In this document: positions 1 through 64,000 of the stretch, in pieces
Layout: each line of letters opens with the position of its first letter
How positions within the stretch are numbered: the first letter of the stretch is position 1
NCBI GenBank assembly: GCA_905178155.1
Contig: CAJINV010000018.1
Location: forward strand, 972,609 to 1,036,608
DNA from: Amoebophrya sp. A120
Taxonomy: Eukaryota; Protista; Dinoflagellata
Length of the DNA: 64,000 nucleotides
Direction: 5' to 3'
The notes under the pieces: model-generated
Told to the model about the DNA's origin: nothing
Seen by the model: the letters and a program-made list of their open reading frames with translations, nothing else
Database searches by the model: none
Program-made: the position numbers and the translations under genes

Positions 1-218
1 ATGCATATTTCGCATGGGCTATGATGCCTGTAATGTATGACCTAGCATGACAGATTTTTTGCGGGCATCTTGATGCCTATCCCGCATGACAAATGCCCTC
101 TCCGCGGAGCAAAAACTGGACGCCTCTTGCTGCTCATGCAATACAGATTTTCTTAGATTCCAAAAATAGCATCACAAGTTGCATTCTTCCAGACATCCAG
201 GGATTTTTGCAATCCATA
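1..218. mobile_element. Introner family A (partial, right end only)
   Basis: Ends ...cttccagacatccagggatttttgcaatccATA; homologous to 46006-46267. Confidence 0.85.
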
Positions 219-3200
219 CTTCACCGCGGTGTCGTACACCTTGCGGGTTTTCGGGTATCAAGTGCAAAAATGTCTGGGTCTGGAAGAGTGTAAACTTGTC
301 ATGCAGATTTTCCATGACCCATGAGGTCTGGAATGCGGCACTTAGCATGACAGACTCTGTGAGGTCTCTGCCATGCCTATCCTGCATGAGAAACTCCCTC
401 CCAACTTGGTCGAAAGTGGATAGCTTTTGGCACTCATGCAACACAGAGTTTTGTATGCTTCAGATTTACCATGACAAGTTACCACCTTCCAGACCCAGAC
501 ATATTTGCAATTCATATCGGGTAGTCCTCTGCCACCGTTTCCTCGAAAAGGGCGTAGTTGTACCACAGGTAGATGTACCGCTTCCAGTAGTCCTTCTGCG
601 CGACGGGCGGAAACTGGGCGATGGCGCGCTCGTAGAGTTCGCGAATCTGAGTGATGTCACCACCTTGCTCCTCGAGGCGGAGGTAATCAAACCAAGTGTC
701 GTAATCGCGAGGCTTGTCCTTCAGAGTCTCCTCATAAGCAAACCTGATACATATAAACGAATGTGGTTTATTTCAACAATGGAATTTCCATTTCCTGTCT
801 GCATGTGCATTATGAGGATATGTTTCATCACGGTAAAAATTCGTACCATGAACATGATGCGTCATTCACTTTAATATTATTCACGTAGCAGCACTGCAGA
901 TCAGAAGTATCCTGTACTTATTGTAGTTCTTGCTTCGTCAACTAAAAAGCTGAGCGAACGAGAAATCGCATGATGTTGACATTGCATCCTAAAGTCAAAT
1001 TCCGATTTCCTTACCTTCTTTTCTGCATGACCACGTCTTCGATTTGGTCCGGTTTTCCGTAGATTTTTTCGAAATTGACGTATTTTTGGTACAAATCCTC
1101 AGCCCGGTCCTTTGTGATGAGCTCCAGTCCGCCCTTAAAAATGGCCCGCGCCCGGTCGTACTCCTTAGCCCGGATCTATCGAATGCAAAAATGTCTGGGT
1201 CTGGAAGAATGCAAGGTTTGTCATGCATATTTCTCATGACCCATGATGCCTGTAATGCATGACCTAGCATCGCAGACTTTTAGGGGGCTTCATGATGCAC
1301 CTTCCGCATGAGAAACGCCCTGTCCGTGTAGCACAAAGCGCACCCCTCTTGCTGGTCATGCAATACAAACTTTTTTAGAGTCCGAAAACAGCATGACAAG
1401 TTGCATTCTTCCGGACCCAGCCATTTTTACATTTGATAGGATCTCAAAGTGCGCGAACTGGATGTAGAACTGCTCGTCAAGTTCGTTCCCCAAAAGCTCC
1501 AGTGCCTTTTCGTAGCCGGACCGCGTGCGCTTGATCTTCAGTGGGTCGTTGTTCGCGTGTCGCTCCTCGAATTTATCCTGTGCAAAAGTATCGCACTCGT
1601 ATTGCAATCATGCATTACAAATCTTGTACTTGTTCTTAAGCTAAATCCGCATTACAAATTTTTTTTCTCATGCTGAGGAAATTATTTGTGATGCATTTAT
1701 ACGAGTACGATAATTTTGCAGTGCATAGAATTTCACCAGCCGCAAAAACGTATCACGAGAAAAAAGTGTTACAGTTACACATTTGTTGGAGTTTCTGCAT
1801 CACAAATTTTCACTGTCTGGCAGAGAAAACTTGCAATGCGAAGATCATAAGGGAAAACAGGAAGGAAACGAGGCTGCCAAGCATTTCCTGCATGAGAAAA
1901 GTTGTCTGTGTTGCCGGTCGTGCAACACAATGTGTAACTGCAACACTTTTTTCTTGCGATAAAACGCCTGCTGCGTGCAGTGGCAGGAGACGTAGCGCTC
2001 GAACACGCGGCGTGCCCGGTCGATATGGATTGCAAAAATGTCTGGGTCTCGTCTGGAAGGTTGGAACTTGTCATGCTAAATCAGAATCATGCAAAAATCT
2101 GTGTTGCATGATTACCAAATGCTGTCCACTTTTGATCAAGTTGAGAGGCAGTTTGTCATGCAGGACAGGCATGATAGTGATCTCACGGAGCTTGTCATGC
2201 TAGGTACTCCATTACAGATCATGTGGGTCATGGAAAACCTGCATGACAAGTCTTGCAAAGTTCCAGACCCAGACATATTTGCACTTGATAGTCGATCTCG
2301 CCGCACCTCTCTTCAAACTTGGCGAATGACGTCCAGGCCTGAGTATTTCAGAAAATCGGTTTTTTTTTATCTAAGCGAAACACAAAGCTGAAAAGGATGT
2401 ACTGAAGAAGAAGAATGATGTCTCGTGCCTCGCATATCTCTTGCTATGTCATGTGCATCTTCTAGGATAACTACTTCTCATGCATATCAGATTAGGTTTT
2501 ATCCTTGCAGACAGGCGGTCTTCATACAGGAAATGGATGGAAAAAAGATTAATTCTAATTTTATATCATATTGTCGATAAAAAAAATTCTTTATCCTACG
2601 TTGTCTTCCGGCTCGAACTCCATCCATCTTTCAAAGATGGTTCTCGCGCCGCCGAAGTTCCCCAGCAATTCCTCCATGTAAGCGTATTTGTACCAGAACT
2701 GGTCGACCCGCGGCAAGTGCACCACGACGCGGTCGAACAAATTTCTTGCGTGGTTGATGAACCCCTCCTTCTGCTTATCCTGAGTAAAAACGTCCCCACA
2801 GCAGGGTTGTCATGCAAATGCGCAATGACAGGAATCGATTTGTAATGCGCAGCTCCATGAGAGGACTTTCCGATCGTGTTTTAATAGAATTTGTAATGCT
2901 GTAAACAGGATGTGGCAATTGCTTCCTCATGCGGCTTCTCTTGCCAATCAGCACTACACTGCAGAGGTAAAAAACCTGTGATGCGCAGCTCCCAAAACTT
3001 GGAGATTTGTGTTGGTAGATTCCCAACTTGATGACTATGGGATGGGGACGTTTTTGCTTAGGATACTGCTCGAACGTGATGTATTTCAGCCACACCGAGG
3101 TGCTATCAAATGTAAAAATGTCTGGGTCTGGAAGAATTCATGTTTGTCATGCTTGTCTGGCATGACTCTTGAATCTGTCATGCACGTTACCCAAGAGCTC

Positions 3201-4065
3201 CGTTTTTCTGTGATGCAGAAGCGCAGTTTGTCATGCGGAATAGGCAACACCGAGGAGCTCAGAAACTTGTCATGCTGAGCCAGCATTTGGAGCCTCATCA
3301 TGAGACGCCACCCAGCACCACAAGTTTCCAGACCCAGACATTCACATTTTTACATTTGATAGGTGCTGCTCATGTCCACGGTGAGGGCCCGCTCGAACAC
3401 GTTCCGGGCCCGCGCAAACTCCTTCATGCTGGCCTCGAACTGGGCGTACTTGGCCCAGGTGCCCATGTGTTGCCGGTTCATCCGGAGCGAGTCCTCGAAC
3501 TCCTTGCGCTTCCGGGCCTGGTAGCTCTGTATCAAAGTGAAAAAAGCCCCCACCCCATATTCAAAAGACAATTTGTGTTGCTGGATTTGTGTACACATCA
3601 AATGAGCTCTCTATTGCAGCAAGGGCGTGGCGGCATATTCGAAGCCCATTTGGGTGCGCATCCGGCTAGCAACTGAGCATGAGAGACAAGTCTGACATAT
3701 GCGAAAACGCATGGCAGACTCGCTGCACAATGCGCCACATGGGTGCCGTTTGCCTTGTACGCAAGACAAAGCTGATCTGTGATCACAAATCAGCATCACA
3801 AATTTCCTTTTCGATATGGGGAGGGGGGATTTTTCCTTACAATACTCTGCAGCTCGTCCTCCCCGATGATGTCCTGCTTCGGCTCCAGCCGCACGACGTT
3901 GGCGCGCTCCGTGGCCTCGCGAATCAGCTGCTCGGCCGTGATCTGTTGCTCCGCGGCGTTTTTGTTCAGCACCTGGGCCTTCTTCATGCCCATAAACCCG
4001 GTCTTCCCCTCGAAGTTCTTCTCGCGCTTCGTGAGCGCGGAAGAACGGAACGTATCGCCATACAT
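219..4065 (-). CDS. CRNKL1: Crooked neck-like (CRN/CLF1/SYF3) HAT-repeat pre-mRNA splicing factor; 5' part (~419 codons in window), continues off the left edge
   Basis: The spliced exons read [11 protein letters not shown]..., [47 protein letters not shown] and [29 protein letters not shown], which are typical crooked-neck HAT repeats. The gene has 9 introners and 2 GT-AG introns (744-1014, 2339-2599); the frame is continuous after their removal. Confidence 0.95.
256..516. mobile_element. Introner family A, 261 bp
   Basis: TIR TATCAAGTGCAAAAATGTCTGGGTCTGGAAG; TSD tcggg/tcggg. Confidence 0.95.
1177..1438. mobile_element. Introner family A, 262 bp
   Basis: Family A TIRs; TSD ggatc. Confidence 0.95.
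1574..1727. mobile_element. Introner family C, 154 bp
   Basis: TIR TATCCTGTGCAAAAGTATCGCACTCGTA; TSD gaatt. Confidence 0.95.
1751..1961. mobile_element. Introner family D, 211 bp
   Basis: TIR TATC..GAAAAAAGTGTTACAGTTACACATT; TSD aaacg. Confidence 0.95.
2024..2290. mobile_element. Introner family A, 267 bp
   Basis: Reverse-orientation relative of 256-516; TSD gtcga. Confidence 0.95.
2776..3065. mobile_element. Introner family B, 290 bp
   Basis: TIR TATCCTGAGTAAAAACGTCCCCA; TSD ctgct. Confidence 0.95.
3104..3361. mobile_element. Introner family A, 258 bp
   Basis: Family A TIRs; TSD ggtgc; near-identical to 26863-27114. Confidence 0.95.
3530..3844. mobile_element. Introner family G, 315 bp
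   Basis: TIR TAT..GAAAAA.CCCCC.CCCCATAT; TSD ctctg. Confidence 0.93.
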
Positions 4066-6590
4066 CTTGGGGTAAGCGGGGGGGACTAAAACTAAAGCGA
4101 AAAGTACGTGAAACTAGGGGTGGAACTACAAGTAGGGGCTTTAACGATTCAAAAAATTATGAGACAAGAAGATGGCTCGCCTGTTCTTCTAGAACACCTA
4201 CTTAGAACTGATGAAACAAGCTCCTACAAAAAGAGCACAAGCACTGTTGATGCTTATGCTACAGTGACTGCACTCGGGGTTGAGGACAATACTGATGTCC
4301 ATTGGAAGTTGCTACGTTTAGTTTTTCTTCTTTGGGTCAGGGTCGCTGAGGAGATAGATTCCACTTTTCAAAGATGTTGAGCAAATCAATTGTGCGTCTC
4401 TGGCCGCAAGACAACGAACCAAAAGCAGGCGCGAGGAAATTATATGACGCAGCGTGTCGTGAGGACTTTTTGTACCTCTACTATTGTAGTAGAAGTATTC
4501 GGTATTCCTTTAAAGGGCGAGGATCTGAAAATCAAAAATAAAAGATATTTTCACTTCCTTCTTTGTTTAGATTTCAAGTTTGACTTCGATCGCGATCGGA
4601 AATCGTACTTACAATCTATCCCTAGCGCGACACACTGGGCAGGAACTTTGTTGACCGTGCGATTCTAGTTCTTCTATTTATGCGACATCGTGAACAAATA
4701 GATCGCGAGGCCGGATCTTTCATCTGCGTTGTGCGTTTCCCACGACTTCGCGTTCGCACGCGAGATGGCAGATTGGCAACATTTTGATTTTCTTCACAGG
4801 AGTTTTTTACATACTCGATTGGAACTTGTATTCGTTCCCAGGCATTTTCAAAAATACCATCATAACGAGAAGCAGAACGTCGACGCTATGATGTGTCATC
4901 AGCAGCAGAAAAGATACTTAAAATAGGAGCCTGGTGCAATCGTGCGATACGCAGTTGAAGATCATTTCCTCGCGAATGATCACGACTTTGCAGCTCGAGA
5001 TTGATTTCTTCATGGTAAAATTTCTTCGAAAGTATTTTCATGTCTTCAAAGGCAGAACGCTACAGCACTTGCTCATCGTGGAACAACGTTCGCGCCATGC
5101 GAATTGATCTCCTCTTCCGCATCGGTAAGGTCGTAATCGCGTCGCTTTCTTTTCATGGTGTGCAGAACGCGCCATCAAACTCAAACTGTACTGCCACATT
5201 GCATTTTCGGCATAAGTAATAGTATAAATCATTCGGCAGCACCCTCGTCTTGCTTTGTTCTACTCGTGCGTGGATAGTTAGCAGGTGATATGTTCGACCG
5301 GCGTGTGCTAGTCGTGTCCTCCTGACTAGTAGAGCCGACGCTATCCAAAGAGCATTTTATCGAATGCAAGTCGGAGGGTTTGCGTCTGATGCACGCTTCT
5401 GCTTCATCTGTGAAGATACACATAGACTGTCGGGCTCAGTTCGTAAGTACTTCTACGGCGATGAGAGACATAAGGTAAGAACGTGGTGCTTTGGAGGCTC
5501 CTGTCGTACACACACGCTCTTGAACGTCGTTCTAGTGTGGACCACGCACTTACTACGCCTTTTTCCCCTAACTACCTTCAAGTCTTCATATTAGCTGCTC
5601 GTGATTCAGAATATTTATACGACGGACTGTGAAACACTTGCTTCATTCATTTACATTTTCATTTTGTTGTTGTTCATCGATCATGATAAAGAAAACGCAT
5701 ACGACAATACTATTAGGACGGTTTCTCTTTCTCAACAAACTTTTTCGATATGGATATATGTGTACTTCCCGGAATATAAGTACTTTTCGCTGGAAGGAAC
5801 TGCGAATCGAAGTGACGCGCCCCGTGTGAAGAAATTGCAGGTGAATGTCATGAATACGGAACAAAAAGCGATTGGAATAAATAAGTAAATCGTAAAAGTC
5901 GGAATGATGTCACATTAGCAATGTGAAATTCTGCTCAAAGCGTGTGAGTACTTCTCATTGTATGAATGCATAGGAAAAGTGAAAGGGTGTCGGAACTTTC
6001 AAAAAAGATATTGTAAAATTATGATAATCATTGTACCTCTACTTTCGTCGAAAGAACCTTCTGAATTAACCAAAACCGAGCGGCGTTTCGTGGTACTCAA
6101 GAGTAATTCTCCTCTTCATACAGAACCCCAAAGAGCAAGAGTTCTGCTTCTGTTAAGTTTTCTTCATCTTTGTCCGTGTAGTTGAAGTGGCAAAAGAATC
6201 GTGTCAGCTGAAGGAGCTTCAGTGACGAGGGCACATCCAGACGCGCTGCCATTGATTGTATTCGGCAAGAAACAACTGCGTCGCAGGGGCATAAAGATAA
6301 AACGGTGTCAGGTCGGGATTCAACACCGGGCTCCCGTCCGGATTGACCATCTGCAGAATTGACCACCCCGGCGGATTTGCATTTGGGCCTAAGGGCTTTG
6401 TAATTGTATCATGCTGAAAAGAACGAGACATCGACACCATGCTGCAGTGCCTCTGAGTCGGATATGTAGATGACGACTCACTTCTCTCGTCGTCGTCCTG
6501 CGATTGTGTTAATTAGGTACTCACTTTTTGACATGCGGACTCCTTACAGTTCGATGACTTTTGATTTCATACAACAACATGGCGTCTCGT

Positions 6591-7091
6591 CTACTTTTCA
6601 TGGTGATAAACCTGCCCGACACTATAGCCCTGGTCGCCCGCCTTCTTGTAACAAACTACCGGGGGATCCGGAGAAAACTGCGCCGGGAGCTGGTGGTGTT
6701 GCGGCTGCTGCAGTTGTTGCTGCTGCTGCTGCTGCTGCAGTTGTTGCTGCTGCTGCAGAAGTTGTTGCTGCTGCCATTGTTGCTGCTGCCGTTGCTGATG
6801 CTGCAGTTGGTGCTGCTGCAGTTGTTGCTGCAGCTGTTGCTGCTGCAGTTGGTGCTGCTGGAGTTGTTGCTGCTGCTGCTGCAGTTGTCGCTGCTGCTGG
6901 CGCTGCTGCTGCAGGTGTTGCTCCTGCTGATGCTGCAGTTGTTGCTGCAGGATGTGCTGTTCCGGCCCGCTTTTAGAAGCGGGCGGCGGTGGCGGCGGTG
7001 CCGGCGGTGGCGCCACGGGCTGCTTCGTCCTGTGATGGAATATAAATAAGTTCAAGTTCCACTTCTTGGGGAGTTTTCTCATGATTTTCAT
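6591..7091 (-). CDS. Pro-rich/poly-Gln ORF, probably an exon of an unresolved gene
   Basis: CAG/CAA-rich tract at ~6690-6950 preceded by a poly-Pro stretch; same strand as the neighbouring genes; no recognisable domain. Confidence 0.4.
   Translation of the reverse strand: MKIMRKLPKKWNLNLFIFHHRTKQPVAPPPAPPPPPPASKSGPEQHILQQQLQHQQEQHLQQQRQQQRQLQQQQQQLQQHQLQQQQLQQQLQQHQLQHQQRQQQQWQQQQLLQQQQQLQQQQQQQQLQQPQHHQLPAQFSPDPPVVCYKKAGDQGYSVGQVYHHEK
6690..6950. repeat. (CAG/CAA)n trinucleotide tract
   Basis: Dense TGC/TGT repeats on the plus strand. Confidence 0.9.
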
Positions 7092-7470
7092 GCATCATGT
7101 TATGCAAGATCTATCTTCGTTCGGCTCACCAGGCTCAAACTCGCTCACTGGCCCATAAAGATGCGAGTCCTTACCTTTCTCGGCGCGCATATCAATCACG
7201 TAAGCGTTTATTTTCTCTTCAACCTCTAAATTCACACATCCACGACAACTGCTTTTGAAACTACAAGCATCTCCGTAAGAAGTCTGTTCTCTGCGTTGCG
7301 ATGTGCGTGATTGCGACCGAGGTCGCCGCGTGCCCGTGAAGTTGCAATCAGAAAACGCACGACGCAGCACAGGCGGCATCCACATTCAATTACAGTTGAT
7401 ACTTCCAGTGAATTTGATTGCGTCCTAGAAAACCCATAAATCTCATTGAAATAATTGGTGCCGCCTAAGG

Positions 7471-10400
7471 TTAAATATATTGCAATGCAAAATCAAAATA
7501 GAAGTTTAAGTAGATCACTGTAGGCGGAGCGAACTGCATAGACCCGATGGTCCGTCGCGGCGTCATATTCAATTCATTGTTTGTCTTTCCGACCCTAGTA
7601 TGGAACATTAGCAAAAAACTGTACCCCGGATCACGAATTTTGAAAAGCTTAGCCCCGTTCTGGCAGACCAAATCGACTTCTTGGGTGAATAGCTTCTGAT
7701 TGGGCGGACGAGACACGTGCGTGGAAATCCACACTTTACCGTTCGAATCTAAGTTATACTCGACGCTCTGCCCGGCACGCAAGACTGGAAATTCCACCCA
7801 CCGCACTGCCTGTGTTCCCGGCAGGACTGCGGCAGGACTGGGAATTGCATGTGCTGCAGGGCGCTGCTGCTGAGGTCCCCGACCGAAAATGTTCAACTGC
7901 ACCTGTACGTTTGGGCTTGGCATCAAGGAGGCGAGGGCTTGCATCGGGGTAGCCAGGTGCTTCTCCACATCCGAATCCCGATGCCAGCGGAGCTCCCGGA
8001 ACAAAACATCGTCGTAGCGGATGGTTCTGGTTGCGGCGCCAGTGCCCTTCAATAAAGTCAAGGACGACGCAAGGTTTTCCCACGCACCAGCATAAAGAGG
8101 CGAAGAAAACACGAACAACCCGAGAGCATTTTCTCCAGTGTTCTTGTGCTCGGCGCGAAATGCGATTTCGTCTTGTTTCATCGGCTGGTGACTCCGGACA
8201 TAGAAGTCGAGATTGTTTTTTTGAAGCCAGGAATTTACGTCGTTGGCAAAAGGCCCAAACATGTCGCCACAGCGGGACCAATGTCCGGCCGGCGCGGGAT
8301 CTGCCCACATGAGCACATTGAAACATTTTGGAGTTGGAGGTTGAAGGGGATTGTGGTCATGATATGGCGCGACACAGTCCCACACTCCGTTCTGGGTCGG
8401 TGTCGTTTTAAAGAAGTGGGGCTCAATGATGAAAGAAGCGCCCGGCTTTGCACATTGCGCATTTTGAAGCTTCTCGGAGCACAGCTCTTGATGTGGCCGC
8501 TTTTCCGCCGGCGCCAGCCACAATGGTCCACGCAGCAAGTTTATCTTGGAAAGCTCAGATGTGCTTAGCAGGATCGGTGAGAAGCCAGCATGGATCAGCA
8601 GAGTCTTGCCGTAAACAATCGCGGCCTGCGGTAGCAATGGAAAAACCGTTGCGAAGGCAAAGCCGTGCCAGGAGTAATATCGGGTCTCCACAGTGCCGAC
8701 AGCCTTGACCACAGTTTGTCTTGTTGAGAGGAGGTTGACACTCTCTCGATCGTTTTCGTTGTACATCGTACTGACCCCAAAAGTTTCGTGATTTCCCCGG
8801 AGAAGCGTCACTTTGCTCGGAAACTCTGCTCCTGCTTCCGTGCAAAATCTTGAGTCAAACTTGCTCATGCATGTGTTCACTCCGCAGAGGCGGGCTGTAC
8901 GTCACCGCGGAAACTAGGCAGCGCGTCGCGGCGCTTTTTTTCAACGGGAGCGACTAGCACGGCTCGCTAGGCTTCTGCCCCCACATCTCTTTTGGCCGTC
9001 GCCACCTCGAAAACGAACACGAGAGGTTTCCGCTATTTGGATCTCGATGTGATGAAGCACAGAGCCTTTTAAAGCTGAACATTAGGTCAGATGCTGTTGT
9101 TAGGCGCGCCAGGCGCAGGCACTGGCACATGCCGCGCTGGTCTACCCAAAAATAAACATCCTGGGCGCTGACGCGTAAAAAGCGAAAATGGTAGGCGATC
9201 GCGCATCTTCCGCCCATGATCTACTTTGCGATTGCGACAACATATATTATAAATAAATATAAATATTATGCTCACACAATGCATGATTTTTTGACTCAGT
9301 TCTTTGCTTGAATACTGCAACCACAGCACGTACAGAAGCGTGTTGTAGCTGTCGCCTGTTAGGGGGGCACGGTCCATGAAATCTCCAAGAAAAACGATGC
9401 GACCCTCCACCTTGTCTCCCCAAAAATTTCCAGGAGCTGCGTTCGGTTCGCCGGGCACCGGCAGGAACGCCATCGCGAGAAGCAAATCCGGAAAGGCACC
9501 GTGCAAGTCCCCAAAAACGTGCACGAATTCACAGTTTTTTTGGTTCTGGGGAATTCGCTTCAGTTTGGACGACGAGCCAGGCACGCCGCAAATGTTTTCC
9601 AGCAGCGGCAGGTGAAGCGATTGTCCGTTTCCGTCGGGGCAGAAATGCTTTCCAAATTGCTGTGCTTTTCCCGTCAGAAACGCAGTGTACTGCTCGGAAA
9701 TTTTGAACGCGATTCCGGGGTCTTGCAATATTTTCCGGGTCTGGCCGGCGTCTTTGAAAGCACGCGCTGGGTGGAGATAATACCAGGGCAGGTGTTCCGA
9801 TTTCACCATTTCGATACCATCCGGGTGTGGTAGTTGAAGTTCAACTTGAGGTTGAGCGCCGACTTGCAGAAAATCAGACGCCGCGATCGACGGGCCAAAA
9901 GCCCCAATCTCCGAGGACGACGGCGAGAGCTGCTCCGTGACATTCCCCAGGTGGAGCTGCGTATCCACGGGAAATACGTCTGGTGTTCTCCTGGAAGAGT
10001 GCAAACTTGTGATGCGTCGTCCCGTGGGTCATGCAAAAATCTGCCTTGCAGGTAGACAGCAAAATACAGCGGCCTACTTTTGGTCGAGCTGAAGAGGGGA
10101 CGCTTGGTCTCATGCTCCTGGATGGATTGATCATTACGCTGTGAAAACTCTACCGTCTCCATGGTGTCGGGTCCTGCATAGGTATGACACGCGCTGCAGT
10201 CATCCCCAAGCGTAGCACGAAAAGCTTCAGGACCAAGAACCTCCATAGCCAACTACATCTTCCAGGAGGCCCAGACATGATGATGTAAATCTATTCGAGG
10301 TAGTCCCCTTAGATTATCCTCTTCCGTCCTCTAAGTCTCATGATTGCTTGGATTGGTAGTCTTTCGTTGTTGTTGTTTGTTTGAAAGGAGAGCGCTGAAG

Positions 10401-11107
10401 ATGTATTGCTGCTGCTTGTTGTTTTTGCTGATCCTGTTGCTGCGCCTGTGGTGATGTCTCGCCATAGATTTCGATCAAGGCAGTCCTTTACTGTTGCTCG
10501 CTTTCGATTGAGATCCGCGTTGATTTCTGCTATCCAGGTCTTTGTTGCTCCTTGCCCTTTTTTTGTCTTGGCGTGACATATCAATATTAAGTATTTGCGG
10601 TTGATGATACTGCACGATGGACGGCTGCAAGAAGAAAGAAGGACCCACTTCACCCGTGTTCTTCGACCCCCCCAGGTCCGCGAAAGAGGATTGGTCCGAC
10701 GACACGACGTCTCGATCTTGTCCATCGTCATCGTCCAAGAACTGATCATCCTGCGCGGCACCAGAAAAATCGACACCAGCAGTACTTTCCTGCGCAGGGA
10801 CTTCGGCCGCGCCACCAGAAAATAAATCGGCATCCAACAACCCCCCGCCCTCTTCGCCGTCCACAGGCAGGGCCGCGGCGTCGGCAGCTGACGAGAGGGT
10901 CGCGACGACGTTCGGCGAGGCGGGAGCAGCGGCGGCCCCATTCTTCTCTTGGTTTTGACCGCGCTTCGCCATGAAGCCTTTGCGTTCGGCGTGCAGGGTC
11001 GGGAAAAACAGGGTCGTGCCACTGAGGAACGCCGCGGGCAGCATTTTCGAAGCGGAGAACCGGAACCGGCCGCTGGTGGGGGAATAGCTCGTTTGGAAGG
11101 TCGTCAT
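7471..11107 (-). CDS. Divergent PPP-family (calcineurin-like) Ser/Thr protein phosphatase; multi-exon, possible N-terminal signal peptide
   Basis: ORF 9087-10004 has VFGDLHG and VFLGDFMDRA. ORF 7471-8880 has LLRGNHE, IHAG, WADP, VRSHQ and FSSPLY, in the standard PPP order. Exon boundaries and linkage to the 10.6-11.1 kb ORF are not resolved. Confidence 0.8.
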
Positions 11108-11362
11108 GATGTTCTTGTTCACGCACTTGCTTAAAATCAAGTGGCTTGCTTCGTCAGATAAGCTTGGACTCGCCACGGTGGTAAGGTTGGCGAGGAAAAA
11201 GTACAAGCCTTCGGGTTTACTTATTTTTTGCCGTTTTTACAAGAAAGAGTGATCACAAAAGTTCGTTGTACTGCAAGAGTAGAAAAAGCTTGTTCGAAAA
11301 CAAATTTTCCGTGTTGTCGTGCGATAGAAGTTTGTAAAAATGTCAAATTGAGGTTTCGGCTT

Positions 11363-11435
11363 GAGAAGTTTTTGAGGCTTCGTCAAGACCTAGTTGATGA
11401 TGGCTTTAGAAGTTTTTGTGGCTTCGTCAAGACCT
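11363..11435. repeat. Short tandem duplication upstream of the phosphatase gene
   Basis: AGAAGTTTTTG(A/T)GGCTTCGTCAAGACCT twice, ~45 bp apart. Confidence 0.8.
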
Positions 11436-12409
11436 GTAGTGGGTTTATCAGATGAGCTGATACATCATCTCTGTCTCAAACCTAAATCTTACGCAAAAAT
11501 AAATTAGATGAAATATGCACGGTTTTTTCAACATAGACCTCTATCTTCTAGCGCAGGGACGCAGAGCTGCAAGGATAAGCTCTGCCTCTGCGTTCTTCCT
11601 TCGTACAAACCGCGACATCGGTGCACGAGAAGACTACCGAGTAGGTCTTTTTGAACAAAGAGCACAAACAAGTAATCAGCTCCACCGAGGGGTGCTGCGG
11701 CTGCAGCTGCAAATGCTCAGGCGAGCAAGCACGAAAACATCAATCGTTTTGGTTTTCCTCTTTCTCACGACACCGAATAAAGTTAAAGACAGCCAACACC
11801 GACACGACTTTATCCTTTTGATTGCAATAAGCAAACGAAGAATGTACGACCAGCACCGAGCTCCGGTTCTCGTTCTGAATGTGAATAGAGGACCGATTTT
11901 TCTCAGAGCGGATACTGCTTTGAAATATCAAGGGAGTTTTCGTGTGAACGACAACGAGAAAGTACCTGAGAATGACAGTGTAATTGGAGACCTGTTTTTC
12001 TCTCACGGGTCAGAACTTCGCCCAGCACGCGAGGCTGCCATAGTAGGTAAGTACGAATTTTTTTTCAGCATGATGTAGAAGTACTACAAGACCCACACTC
12101 ATACACAAGCTGACTGCCTCGTGCTTCTTTTTGTTCTAGTGTTTTCATGGGTCATTATGACTTTCTATGTCCGTTTTTGCATACGCGCGCTTTCGAAAAA
12201 ATCATCATGGGTAGAAGAGCGCTGCAAATAAAGCCTGAGTCCGCAATAAGAGAGGCACTACCTACGCTTTACAGGCTGCTCATTGACTCTTCTTGCTAGC
12301 AGTTGTATTCACTTTTTTCATACAAAAAGACCTGCGGGTAATCTTAAAATCTTGTCTAAAACTCAACACGGCACGCTGGTGATTCTTCCTACTAATCCTC
12401 TAGAAGTAC

Positions 12410-15400
12410 CTATCCACCCACTTGCCTGTGCCCTGATCCGAGCAGCGGCTTGTCTGTGTGTAAGTACTGGAAAAACTTCGGATTTTTACTTTTAGCAAAT
12501 TGAAATTCAAATTCTTGACAGGAATAAAGAGCGCTGCATGGGCGAATGCGCATGATTTGGATTTCTACATCAAAGATCAAAAAAACAAATTGAGGGGTTC
12601 CGCAGCTTCCACACAAATGTTCAGTGGATGAGAGTTGTACGGACCACGCAGAGCAGCCCGCTGAGCATACTACTTGCACGAATCGCTACTCTGATGTCTC
12701 AACGTCAACGTCAAGGAGAGCGGTAACAAGCATAAAAAAGCTTTACTTGCTCCTTTGCAACTTTATATACACAGCGACGTGGTTTTTGCGATATTACGCC
12801 GCAGAAAAATTTATGGATACTTATCGCAGTGTACGACAAGCTCTTCAAATCTCACCCACTTACCGCCTCGCAGAACCTAGTGCCCCACTCGTCGCACTGG
12901 TAGCTGTAGCTAGTGCCGGCGTGGTGCTCGTGCCGCTGGCGTGACGACTTTTTTCAGCAGTATTAAGAGCCGCGCTTTCCTTATTTGACTGCTGCAAGAG
13001 CATCTGGCGATCGATGTCGTAGACCGAGGCTAGTATGACAGCGTCAGCAGGTGGGAAGTCTTTGACAAAGAAGCGGAAAAAATCGATAGTCTCACCTGCA
13101 ATTTCTTTTTTCTACCAAGCGGCGCACGACAAAGCTCGCTTATTTCGAGAATCTCAATCTGTGATGCTGTAAATACTTAAGTAACATAGCGGAAACGCCA
13201 AGACAGCCGCTCCTGGGATGCTCTTCAACAAGAACCCGAACCCGTTCCATGCGGATAGAGAGAGTCGTCACGCTTACAATGTGCCTCCTTTGCCTTCCCT
13301 GCAAGATGACTGGCGGTAGAACCAGAAGGTGTCCCGCATGGACATTCATGCACATGGTGAATTTATTTCTGCATCACAAGACATTTATTTTTCCATTTTG
13401 CAAAATCCCACCCTGACGCTTCCGCCATATCCGGGCGCGGGGAAGTTGTAGGAACTCCATTCATCCTTTTCCTCGATCCCATTCTATCCTACGGAAAAAC
13501 ATCCCCACGACTCCATAGCTGCAATGCGAATCTGCGTGGTAGAAATGTTTCTCATCCCGAGTCCCATGAGAAGCATTTTCTAGTCTTGTTTCGAAGTTTC
13601 TCCTGCTCCAATCAGCATGATCGGCTAGCCCTGTGATGCTGCTCAACTAGCTAAACAGGATCACACTACAAGGCCAAATCTGTCATGCGCAACATCCAAA
13701 GCCTGTCGATTTGTCTACCAAGAAGTTTCCCATCTTGACTATGGGGTGGGAACGTTTTTGCCCCAGATACCTTCTTGCGCTGGTCTTGTGGCTTGAGGAA
13801 CTTGTCGACGTCGCGGTAGTACTATTGGTGGTTGTCGCGGCAGTAGAGCCGCCATGACACGAAGACTCCTTACCCAACGAGTGCTTGAAGACGTCGCAGC
13901 TCTTCCCTCCACCAGCTCTCTTCGTGAGGGCGTGCTGGGAAGATGTCGAAACTTGACCTCCACTTTGATGGTCGCAGTTGTGGTTGGAATTGTTCAAGTA
14001 TCCTGTGCAAAAGTATCGTACTCGTAGTAATCGCAGTCAGCATTACAAATCTTTTTCTTAAGGGAAAACCGCACTACAAATTTTATTCGTCAACATGCTG
14101 AGGGAATTTCTTGTCACGCGATTTATACTAGTACGATGCTTTTGCATTTCATATCAAGTCGACATTCTCTTTGTCATTTTCTTCGTCCACGTTACGAACA
14201 TTATTTTTACTCCTGCCACCAGAAGAACGTACGTTTTCAAAGACATCTTCGTCTCCACAAAGATCCGGCTCATCTTCCAGATGAATGATTGATCCGCGGC
14301 TGGTTCTCTGTAATTTCTTCATCATCTTCGTCGTTCCTGATCTACTGCTGGCGTCCTCACAGTCTCCTGTTTCTTTGACGAGGTGTATTTGGCTTGTTGC
14401 GCTCCTGCTAGTACAACCCTGAAGAGGGAGGTTCATCGCGTTCGTGGTGGAAGCAGAAGACCCGCTGGTGATTTTTGTCTTGTTTTCGCTGGGCGACAAG
14501 CACTGGTTGCTCCTCAAAAAGGTGGTTGTAGAATTGCCCACATTGGTTTTGTGGTTTATGATCATGTCGTAGTTGCTCCTACTAGCATAAAGATTCGTCC
14601 CGCCCTCCTGAAAATTTTCTTCCTCCCGCGTCATCTTCTGGCCCGCTGAAGACCGGTTGAAGTTACACCTCGTCCCAGCTCCTGTTTTTCCACTTTGCAT
14701 CAAAAGCATTTTTTGTGTAGAAACACAATTTGTTCTGGCCGTCGTTGTTCTTGATGATGAAACGGCAAAAAGCGAGGGCGTAGCACTTCTCGGCGGCGGC
14801 ATCACAAAAGACGCGGACTGGGGATGGCCTACACACGAAAGGTATGGATTGCAAATATATCTAGGTCTGGAATTTTGTAATGCTAAAAGTGAATGATAGA
14901 CGCACTGCAATACGCAGCTATGCATGACAAATTTTTTTGGCTGCCATGTAGTACGTATTCCGCATGGCAAACTGCGTTTTTGCATGACAGGGAAGAGGGC
15001 CTTTTCGTGCCTATGCAACACAGATTCTCGAGTCATGCCAGACAAGCATGACAAACTCGCATTGTTCCAGACCCAGACATTTTTGCATTTGATAAAAGGC
15101 GCGCTGTGGTCGTGGAGGCAACGGAATGTTGTCCGGTCGTTTGGCCGCTGCTTGATGAGGATGTTGCAGGAGCACCTCGACTCTGCTCCACGACAGCGTG
15201 CGTGTTGTTCTCCCGAGTAGAATATGGACTCCCGAGTTGCTGCGACTCCAAAAAATTGTTCTCCCGAGTAGAATATGGATTGCAAAAGTATCTTACTAGT
15301 AGTAATCTAAAAAAATGCAACGCAAATAATCATTTGCTTAGCATGAGCATAATGCGGATTTCCCATGAGAAAAAGATTTGTAGTGCAGGGCTGCGATTCA

Positions 15401-18400
15401 GTACGAGTACGATACTATTGCACGGGATACAGAAGATGAATTGCTGCATATCGTACGAAAAAAGTGTTCCACTGTAAGGATTTTGCAGGCTCTTGCATCA
15501 CAAGTTTGTTCTACATGACGGGGGATATTTGCCATGCAAGGTTCCTAAGAGAAAACAGAGCTAAAAATCTACTGTCTTGCATGTGTAGCAACACAAACAC
15601 TTCTGCGATGCATTTTCTGCATCACAAGTTTACAGTGGAACAGTTTTTGCTTGCGATACTGCAGATCGTCGTCCAGCGCCAGCTATCCAGTGCAAACATG
15701 TCTGGATCTGAAAAAGAGCAGACACTTGTCATGCGGGCTTTGCATCCGAAAGAAGGTCTGCAATGCATGCAAAGCATGACAAATTCTGCGAACGCCTCTC
15801 GTCCATGTCTAGTCTGCATGAGAAATCATGCCCGGTCCTTGACCCAAGAATCTGACCTCTTTTGCTGACAACTATCTATGCAACACAGATAATTTTTGTT
15901 TATCTTTTTTTATTCGAGAATCCGCATCCTAAGTGGCCACCTTTCAGACATGACCCAGGGTGGAAATTTGCAATGCATATCGGTTAAAAAACCCCGCTTG
16001 ATGGTCGTTTTGGAAGTTCTGCCGGCAGCCAGGAACCTGCATTTTCACGTGGTCGAAGGTCGCCAGGGACCGCTCCTTGCGGAGGAAGAGCGGGTTCTTG
16101 TGCAGATGTGGTGGAGCAGGTACGACAACTTGGACGTCTCCGGCGTTTTTAGTACGACAATTTGACATTGACGGTGGCTGAGTACAACTAGAGGCTTCAA
16201 ATTTCTTCTCATCCTGTAGTTGCACCTCCATCTTCATCATCCTCGCCGGCGGCCGAGCAGAAGTCCCCTCCACCGCGGATGAACCACCCGTGGTTGGACG
16301 AACGGGCTGCACAGCGGCGCAGTTTGAGGTCCGTGCGAAGGTATCCAAGAAAAAAACTGTGCTAGTGTAACTTTCTTTGGCTGACAGCATCACAAGTTTG
16401 CTCTACATGACAGAGAAAACCTGTCATGCGTGGCTTGTAAGGGAAAACACACATGAAAAGAGGACTTCATGGTTGTCTGGCATGACAGGCGTAACTCTGT
16501 TGCATGTTCTGCATTACAGAGTTACACTTACACAGTTTTTTTCTTGCATAGAAGGGGGAGAAGTTGTAGTCGTTCGAGTTTGATGCCGCGGTGCCGCGCG
16601 CTCAGTATGGAAGCGTCAGGTTTGAAATCGTCAAACTTGAAATAGTTTGTGATGCATAAAATGCAACCCACAAAGTGCCTGTCTTGCAGAGTAGGCAAGG
16701 GAGGCAGATGGTAAGCCTGTCGAGGGGTAGAAATAGTAATAGAGCTGTTAAAGTAGCATGACAAAAGGTGCCTTCCTTACCCAAACAGCATATACAAACT
16801 GGATCTCGGTTCTACCCAAATTTGTCATGCGCCGCTTGAAAAATAGACACCAACTGGTATCCGTTTTATGCATTGCAAATTATTTCAACTTTGACGATTT
16901 CAATCCTTTCGCTTCCATACGCCGCTCCGGACCGGTATAGTCGCTGACGACGAGGAATTATGCGGGGGCTGGAGAGTTAGGCGGCTCGGCTCGCTCGCTA
17001 TCGCACCGGACGCGAGGGTGGTAGAAGAAGTTGCCGCGGATATTGCAAGGAAAAATCCCCCCTCCCCATATCGAAAAAGTACGTCTCAGAAAATTTGCAG
17101 TGCTGATTTGTGACCACAAATCGGCTCTGTCTTGCAAGAACGCAACCCCATAGGCCGCGTCGCATACTGCAGGCGGTTTATGATGCTGTTGGCCCTACAG
17201 CTTAGGCGTTTGCCATGCTCAGCGCCTAGCCCAAAGCCTCTCTAGTACTCAGGCTAAGTATAGTAGCCTGTAGCCCTCTCCAGCAAGACCAATCTGATTT
17301 GTGTACGTGAAAAATCCAGCATTAGAAACTTCGTTTTGATATGGAGAGGGGGGATTTTTCCTTTTGATAGCGGAGCTGCAGTGGGGGTGTTGTTGTACTT
17401 CTAGAGGCGCGGCCATGGGAGGTCCTCGTTGCTTGTTTTGTTGAACCGCAACCATGCGTGGCGCGACCAGGACGGCGCGGGGGTCTTGTTGAAGAAGATG
17501 GGGGGCACACTGGATCGTGCTTGCTGTGCTGGAAGGTGGACGACCTTTTTTTGTGCGTATTTTCTTTGTTTTTTCCTCATGTTCTTCCTGTTTCATATTC
17601 ATGATGATCTGCGATCGTTGGATAAAAAATACAGCGCATCATGAAGGAAATCATCCGCAATTGAAAGAACCAACAGAGACAAAGATACCTGCACCTATTT
17701 CCGGACCAGCACCGCGAGGAGTAATTTTCGTTCTCGCGCCAGCAGTGGACGCGAGCACGAGATTTTTGCCACTACTACAGGAGCTTTGGTGACTACCACC
17801 ATCTGAAGGACCTGCTCGCTGTTGTTCCACATGATCGACCGTACTGCTACAACCCCCATTGTAAACTGCCGGACTGTAGCTGTTCCTGGGTGGACCTACC
17901 AAAGAGCAGCCAACCAGCGGCCCGGAGCTGCAGCGACCCAGGGGCGTCGCAGCTGCGGGAATGATGCTACTCGGGGAGGGACTGGTTACTGTGAAAGAGA
18001 TCATTTGAAAAAGGTTTGATTTTTGTAGTAAGTACTTTTGCACCAGAATAAAGAATGTAACCATCAACTTTTCTTTATGCATGGTACTCTGTCACACAGC
18101 GGAGCAATAGCAATCTTGTTCTTCCCTACAATAGTACACGTCGTAGGAAGAAAACAAGATCGCGACCACTTATACCTAAGTTCACCGCACTTCCTCTTCT
18201 AGAAGAGCCAGATCTTTGCGTTGCACTGACGGGCTGGAAAGCGGCGCGCAGGTTTGGCGTCCATAGCGTTGGCTTCGTCAGCGAGGTCGTGGGCGTTGTG
18301 GCGAGCAGTTTGGGCTGCACACCTGCTACAGGCACGGTTCCGCCGCCCGCGCTGCCCCCATTTTTTCCCGTTGCTGCTTCTGTCGACGGACCAGCACGAT

Positions 18401-21400
18401 CCGCTCGTCCACTGCACCCTGAACTAAGAGGTTGCCGCTGTGCACCGCTGCCAGGCAGTTGTCCTGGTTTCAAAAGTACCCCGCCAGCATGCTCGTCCTG
18501 GTAAAACCCTCCTCCAACGAGGTGGTTTGCGGTGGGTGGGTGAGTGTTGGCTCCACCGCGGTAGAAATTTGTTGCGCAGCGCGCAGAGGAGGATGACGCG
18601 CTGGAGGAGCTAGAGGTGGCTCCAGACGACGTTGCAAGACCACTATTAAAACCTCCTGCTGTGCTGTAGTTGTATCCGACACGATGCGCAGTCCCCGCAG
18701 TGGACGATGGCTCCGCACCACCAGTGCAGCTCACCACGCAGGGGTAGGTACCTCGCGTATGGGAGTGTCAGGATTGAAATCGACAAAGTTTGTAATGCAT
18801 AAAATCGAGGATACCAGTTGGAAGCCCAATTTGAATTTCTAAGCGGTGCATGACAAATTTCGGCACCTTCTAAATCCAGTTTGTCATGCCGTTTAGGGAC
18901 AGAAGCCGTCTTCTGTCATGCTACTTGAGAAGCTCTATCGCAGACCCCAAACAGGCTGACCGTCGGCCTCACTTGCCATCCCAGCAAGAGAGAAAGCGCA
19001 CGCCTTGCAATTCATGCATGAGAAATTATTTCAACTTTGTCGATTTCAATCCTGACGCTTCCATATCGCGGCGTCCGAATGTAGAGCGCACCGTTGGAGG
19101 CAGGAAGGAGTATCCTATGTAAAAACATCCCCACCCCAGCGTTGTCATGCAGATTTGCAATGACAAGAACATTTGTGATGCGCATCCCGATGATGGGCAT
19201 TTCCAGTCGTGTTTTGGAATTTGTAATGCTGTAAGCAGGATACGCATCTCGATTTGTAATCCGGCTGTCCTTGCTAACCTGCACGACACTACGGGCTGCA
19301 ACTTGTCATGCGTGGCGTCCAAAACTCCAGGATCTGTGTTGCAGAGATCCCAATTTAACTATGGGGCGGGGACATTTTCACACAGGATAAGAAGTGTGTT
19401 GTAGTTTGCGCTGGTGGTAGTCGTGTGCGAGGAGGAAACAACCTGATATTGTTCGCAGTTGTTCATGTTTGAATTGTTCACCTGTATCACAAGTCGCTGG
19501 TCGCGCAGCAGCCTCGCGTTTTCGTTCGCAAGTTCGCGGTTTTCTCGTTCGAGCTGCGTCAACTTTTCTTCCAACTTGTCGCGATTGATTCTTTCATGTG
19601 TGCTTGTTTTTGCCACTACAGAAGATGAAGAGCAGGAGCCTGCGTCTGCTACAATCTTGCCTGTGGTCGAAGAGGAATTGTTCTTACTTCCGGGACAACC
19701 GACCTCCAAATCCTGCTGCTCACGCCCGCCGGTAGTGTTCTTCCTGGCGGACAAGAACGCATGATCTTCGCCGGCCTCCCCGGTTCTTGGCGCGGCCCCG
19801 GCGATCTCGCGCAGATTTTCCGCGAGCGCACTGTCCTCCTCTTCGTTTGCGGCTTCGTGCAGAAACGTTTTCAGCCGGCGGTTGAGCTGCTCCACCATAT
19901 TGATGACATCCGGACTGGTAGGCTCGGGTGGGACGGTGATACTGCATGAAGATCCTGGAAGATGTGATTGTGCAGGTCCACGCCCACCTCCGTATCCCAC
20001 GAAAAAAGTGTTACAGTTACACATTTGTAGTCAATTCAGCAACACAAATTTCTCTGCATGAGAGAGAAAACTTGTAATGCAGAAATCCTACGGGAAAACA
20101 CGTATGAAACGAGGCTCCTATGCATATCCGGCATGACAGAGCTTGTCTGTCTTGCTTGGCCTGCAACACAATGTGTAACTGTAACACTTTTTTCTTGCGA
20201 TACTCCGCCGGAGCAGTCTACGAGCGTCGCGCCGGCACAGCTCCTGCTGCTGCAAGCCGTGGCGTAGTTGTGGCAGCTGTTAATGTTATTCATCCGCAGC
20301 GTAGTACTACTACACAACGTATTCGTAGATAAGGCGAAGGCGGCACCCTGCTGCACAGCCGTGTTTCTCGGCGCCACGGGGATGCGGCCCTGCTCTGCTT
20401 CCGGTGGGTCTTCACAAGAACGACCCGAGCCGCTGGTCAGGATACTACTCGTAGATATCCGCCTATCACAAAAAAAAACTGTTTCACTGTGAACTTGTGA
20501 TGCAGAAAGTGCATCACTGAAGTGTTTGTATTGCTACACATGCGAGACAAATGATTTTTAGCGGTGTTTTCCCTTAGGATCCTTGCATGGCAAGTTTTCT
20601 TTGTGATGTGTAGCGAACTTGTAATGCAAAACTTGCAAAATCCTTACAGTGAAACAGTTTTTTCTTACGATACCGCCCGAGCAGACCTGCGGTCGTGCCA
20701 TCGTCATTCGGACTGCTCCTCGCGCCGTCCAGGCCTAATTTTTAGTATGTGGTTGAGTTTTGTACTGATTTCGTTTCTTTTCTTAGGGTTTCTCAGGCTA
20801 ACAGAGAACGAAAATAAATACGAAATGGAAATAAACCCACAAAATGTATATATGAAGATTATATTCATCCGTGTTTTATTTAAACAAACTCACCGGCCAG
20901 CGCAACGGCTTCGGCTTGATGGTCATGATCCCCGAGAATAACTCCTTCTCCGCCCGCGAAGTCCGACGAGCGCCCGGGCCTGGAACATGATCTGCGATCG
21001 CTGCCGCGAATTATCCTATGTAAAAACGTCCCCACCCCATAGTCAAGATGGGGAATCGGCAAGACAAATCCAAAAGTTTTGGCTGTTTCGCATGACAAAT
21101 TTAGACTCGTAGTGTAGTGCTGTTTGAGGTAGTTCAGCAGCATAAGAGACCTAGTATATCATGCTGATTGCAGCATGACAAATTCCAAAACACGATCAGA
21201 AAATGCTCCTCATGGGGCTCCGCATGACAAACACTTTCAGTTTCAGTCGCATATCGATAGGCTGCAAGCGTTGCTTGTGGTTTAGGCTAGCGCTCAAGGC
21301 TCCGAGGAAAAGCTTTTTCGTGCTCAAGTAAAAAACTCAACTGGAACAACACACACCTGGAACGATAGAAGAAGTGTGTTCATGTTTTGTAATTACAACT

Positions 21401-21557
21401 ATGGGGTGGGGACGTTTTCACTGACGATACGAATCGGTTTCGGGTCTAGGTTTGGTTGGTAGGTCGGCCGCCTCTTTTTCCGTACTCGCGAGGACGGCCG
21501 CGGAGTCCGGATGCTATTGTGCGGCTGGAAACCAGAAGCCGCACTGCTTTCACCCAT
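12410..21557 (-). CDS. Large Ser/Thr/Gly-rich protein of unknown function with a short coiled coil; one gene, or two genes split near 17.6 kb
   Basis: Frame traced across 14 introners and GT-AG introns 20735-20893 and 17989-18175; coiled-coil-like KLEEKLTQLERENRELANENARL. The junction at 17.60-17.69 kb and the 3' exons (12.4-13.4 kb) are uncertain. Confidence 0.55.
13485..13769. mobile_element. Introner family B, 285 bp
   Basis: Family B TIRs; TSD cattc/ccttc (1 mismatch). Confidence 0.9.
13999..14153. mobile_element. Introner family C, 155 bp
   Basis: Family C TIRs; TSD tcaag. Confidence 0.93.
14843..15094. mobile_element. Introner family A, 252 bp
   Basis: Family A TIRs; TSD aaagg. Confidence 0.93.
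15274..15429. mobile_element. Introner family C, 156 bp
   Basis: Family C TIRs, reverse orientation; TSD tagaa/cagaa. Confidence 0.88.
15449..15658. mobile_element. Introner family E, 210 bp
   Basis: TIR TATC..CGAAAAAA(C/G)TGTT(T/C)CACTGT; TSD ctgca. Confidence 0.93.
15684..15979. mobile_element. Degenerate introner family A, 296 bp
   Basis: Eroded family A TIRs; flanks ccagc/tcggt have diverged; removal plus 5 nt restores the frame. Confidence 0.75.
16342..16550. mobile_element. Introner family F, 209 bp
   Basis: TIR TAT(C/G)CAAGAAAAAAACTGTG..AGTGTAAC; TSD gaagg. Confidence 0.93.
16606..16919. mobile_element. Introner family I, 314 bp
   Basis: TIR TATGGAAGCG..AGG.TTGAAATCGTCAAA.TTGAAATA; flanks ctcag/cgccg (3/5); frame restored. 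Confidence 0.88.
17041..17369. mobile_element. Introner family G, 329 bp
   Basis: Family G TIRs; TSD gcgga. Confidence 0.93.
18758..19065. mobile_element. Introner family I, 308 bp
   Basis: Reverse-orientation relative of 16606-16919; TSD tcgcg. Confidence 0.93.
19111..19389. mobile_element. Introner family B, 279 bp
   Basis: Family B TIRs; TSD aggag/agaag. Confidence 0.9.
19993..20202. mobile_element. Introner family D, 210 bp
   Basis: Family D TIRs; TSD ctccg. Confidence 0.95.
20464..20672. mobile_element. Introner family E, 209 bp
   Basis: Family E TIRs; TSD ccgcc. Confidence 0.95.
21012..21429. mobile_element. Introner family B, 418 bp (with extra internal segment)
   Basis: Family B TIRs; TSD cgaat; collinear with 30909-31193 except ~21234-21385. 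Confidence 0.9.
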
Positions 21558-22568
21558 CTTACTTCCTTGCTGGTGATTATGATGTCCAGCTTCGTTCTTT
21601 ATGAGAGGTTCTGGCAGCACACAAATACAAATGAATCGCGCTCGAGTTTTTGCGACTCTGCTTTTGCCTGCAGCTGTGCTAAGCAGTCCTTTAGCCACGT
21701 AGACAATAGGAGTGCACGCTCTTCCTTTTAGTATTCTTGCGGAATTCATAGACCTCACCTCGCCGTTTTTTTCTCTGACACACAGCCTCACGGTTTTGTG
21801 TCGGTTTCAGTTCACTCCGTAGAATTTGAAAATCATAGACCCTGCACGTGCGTGTGCGTCGCAGTTTGCAATGATTGTTGTACAAAATGGTTCTTTCGTC
21901 CTCACTCCAATTGTCAGAAGTTGATTGTTCAGGGCTCTTCTCTCAGACAGACAGGTCGTTGTGAGTAATTCTATAATTATTTCGCATGCGTAGAATAGTT
22001 GTAAATGCAACAAGAAAAAGTGCACGAGTGAAGAACCGTTGTCGCTCGGAGCATGGAGGTTCTCTAAATTTTGTTTTTCAGTGGGTCGGACGTTGCTTGG
22101 TAGACACGCCACGACTTCGGAACTCCAACTCGAACTCACCCTGGCGGCGCATAAAATAAAATCCAAAGAACAATAAAGACAAAATAACGGCTGCAACTTT
22201 GCTACTTGCCACATTGAGTTCAATCATGTTCAACATGATTTGATAGATTTTTGTCCGCTTACCGAAGCTAATACAACCGGAGTTGTACAGCTATAGTAGC
22301 ACAGAAATTTACTAAAGTTGGGTTCTTCACATTCACGATTGGATGTTGATTAGGAGGTTGAATTTAGAATTGTTTCACTGTTCCCCGTTCTCCTGTGATT
22401 TTGACCTGGATGAAAGCTGCGAATTCTGACTTCGGCCTTGTTCCGAACGCGTCCTTCTCGCGGGGCGTCGTCGTTCGGTTCTTGCTGTCGTCGTAAAAGT
22501 TTAAGTTTTCTGGTGGAATTATATCAAACCGTGTCAGACGAGAGATACGCTCGACGCTGCGGTTTTCT

Positions 22569-25049
22569 ATTTTCTACTTCGTAACGGGAGGCCGAGGAGT
22601 GACTACACCTTCCGAGGAGGAGGAGGAGGAGGAAACCTCTATAGTAAGCTTCTATCTACTAAGCTACTTCTTTCTTAAGCTTAACTATAGGACATATTTT
22701 TGGTGCCGACAAGCCGAGCGGATAGTAGATCTGTAAAAGTGGACAAATAGCCCTTCCGGGTGTGCATAACCTAGGACTTCAGTGCCACTCGTTGTCTTCC
22801 TTCTACCGCTCAAGGCCCGACACCGAGTCTGTACTGCGATCACCCCATTCGACCCAGCTGCTGCGTGCTCAGTGGCTCTCTGGACCTGTTAAGGGACTGG
22901 GCTCGGGGACTGGAGTTTTTTGGGTTTGTGGCGCTGGAGCGACAACAGGGTCGAGACCGAAGCCCGTAACCAGAGTGCCCAGACGCCACGCCTGTTCGAC
23001 GAGAGGAAGTGAGCCACTACTGTGTCGAATGGTTGTGAGGGCGAAGCAACAGAGTTACCTGTCGGCTGAAGCCCGCAGTGGAGGACTCCCAATCCCTCCA
23101 CCGTCTACATGAAGTAGTGCAGCATGATGATATTATAAAAACGTCGCCCGCTCCGACGTAGTACAGATAGCTCCCCCGTCGTCGATCCTCGGTTGACTCT
23201 CCCCCGTCGTTGGCGGAAGTCCTTCTGTCGCGCGTGTAGGCGCGTCCACGTCCGACGTCGTTAAGAGGGGCGCTGTTCTCGAGCACGCTGGCTGTGCTGA
23301 TGCACAAAGAAAGATAGCATGGGTGGAGTCAAAGGAATAACCAGGGGAACGACAAAAGATCGATAAGGACAAGCCCCCGGGTTCCTCTCACTGACATGTC
23401 CTGCGCCCTCGTCCATAAGAAAAACGCAGGCCCTTGTCGCGTCGCTCGATCACGGCACGAAGGTCACGACCACGGCGGGCGCGGGTGGAGTGTATAAGCT
23501 AGTCTATGCGCTATTTCTCTATTGCCCGGCTTCTATACTTTCTTTTTTACTCTTAAGCTATTGCTATCCGAGGCCTTCTATCTAACTCCACGACGGGGCT
23601 ACGCGGTTACCCGTGCTGCGGCGGCGCTGTCAGTGAGAGGGACGACGTCATTATTTTGTTTATACTCTGGACCGATGTCGTTCGTTCCTAAAGGGACGAG
23701 GCTCGCTGGGGCCCCCTGCAGCATCCAGGGACCCTCTCGAGGCCCCTCGCCCCCACGGTTTTTGGTTGATTTTCAAGTAGTATCCGTTCTCATCGACGAC
23801 GAAGAACAACGACGAAGAACAAAAATGAATGATGCGTCAGGGCGTATTAGCGTGATCTGATTATCAAATCAGATAGGGACAATGCACCCAGGAGTAAAGT
23901 TTTTCTAATATCCAGGAGTAAAGTTTTGACTCGGAGAAAATGCGCTTCAATTGCTGGTGATGCTCATACAAATATCATGCTTGTCGTAGACCATGTCCCT
24001 GCAAGCAAACTGACCTCGACAGGGAAAAAGAAACCAGCATACCTGAAACAGGTACGGGCGTTCCCCGCATGTCGCTTACGAGCCAAAGAAAGCTACGAGC
24101 TAAAGAAAGCACCGACAAAATCTATAATTGCTGCGGCATATTATCTTGACCGGAGTTTCGGACGCCAATTTTCTACTTCGTAACGGGAGGCCGAGGAGTG
24201 ACTACACCTTCCGAGAAAAGAAAAAACTTGGAAGGTGATCTACCTCTCCCTCCGCACGTCGCCGCGCAAGATTGCGGAGCGAGATCCGGAGGCAGAAAAG
24301 ACGGGCGCCCTGTCACTTGCCCCAAGTAACTTGCAGGGCCAGGTAGGTTGTCTGGGCACGATGTGGGCGAACATACCGGCCCGGAACAGCTCCACACTTT
24401 CAGCCACAAAAAGGAGGGCAAAGCGAAAACAAAAACTTATTTTATTAGCTCGGGGGAAGCTCCCGAAAAAAGTAAGTCTTTGCTTCGATTGCGGTAGGCC
24501 TTCTCGGAGCAAAACCCTGACCAAAACCCTGCCGCTTTGGCGGCAGCCATCACAGGGGCAAGCATCTCTTTGGCTGGCCAGGATGGCGATCTATCTCTGC
24601 CTCCGGACGTTGTCCAGCAAGATTGCGGAACGAGATCCGGAGGCAGAAAAGCCGGGCAGCCTGCTCCGCGTACCAAGTAACGCGCGAGGCGAGGCGGCTT
24701 GCCTGGCGTAGATGCCAGCCTAGATCTCGAGGGAAATGCTGACCCCCAAATCAGCCAGCGTGCGCTCGTCAGAATTGTGGCGACACCTCGCACAAAATCT
24801 GGATCGGCATCAAGGTAGAAGGGCCTTCAGCTCTGAAGGCCCGGCGGCTTTGGTTTTGCCAGCCAGACGAAATACGAACCAAGGCACCACCTGGACAACT
24901 GCCGGGCGGTGCGAAGAGGGACAAAGGCGGGGGCTGCGAAATCTATGAAACCACGAACCAAAACCCTGATGTAAAACTTAATTTTTTCAACCCTTAACTT
25001 CGTAACGGGAGGCCGAGGAGTGACTACACCTTCCGAGAAAAGAAAAAAC
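22569..25049. repeat. Three exact copies of a 41-bp core (within 22569-22616, 24168-24215 and 24997-25037) plus a diverged ~130-bp duplication (24236-24350 vs 24588-24700)
   Basis: ACTTCGTAACGGGAGGCCGAGGAGTGACTACACCTTCCGAG occurs three times; GCAAGATTGCGGA.CGAGATCCGGAGGCAGAAAAG occurs twice. Confidence 0.9.
22635..23600 (+). mobile_element. Possible non-autonomous LTR-retrotransposon remnant
   Basis: ...GGACA-TATTTT-TGGTGCCGAC (PBS-like, 22701) and G-rich GGCGGGCGCGGGTGGAG directly before TGTATAAG (23491); only patchy similarity between the putative LTRs. Confidence 0.3.
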
Positions 25050-26836
25050 ATCAAGATGCGAATTTGTTGAGCGCTGGCGTAACAACTAGCAGAGGAACGC
25101 ACCGGCGCTCGCCCACCTCCAGTGGCTCGGCGCAAAAAAGTTTAGAGATAATTGGTTGACACGTTTTACAAGTAAGGGAAAATAAAGCCTGTTGTAACGT
25201 AATTGCTACCGTCATGCTGAATTTATTGCGGCATAGTTGTTTGTACTAGGTGTGCTGGTCTTTCATCCCTTTTCTCCGTGTCCGGCGGGGGCTTAAAACC
25301 TCTACCAAGTTCAGAATTCGCGGCGATCTCGGTTCTTGGTGCAGGAGCCTAGCTCCTAGTTCGTTGTACTCAGAAACGATCCTCCTCGTGAAAACAATTT
25401 TTGCAATTTCTATCTGTATCAATATATAAAACCCAGTACGTAGTAAATCAAGTATACTCTTGTTCATATTGGCGGTGGTGATGGAGTAAGTCTTTAAAAT
25501 AAACCGAAAAAGAGATGAAATATATTTCTGATGGAAACTACGTTTTCTATCGAGAGAGAAAAACCCATGTCAGTTGCAGTTCATTTTCTTAGGACAACTA
25601 CAACTGCCATGGCTCTTTCGAAGTTGAACTTCTTCTTCTGAGCGATAATAAAAATGCGACGAGTTACTTTACTTTTCCCTACCGTTTTTATCTACTTCTC
25701 CCGACTTGTCTATCATTTCTGTTTCATCTGCTTGAAACAACTCACACCACGAGGTTGTCGTTTCTCGTTGGTAAATCAAGTTTCAAATCCTAAAATCCAT
25801 ATAATCCGCCCCAGGCACGATTAATCATCGGGGAATAATAAATTCAAGTGCCAAACAGTTCTACCAACTGCAGGGTCAGCTGTTGCGATCGTCCGAACGA
25901 CGGGGGGCGGTAGAACAATCCTGAGCAAGAGTAATCGAGGTTCATAGCTTTATGCAGAAGCGCGCGTACAAATAATGGCAGCTTCGTCGAGATATTGTTC
26001 TATCGATTTCGAGCAAGCAAGAGCTATAGGCTGGTGAGAAGATCTACTGAGCGGAACGACGAAATTACGAAAAATCATAAGTTTAAAAACCCCTTCACTA
26101 CGAAAGAACCCAACTCAAAGCTGAGTGTAATTACAATAAAAATGAACTGAAACGATATTTATTTTGAGTGTGAAGAAACGTTTACAAAAAACGTGACACA
26201 AGCACGAGCATCCCCACGGTATTAGTATTACAGTTACTGCTCTTGATTCCGACATGGACATATAAAAATTCTTTCAATAAAATTGCAGCAAAACAAGTAC
26301 GCCTATTGATTTTTGAAATTTATTTACGCTAACGGCTACAGCACTATGAATTAAAATACTCCGGGCAACAAAATGCAGCTCGTTCTTGACAAAGGTCGTG
26401 ATAGTCCTGTAGTTCATTGAGGCTGATGCGTTGAGAGATGAAAGGTACTACGACAGGAAGCTCCGACGTCAGACCAGATCATTCTGTTATAGTTTTGTAG
26501 TTGTACTTGAAACAGCACTCATCAGTGCGCAGCGTGGCGAGTAGTAGCAGAGCACCTACTCGAGTCTGTGCTCGGAAAGGTGCTTAAGTACCACCCCACC
26601 GGTCCCCGGAGCTGCAGCTGCTACAGCACATTCGTATCTATAAAAACATGATTTATTGCGTTTTGTTTTCTAGGAAGAGCAGGCAGCGTGTCTGCTTTTT
26701 TTCTAGGAATTGAAGCTGCATCAAAAACTCCAGTGTTGCACTCTTGTTGGTCCTGCTAGCAAAAAAAAAAATCATACGATCGAAGCGAAAAAAAATGTTG
26801 TATCCTCCTCAAAAAACTACTGTGCGTTCGAGTTCT

Positions 26837-29800
26837 TCAATCTAACCAGTCTACTTTGAGCTTATCGAATGTAAAAGTGTCTGGGTCTGGAAGAATTCAT
26901 GTTTGTCATGCTTGTCTGGCATGACTCTTAAATCTGTCATGCCCGTTACCCAAGAGCTCCGCTTTTCTGTGATGCAGAAGCGCAGTTTGTCATGCAGGAT
27001 TGGCAACACCCAGGAGCTCAGAAACTTCTCATGCTGAGCCAGCATCTGTAGCCTCATCATGAGACGCCACCCAGCATCACAAGTATCCAGACCCAGACAT
27101 TTTTACTTTTGGTAGAGCTTCGCTCCAGACAAGTCGAAGTTTCCCAATTCGCTTAGCGAGTTCACCACGTGCGGAGTTATCCTGTGCAGAAGTATCGCAC
27201 TCGTATAAATGCAAGCATTGCATTACAAATCTTGTTTCCAAGGCAAATCTGCATTACAAATTTCATTTCTCATGCTGAGAAAATTTGTAATGCATTTATA
27301 CGAGTACGATACTTTTGCAATTCATAGGAGTGGCAGTTTTAGTAACGTGAAGATTTTTGCTCCCAGAAGTTCTTTGATGTTGCCCTCTAGGTGCAGCAGC
27401 TGCACCTGACTGTTGCATGCCCTCGGCTTGAAGACCTTGCTTTTGCAGATCCTCGAGCTGCTGCAGAAGATTCAGATTTTCCCCGCCACCTGGCACGAGG
27501 TTTAAGCCGCCTCCCGCAACTGCGGCGCGGTGGCGGTTGTTCTCATTGCTGTTCTTCATTTGATGTTGGGCGGTTGTGGAACTGGAAGTTGTTCCAGCTT
27601 GTTGCGCGTACTGCAGGTTTTGAAGATGTTGATGTTCTCCACCAAATAAATTATAATGCTGGTTGTGGTGCTGGTAGTAGTTGTGTGCATGTTGACCATG
27701 AGCATGTTGCAGATCCGACGCCCGAATAACGCGAATGCCGCCGAAGGCTTGGGGTAGTTGTTGGCGCTCTCCTGCTGCTGCCCCACGCCCAGGGGGAGGG
27801 GTATTAATCCCATGATTCATAATCCCGGCGTTGCTGTTGTATGCTTCGGGTTTGTTATTTCGAAACACTTCGGGCGGCAAATGGGAATATACGAAGCGCT
27901 TCACGTGTGCAAGACAAAAATTGTGTAAGCGCAAGCTTCTTGGAGCAATAGCTGCATGACACAGAAAATCTGTCATGCGTAGCTAGTACTTGAAAACACC
28001 TACGAAAATAGCCTCTGATGCATGTCCAGCATGACAAGGGTAACAGTTTTGCATTTTCTGCAACACAAAGTTACACTTACACAGTTTTTTCCTTGGATAC
28101 CACGTCATCCATTTTTTCCTCCATTCGACGCTTTTCGTGTTCCTCCTCCACAGGACTGGCCGCGTCTGGGCCTCCTATTCTGAGTAAAAACGTCCCCACC
28201 CGCCCAGAGTTGTCATGCAAAACTGCATGCCAGAACCAAGTTTGTCATGCGGAGCGCGAGGAGATGCATTACCTAGTCGTGTTTTGGAATTTGTGGTGTT
28301 AGAACCAGAATGATACTGCTAGACCTGTGATGCTGCTGAACTCGCTATACAGGATTAATTAATACAGTACGATGGCAGATCTGTCATGCAAAACAACCAA
28401 AGCTGGCTGATTTGTGTAGCAGATTTTCCATCTTGACTCTGGTATGGGGACGTTTTTGCTCAGCATACCTCCTGGGGCGTCGTTGTAGTTATTATCCTCT
28501 CCGTCCGCGACGGTGGTACTACCATCGTGCATGGTTTCCGGGCCCGTCCACGAGCGCGGAACCTGCTTGGAGAGCCTGAATTCCTCGGCTAGGTCTGCAG
28601 CACTTTGCTGCGAGACGCGGAGCGGCTCGGTGCGGCCCGTGTTGGTGTTGTGCACCAGAAAAGGCATCGGGAGGCGCAACGCCCCCAGCAAGGGCGTCAG
28701 CTTCACGATGGCTTCCCACCACGGGTCCCAGATAATGGCGCTGCCGTCTTCGGAAAGGCAATACGCGTGCACCCACTCCTGGGTGGGCGTCTGCCACAGC
28801 AGTTCGTGTCCGAAGTTCGTCTTGGTAAATTCGTGGATTAGCAAGAAGTCCTGTCGTCTGGTACCGTCGTCCCCGTGGACCAGCACTGGGATGATGAGGT
28901 AGGGCTTGTTGTCTTCCGAGTGCACCAAATACCGATTTGCCACATCGACCTGACCCCCCGCCAAGCCGACCCGCTTCAGGATGCTGTTGCTACTCATGCG
29001 CTTGCTCTTGGCGGCCGCCTTGTACTTGTTCGCAGCACCTCCTTCTCCGGGGGTGCTGCCGATGAGAGGCCCCTTGGTCGTGTCCTCACCGTCGATCCCG
29101 TAGACCTTTTCGAAGCGTTCCCATCCTAGTCTTCTCATCTCCCGGAGGAGCCGGTCGTAAAGGAGCCGGAACAGTTCGCTGCTCGTCTGCAACGGGCACA
29201 ACAGCAATTCCTCGCTGAACTGCTTGGCCGGCTGAAAGCGCTCGTCGTGAGTCACATGGACCGAAGGGTTGCGAAGGAAGGAGCGTTGCACTTGCTGGTG
29301 TAACGGGTTGAACTCGAGCTTGCCGGAAATCGGATTCTCCACGGCCATTCGCATCTCCCGCATGGCGGTCTGCAGTTTGGCATCGGCATCGCGAATGGCG
29401 GTCGACGAAGAACGATCAGTGGCGGGAGGATCAGAAGTGGTCTCACCTTGATGTAGTTCTTCCTCGTCGCCAAACTCCTCTCGTCTCTGCCACACAACAT
29501 CGTCGCGCTCGTCCTTCGCACGGTAGTAATTGTGTAGCTGTTCTCTCACTTTCGACAGCATCCCCTTGTTCACGAGGAAACGTCGATGTCGGTCCATTAT
29601 GGCGTTCTCAAACGTTACACTCTCAACTGTTAAGACATGAATTTGTAATGTAAGAATGGCAAGAGTCAAAGGGCGTAGCTTGATGCGACTCTAGCATTAC
29701 AAATTCGGCACAGATTTATTCCATGCTGTTTCGCCCTTCAGAAATTTGTCATGCGCAGCAGCTTTTCATCGTGTGGATGCTGATGTTAATTTTGATTGAC

Positions 29801-32800
29801 AAATCACGTACACAGTTGAGAATATAACGTTTAGAAATCCCATATCCATCACCTCGGCCTTGTAAATCTGCTCGAAAGACGGATAGAAGTTTTTATCGGA
29901 GTTGATGTTCTTTGCAATTTTCTGACGCGCGTCCACGTGGACGTGCGCGTGCTTGAGAACGTCGGCGTACCTCTCTCGGTGAACCCTATGACAGTACACA
30001 ACTCCCCCTCCCCCTCATTTGTAATGCAAAATCCCAAACCCAGTTGCTTCGCTTCCTTGTAGCACTCTTTGCATGACAGATTCTGGAAGCCCACGCAGTA
30101 CGATAGTCGGCGCATGAACTTGTCATGCGTCGGCTCCACGTGTCTTGGTGTTTGAATTGCTGTTCATGCCATACAAATGAGGGGGAGGGGGACGAGTTGT
30201 GCACTCTCATAAAAACCGTGCTCCGCATACAATTCCGCCCGCCGCCGCACCGCGGGATACAGTTGCGCTTCGTGCTGTTCCGCTTCGGCACTCACCTCCT
30301 GGCCCGGGAAAAAGCTTGCCAACCAACTCTGCTCCAGGATGCCCACTTGAGCATTCGTGGAAGACGAGGAGAGAAGGGGCTTCACGACACTGGTAGAAGA
30401 AGGACTCGACGTTCTTGCAGCGCTCCTGTCGCTGATGTCCCCGGGAGCTTCTACAGAAGTCCGGCTCATTTGTTCTTCCCTTTCCTTCTCCTCAGGCTGG
30501 TGTGGTGTCGTCTTCACGTTTTCTACGAGCCAGTCGAGGGGAAACGCGGCCCAGCTCTCCTTGGCGAAGGCATTGAACGGAAAGGCCAGCATATGCAGGA
30601 TAAAACTGTGCTTTAGTGTAAGAACTCTTTATAATTTGGAGAAAGAACAGCATGACCACAGGAAATCTGTCTAACACAACAGTTGTCATGCGTAGGCAGT
30701 ACGTGAAAGAACGCGAATGAAGCTTCTAGCCTGTGACGCATTTTTAGCATGACAAGTGTAACTGTTTTGCATTTTCTGAATGACAGACTATACACTTACA
30801 CACTTTTTTTCTTGCATACAGCATCTCCTGTAAGTCGTGTTGGTGGACCAGGTTATCCATCTCGTCCTCGCTCGGGGTTGAAGATGTCCCAGCCGAAGTC
30901 GTAGGCTCTATCCTGATTAAAAACGTCCCCACACCAGAGTCAAGATGGGAAATCTGCTAGACAAATCAACCAGCTTTGGTTGCTTTGCATGATAAGTTTG
31001 TCCTCGTAGTGTAGTCCTGTTTTAGGTAGGTCAGCAGCATCACAGATCTAGCATATAATGCTGATTTATATTTATCACAAATTCCAAAACACGAACAGAA
31101 AATGCTTCTCATAGAGCTCCGCATGAGAAACTTTCTTGGCATGCAGAATTGCATGACAACTCTGGGGAGGTGGGGATGTTTTTACTCAGAATAGGTTCGT
31201 GTTCCGCTTCATCCGCCGGAGCAGAACTACTACCACTACTGCTATCATTCACCGTCCAGGACGAGGTCGCTCTACTACTTTTTGCAGATGAAGCAGCTCC
31301 TCCACTGGCAGTACTGGATACAACATCCTCGTCCACAGGGATGAAATTAGCATCCGCATCGTCTCCTGCACGATCACCATCAAGTTGTAGATCTACTCCT
31401 CGCGACCGTGGCTCTTCGTCTTTGTGGCAAAATTGCCCCCGCGCGGGTATGATCGCAGGGAGGTCCGCGTCCTCGATATCGTCTCCGTCCCAGAAGGGAT
31501 GTTGCACTGTGGTCGTTTGTTCCAGGTGCTCGCCGTGGTAGACGTCCTCGTCTTCATTGTTGTCTTGCAGTACGGCGGCATGATCCTTCAACATTCCGCT
31601 TGTACTAGTTCTTGGTTTATTTGTCTTCTCGTCCTGTTCAGATGACGAAGCGACTTTGTAGTTTACAGTGGTGTTTAATATTTCGTCCTCCGCCAAACCA
31701 AGTCCTGACCTCACCACCCGCTTCAGTTCGCCGTACAAGTAGCCGAGCACGGAGGTGGAAGCCTCTGAGTCAATATCGCGATCGTCTAGAGATCCGATCA
31801 ATACCGCGTGGTTATTGGGCTGGCGATGTTGCCGGACTTTTTGCTTCTCTTCCTTATCTCCTGCTTGCAACGGACGTGGTCGTGGTGGGGAGCTAGTTGT
31901 ACCTTCTAGCGAGTAGAACTCGTTCCGTCCTCGCGTGTCGTGCTGCCGCTGCGACCCAGCATCTTCTTCTAGCGGCGGGGGGAGCTGCACCTCCTCCGAA
32001 GTTGTTGCACTTCTATCTTCACTGGTGAATCCACCTACTTCGACGTCGTCGTAATAGTCGAACTCAAAATCATCGGGAGTGTTTACAACAGCCCCGGAGC
32101 TGAACGCTTTAAAGCTCCTCTTGTGGCGGTTCTGTAAAGCGCCTTTCTTGATGAGAGGCAGGTCCTCGTGGTTATCCGTCCGGAGGTCGAAGTTGATCTT
32201 TCGGATGATGCGCTCCTGCATGTGCAGATAGAAGGCGCGCACCTGGTCCGGATTTGCGTACTCGTCAAAAAACTCCGGGCTGTGGTTGGGGGCGGGAACG
32301 TGGTCGGAGAAGTGTTGCTCGTATCGCAGCAGGAGGCTCAGGTAGTCGGCCTCGTTGACCACCTATCCCACGAAAAAAGTGTTACAGTTACACATTTGTT
32401 GGAGTTGCTGCATCACAAAGTTGCTCGACATGCCAAAGCAAACCTGTGATGCGCAGACTATAAGGGAAAACACGAATGAAATGAGGCTGCCAAGCATTTC
32501 CTGCATGGCAAAGGTTGCCTGCCTTGCTTGTTTCGCAACACAATGTGTAACTGTAACACTTTTTTCTTCGCATACCACCTTCTTCAGGAACCGCTGCGGG
32601 TTTTCCGGGTCCTGCCCGTCCCGGGTCAGTATGGCGTTCTCAAACGTTACAGTCTCAACTGTTACATGAATTTGTAATGCTAAACCGACCGAAACCACTA
32701 CACAACCTGTAAGGGCACCTCACCGCAGATGGTTCGGCCACCAGGTCGTGGAGTCAGGCGGACCGAAGCCATCACCATCATCCTCGGGCACATATATAAT

Positions 32801-35800
32801 CCTACTTACGCCACCTCCTTATCCTTACTTTCGCAAACAGTCCAACTTATCGCCAACATGCGCTTAACGTTCGCCAACGGTCCATACTTGTCGCCAACAG
32901 AGCACGTCTAACTTTTTTTTTTCAGGCTCCCGCACCCCCTCGGGCTAGTAGGTACGTGGTCCCAAAAACATATAACGTGTCCCCATGCAACTCCGTGCAA
33001 GAGGCGACTTTCCGATTCTGCATGCAAAACAGAGCTCCATATCGGAAAGCCAGGGCACACATACAAACTACCTTCGGATCGGCTGAAGAAACTAGAGATA
33101 GGAGGGATGCGGGCCTCCGAAACAAATAAATAACTATCTGTTCTTTTTGATCAGGCGACACAGTGAAGGTATGAATGAAGGCGCGCAAATCAAAACTCGC
33201 ATGACAGAATAGGTGTCTGCCAGCGGGTAATGAACGAGCAGCCAAAAAGAAGTGCGTCAAAGCTCATCATGGAGTAAACCGCAGCGAAATAAAAAGACTA
33301 CGCGCTACCGACCGGAAGAGTCGCCGCATACAAATATAAAAATAGGGATAAGCTTCGATCCCGGCCACCATACTAACACGCACAACGTGCTAGACGACAA
33401 AGGGGAAGACAAAGGTGGGAGCGCGAACCCAAAATAATTCTAGGTCGGTATAAACGCGGGAGCCATAGAGCAAGAGCTGTGGAGCCTAAGATAATGGACA
33501 TGGTTACCGGGAAGCGGGCCGGAGAGCAGAAGAGAAGTAAAGATCAAAGCCGGGGCGCGAGCCGGCATAACGTTCTTTTTTTTTCAGGCTCCCGCACCCC
33601 CTCGGGCTAGTAGGTGCGTGTTCTCGAAATCATACAACGTGTCCCCAGACCACACGGATCAGAGGCGGTTTTCCGATTTTGCATGCGAAACAGTGCTCGA
33701 TATCGAAAAACCAGAGCGCACACACAAAGAAACTACCTTCGGATCGGCTGAAGAAACTAGAGCTAGGAGGGAAGCGGGCCTCCGAAACAAGTAAATATGT
33801 AATTGGTATATTTCAGGCGACGGCGAGGATGTAAAGTTGCAACTATGCACGCGTCAAAATCCACATGGCAACGAGTCACCAGCGAGTAATGCACTAGCAG
33901 CAAGAAATGTCACCTCTAAGGCTCATCATGAAGTAGGTAAGACGCGGCGGACAAATAGGTAAGACGATGCGACGCCGACCAAGATGCAAGTCGCCACATA
34001 CAAGCAAGAAAATAAGCATGCATAAGCCTCGATCCCGGCCTGTGTAACCACGCGCCAAACGCATGGATACGGCTGAGGGGAGGACAAAGATGGGGACGCG
34101 AACCCAAAATAAGTCTACGTCGGCAGTCGCAGGGGCCATAAATGCGGTGGGTGTGGAACCACAAGGAGATAAAAAAACAGAGACAGATACCGGGAAGCGG
34201 GCCGGATGAGACAGATCAAGACAGAATCGTAGCCGGGGCGCGAGCCGGCATAGAGAACTAAAAAAATAATAAACAGAAATACATGCGCAGATGGAGTTAC
34301 TCATATCGTTTTTCATGTAAATAATAGACATCTAGTATAGCACGACGCAGTGGGCACATAGGTTACGATACAAACACAAACGGCAAGATAGTCCACACAA
34401 AGAACGCGAGCAGGGGAGCGAGCCTGCAGCGAGAGTAAATAGCCATCTGGGGGGTCGGCCAAGGACCCAGGTGCTAAGCACCATAAAGCCGAAGTATAAA
34501 AACCGCAGTAGATGAGAGGTTAACATCAGACAAGTCAAATTCTAAATTTAGTTTTTTCTATTTCCAGAGTCAAAGTATAAATTTTGACTAGAACCCTAAA
34601 TCCCTAAAAACCCTGAAACCCATCGCCACTGCGTTCCGGGGCGGTAGGCGGGAAGAAGATGTTCGTCGCTGGAGCTGTGGGTGGTCGGGACAGCGGCTGC
34701 GGCGGACGACATATGATGGTCCTATATCTAAACCTAAACCTAGACCGATGTGTCCGGATGGGGACACGCAAAGAGAAAAACTGCTTGGCGCCAGTTGGGC
34801 CCGGGGGAAAGGAAAAAAGGGGGGCAGCAGAGTAAGCGAATTATGAAGCCATTTGGAAAAAAGCGCTATCAAAAAGCCTTGTGCTCTGATCCGTCCGGGC
34901 GTGCACTCCCATCTGGTTCTAAAGCTTCAGCAGTGCTGAGAGCGCTCCGACCCTAAACCTCGAGACGGATGTCAAGAGATCTACGTACGTATGCGCACGA
35001 GCAAGGCAGGAACTGCGTCTGATGTGGACGCATTCCTTACTAAAACAAAAAAGCGACTCTCATTCCGGAGGTACACCTCAACGGAGGGCCAATTTGCGAA
35101 GCGAAAATCGATCCTCACTCGAGATCGAAAGCGAAAGCGATGTCGGGCGAGAAGATCTCAGGACAGAAGCGAGCAACTCGATCTCGCGGGGCGGACTGTC
35201 GAAGAGCGAACAAAATACAAAATCGAACGAAACCGATTAACGAAGTCCTACCTCGAGTCCCTCGTAGCTCGAGAAGCGAATCGAGTACAAGGAAACTCAT
35301 CATGTCAGGATGCTCTAGTGCTCAAAGTATAAATTTAAAACTTTCAGTCCTTACACACGCCAAGTGAAGGAAGCCGGTCTGTGTGTGGGGGGCGGGTCGG
35401 TTGAGCCCCAGGCTCGGACAATGCGGCTGAAATCTACTGCCTGGTGATCTGATCGCCGCCGGCGGAGTACTGAAGATTGGCACTCTGGTGCTCGAGAACG
35501 TTCAGGCCCAATATCGTATCATCGGTGTCGTATCCATCTCGATTGAGCGGCACCACGCGGAGGAAATTCGTTCAGCAGCCACATGTCGAATCCAGTTGTA
35601 GGAGGAAGGTCGCAATCACGGCACTACCCGGAGACTGTATGGGAACTAAAAAACAGAGCGAACGCATGCAAAATGAAGTAGTTTGTCATGCATGTCGGAG
35701 CGGAAACTAATTAATGAGGACGAGACAACAGATAAAGTCACGAAGCGACAGCAACCCAGAAAACTCACCCACCATAGTAGTGTGGCGAGCAAGCCAAGAT

Positions 35801-37713
35801 CCAACTTACATGAATTTGTAATGCAAGACTAGCACAGGCGAGAGAGAGAACCTTGCGCGTCTTGCATTACAGGTTTGGTGCGGATTACAGTGCTATTTAG
35901 CCATCCGGGAATTTGTCATGCGAAGCAGCTCGATCGTCTGGCGGGTCATGGTTATTTTGCATGACAAATCGTGTAACAGTTGAGAATGTAACGTTTGAGA
36001 ACCCCATAGTCAGCATGCGGAGCTTGGGCAGGCTGCCCTCGCGCCACAAGATTTCCACGTTATGAATTGCAAAAGTATCGCATTCGCACTCGTAGAAACG
36101 CATCACAAATTTCCTCCGCATGAGATTTGTAATGCTGATTTACCTTAAGAAAAAGATTTGTATATGCATCCTTGCAATACGAATACGATACTTTTGCACA
36201 GGATACACGTGCCGCTTGTACTCCTCCGAAATCCCATTCGCGTACCCGGTGACCCGAGTGGCCTTGTCCGCCGGCAGCGTGAGGTTGTTCCAAGAGTCGT
36301 ATTGGGCGGTCAGTGCCATCTATCCCACGAAAAAACTGTTTCACTGTGATGATTTTGCAAGATCTGCATCACAAGTTTGTTACACATGACACAGAAGATT
36401 TGCCATGCGCGCTTTCCAAGGGAAAACACGCTGAAAAATCCTATGCCTTGCAGGTGTAGCAAGACAACTAGTTCTGTGTTCTATTCTATGCATCACAAGT
36501 TCACAGTGAAACAGTTTTTTCTTGCGATACCATCTCCCGGGCGATGTCGTCCTCGCTCATCAGCCCGAGCTCCTCTAGGCTGGGATACACGAAGTTTTTC
36601 GGCCCGAATCGGTCAAGATAGAAGAAATCTACTTCGCTTGTTCTTCTTCTTACACTCTCTTCGTCGTCGTGGTCCTCCACTGGAGAGGAGGACGAGGTTG
36701 CATCTCCTTCTTGAGCAGCAACATCGAAGGCGTGGACGTATTCGTCGTGTTTTTTCTTTTCTGCATCAGCGCTGGTCGTTGCAGCAGTGCTTGATGTTCT
36801 TGTTTTCGGGGTAGTTCTTGTAATATTTAATGGGGCAGCAGGAGCTTCTGAAGAAGACTTCTCATCATGATGCGCATCTAGTACAACTTTGACATCATTT
36901 TCTTGCACTTCTTCATCTTCAGATGAAAGCAATCCGGCTTCTTCCTCGGCCTGTTCGCGGAGCTTTTCCAAAACCTCCATGGTGTTGGCACGGCTCAGGT
37001 CTGGCGTATCAGTGCCAGGGCTAGAATTTTCAAAGTACTCCTGCTGCAACAGTTGCTTCAATTCGTCGAAAGATGTTTTTGTTGTTGTTGTGTCTCTTAC
37101 AACATTTTCGTTCTGGTTCACCTCTCGCAGCTTAATACTTCCGGTCGTGGTGCTCGTCGTGCTATCGTCGTGATCGCTTTCATAGACTTCCTGTTGTTCT
37201 TCATCATGATCTGGTAACAGCTCCTCGTCAATATCTTCTCCCTCCTCGCTGTCAGAAACTATCTTACTTCGTCGGAATTTCCTGTCAATTTCTGCGGGCT
37301 CGTAAAAGTAGGAAAGGCGGAAACGGGGCTGCCACACTTGTCGCCCCTCGTGCCTGTAGCCGTATAGCATGGGTTCCACTATAAAATCACCACGCACTCG
37401 CTTGCTGTCGTCGAGCGAAATGCCGGGCGGTAACATGGTATCGCACGGAAACGCTGCTTCATGTGCTCTGATGAGATTTTGCATGCTTTGCATCGCAAAT
37501 TTGCTCTACATGACGAAGAATTTTTTTGCCATGCGTACTATTCACTAGAAGTGGATGAAAGCACAGCCAAATAAATAAACGCATTGCCTTGTATGTGTAG
37601 CAAGACAAACAAATCTGCGCTGCATCGTGATCTCCATCCGCATGACGAGTTTAGTACAGTGAAACAGTTTCATTCTTGTGATACCCGGCAGGCTGGCTGT
37701 ACTGCTTGTTCAG
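26837..37713 (-). CDS. Hypothetical protein (>=1,584 codons), acidic and Q-rich segments; 5' exon not located
   Basis: Removing 13 introners (including the 3.4-kb one) plus one TSD each gives 4,752 nt of open frame, from an AG acceptor at 37714-37715 to TGA at 26837-26839. Confidence 0.75.
26863..27114. mobile_element. Introner family A, 252 bp
   Basis: Family A TIRs, right end GTA; TSD gagct. Confidence 0.93.
27178..27326. mobile_element. Introner family C, 149 bp
   Basis: Family C TIRs; TSD ggagt. Confidence 0.95.
27906..28099. mobile_element. Introner family F, 194 bp (degenerate left end, TGT)
   Basis: Family F right TIR intact; TSD tcacg/ccacg. Confidence 0.85.
28176..28467. mobile_element. 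Introner family B, 292 bp
   Basis: Family B TIRs; TSD cctcc. Confidence 0.93.
29598..29844. mobile_element. Introner family H, 247 bp
   Basis: TIR TATGG(C/G)GTTCTCAAACGTTACA.TCTCAACTGT; TSD tccat. Confidence 0.93.
29987..30211. mobile_element. Introner family J, 225 bp
   Basis: TIR TATGA.AGT.CACAACTC..CCCCTCCCC.TCATTTGTA; flanks aaccc/aaaac; frame restored. Confidence 0.85.
30592..30818. mobile_element. Introner family F, 227 bp
   Basis: Family F TIRs; TSD cagca. Confidence 0.9.
30909..31193. mobile_element. Introner family B, 285 bp
   Basis: Family B TIRs; TSD ggctc/ggttc. Confidence 0.92.
32364..32574. mobile_element. Introner family D, 211 bp
   Basis: Family D TIRs; TSD ccacc. Confidence 0.95.
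32681..35805. mobile_element. Nested 3,125-bp insertion, probably a non-autonomous non-LTR-type retroelement
   Basis: Flanked by a perfect 19-bp duplication TTACATGAATTTGTAATGC (32662-32680 and 35806-35824); no TIRs and no long ORF. The class assignment is inference. Confidence 0.8.
32913..34252 (-). repeat. Two diverged tandem ~660-bp modules, each ending in oligo(A) on the minus strand
   Basis: T-run + CAGGCTCCCGCACCCCCTCGGGCTAGTAGGT at 32913 and 33576; GCCGGGGCGCGAGCCGGCATA ending at 33569 and 34252; collinear conserved blocks in between. Confidence 0.9.
36061..36205. mobile_element. Introner family C, 145 bp
   Basis: Family C TIRs, reverse orientation to 1574-1727; TSD cacgt. Confidence 0.95.
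36321..36529. mobile_element. Introner family E, 209 bp
   Basis: Family E TIRs; TSD ccatc. Confidence 0.95.
37439..37683. mobile_element. Degenerate introner family E, 245 bp
   Basis: Right end ACAGTGAAACAGTTT..TTCTTGTGATA; eroded left TIR; flanks catgg/cccgg. Confidence 0.72.
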
Positions 37714-38714
37714 CTGTAGTATGTTTTATTTTTACATGGAAATGCATCATTTCAACCATTCAAGGTTCCATCATTATCGCCAGACACCATTGCAATTCAA
37801 CGTACTCCTACTCACTCAAGTCTCTTTCATCTTAAAAGAAAAAAAACCCACACACACAATCAAGCTTTGCCTCTGCTTGAGATCTCTGTCACAGCAAAAA
37901 AAACATAGCCAAGAAAATGCCACCAAAGTTGATCTTCAAACAAATTCAAATTCTTCAAAAATTATCATGGATCGGTCGCGTTTTTGCTTTGCACGCTTTC
38001 CTAAAAGACTCAGGATCCGAGGGCAAGATCGCCGAGCTCTTGAAAAAAGCCGCAGAAGTCAAAAGTGGTTCGGGGTGATAAAGATCACAGCGTCAAACGA
38101 CTCAAATATTATTTATTATATCTGGGGGGGGGGCGAAGATGTAGCAGTGCATATATCAGAAAAATCTTAGTCTTACGTTGTGCTGGTACCGAGATGCGAT
38201 AATAAACGGTAGAGCTGCTGGTCTGGTCCTTGCGTCCTCGTGTTGGATACTCGTCACTGCTCTTTTGTCCCGTGCAAAAACTACAAACATCGTACCGGTA
38301 GACGCACACATCGGAATAGCAGCACAGCATCGGCATGACAAAAAATTCATAAAATGTTCATTTCCGGCCCCGGGTCACACAAATGCATGTCGAAAGTCAT
38401 TCACTTTCTTGACTTTGATGCAGAAACGTGTGCGCCTAAGCTAGCAGTACTTGTTTTGCGGTCATGCTGCGTAGATATTCTTGATCACTGGGTTGCCGTT
38501 CTGGTGCTTCACTGTATTCTCGAAATTCATGCTTTATTCTCTGGTAGATTCTTGTTCCGAACAATTCTTCTTTATTGACACTCGACTTCTCTTCTTTCAA
38601 ACTTCTGCTTCGCTACTAAATCTCCTTCTGTATTCACAAGAAAAAACCACCGTTAACATCTCCTCGAACAACTTCTACTATTTTTCTATCTACACATCGT
38701 CGTCGTCGTCTTCG

Positions 38715-41700
38715 TCAATATCTTCTGCTCGCCGCCCCCTGCTGCCTCGCGTCTGCTTGTTTCTCTCGTAATAGAATGCTCTCTGTTCTGCTGCGCGGAT
38801 TTCTGCTGCCCTCTTGGCCGCGTGCTGTGCCGCCACCGCGTGGTGCATATGAATGCGCAGCTCCCGCTGTTGCTGCCGCAACACGGTTATGCACTGCAAA
38901 AGTAATATCCATCGCGTTGCTTCTATTTTCAAAACAAATTTTCGAAAGATCCAAAAAGCAATTCGTCATGCTAGACATCAGGTAGGAAAGAAGATCTCTC
39001 ACGTCGCATGATGTTCTTGACTGCGATAATTTTTAGTGTACGAAATACGACAAACTCTTGCAATGGATAACGGTTTGCTGATCGAGCTGGCGTGCCGTCC
39101 CCATCAGTCTATCAAATGCAAAAGTGTCTGCGTCTGGGTCTGGAAACTTGTGATGCTAGAATGTGGATGATGGAAAGAGTTCCGAATGCAACCCAGCATG
39201 ACAACTTTCCAGAACGCTCTCTCATAGGCAATCCGCATGAGAAATTGCGTTTTCGCATGTACAAAAGAGGTCGCGACTTTTGTTGGTAACGCAATACAGA
39301 TTTTCTAGGTATGGAGAGCTAGCATTACAAGTTCCAACCCTTCCAGACCCAGACATTTTTACATTTGATACAGTCCCATGGCGTGCAACTGCCGAAAATA
39401 TTGGCTGCGGTACACTTCCTATCCCACGAAAAAACTGTTTCACTGTGATGATCTTGCAAGATATGCATCACAAGTTTGTTACGCATGACACTGAAAATCT
39501 GTCATGCGCGCTTCCCAAAGGAAAACACGCTTCAAAATCCGATGTCTTGCAGGTGTAGCAAGACAAGTAGTTCTGTGTTCCATTTTCTGCATCACAAGCT
39601 CACAGCGAAACTACAGTATTTTCTTGCGATACTTCCTTTGCATGCTGGTCCCGCAAGAAGGCCTCGCAATATCAAATCGAAGAAAGTCCCTACGTACCCC
39701 TCATTTCTATTAGACAATAGAGCAAGAGAATCTAAAAATACCAGTCTTCTCTGGCGCGATTTCAGTACAACGAACTACACAAAGCAATAGCACTCTGTCC
39801 TCTTCATGCAAGACTCACGTCGTGGGTAATAACCTCCCAAGTATACAACGAATAAGAAACGCCATGCCTGCACAGCTCTACAGAGAACAAGAGCAACTCA
39901 CCACAACCGTGAGTCAAAATACATTTACTGAGTATGTATTGAGGGGACGAGGTGGGGCGGGGTTTTTTGCTCATAGTAGGTAAGCCTGCTGCATTTTCTC
40001 TTCCGAGTGGCTGTTCTGCAGCCGCTGGTAGGTGCGCTCGTATTGCAAGCGACCGTACTGCGACACTTCGTTGGAATCCTTGGAATTGATTTGGTGTTTG
40101 TGCTTCATGATCTAGTACTTTGATGGGGAAGATAACTAGTACTCGAAAAAAAAAACTGATTGCCCATGAAAGTGGACAAGCAAGATCCATACAACTGCAG
40201 CAAGGCCGAGGGGGAACAAAACAAGAACTAAAAGTGATCCATTGTAGAAACAAAAGGACAAATTACATACACCGCAAGTACAAGATCCTTTTCTAAAATT
40301 TGGAACGAAAAGCAGGAAAAAAAGAAGCAGATCTGCCGAAACCGATCGGAGTAAAGTGGCTCAGTTGTGAGATGAAGATGTGGATGTCCTCCTAGTATCC
40401 ATGCACTCACATAGTGATCGTTATTCGTCGTGGGTCTTACGAGGTCGAGGACAAGCTCTAGTTCTACATAATTTTCCACCCAGCTAAAAGTTGCTAACAT
40501 TGAGTTTGAACATATTACATACCAGCCAATTGCTACCATTGAGTTCTTTTCATCCAAAATTGAGTTTAACATACCAGCGTCATGTGGATGTAGTTGTGAA
40601 TTTCCTCGTTGACCATGTCGTCGCTGACAATTTTCCGTATCATGGCCAGCACGTCCGTCGGGGAAAGCAGGCCGCGCTGGGTGAGCTGCGCCAGCTGAAT
40701 GGTGAGAAAGTGCCGGATATTGCAAGGAAAAGTCCCCCCTCCCCATATTGAAAACGTATTCTGGTGAAAATTTGTGATGCAGATTTGTGACCAAAAACCC
40801 TGCCTGTCTTGCCGGAAGGCAAACTCAGAGAGCCCGCCGCGTTCTGCGGGCGGTTTGTCATGCTGTAAAGCCTACACGGCAGACGTCTGCCATGCTAGAC
40901 GCCTACACGACCAAAAGGCCCCTGCCTAAGCTTGCGAGCTGCGTACAGTCCTCTACTGCAAGACAGATGCGATTTGTGTAGACAAATCCCGCAACACAGA
41001 TTTCCGTTTTGATATGGGGAGGGGGGATTTTTCCTTTTGATACCGGAACTGCGGGTCCCCCACGTTGCTGGTCGCCAGGATCCGGTCCGCCACGGAATGA
41101 AATTGCTGCACGAACTCTGGCGCGTACCCAGCCTCGTCCCCGCGGCGCATCTGCTCCAGCCGCTGTTTGTACTCCTCAACCGACATGCCCATCTGCGCGG
41201 CGGCGAAATGCTGGTTGTGTTCCTCTACGGCCGCCTCGGCCTCCGCGTATCAAAAGGAAAAAGGCCACCTCCCCATATCGGAAACGAAACTTGTGATGCT
41301 GCATTCGAGTACACAAATCGACTTGTATTGCTAGAAGGCCAAGACACGCAGCTGTGGCCTGAATTGCATGCAATTTTTCATGCTGTTCCCCACTTCCAGT
41401 CGCCTCCTGTCATGCTGGAGATGCAAGGCCTTCCCATGCTAGCCAGCACTACAGTCCACATCTTTTGCCTTTTAACATCACAAAACTGATTTGTTACCAC
41501 GAATCTGCATCTTCACAGGTTTCTCTTTTTATATGGGGAGGGGGAATTTTGCATTGTAATACCGCGCGCCCGCTCTTCTCGTAGTCCTGCAGCAGGCGCA
41601 GGTAGGCCTTGTCCTTCACGTGCAGGGTCATACTTGGGTGGTGTCAAATGTAAAAATGTCTGGGTCTGGAAGATTGCAACTTGTCATGCTGTTTTTGGAC

Positions 41701-43793
41701 TCTAAAAAAAATTGTATTGCATGACCAGCAAAATGGGTGCAGTTTTTGCTACACAGACAGGCCATTTCTCATGCGGAAGGTGCATCAGGAAGCCCTCTAA
41801 AAATCTTCGATGCTAGTTCAAGCATTACAGGTATCATGGGTCATGAGAAATATGCATGACAAATCTTGCATTCTTCCAGACCCAGACATTTTTGCATTTG
41901 ATAGGTGGTGGCCCATGGCGACGTGGTACATGTGGTCGCGCCGGGAACCGCCGCCCACGGAGGAGCTCGTCGTGCGCGCATGTTGACCGCCCCCGTGCTG
42001 TTGCTGTTGATGTTCCCCAGCAGCACTCCCCGTTTGTTGAGATGAAGGCCCACCGCCACTGCTGCTGCGCAGGATAGCCATCCGCGGCCCACTGCCCTTA
42101 TGGGGTTCTCAAGCGTTACACTCTCCACTGTTGCATGGATTTTATTTTGGCCTGCAGAATTCTCCTCAGTATCTGGATGACCAAGCTGCTTCGCGTGCAA
42201 AGAACAAGAAGTTCTTAGCGAGCTAGATAGCATCGGAACAATCTGCGCCAAAGAACCTGTACGTGCCAAAGGCACGAACATACAAGAACTCTTCCGTCTT
42301 TCACTTTTGCCATTCTTGCATCTTTACAAATTCTAATTCATGGAACGGTTGTGAATGTAACGTTTGAGACTCCCATAGCCCGAAGTGAACACATCGTATG
42401 CGTCCTTGGCGTTCTGCATCTCTTGCTCGTACAATTGGATGCCGATCAGGTCAATATCCGCGTTGTCCTTGTTGTCTTCCGAGAGCAGCTATCAAACGCA
42501 AATGTGTCTCGGTCTGGAAGATTGCGAGCTTTGCCTTTGTCATGCTTTTCTGGCATGACTCTGGACTCTGTGTTGCGTGGCCACAAACAGCTCTCTCTGC
42601 CTGTCGTGCAATACCGCAGCTTCTCATGCGGAATACGCAACACAGCGCGACGAAAAAACCTGTCATGCTTGGCGGTGCATTACAGAGTGCTTGGTATTCG
42701 CTGAGTTGCATTACAAGTTTCCAGACCCAGACCACATATTTGCCATTCATAGCAGCCGCTTCAGACTCTGCATCCGCTTCTCCCGATGCATGGCCTTATG
42801 AAATGCAAAAGCATCGTACTAGTAGAAATCGCATGACAAATTCTCCCAGCATGAAAAATGGAATTTGTCATGCGGATTGAGCTTCAGAAGGAGATTTGTA
42901 ATGCATGGCTGCGATTACTACGAGTACGATACTTTGGCAGTTCATAGGCCTCCCGCCGCTGCAACTTGCGGTCCTCCACCTGCGCCTGCTTGGTCATCTT
43001 CGTGCCCTGTCGGTTCGCCTTCAGCTGTTCCTCGTACCAGTCGCTCGACAGGGACGGCTCCACAAACGTGTGCATGCCCGCAGAACTACCGGAGGCAGCA
43101 CGGTGCTGCGCCCAATACTGCTGGTTGTGGATCCTGTGTTGACCATTCTGCGTTTTTCATCTTTCTTTGTGAGTCAGTAGCTCCTTTGATGTTATAATTC
43201 ACAGGGTAATTATTCCCTATCACGTGCAGCATGGTGTTGACATCAGCGGGAACTACATTCATTCTCCTGAAGAAGTTAATACTTTGATTTTGTTTGATGC
43301 AAGATGAACTACGTAAGTGCTAGAACTTCTTCCACTTTATTGTCGCGTACTAAAGACTTTTTATACCGTTCTGATGGGAACTGCTCTGGACCAATGGGCC
43401 TTCCATACATCCCCGCGGTAGTAGAAGCCCCGTTGGCGTTGATGCCCTTATTTGGGCTGTCCAGGACCGTCCAGTGGTGTTGCCAGCCTATCATACGAAA
43501 AAGTGTTTCATTGTAAAGTAAGGACTTTGCGTGCAAGTTTTGCATCACAAGTTTGTTCTAAATGACTAAAGAAAATTTGCCATGCGAGGTTCCTAAGGCA
43601 AGATCAAAACACGTTTGAAATTCCATATGTCTTGCATGTGTAGCAAGACAAACACTTCTGCAATGCACTTTCTGCATCACAAGTTTACAGTGAAACAGTT
43701 TTTTCCTTCGATACAGTCTTGCGTGATAGCAAGCCGGTATGCGGCGTCCGAAATCCAGCTGCTGGCGTGCACGGTGTCGCTTCTTATCGACAT
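38715..43793 (-). CDS. Hypothetical protein, multi-exon
   Basis: Starts MSIRSDTVHASSW at 43793; frame traced through introners to ~40575 (...EEIHNYIHMTL). The 3' exons joined by canonical introns are less certain. Confidence 0.6.
39110..39370. mobile_element. Introner family A, 261 bp
   Basis: Family A TIRs; TSD cagtc. Confidence 0.95.
39420..39631. mobile_element. Introner family E, 212 bp
   Basis: Close relative of 36321-36529; TSD cttcc. Confidence 0.95.
40718..41042. mobile_element. Introner family G, 325 bp
   Basis: Family G TIRs; TSD ccgga. Confidence 0.95.
41248..41561. mobile_element. Introner family G, 314 bp
   Basis: Family G TIRs; TSD ccgcg. Confidence 0.93.
41642..41903. mobile_element. 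Introner family A, 262 bp
   Basis: Left end TGT; reverse-complement relative of 1177-1438; TSD ggtgg. Confidence 0.93.
42099..42377. mobile_element. Introner family H, 279 bp
   Basis: Family H TIRs; TSD gccct/gcccg. Confidence 0.9.
42490..42751. mobile_element. Introner family A, 262 bp
   Basis: Family A TIRs; TSD gcagc. Confidence 0.93.
42797..42946. mobile_element. Introner family C, 150 bp
   Basis: Family C TIRs; TSD ggcct. Confidence 0.93.
43489..43713. mobile_element. Introner family E, 225 bp
   Basis: Family E TIRs; TSD cagcc/cagtc. Confidence 0.9.
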
Positions 43794-44050
43794 TACAAAT
43801 TCTCGATCTGGGAGGTCGGATGAAAAAGTAGATGGTTGTACTTTAATGCTTGGTATGCAAGTTCATCGTCCGCAGCGAACAGTAGTTGTCCTCCTGGTCC
43901 TCGAATGAGATTCATATATAAAACGACTTCTTTTATTCTTTCAGAGTGGGCAACTACAGATCGCCATATTTTATAGCAAACTTGTCCTCGTCTCCTGTGG
44001 CCCCGTATTGAAGAAGTGTCCTTCCTTGATGTAATTGTCCGCATCCGATA

Positions 44051-47000
44051 TCAGCATGACAACTTTCGTCCAGACTCAGATCGATATTTATTTTTGCAAC
44101 TCGTATTTCTTCCTCCCTTTGCATTTCCACTGTTCACTTTTTTCACGGTCGTCGCCTCGGCGTTCTCCGCCCACCAATCCGGAACTCTTTGCGCTGCTTA
44201 TCACAATGAAAAACGCCCCCACCCCCGAACTTGGCGGGGGCATTTGTATTGCAAACCTTTCCAACAGAAACATTCGTCCCCTTGCATCTAGCAGCATCAC
44301 AGATTTCAAATCGTGAATAGCGAAAATTTGTATTGCAAAAGATCCCAGCAGGAGCGGCGCTTGTGATGTAAGCAATGCTATATACGCCTAGACTCTGCAT
44401 CACAAAGATTCATATTTCTTTCATGCATGACAAAAGCTTTTCATTTGGAAACTTCGCATCACAAATTGTTGCAACTTTGGGGTTGGGAACCTTTTTCACT
44501 GTAATACTGCTCTCTCGTTGCTGGAGGCGCCGAAAAGGAACCGGAAGGGTGAAATCGAGGAAAAGAAGCCTGTGGGTGCTTGCTCCCCGGGCTGATGATG
44601 CTCCTGCCCTACTACAAATGCGTCATGAACAGCTCCACTACCTGCGGTGGAGAACACTGCGCCGGACTGGTACAACTGTTGCGCGGATCTAATGTTGTGC
44701 AGATTGGCGTTCTTGTTCGACATTCCTGTGTAGAACAAATGGTCTAACTTCGCGCCCCCGTCGTTCAGCAGTCGGCTCCGCTGCTCGTGCTGTCGTGCCG
44801 CGCGCCAGGACGACCACGGAAGAAACATCCACACGAACACGCAGACAACCGCCACGTGGAAGAAAGCCCGCCCGGGCGCGGACAGGTACTCAAAAAGGTT
44901 GAGCAAGAGCTGGTGAAAATGATTTTGGTAGGAACCACGCGCGTGTCCACCAGCTGTCCCCCACTTCTGCGCTGCACTGCCAGTTAACCCCGCCCGGCGA
45001 GCCTGCAGAGCCGCAAACCTGGTGCTCTGTCGTGCGTTGCTACTATTGTATCCAGTAGCTGTGCTGCTCCCAAAGGGCGAGGAGAAGGAGGAGCTAGAAG
45101 AAGTTGCAGTACTGGTGCCAGCTGTATCACGCGCAAAAATGTCTGGGTCTGGAAGACTCGGAGCCTGTCATGCACATTTTGCATTGATTGATTGATTGAT
45201 GTAGCTACGCCCCCTGACGTACCTCGGTAGCCGATTGCTCTACCAGCCGGAGATGCTAAATTCATGCCTATCTGTTCGCGTTTGCATAAGCCATGATGTC
45301 TGTGATGCATGCCCTAGCATCACAGATTTTTTGATGGCATCTTGAACTTGATGCCTACTCAGCATGACAAATCCCTTCTCCACGTAGCAAAAATCGACTC
45401 CCTTTGCTGCTCATGCAATACAGATTTTTTTTGGAATCCAAATGCAGTATCACAAGTTGCAATGTTCCAGACCCAGACATTTTTGCAATTCATAAGCTGT
45501 TGTTGTTGACAACTGTCCTCTGCTGGCAGATGATGATGCAGCAGCGTGATGTTCCTTCTTACTGTTGCGGTTCGCGGGCCGGTACTTGTTGATAATCTTC
45601 GTCGAGGACGACGTAGTTGTACTACTAGAGCTGCTTACGCTTGTTCCCCCACTAGAACAACCCGCGTGCTCTGCGTCTTGTTCGGCCCCGTTGGACGACG
45701 CGTGCTGTTGGTCTGCTCCTGCGGAAGTAGAACTGGACGAGGAGTGCTCAGAAGTAGAAGATGATGAAAAGGAGCCATCACTTGAAGATGTTGTTCCCTG
45801 GTAGTTGGTGTTCATCTCTTCTGTAGCTGCGCCGCGACCACGCGCCCGGGGATTTTTGTCCTCGACGTGGTCACAATCATCTTCCCCTACTTCGCCCAAA
45901 ACTTTCGCCGCGTTGGAGAGCGCCGCGGAATCTGGGATGATGTTGCCGTACGATGTATCCATAGTGGCGGAGAAGAGTGCTTCCACATAGTACTTCCAAT
46001 GCACTTATCAACTGTAAAAATGTCTGGGTCTGGAAGATTCTGATACTTGTCATGCACGTTTTGCATGAGCCATGATGTCTGTGATCCATACCCTAGCAAT
46101 ACAGATTTTTTGAGGGCTTCTTGATGCCTATTCCGCATGGAAAATGCCTTCTCAGCGTAGCGAAAATTGCATTCCCTTTGGTACTCATGCAATACAGATT
46201 TTTTTGGAATCCAAACGCAGCATCACAAGTTGCATTCTTCCAGACCCAGACATTTTTACATTTGATAGCACTTGCCGAGACAGATAGTCCGCCGTGAACC
46301 TGCACTCAAACTCGTTTTCCAAATCGAGCTATTAAAATGAAAAATCCCCCCTCCCCATACCGAAACGGAGATTTGTGTAGCATGATTTGCTACCACAAAT
46401 CATGTTGTCATGCTAGAAGGCAAAAGATGCGGACTGTACTGCTTGCTGGCGTGGGAAAACTTTGCATCTTCAGCATCACAGGAGGCCACTGTAAGTGGGA
46501 AAAAGCATGACATATCGCCTACAATTTAGGCCGCATCTGCGTCTCTTGGCCTTCTAGCAATACAAGTGGATTTGTGTACGCAAATCCAGCATCACAAGTA
46601 ATGTCCTTTTCAATATGGGGACGGGGGATTTTTCCTTGCAATACGAGCGGCGGCAGGTGGATCCGCTGCCAGAAGCTCGGTTTCTGCTGTTTGCTCTTCA
46701 AATTGATGTGCGTTTTCTTGTTCAAGGATACCCGGACCGAAGAGTTCTTCACTGGCTTAGAATGTTGATTACTGTGACTGCTGCTGCTGCTGTTCTGCTG
46801 TAATGTAGTAACTTCGCCTCCGTGGTCCTCGGCTTGATATTGTGAATGGTTATAACCGGAATTCGCAGAAGAGTTGTCTCCTTGTGAAAATGCTCGTCCG
46901 GAGTTGTAGTTACTACTGCTCTCGTCGTGGTCCTGACCCGAAATGCTGTGCTGAAACTCCGCTCCTGATCCTTCCGATACTCCTTGCTCGAGTACTTTCC

Positions 47001-50000
47001 GTACGTACACAACTTTCCGGTACCCCTTCTTCGACAGCAAAATGCCGTGCACCAACTGCGTCACCAGAAATTCGAAGGTCCTGGGCAGACTGTCCTTGCT
47101 GTTGGCAAACACGTAAAAGCGCTTCAGGTTTCGCAGCATGGTTTGCACTTTTTCCATCACGAAGTGGCAGACTTGCCGCTTCTTGGCGACGAGGAAGCGA
47201 AAAGTGAGCGCCGGATATTCAAGGCAGCAGTCCTTGATGTTCACGTAGCTGTACTTATTCGTCTTGTCCGCGGATGTCGTTCTTACAGTGGAGGCGGGCG
47301 AGGAAGTTCTTGTGGCACTACTACCATGATCTGCGGAGGAGCTGGAGCTTGACGTTGATGCCTTATTGGTCATCGCGGATGCAGCCGGGGAAATGATTGA
47401 AGTTGCTGTGCTCGCTGTTGCACCATCCGCCTGCTCAGAAGTAGCTGCGCCACTAGCGGACGTAACGGAATCACCCAGAGTACTAGAAGACAACTTCGGC
47501 TGAGTCGTGTACCTTTTCATCTTTCTGCACCACTGCAGGCTGTTTCGGTAGGCTTTCTGCATGTTTTTTCCGACGTTGGACCCAAGCACCTGCTGTGTGA
47601 TGCATTTGCCGTGGGTGGTGGCGAAGTTGCCACATCTTTTTCCGCACCGCCGAACCGTGTCTCGTCCCGCGCAAGCGAATGCGGAAGACCCGCCGGAAGT
47701 TGTCGGGCGCCGCCGCTGTTTGCCTGCCGGTGAAGGAGCTCCTGAAGATGTCGTGGAGGGGGCTGATCTTTTTGGAGAAAGAACCGCAGTCGTGGTCGGC
47801 GCTGAATCACCACCCAGAGCAGGAGACCCAGTTCCTTGTGATGTGACTGCCGCATCATGAACGTCTCCTTGATGTTGCACCAGCCTCGAGAAAGCAGGGA
47901 GATCCCCAGCACGCGGGGCGGTTTTTGGTCCGTGTGCCCCAGGAGCGGCCCCCGCCCCGCCGGCGCCGATTACGGAAGAACTGTTGTGCTCTTCTTGATG
48001 AGGCAAATAACCATTAGCATCAAGACTACGACCTCTCGCACCGAGCATCATCCGACTCGCTGCTGCGTCGTCGAAATTCATTGGAGATTCCGCTGTGGTC
48101 TCGGCCGAGCTCGCGGGGGCAACTACTACGCCCCCGCTGGGAACAAAGTTATTTGCAGCGGTTTTTTTCTCCAACAGCTGCGACGTCAGCAGCAGTTGTT
48201 GCTTCTGCTTTTTCGTCTTTTTTGCGATCACATTCGGCAAGATGTCCTCTCCGGTTACGGTGCTCACCGCTTTGGCGTTCACCTGCTTCAGCAACTTCCG
48301 TGCCACTTTCAACGCTTCAGCGGCCTTGTTTATGTTCTGCGCGTCAGTAGACTCGCTAGTGCAGCTGCTCGGGTGATGAAGATGCTGCTGTTCAGGAATG
48401 CTCATGCTAGCGGAAGTGGTCGTAGCTGGGGCGTAGTTCACTGCGGCTGGCGTTTGGTCTGGCATCTTGTGCCTGAGGTTTGATGTTGTGTGCCTTTTTC
48501 TTCCGTGTGCATGTTTGTACGCCGTGCGTGGCGTCGTGCTTTAAGTGATGGCTCCAGCACGTCTCATCATGACAAAAATAGTAAATGAATTCGGTCGAGG
48601 TACTAGTTCTGTTTGGAACATCAATCAATCCGGATTTCACAATCATCTGAAAAAAAAAATAACTTCACATGTGAGTACTTACTATGGTAAGTACCTGTTC
48701 GAGGCGCTGGCAATGGAATTCACGTCTACACTCGTGACGCTGCACCCGCCGGCCGGTGTGAACACACTCGCCGCGGGGGTTCCTTGCTCCAATTCCCCAA
48801 AGGAGGCCGTCGAACTTGAGGAATCGCGCAAGATCATCGACAATTTCGGCTCCTGTTGGAAGTGATTTTTTCCATATTGATATTGCTGCTGTCCAACACT
48901 GGCTGTGGAAAAAGATGAGCCCGAAGCTGCAGATGCTGGAACCGCTCCCGCGCCAGAGTTGTACATCAATAGCTGCTCTTGTTGTTCGATTGACGTCGAC
49001 ACACAGACACTTTTCGAAATCGAGGATCCAGCACTTGATGTTCCCGTAAGTTTGTTATTCCCGGTGGAAGAAGATGACATCGTCGCGGCACTGTTCAGCG
49101 GGGGCGCGTTCATATTCATGACGTCTTTTTGCTTTTTCTGCTTTTTCCCGCCCTTGTTTTCCTTCTTCTTCCCGCCGAGGTGCGATTTCATCTGCTTTAA
49201 CCGCTGCGCTTCGCGGAACACGGCCTCCGGATCCAATTCGGGCTGCTTGGGCTTCGTCGAGAGGTGGTTCATTCCGACGTCCAGCTGGCTGGCGGTCAGG
49301 GTGTTTTGCAGAGAGTCTTGGTTGCTTGTTCCGGATGTGGTCGTCAACGGGCTGGGATTATTGGTTGACGCTTGTTGAAGATGATTTTCAGTAGTTCCAG
49401 CACTGCCGTCGCGCATCATCTGGCTATCGGTCACGCAAATGTCTCGGTGAAAGTCCTCTGGCTTGTCGATGCAAATGTCGATTTGCCGTGTGGCGTGGGA
49501 GTTGCTCGTTGCATCACCATCGTGCGCCAGCTGTTGTTCGCATGCTTGCTGCTCCTGATAAGAGGTCGCACCGCCCCCGCAGCTAGAATTATAATTGGTA
49601 CTATTTTCATTGGTGATACTGTACTTGCTGTAACCAAGATTGTTCTTGTTTTCCCACCGGGTTGCTCGCAGCGACGGGTGCCAGTTCTCCGCGTTGTTGT
49701 GCTGATTCACATTGTTCATCTGGTTGCCAGAATTATTATACAGGCCCATTTTTGCAGCTGCAGAACTCGTCCTATTCGTGGCTGCACTACCACTTCCACC
49801 AGAGTTGTTCATTAGCGTCGCATTGCTGACCCCACCGTCCCCGTTGCCGCCAGAGGAATCTGCAGCTCGGGTGGACGAGGAAGTTGTCGTGTTACTGTTG
49901 TACTTGTTCGCATTGTTTTTCTGAAGACTCTCGCCATTAGCAGTCCAATGCGGATGGTGGTGTTGACCACTGCCACGACTCCAGGTAGAACTTTCGTTGC

Positions 50001-53000
50001 TATCATTGTACAAACGAGATGAAGAACCATAATTGCCGTAAGATGAACCCTCGTGCTCGTGCAGCTCCTGGGTAGTACTACTTTCATTCGTGGTCGACGT
50101 CCCATAATTGCTGTTGTACAACCCCGCCCGGTTCAAGGATTTATTATTTCCCTGTCTGCTCTTCGACCCCTGGCGCTTTGATGATCCCACGTTCATCTTG
50201 CCACCGCCCTTTTCCTCGCGAGAGCGGCGCAAGGGTGCACCAGTCTGGTCGACGTCGTGCAGGGTGCTATTACTGATCGACGACGAGGACCCTGCGACGT
50301 TCTGGTCATTATCCGTGTTATTCACACAAGAAGAACTTGTTGTGGTCCCACTTATATGTTCTCCTCCGCCCACGCTGTTCATCTCGTGGCTCGCCGGCGT
50401 GACCCCGTTTGTCGTGCTGGCAGGCGTGCGGCCGGCGGCCGTGGTTCCCTGCTGAATTATGCACAGTAAATTTATTCCTGTACACGACGTGACGTACAAA
50501 TGGTGCCATTCTGGCATGACAAGCCTCTTCTCGTAGTGTATTTGGCATGACAAAAGTTATAAATGCGTTTTGTAGGTATCTGCATGTCAGGATGAAATTT
50601 GTGTTGCGTATCATCAGCACTAGTGCTGGTGGAGTTGGAATCTTTTTCCCCTCCGTGGAAATTCACACCCATCATGTCGGGGTCGGCAGCGGTGGAGGTG
50701 GTGATGGCGTTGTTATCCTTATCCACCGAGGAAAGATTGCCAGATGGTCGCCCAGCGCTCGTGGCAGTAGTAGTCCCACCCAGGTTCATGGCTGTGGATT
50801 TTTCGGAGAGACTCCCGTCCGCGGAAAAGTTTTCCTTCTCGTCTAAGGAGTTAAAGTGCGTCGTCACCTCGGACTCCGCAAAGGTGGGCGGTATAATCCC
50901 GTTGAAGCTCGAGGTTTTCGTGCTGCTGATCGATCCTTCCTTATTCACCGAAGAAGTGAAAACCGGGTTGTGGCAAGACGCGTCCCGTCCCTGGCCCTTC
51001 ATCCCGCTGGTGCTCGCATTGTTCGTCCCCTTGGAAGTACTTGTATCGCGCATAGAATTATCGTGTAGATCGTGCTGGCCGCTAGTTGTATTCATACCAA
51101 ATGGCGCGTGATGGTGTTCGCTGAGATTTGCTGCGCTGCCGCTCATATTACCTGCAGTAGTTCCCGAGGAATTATGGCTGCCACAGTACGACGAGGACCC
51201 GTGATTGTGTTTATTCGCGCTATTTCCCGAAGCTCCTGTGCTTTGATTTTCGTAGTAGCCACTGCTACGATGCTGGTCTTTCCCACTTCCGTAGTAGCTG
51301 TCCTTCCCCGCGTTGTTGTACCCAGAAACCCCACCGCCGTAGCCGGTATCAAAGTTCGCGTTGCAGCTATGGGTGTTCAACACCGAACTCAGCCTCGTGC
51401 TGTTGCTGCGAAAGGACCGCGCGCCCGCGGAGGAATGACGCTCCTTGCCGCCCGCACCTTTGTGTTCGAAGCTGCTACTGTTCGTTGTGCCCTTGCCACC
51501 ACTAATCTGGTTGATGTTGCTGTAGGAGGAACCATTTGCGTGGTAGTTATTGTCACCAACACCACTGGAATTTGTATTCCCGGGACCTGTTCCAATGCGA
51601 GGGTCATACAATCCCTCGTACTTGTTGTCGTTGTATTTCTGATTGTGATTGTGATTGCCAGCACTCTGATGTTGCCCTCCACCACCCCCGTATTTCCCTC
51701 CTCCACTGCTGTCGTTGTAGCGATTTCCTCCGCCCTTCTTGCCGCTGAACGTCGAACTGTCCTTCCCGCTGTCGCGCCCGCTCGGACCTCCATGCTGGTA
51801 CAACCCCGTGGCGGAGCTAGAGCGGTTGTGTATGGGGTTCTCAAACGCTACATTCTCAACTGTTACATGAATTTGTCATGCAAAAGCACCATCATCATCC
51901 ACGCGATCAAGCTGCTTCGCATGACAAATTTGCCTAGGGCTAAACAGCACTTAAATCTGTGCGGAATCTGTAATGCTACAGGCGCAATCTCCCCCCTTTC
52001 ACTTTTCCCATTCTTGCATCACAAATCCATGTAACAGCTGAGAATGTAACAGTTGAGAACGCCATATTGTGGCTCGAATTGTTGTGGTATTTGTCGTTGT
52101 ACTTATTGCCGTTGTTGTATCCAGGAAAAAAAGTGTGTAAGTGTAACTTTCTTTGAGGAACAGCATCACAAATTCGCTCTACATGACAGAGAAAACCTGT
52201 CATGCATGGTTTGTAAGGGAAAACACACATGAAAATAGGACTTCGTGGCTGTCTGGCATGACAGGTGTAACTCTGTTGCATCTTCTGCAACACAAATTTA
52301 CACTTACACAGTTTTTTTCTTGCATATGTTGTTATCGAACGCTGCACCGCTGTTCGCGTACTTAGAATGCACATTGTATTTCGAATTTGATCCATAGCGG
52401 TGGTCATGTTGTGCCTGACTGTTGTTCCTGTTATCCTTTCCCTCCGTTCTTTGGTTCATGTTGCTGTTTCGGGAGTTATTGTTCATTTGGCTGCTGTTGT
52501 TGATATTATTGTCATAGGGGCCTCCTGCGTTGTTGTTGTTGTGCACCATCATGCCAGTCGGTGGCTTCCCATGCTGTGCTGAGGCACTACACACGTTGTT
52601 GCCTATTGGGTGCATGGAATTTGGGGTGTTCACGTTGCTCGGGACTAGGTTGCAGTTTGTCGGCATATTCGAACAATTTGTTCCCATCTGATGCTGCTGC
52701 ATCCCTTGCATATGATGCTGCTGCTGCTGCTGCCCGTTGTTCAACATGTTCTGGTGTGCCGCATGAAAGTGTTGCTGCTGTTGTTCGAAGGTAGTATTCT
52801 GCTGCCCGAAAGTAGAACAAGCAGTGTTGTTTCCAGCGTGGTGGCCGCCGAGGAGGTTGCTGCCCTGCATCGCGTTGCCTCCAAAGCCTCCATTGCTGTT
52901 CGCCACAAAGTTGTTATTTCCACCCTGTTGTGCGTGCTGATGTCCACCGGCGGCGCCCATGAGCTGCTGCTGCTGCTGCTGCCCGTGATGCTGCGTTGTT

Positions 53001-56000
53001 CCGGAAGTAGTGGAGGACCCCACGCTGCAAACGCTCGTGGTAGCTGGTAAAGGCGGGTTCAGTGGGCTTTGCTGGGTCGAGGATGGGAACAGGGATTCCA
53101 TGAACTGCAGACCCATCGTATCAATCTGCTGCTGGACGGATTGGGCGTGTTGCTGCGCCGCTGTCTGGTGCTGCTGCGCAAATTGTTGCTGATGAGCGTT
53201 GTTGTTGGAAAATTGCATCATGTTGCTCTGCTGCATATTATGCGGGTCCGGCTGTTGTCCCATGTTATTATGCTGCTGTTGGTGGTGTTGCCCTTGTTGT
53301 GACCCCCCGCCACCCATAGTATTGTTCGCCCCCATAAGCTGCATTTGACTTTGACTGTCCTGAAAATTCTGCTGATTCATTAGATTTTGCTGCTGCTGCT
53401 GCATCAAGGCTTGCTGCTGCTGCTGTTGTAGCTGCTGCTCCTGACTCAAGAGCTGGCTCTGCTGAAAACCAGCATTCTGGTCCGCTCCGAAGCAGCCTCC
53501 GTTTTGGTTCTGCTGCTGCTGCTGGACTATCTGCCCGTTGATGTGCAGATGCTGTCCCGGGACCACCGCCTGCTGGTTTATTTGCAAGTTCTGCTGCTGT
53601 TGAGCAAATGCCATATTCTGCTGCTGTTGAAATTGCTGACTCGTCGTGTGACCAAACTGATCGACCTGTTGCTGCTGAAAAGTACTGGCCATCTGCTGCT
53701 GCAGACTCAGATCCGAAATCGGCCCTTGGTTCGGAGACGAAGCAGCTGTGCCGGGCAGGTTCTGCTGCTGCTGCTGCTGCTGTGGATCCACCAGATGCTG
53801 TGGACCTCCTGTGTTTAATACCCCGAGCTGCTGTTGGTGACCACTCTGGTCGCCCCCGCCCATTTGCTGTTGTTGTTGCAACATCATGGCCTGGTGCTGT
53901 TGCTGCTGTTGTTGGGCAACTTGTTGCTGCAACGACCCAGCCGCGCCGTTAATATTATCCGGTGGTAGCTGCATCAACTGCTGGTGCTGTTCCCCCGCGC
54001 CCGCGGTTGGCATCTGTATGAGCTGTTGTTCTCCGGTTGGCATCTGCAAGATTTGCGGCTGCTCGTCTCCCGTGGGCATTTGCAACATCTGCTGTGCTGG
54101 TCCACCGCAATCATTCGCAGCTCCTGTGCTAGTACCTTGCTGTTGCTGTTGTATTTGCTGCAGCATCTGCGGGTGACTTTGCTGCGGGTGATTTCCGCCA
54201 GCAGTAGAAGTTGTGCCTTGCAGTTGCATGTTGTGCGGACCGCCGAACGGCTGCTGCTGCTGCTGCTGCGCATGATTGTTCCCTAGCAATTGCTGGTGCT
54301 GAAACTGCTGCTGATTCAGGACGAGTTGTTGCTGCTGCATTTGCTGCTGCTGCGAAAGCTGAGCCATCTGCTGCTGCATCATCTGCTGTTGCAGCAACAA
54401 ATTCTGTTGCTGCTGCGCGTCCAGCGGTTGACCTGTCTGTGGATCGACCACCGGTTGGACGAGCTGCTGCGAGGTCGTGGGGTTGCCGTTCGCGTCCAGT
54501 GGTTGCATCTGCCCCGGGGTGGGAGACAAAACGCCCACACCAAACTGCCCCTGCTGCTGAAGCTGCAGCTGCTGCTGTTGCTGCCCTGCCGCCGAGTTTG
54601 GTGTAGTCCCCTGCAGCATCAGATTCTGCTGCAAAAGCTGCTGACCCTGCTGCTGGTTCAAGTTATTCAGGTCGATCAGCTGTTGCTGCTGCTGGCCACA
54701 GTTATCCACAAGAACTCCCGGTTGTTGCACTATTGGCTGCCCACCTCTGTTGTTCTGCTGCTGCGGCAAAGTAGACCCTTGATTCACCATCTGGCCCTGC
54801 TGCTGGTTCAACTCTATCAACCCTTGTGGCTGCAGCTGCGGGGATCCGCCAGGAGGCTGCTGCTGCTGCTGCTGCTGCTGCAATGGCTGCAGCAACTGTG
54901 AGTTGTCTACTGACCCCCCAGTATCAACTGTAAAAATGTCTGGGTCTGGAAGATTGCGAGATTTGTCATGCATATTTCGGATCACGCAAATGGCGTCTGA
55001 TGCAGGCAAAAACATCACAGGTTTTGAGCACGCCTCATGATGCCTCTCCCGCATGAGAAACTTCCTACTTGCGTGCCAAGAAATTGACAGCTTTTGGCGC
55101 TCATGCAACACAAATTTTTGTGTGCTCCAGAGTTTGCATCACAAGTGCCAACCCTTCCAGACCCAGACATTTTTACATTTGATACCCAGCTGCGCCCATC
55201 AACGGCCCTTGCGGCGGCGAGTGCTGCGGGTGCTGAAGTGGTGTGTATGGCGTTCTCAACTGTTACATTCTCAACTGTTACATGATTTGTCATGCAAAAT
55301 AGCCTTCAGAATCGACACCATCAAGCTGCTTCGCATGACAAATTCTCAGAGGGCCAAACAGGCTGACAATCGGCGCCAAATCTGTCATGCAAGACGCGCA
55401 AGATCTCCCCTATCACTTTTGCCATTCTTGCATCGCAAATTCGTGTAACAGTTGAGAATGTAACAGTTGAGAGCGCCATAGTGTGGCGAGCGGGGTTGTG
55501 AGTTGAGAACTACTCGCACTTTGCTGCATCAGTAGCTGGTTTTGCACACTGTTCGGGTCGCCGATTTGATGTTCCTGCAGAAGTGACTGAGTCGTGGTTC
55601 CACCTGTAGTGGTGTCTTGCGCGGCTCCTGTTGCAGTACTACACGCCCCACTGGTGTTGCTGTTGTAGCCATTGTTCGCGTAACTACACGAACTCGATGT
55701 AGTTGTTAACAGGCTACTTTGCATGATCGCTGTCGCCTGCTGCGCTATCGTGGTCATTGGCACGACTGGCACTGCCGCAGATGTACCACCTCCGCCGTCC
55801 GCACTGTTGTTGCTCAGGGACGACTGCAGCAATGCTGGCGGCTGTTGATCATGCGCGAGGTTCAGACCACTGCTGTTCGAAATGTCGCTTGCAGCGGGTT
55901 GTTGTGTCACCAGACCACCAGCAGTACTAGAACACCCTCCATCCGGCGACGTAGTTGAAGATGACCCAGAAGTATTGTTCACCACGACTCCATTCAGTTG

Positions 56001-59000
56001 TAGCGGCCCCTGCATGATGGTACAACTATCGGTGTCAACAGGTTCTACACTTGAAGCTGCTGCAGCCGTACAACCTCCTGGAGCAACTCCTGCGACACTG
56101 CTTTGTTCAGCATCAGCTCCCTCCCCCTGCTGAGTAATGAAATTGCTCGTCTCGCCGCTTGGAACAGATTGTTGTACAACTGCTCCACCTATTTGTTCGC
56201 TCGTCGGCTGCTGCTCGTCCTCGGGGTCCTTTTGCGAAACAACAAGCTCTTGCAGTTGCTGCGAGAGCTGCCCCGGCGCCATTGTGTTCAGCTGCTGGTA
56301 GAAGGTTGTCGGCTGGTCACTAGTGTTACTAGTACTTCCTGCACTCGCAGCACCACCTGCGCTCTGTTCAGGCGTTGAACCATTGCCTCCTCCTTGCACG
56401 ACCTGGCTGCTGGAATTCATGTCCTGCTGCTGCTGCTGTCCACTCGCAACAATGTTCGAGCCGTCCCTGAATATTTTACATTTAGTGTATATTTAGATTC
56501 TTCGTAATCCCACCAGTTCAAATCCTAGCACAGAAGTGTTGTATAGTTAGTAACCAGGAAAGCAAATGAAGACAAGCTGATGCACAAGCGAAGCGCATGA
56601 AAATCTTACTTCGTACTAGCCAAACAACAAGATGAAGAACGACCGCACATTCATCATCATACAACAAGAAATTGCCGAAAAAGTAAAGTCTCAATCTCGA
56701 TATAGTACTTTCCGAATATGGGGGGGCTCATCGTCGGTACAGGTGGGATGGGGACCCACCTCATATTGGACGGAAAATTGCTCGGTGGCCCGCTGGACGA
56801 AGCATTGTTTAGCATCATCGCGCCGGAGGAAGCAGCGATGCTATTTTCGGAGCTGGAATCCGAGCACGCGGCCGTGCTGGTGCATTCCTTCTCAGCTTGC
56901 TGCTTACTCATCGCGGTGGCCCCCGCGATCATGTCGGTAGGCACTACCGATTCGGCCGCCGCGTGGGCGACCTCCAGTATCTCGATGGAAGAAGGTGGAA
57001 CCGCTCCCGCTGCAGCGATGTCCTGCTCAATAGCTGGTGGAGCTCCTGCTGCTGTCTCTGCTGCTGCATTCTGAGCCGAGACAGCGGAGTTGCTTGCGCC
57101 AGCGCGTGTCGGGAGGCCGCCTGGTTGGCTGTGAAGATGTTGATCCTCTTGCAGTTTTTGCACCTGGTCAGCAGGAACACCAGGTCCACCCCCGCTCGGT
57201 GCTTGTACAACAGCTCCTGCATGATTTCCAGCGGCGCTATTGTTCACACTCACCTGCTTCGGCTCCAGAACCGCTGCACTGGTTGTACTAGAAGTTGTAC
57301 AACACTCGGGCGGCACGTTGCCCGCATTGGCAAACAGCTTTGGTGGCGGACAGCTGGGCACTAGGGGGATTAAAGTCTGATTTTGGGCTTTCTGGTGGAA
57401 GGGAATCGTCGGGCCGCCCCTTTGGTGATTTGGTGGATTGTTGTTTAGAGCTTCAACACCCGCTAGCATGAGTAGCGGTGAATCTTTAGTGAATTTTGCA
57501 TGACAAGTTGCAGAGCAGACTGCAGATGCGTTGTCCCTCTTGGTCTTCTGGGGAGTAGGTTCTGCACGCTGCGCCAGAATGAAGTCGCGGCTCATGCGGC
57601 GGGCAGCTAGAAATAGCCTGGGCGTTGTTCCCATTTTGCGCCTCCCCGTGCTTGCATCAGAGCACTACAGCAGCCGTGGCAAAGCACCAAAAAGAAAGGC
57701 GGCGAAACGCATGCAACTACGCAAAAAGGCGCGAGAGCAAGGGCGAAAGGACCAGGCCGAGAGCTTTGACGCGTCTATCCGGCAGGCGCGTGAACTCTCC
57801 AGGCCTAGGCCTTTTCGGCAGAATATAGACGGGCTGAGGGCAGCCGAGGGCGCCTGTCTTTTCCTTCCGGCACCACTTCCAAGGGCCTACCTGTGCACTT
57901 TTTTGAGCACTTTTCTGCGCTAAAGTTTGCTTATCACGGTCGAAAAGGGGGGCCCGGTGAGTTTTGGGGTGAATTTTGAAAAAACCGTGGGTGAATTTTG
58001 GCCCGAGGTGCCTATTCAAAATTCGCTAACGCACGAGAAACTAATTCACCAAGAGAATTCCTGACCTTGGGGTCACGTCGGAAAGGCCTCGCTCCGGAGG
58101 CAAAAACACGCCTGGGGAGTTGGGAGCAGAGCACAGCAGGCGAAGCAAGCTACCGTCCGCGGCCGAGTCGGGCCTTCCCTTCCACTCGAGGCTACTCTCA
58201 GATATCCAATTCCAAACCGCAACTCGCGAGAGCGTACGCGTTGTACTACTAGTGCTCCTGTGTTCAGGCGTCGCCCTCCCTTTCGACAATTCCGGAGAGG
58301 AACTTCTCAGGCAGACGCGCAGAAGAGTAAGAGCCACCCGATCCACCTTCTTTGGTTACATACGCACTACACAGCCCGGCGAGCGAGCCCCCGCAAGACC
58401 ACTTCTTTCGGTCCTGCAAGCGCCACCACGCGACGAGCAGCCCTTCACGCTATGCGGGATGCTTGGGCTCGTGTGTCTAATACCTAGCGCCCTTCTCTTT
58501 TAAGTACTTAAATGCAAGTCATGCAATACAAATTCACTGCAAATTCACCCTTCTGTACGCTAACGACCGTCCAAGGCATAAACTGTTGTGCGTCGGGCCG
58601 CCCCTTTGGTGATTTGGTGGATTGTTGTGCTGCACCGTTTGCCCCCGCGGCTGCACGAGAACCCCAGGAGGGGGATGCAGTGCGGGCGGCGGGCCGTCTG
58701 GCACGACCGCCGTGCTCGCGCTCTGTTGTACTATGTTTGGTGGCGGCGAGGACGGCACGACAGGTTTTTTTGTCGCGGAGGTCGTGGTTGTACTACCAGT
58801 AGACTTGCTAGCATTAACGTCCGGGTTGTAGTTGTTGTAGCTAGGTACTGAATTAGTAATGTTAGTAGACGTGGTTGATGTTGTGGTGTAAGTATTATTT
58901 GTCGCGGATTTAATATTTTGCCCTCCTGTAGAAGTTCCTCCCGCGCCACTCGCAGACTTTGCAGAGGCGCTGTTAGGTAAAGGAATGAGCTCCATCTGGT

Positions 59001-59268
59001 GAAAAAGGGGCACGTTTGGAGGCCGACGGTAAGTGGAGAGACCCGTATTAGAAGAAGTATTTGAGTGGTAAGTGGAATTCGAATTGCAATTGCTGTAGCT
59101 GTAGTTGTCAAAATTATCTTCCTGCTCCTGTTCCGTTGTCCGGTTACAACTTCCACGTGTTACAGTATGGGAAACGGGCTCCGGAAAATATTTCTGACCA
59201 CAATCTTCGCTGAAACACTTTTCCCCCGAATTATTTTTGTAGCCCGAGCCACTACTCATAATAGTCAT
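44051..59268 (-). CDS. Giant (~3,737 aa) Q/N/S/G-rich low-complexity protein with one hydrophobic segment near the C-terminus
   Basis: Removing 9 TAT..ATA introners, the 1.14-kb element and GT-AG introns 48473-48694 and 56467-56708 gives 11,214 nt (3,738 codons) in one frame. Hydrophobic stretch AFFHVAVVCVFVWMFLPW. Confidence 0.8.
44199..44506. mobile_element. Introner family K (B/G-like ends), 308 bp
   Basis: TATCACAATGAAAAACGCCCCCACCCCC ... GGGGTTGGGAACCTTTTTCACTGTAATA; TSD ctgct. Confidence 0.9.
45125..45494. mobile_element. Introner family A, 370 bp, containing a nested 96-bp insert
   Basis: Family A TIRs; TSD agctg; collinear with 46006-46267 apart from 45185-45287. Confidence 0.92.
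45185..45280 (-). mobile_element. Nested short insert with (ATCA)4 tail; probable 5'-truncated retroposon
   Basis: (TGAT)4 at 45185-45200; 7-bp duplication TTTGCAT at 45178-45184 and 45281-45287. Confidence 0.7.
46006..46267. mobile_element. Introner family A, 262 bp
   Basis: Family A TIRs; TSD gcact. Confidence 0.95.
46330..46643. mobile_element. Introner family G, 314 bp
   Basis: Reverse relative of 41248-41561; TSD cgagc. Confidence 0.93.
50458..50610. mobile_element. Highly degenerate introner, 153 bp
   Basis: TATGCACAGTAAATTT ... AAATTTGTGTTGCGTA, with two GCATGACAA motifs. TSD eroded (tgaat/tcatc), but removal plus 5 nt joins ORFs 50472-51803 and 48682-50553 in frame. Confidence 0.7.
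51831..52066. mobile_element. Introner family H, 236 bp
   Basis: Family H TIRs; TSD ttgtg. Confidence 0.95.
52118..52326. mobile_element. Introner family F, 209 bp
   Basis: Close relative of 16342-16550; TSD tgttg. Confidence 0.95.
54922..55184. mobile_element. Introner family A, 263 bp
   Basis: Family A TIRs; TSD cccag. Confidence 0.95.
55246..55480. mobile_element. Introner family H, 235 bp
   Basis: Family H TIRs; TSD gtgtg. Confidence 0.95.
57443..58583. mobile_element. 1,141-bp TIR element (GTTTA...TAAAC) in an intron position
   Basis: Imperfect ~70-bp TIRs containing GGTGAAT..AGTGAATTT..GCATGAC; 4-bp flank repeat tgtt; lies within a duplicated 38/39-bp coding repeat; removal restores the frame. 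Confidence 0.8.
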
Positions 59269-62200
59269 TGTATTTTTTTATTTGAAAATTATGTTTCTAA
59301 AACATAGTAGAGTTCTTTTTAATACTTACCTGGTGTCTGTTTACACTTTATTTCGAGTAGAAAATAGGTACAGGAGGTGCGTGCGCAACCACCAGGTCAA
59401 CAAATTCTACTCGTACAGTGAAAAAGTAAAATTTTCAAAATTACACCGCAGCGTTGCAAAAGAGACTGTTCCTTTGGAATGACGATGAAAAAGCCTCTTT
59501 TGCAGTCGCAGTGTTCGTCCGTAATAGATTGCTTGAAATTTGATTCGTAAAAATATTCTGCTTGTAAAGTAAAAGTAAAATTGGATTTATTTTCGAGTTT
59601 GACTTTGATGTCCAAATTGAAGTAAATAAACTGCTTCGAGCGACAAAAATCTATATTACAATGCGAAACGGAGAAACAAAGTACTTAGCGTCAGATAGTA
59701 GCTATTTTTCGTAAAAACCGCCGACAATTCCTATAGATACGTAGAAAATGAAACTTGACTATTTCTTGATATACCTTTTTTTTCCAATCCCAATAAAAAT
59801 TTGCAGTTGGTTCTCACAAGAAATAGTGTACAGAAAGAGTAGCGGTGTTTTTTGTACTACTACTTCGAGAGGCAGCACCTATTACAGCAGAGATAATACA
59901 ATCGTCTCGTACAGAAGGCACAACAGCAGGACCAATTTATTTCCAACACAACGAGCAACAAAAATAGCACTTTCTTCCCGTTATCTGCAGAAAAAATCAA
60001 TACTGCAACTAAGCTTTTGATGCTTTTGTACTAACCGTACTTTGGTGGCAGGCGGCCCAGCAACAAAAGTCCAGAAGAGGAAGTGGGTATTAAAAATTCC
60101 CGCAAAGAATTGCAGCGGTCGAGGCGGCTGAAAACGACCACCTAAGGACTCAGAAACAGGTGAAACCTTTTCTTCGTTAGATGTAGTGCGACGACGGACG
60201 AGTAGTAAGTTGTGGTGAGGAAGATGATAAGTAATTAAATCTTGTTGTCAATTTCTAGGAAAAGAAAATTTTTTCGAGCAGAATCGCAAAAAAATCAGCA
60301 TACAAACAATCTGTTTTCCAACGCCTCTTTCACAAACTACGAGCACAAGTCCCTAAATTTTTGATGATGATTTGTATTTTTACTGAATTTTTTCTCGTTC
60401 AAAATTTTTCTTCCAGCGGCAGCGTGGTCTTCACTCCGATTCTTGTCTTGTTCTCCAAGATGAGATGGGATGATGTACTAGTGCACGCACAACTCTACTA
60501 CTTCGTTCGTTACTGCAAGGTTTAGGTTCCACTCCTCAAAGATTAGTAGTACCGGTGGTGAAAATAAAATTCGTGCGAAACGGAATAAATACTAGAGATT
60601 TTCCTAAAATTTCAAATTCAAGCTCAATACAGACCTTCTCAGCCCTCTTTAGTTTTATTTTCTCGCCAATTGTAGTCAGGAAGTCGTCTCGCAAGGCAAT
60701 AATTCCGATGATATCTTCGCGTCCTGACCTCCTCTCGACGTCTCAGTGTGTGTGTGGGGGTCGTGTACTGTCGGGGTGGAGGTTTACTTTCTGATCAGAG
60801 GTCTTGGGCGGTTCTCTTTGATGCGAAGGAGCCTTGTCGTGTGAAGAAAAGGCCGGAGTTTGTTGTTGATGCGACAGACTATATTCTCAATGACGGCGGG
60901 ATAGTACTGAACAGCAAGAGGCCTTCGGATTTCTTGGGATGAAACAAAGATAAAATTTACAACAGAAACAACTCGTAATATGTGAGAAGGAGAACAAGCA
61001 GCAACAAAATACAGAAATTACAAGACTTCGGGAGCTTCTTAATATCAAACGTCGGGAGAAGTACTCGTCACTCGCTCAGATATCTACAAGTTTTCGTTCG
61101 GTTTATTCTAACAACTTACTTCACCACCTCCAATATATAGATACAGATATTGCTAAAGTTTTTTTTTTGAAATTTCTTTCGGCGGAAAATTCGAAGTCAG
61201 AAATATTCCACGTCGGGTCACATATGGTTACATTGCATGAGGTCACGGCACCCGAAATTCTGCAACAACGCTACCCTTTTTTTAACGCCATGGACAAATT
61301 GGAATTGATCAATATATGAAATTGAAAATGATCGCGCACGCATCGCATGAAAATGAAAGACGTGTTGTATAATGTCGTGCATTAGGACAAAAAGAACAAA
61401 CGGGAAAAAATTGTAGAGTCGGTGTATCTGAGCTTCGTTCTTCTATCTTAAGTACTACGCCAGAGTTGTTTTAACCAGACAAGAAATATGGGACCGGGAG
61501 AGCAGCCAGGGAACACCTCTTTACACTGATGTCTCACGAACCACACAAGTAGTATCAATCGTGTCTGGTGCGGAGGTTCTGTAGTACTCTTTTACAAGCT
61601 AAGCGGTCATCTAGTTGTTTCACTGCAAACGCGCTCGATGTATCGTGTGCAAGCGGTTGCGCTTGCGGTCCTCCCGAAGTATACACATAAAAATCTCAAC
61701 ATGGACGCAAATGCACTGGCTCTGCTGGTTGCACAGAACATACAAGCACACAACAATCAGAACTGCTACAGAACGAGCATCAACATGCATACTTATTGGA
61801 TAGCGACGGAAAAGTCAAATGGCGACCTGTCCAATATTAAAGCAAGAGTGGCCACACCATACACCGAGCGCACCATAGATACATACGAAAGACCATCAAG
61901 AAGCGTCGACACCCTTAAGTTTTAGCGCTAAGAGTTGTACCAGATTTTCTTCAGTTGCATTTCCCTTTTTGTTTTTGTTTTTACTTTTGCGACGTACATG
62001 AAAACAAACTTGGCAATACTGGCAAAAGAAAATTCTTCCGTTTGGGCGGCTCTTTTGGCCCCTCAGAGGGTAAGTACTAGACAAATCCAACGCTCCTTCA
62101 AATTGACAGTCACACATCTTCGAAGCAGTCATTTTTGCGCAGCGAGCAAGCTCCAAACGAGCTCTGTAGTGTCGGAAACTACTACTCTGTAGCTTCTTCA

Positions 62201-62659
62201 TCAAAGCTTCAGGCAGATGATCGAAGAGCATAGCCGTCATCATGCTCTCGTTTTCTACTCTTGGTTATCTTCAAAATTTCATTTTTAGAGTTGTGAAACC
62301 GTGCCATGTATTCATCAAAACAGGAATACATTTACATCTGTCATTACGAACGTCACGTAGCTCGTCGGCGGGAAGTAAAAAACATACAAAAAAATTCTTT
62401 TGGCTACACCTAGTCGTACATTGTAGTTGATTGTGAATCAGTGTGATTTGTAGTTTTGCGTCCAATTGTTCCATTTGCCTTTGCTCAGCTTGTTCAATAG
62501 CCGGTTGTGAGTACTAGTACTTAGCTATCGGTCCAAAACAACTTAAATTTGACGTTGACTTGCTTCACTTCTACCAGAAAAGACATAGATTTTCGTTTTT
62601 TCCTTTTCGTTTTCGACAAAAAAATATTTGAAATACGCTTTCTCGCAAAAGAATCCCTC

Positions 62660-62711
62660 CTAGCGTTTCTTCGTTTTGATCTGCATGCCGCCCACTTTCC
62701 CGGGTTGCCCC
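62660..62711 (-). CDS. Probable terminal exon (...GQPGKVGGMQIKTKKR*) of a gene lying beyond the right edge
   Basis: GC-rich open frame ending in TAG, abutting an introner end at 62712. Confidence 0.4.
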
Positions 62712-62780
62712 TATCCTGAGCAAAAACGGTCCCACCCCGTATTGATTTATATCAACTTGGGAAATTAAAAAGACAAATCA
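62712..62780. mobile_element. Introner family B left end with no partner end in the window
   Basis: TATCCTGAGCAAAAACGGTCCCACCCC...TCAACTTGGGAAAT; similarity to family B stops at ~62780. Confidence 0.75.
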
Positions 62781-64000
62781 AAATTTAATTTTTTCTTTTT
62801 TTTGCCTGCGGGAGGGGCTCAGCCTCTATTCGGCTACCCGCATGCAAAAAAAAAGAAAAAGAAGAAAAGGAAAAGGGGCAGGGCGCCCGTACACACAAAG
62901 AGGTTGACACCCTTCCTCGAGTATGTCGCTCTGCTGAAGCAGCGGAGGCAGGGACAAGTATTATTCTTGCCGCTAGTATAATACTTTCGATTTTTGCGCT
63001 ATTGTCGTGCCATACATACAAAGGACATACAGACATCACGATCCGTAGAGGCTCAACAGGCCTCCAGAGTCGCGACTTCATACATATACTTACAAAACCT
63101 ACATAGACTTTAGCGTAAAAATCTATCTCGGCCTCCCACTGATCAGCAGCGCATGCTTGCCTTACCTCTGCATGCAAAACTGTTGGTGTGTCTTAGAGGT
63201 AATTCAAGCACACAGATACTACAATCATGCATAGTTCGACATACTTCCCTCCTCTTTTGAAAATTTAGAACCCACACCCAGCAGAATATGTTGCCGTCGG
63301 TCTGGTCGGCACTAACCACCCCGGGGCGGCGATAATCGAAATGGTGGCAGTGCCCTTAGCTCATTCTGCTGGACTCGATGAGAACTAAATGCGCAAAAGT
63401 GCGTCGTCCCTAGTTGTGTGTCTTTCCCTTTTCTTGATCAGTCCTTATTGATAAATTCTCCCGGTTGTGCGATGCGACTGCATGTTGGTCCCAGATAGCA
63501 ACATCGGCGCTGTGTGTGAATCGTATCGCCCGTTTGATCTCTGTTGCTATGTGTGACGTGGTCAGGCGCAGTGCGCTTCCACGTCAGTACCTGTCCCGTC
63601 CTGCCCTTGATTCGTATGCACTCTGCCGCACTGCATTTGTAACTCCCGCCATGGATAAACAGATAGCTCCCCGAGCCTGACTGTTACTTTGCTATGATGC
63701 GGCAACACTATAGCAAGGAGATTGCAGACCCGTTCGTATCTGGCGCCTCTTTTTTTTCTTTCCTGCGCCTCTTTCTCTTCTCCTCTTTGCTTCACTTACC
63801 ATTAAATGTGAGTAACAAGAACTATCTATTGTTAAAAATATCTAAAAACAGACGGAATAATGTGTACCTCTCCTACCACGTACCATTCCGCCTCCGTGGA
63901 TGTCAGCACACTGCATCTATCGTTTTTATTCCGTACATCAAAATTTTCTCACTTTATTTCCCTAGGACTTCGCTTTCCTCATGACATGTCTTATTTTTGC

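Follow-up and report, generated by a model that had tools for sequence, protein, structure and literature searches.

A chimeric non-coding insert, probably a non-autonomous retroposon, at a conserved box inside an introner of Amoebophrya sp. A120

The window, a 64,000-nt stretch of the Amoebophrya sp. A120 genome, contains a composite intron of 3,379 nt in which a second mobile sequence lies inside an introner. Without the insert the introner measures 235 nt, a 14.4-fold difference. The insert is best read as a non-coding chimera with a ~220-nt end that is common to other inserts joined to the same motif. It is probably a non-autonomous retroposon placed by the enzyme of a sequence-specific LINE, and splicing probably still removes the enlarged intron. 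The positions of the features are given in Table 1.

The host introner is of the TAT…ATA type and has kept both its inverted ends and its 5-bp repeat, as the original prediction held; GTCAG is exact on either side of the composite. Inverted ends starting with TAT are part of the definition of A120 introners in the descriptive text of PMC7789003. The host element also has the 3–5-nt direct repeat at the exon borders that marks such introners, and it belongs to a repeated family that is absent from transcripts (three siblings; spacing of a likely-RNA contig). When rebuilt, it is 74–80% identical to three full-length siblings within the window, and the alignment is gap-free at the insertion site. 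The frame stays open (...KLRMLTRDGQD...) over a 1,537-nt model once the element and one 5-bp copy are taken out, in agreement with the intact gene frame proposed earlier. Pfam shows no family at curated cut-offs on three host exons, and ESM Atlas gives no usable match for one host exon. The introner catalogue of the window (47 rows minus 4 long cross-pairings) has 43 members, and a large insert is present in just one of them.

Table 1. Features of the composite intron and its insert, in window coordinates.
Feature	Position	Strand	Evidence or remark
Host exon upstream of introner (…KLRMLT), including one 5-bp copy at 36009–36013	36009–36060	-	Frame; likely-RNA contig spacing
Composite non-canonical intron: 235-nt TAT…ATA introner, insert and one extra 19-bp copy	32630–36008	.	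Missing from likely-RNA contig
Introner inverted arm, intron 5' end in gene sense	35966–36008	.	43 nt, 91% complementary
Introner inverted arm, intron 3' end in gene sense; uncut by insertion	32630–32672	.	
Introner 5-bp target duplication GTCAG; other copy 36009–36013	32625–32629	+	
Host exon downstream of introner (RDGQD…)	32575–32624	-	Frame; likely-RNA contig spacing
Outer copy of 19-bp target site duplication, terminating in shared box at 51 nt from introner end	32662–32680	+	Probable first nick after 32680 on +
Inner copy of 19-bp target site duplication; junction varies	35806–35824	+	18 bp in L001
Chimeric non-coding insert, 3,125 nt	32681–35805	-	Probable sense
Shared multi-copy end, probable 3' tail; no poly(A)	32681–32900	-	Matches L001 in 203/221 columns and throughout the last 113 nt
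Tandem unit 1, ~660 nt, ends in A10 on minus	32913–33569	-	Predicted structured RNA
Tandem unit 2, ends in A9 on minus	33576–34252	-	72.6% identical to unit 1, non-triplet indels
Internal stretch; three TTTAGGG words on minus	34590–35179	-	Diverged relatives elsewhere in genome
Apparently single-copy stretch, probable 5' end	35293–35805	-	One unbranched 543-nt contig, bin depth 26–29

Exactly two copies of the 19-mer are present in the window, and the match between them does not extend further. This exact duplication, with 3,125 non-coding nt between its copies, bears out the claim of a 3.1-kb insert nested in an introner at the motif with a 19-bp target site duplication (TSD). No terminal inverted or long direct repeats are present at the insert ends (8 of 40 end letters are complementary). 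The six listed insert pieces in DNA contigs of run X1, possibly the sample from which the assembly was made, show 0 differences. One X1 contig (35293–35835) crosses the right junction with 30 outer letters, one below the bridging bar of 31 letters.

A second locus, L001, carries the same tail on an unrelated 1,322-nt body, and these two loci are the insertions seen in full. At L001 the tail meets the introner at the identical base, 51 nt from the introner end, with a duplication of 18 bp. The prediction that the junctions are typical of target-primed insertion gains from this locus, which shares the junction base and differs in TSD length. Only the tail is common to the two inserts; blastn shows nothing else below E 0.5 except a repeat internal to the tail. 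The tail ends in …GGTTTA at both loci, and its upstream half consists of degenerate ~21-nt repeats. The host-family arm is hit on the left in the window and on the right in L001. A 22-nt loose end of X1 is an exact match to L001, which may thus be from the same strain.

The tail is multi-copy. Contig depth suggests very roughly 20 copies at insertion junctions, although summed contig depth is no copy number. A 90-nt tail contig has a depth of 343 with 0 differences and a variant has 227, where the mean of eight single-copy pieces is 24. Among the 40 tail contigs, of which 8 pieces and 6 of 18 loose ends are listed, 15 overrun the ends of the stretch. The depth is 830 in the first bin and 97 in the last, which suggests that most of the overruns are on the target side. 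Tail depth declines inward and the far insert end is single-copy.

The 3.1-kb insert is a chimera whose sense is probably the minus strand, in the orientation of the host gene. Summed contig depth is 185–723 at positions 34628–35179 as compared with ~28 for single copy, and the 5' 500 nt have no relative at ≥88% in a contig comparison. Secondary structure modeling of the tandem units favors the minus strand, with a value of -157.6 versus -110.2 ± 7.8 for shuffled sequences (0 of 24 shuffles reach it). There are 16 compensatory pairs versus 8.4 ± 2.8 (0 of 24 shuffles), though the two-sequence column-shuffle null does not preserve dinucleotides and may overstate structure. Local folding of 120-nt segments across the insert gives z-scores no lower than -2.5. 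T-tract/CAG and GT words on the plus strand were considered as mini-exons and rejected, because the indel lengths are not multiples of three and folding favors the minus strand. A single 3.1-kb element had been proposed; a second mobile sequence is indeed supported, but only its ~220-nt end is common to the second locus.

Reverse transcriptase (RT) and endonuclease were not found in either insert (0 Pfam families at E ≤ 1 on six window and three L001 read-through frames). The 14 insert ORFs have no Pfam match at curated cut-offs, and ESM Atlas gives scores of only 0.76 for a 130-aa antisense ORF. The longest stop-free frame in the insert is 145 aa; an ORF with RT and endonuclease, as in an autonomous LINE such as those of the Tx1 clade, was not found. 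The inserts share other properties with retroposons formed by target-primed reverse transcription, which we infer here. These are a long, variable and host-matching TSD (19 and 18 bp at the two loci) with no terminal inverted or long terminal repeats, and a conserved 3' and variable 5' end, the polarity being suggested by the copy gradient, the A-runs and folding. The …GGTTTA end is neither a poly(A) nor a simple-repeat 3' tail. Some LINE clades also have no poly(A) or simple-repeat 3' tail. The inserts are not SINEs in the strict sense, i.e., short elements with a tRNA, 7SL, 5S or snRNA head, as their bodies are 1.3 and 3.1 kb, and Rfam yields chance-level hits only, none of them below E 0.5. 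A self-cleaving ribozyme in each tandem unit, as in retrozymes, was not found, and no hammerhead or HDV motif is matched. A hairpin-ribozyme match (E 1.4) in the antisense of unit 2 only was rejected since unit 1 does not have the second conserved strand. Pattern scans gave 0 matches in viral contigs, 0 in prokaryote genomes and 1 in metagenome contigs.

The inserts could instead derive from autonomous LINEs with target specificity, truncated at the 5' end and equipped with long 3' UTRs that evolve fast; the enzyme chemistry would be the same but act in cis, and the different bodies would be LINE subfamilies. The drop in copy number away from the tail and a 16-kb single-copy contig that starts with a diverged tail are consistent with such truncation. 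However, the bodies in the window and L001 have nothing in common upstream of ~220 nt, and the window body is a patchwork of single- and multi-copy stretches with internal A-runs, 3.1 kb in length with no ORF remnant. Together with the 5' segment that has no relative at ≥88%, this makes truncated LINEs an unlikely source.

Removal of the composite from RNA is indicated by a contig from a run that is guessed to be RNA. This contig links the host exons and skips the 3,379-nt composite; its span of 1,537 nt equals that of the spliced model, the middle 98 nt being placed from coordinates, and its exon pieces show 0 differences over 1,439 letters. The enlarged intron is therefore likely still spliced out with the gene left in frame, and the idea that removal tolerates a ~14-fold enlargement is upheld by the exact spacing. 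Targeting could also be real and yet harmful, in that the spliced contig stems from insertion-free cells and the allele with the insertion undergoes mis-splicing or two-step removal. On the gene strand the insert begins with GTAAGT and ends with TTAG and could leave first as a GT-AG intron, and none of the listed pieces from the likely-RNA run belongs to this exact insert body. A GT and an AG flank both inserts because the TSD provides the GT and the tail plus target provide the AG. The AG of the tail has no pyrimidine tract, which speaks against such an intron. The exact empty-site joint (32680 to 35825) is not present among the 15 of 173 joints listed, and the identity of the exon letters suggests the same strain. 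A harmful insertion is accordingly quite unlikely.

The TSDs of the two loci differ at one base, and each pair is internally identical. This indicates a duplicated target and not a core carried by the element. It bears on DNA-level integration at the box by a circular element or a tyrosine recombinase (Crypton- or DIRS-like), for which the 19-bp repeat would be the attachment core. A fixed junction with no poly(A) and no terminal inverted repeats, and a conserved box as target, would be expected of such integration as well. Duplication length varies between 19 and 18, however, both copies match the local host where the loci differ, the bodies and 5' ends are unrelated, and the ends have no long terminal or split repeats; recombinase integration is very improbable.

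The box (A)ATTTGT(A/C)ATGC ends 50–51 nt inside introner ends. Of 155 TGTVATGC sites in the window, 116 are within catalogued introners, which cover 16.6% of it. At least six further contigs retain the motif beside the tail and diverge at 32668–32670. The flank that diverges at 32670 matches another introner family in register (26/30; best of 200 shuffles 19). The flank at 32669 has a weak match to a third introner family (21/30 versus 19 for shuffles), and the consensus at 32668 is not above shuffles (19 versus a maximum of 20). A 16,086-nt contig matches the tail from exactly 32681 with 16 differences in 97, but its flank is unlike the target. Targeting is therefore less than absolute, or relatives insert at different sites. 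Junctions on the motif are those of the two complete loci and of no fewer than six other contigs, and at least one junction is off-motif. The proposal that introners are safe-harbour targets gains support with respect to targeting, given the second locus at the same base, the motif-joined contigs and the other family; introners may also be a safe harbour.

Two forms of origin without targeting, insertion anywhere with survival confined to introns and the spread of one composite carried by the introner as a DNA transposon, are largely refuted and have a very small chance of being correct. Introners make up ~17% of the window, exon insertions would be purged and one contig has an off-motif flank. 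Survival does not yield the same base twice, as the 11-mer with ≤2 mismatches precedes only 0.14% of window positions, and hitchhiking fails on the differing bodies and TSD lengths, the opposite arms and the second host family. An assembly artefact can practically be dismissed: no listed contig spans the whole insert and X1 may be the assembly's own sample, but short-read contigs with 0 differences, one of them across the right junction, and L001, a separate contig with the same architecture and a different body, argue against it.

In the retroposon mechanism that we favor, an RNA ending in the shared tail would be bound in trans by a LINE protein. The endonuclease would nick just 3' of the box, the nick would prime reverse transcription and so fix the 3' junction, and a looser second nick 18–19 nt away would produce the TSD. 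The last 51 nt of the introner would remain intact, including hairpin arm and box, so that host removal would still work and the gene would remain in frame. The bodies may differ because different RNAs were fused upstream of the tail by template switching or 5' transduction.

Targeting of DNA transposons has precedents in SINEU-3 and Tx1L; the new part is a spliced-out intron as a retroposon target. Crocodilian SINEU-3 sits in Mariner-N4_AMi in 313 of 347 copies with a TSD of 16 nt, and SINE-LINE tail sharing and MITE-targeting SINEs are published, according to the SINEU-3 sections of PMC4494074. As described there, SINEU-3 is likewise a non-autonomous retroposon that favors a particular site within a common non-autonomous DNA transposon and has a long TSD, and in both cases independent copies argue against hitchhiking. 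SINEU-3 has an snRNA head and poly(A), whereas the insert here has no Rfam match and no poly(A), and it differs in its kilobase chimeric bodies and in its target, a non-canonical intron between coding exons. Tx1L of Xenopus laevis in Tx1D is also a case of sequence-specific non-LTR integration into a harmless site in a DNA-transposon-like repeat, in the relevant passages of PMC1950540 and PMC6719617. Tx1L is autonomous with a characterized endonuclease, none having been found in the inserts here, and in those passages Tx1D is not called an intron, unlike the introner target. The Tx1 clade is described as animal in the part of PMC4494074 that mentions it.

The host element resembles the A120 introner elements of PMC7789003 in its TAT inverted ends, short direct repeat, ~240-nt size and non-GT-AG borders among many families; the passages of that paper on these elements describe no insertion into introners, and its main text does not contain the word "nested". 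A120 introners are attributed to non-LTR, LTR and TIR elements in the text of PMC12130899. There the retroelement is regarded as the intron-forming unit, while here it lies within a TIR introner; composites of this kind may be present in Dataset S2 of that paper. No description of retroelements targeting introners was found in the titles and abstract openings of the papers listed. The removal of tens of thousands of non-GT-AG introns in Amoebophrya is presented as open in the main text of PMC7789003. The 14-fold enlarged intron keeps its terminal 51 nt and is probably still removed exactly, which argues that introner ends, and not length or interior, carry the signal. Safe-site targeting by retroelements would extend from rDNA, tRNA genes, telomeres and MITEs to spliced-out mobile introns in active genes, and the finding suggests that a protist has a site-specific endonuclease whose target is short and defined.

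More tentatively, and with a modest chance of being right, a portable 220-nt retro-tail may deliver unrelated RNAs to the terminal box in introners of many families. No promoter would be needed since transcription would occur inside the host intron; splicing would be both the hiding place and the route to the next template, and the terminal 51 nt would be the part read by the splicing machine. If true, a transposon-on-transposon cycle would enlarge non-canonical introns 14-fold with the protein untouched. Candidate RNA cargoes for such a tail are structured-RNA dimers and leader-like transcripts.

The insert is bounded by two copies of a 19-mer that occurs only twice in the 64-kb window, 3,125 nt apart and with no longer match on extension. 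Removal of the insert and one copy leaves a 235-nt introner (a transposon-derived intron) that ends in TAT…ATA, has 43-nt arms with 91% complementarity and is bordered by an exact 5-bp repeat, GTCAG. This anatomy agrees with the A120 introner elements of PMC7789003. Three full-length siblings within the window are 74–80% identical to the rebuilt introner, and the alignment is gap-free at the insertion site. The composite intron is 14.4 times as long as the host introner. The original prediction of a 19-bp target site duplication (TSD) around a 3.1-kb insert, with both inverted ends and GTCAG retained and a size increase of about 14-fold, is borne out; the insertion is judged real, and the first reading is supported with refinements.

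Features of the window and of metagenome contig L001
Feature	Positions	Remarks
Composite intron	32630–36008	host gene on minus strand
Insert	32681–35805
19-mer copies	32662–32680; 35806–35824	exact
Tail	32681–32900	shared insert end
Tandem units	32913–34252	72.6% identity
Depth near single copy	34260–34443; 35293–35805
Raised depth	32788–33155	185–206
Raised depth	34628–35179	185–723
GTAAGT start; TTAG finish	35805–35810; 32679–32684	minus strand
TTTAGGG, three words	34594–34608; 34951–34957	minus strand
X3 contig matches	36530–37000; 36206–36315; 31500–32357	0 differences
Three-copy repeat	22569–22616; 24168–24227; 24997–25049	exact; spacing 1.6 and 0.8 kb
Diverged internal repeat	24230–24355; 24581–24706	126 nt; 77%
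Additional introner	16606–16919	family of 18758–19065
Direct repeat	57407–57444; 58591–58628	38 nt, exact; separation 1,184 nt
L001 introner	8503–10078	5-bp repeat GAGGG
L001 insert	8706–10027	1,322 nt; 18-bp duplication
L001 stretch ending TCAAG	8927–8943	about 220 nt into insert

The insert ends have no terminal inverted repeats or long direct repeats, none of the insert reading frames exceeds 145 aa, and there is no noteworthy match to Pfam or Rfam. Contig depth along the insert is uneven and patchwork-like. Of the two termini the left is repeated most: one 90-nt contig, identical to it, reaches a depth of 343 and a variant 227, compared with a mean of 24 for eight single-copy pieces, and depth drops beyond 32800. 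This corresponds very roughly to 20 copies, contig depth not being a copy number. A minus-strand RNA in the orientation of the host gene is proposed, with the left end as its 3' tail. The tandem units, each about 660 nt, differ by non-triplet indels, have A9 and A10 as their minus-strand ends and contain 25–40-base identical blocks, with relatives elsewhere in the genome. Their minus-strand folding, modeled from two sequences only, is better than 24 of 24 column shuffles, and the unit looks like a structured RNA with an A tail. The TTTAGGG words resemble the telomere repeat and account for three of the four CCCTAAA sites on the plus strand of the window. On the gene's strand the insert starts with GTAAGT and finishes with TTAG, and with each insertion at the site an AG arises 50 nt upstream of the end of the introner. 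Truncated LINEs carrying long 3' UTRs represent a possible but unlikely source of such inserts.

A 14,140-nt contig of X3, a run guessed to be RNA, contains its three window matches at record positions 7689–9225, a span of 1,537 nt. The spliced model, with four introners removed (each with one 5-bp copy, the 3,379-nt composite included), is also 1,537 nt and is one open frame through KLRMLTRDGQD, so that the gene frame is unbroken at KLRMLT/RDGQD as proposed. The proposal that removal tolerates the enlarged introner gains support from this spacing; the middle 98 nt follow from the coordinates, and the X3 sample may or may not carry the insertion. Two raw RNA runs yield 2 and 0 reads. An empty allele or a two-step GT-AG removal could also produce this result; this is unlikely, and partly compatible with the favoured explanation. 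The insertion point spares the terminal 51 nt of the introner and duplicates the box, the conserved motif at which inserts join, which would explain why the introner is still removed.

A metagenome collection scan with a 27-letter pattern from the tail end finds one contig, L001, which may be from the same strain as the window. Its insert is within an introner of the window host's family. The 3' junction base is identical at both loci, 51 nt from the introner end, but relative to the family consensus it falls in opposite arms. At both, the occupied arm lies toward the 3' end of the intron, with the insert in gene sense, the L001 gene strand being taken from the open frame only. The tails are identical in 203 of 221 columns, including all of the final 113; pairwise comparison shows no likeness upstream of the tail. 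The TSD copies are identical within each locus and differ by one base between loci, which marks the repeat as a copy of target sequence. The likeness of the TCAAG stretch in L001 to the spliced leader may extend beyond these letters. The spliced leader of dinoflagellates finishes in the same five letters (PMC7789003). The sense strand of the window insert has no leader-like word of this kind ending in TCAAG.

The combination seen here, with the 3' junction fixed, the 5' junction variable, a long TSD of host sequence and no terminal repeats, is characteristic of target-primed reverse transcription guided by a sequence-specific endonuclease, in agreement with the original view of long TSDs without inverted ends. 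Integration by a recombinase is quite unlikely. No reverse transcriptase was found for the insert, and the inserting enzyme is putative. SINEs have 3' tails in common with a partner LINE, whose endonuclease determines the target (PMC4494074); by this reasoning, tail-bearing chimeric RNAs are probably mobilized in trans.

Tail junctions were surveyed in 40 contigs aligned to 32666–32875. An end of this interval is overrun by 15 of the 40, mostly on the target side, as the depths (830 vs. 97) suggest. At least six contigs retain the motif and depart at 32668–32670. No loose end behind 32680 is present among the six listed of 18, so empty introners are not what was counted. The 32670 flank is an in-register match to the end of another introner family (26/30; shuffles ≤ 19), where the box ends 50 nt from the terminus. 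For the 32669 flank there is a weak match to a third family (21, against 19 for shuffles), and the 32668 flank matches introner families no better than chance. The window background for the 11-mer with ≤ 2 mismatches is 0.14% of positions. As a counter-case, a 16,086-nt contig of the DNA run X1 fits the tail from exactly 32681 (83%), with an unlike flank. Introners as targets are supported by a second locus at the same base, at least six motif-keeping contigs and another family; with at least one off-motif contig, the targeting is not absolute or relatives use other sites. Survival or hitchhiking with no targeting is very unlikely. The 16,086-nt contig is single-copy; it opens on a tail that has diverged (16 differences in 97) and runs on for about 15.9 kb, and is a candidate long or autonomous relative. 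Six listed insert pieces in X1 short-read contigs have 0 differences, and a 543-nt contig spans the right insert junction with 30 letters on the outer side; X1 may be the source sample of the assembly itself, and an artefact is hardly credible.

SINEU-3 in Mariner-N4_AMi (313 of 347 copies) and Tx1L in Tx1D work in the same way. The insert belongs to neither, as it is without snRNA head, poly(A) or ORF. What is new is the kind of repeat targeted, a non-canonical intron within coding exons. No paper listed in the literature searches describes retroelements that target introners in its title or abstract opening. Dataset S2 of PMC12130899 may count such composites as non-LTR introners.

The window has other repeats. 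A sequence of 41–53 nt is present in three copies, with the diverged internal repeat between the last two; the region has no Rfam match at gathering level. These copies may stem from a series of insertions at another target that left very long duplications. The additional introner is absent from the catalogue based on 5-bp repeats, and the window also contains the 38-nt direct repeat.
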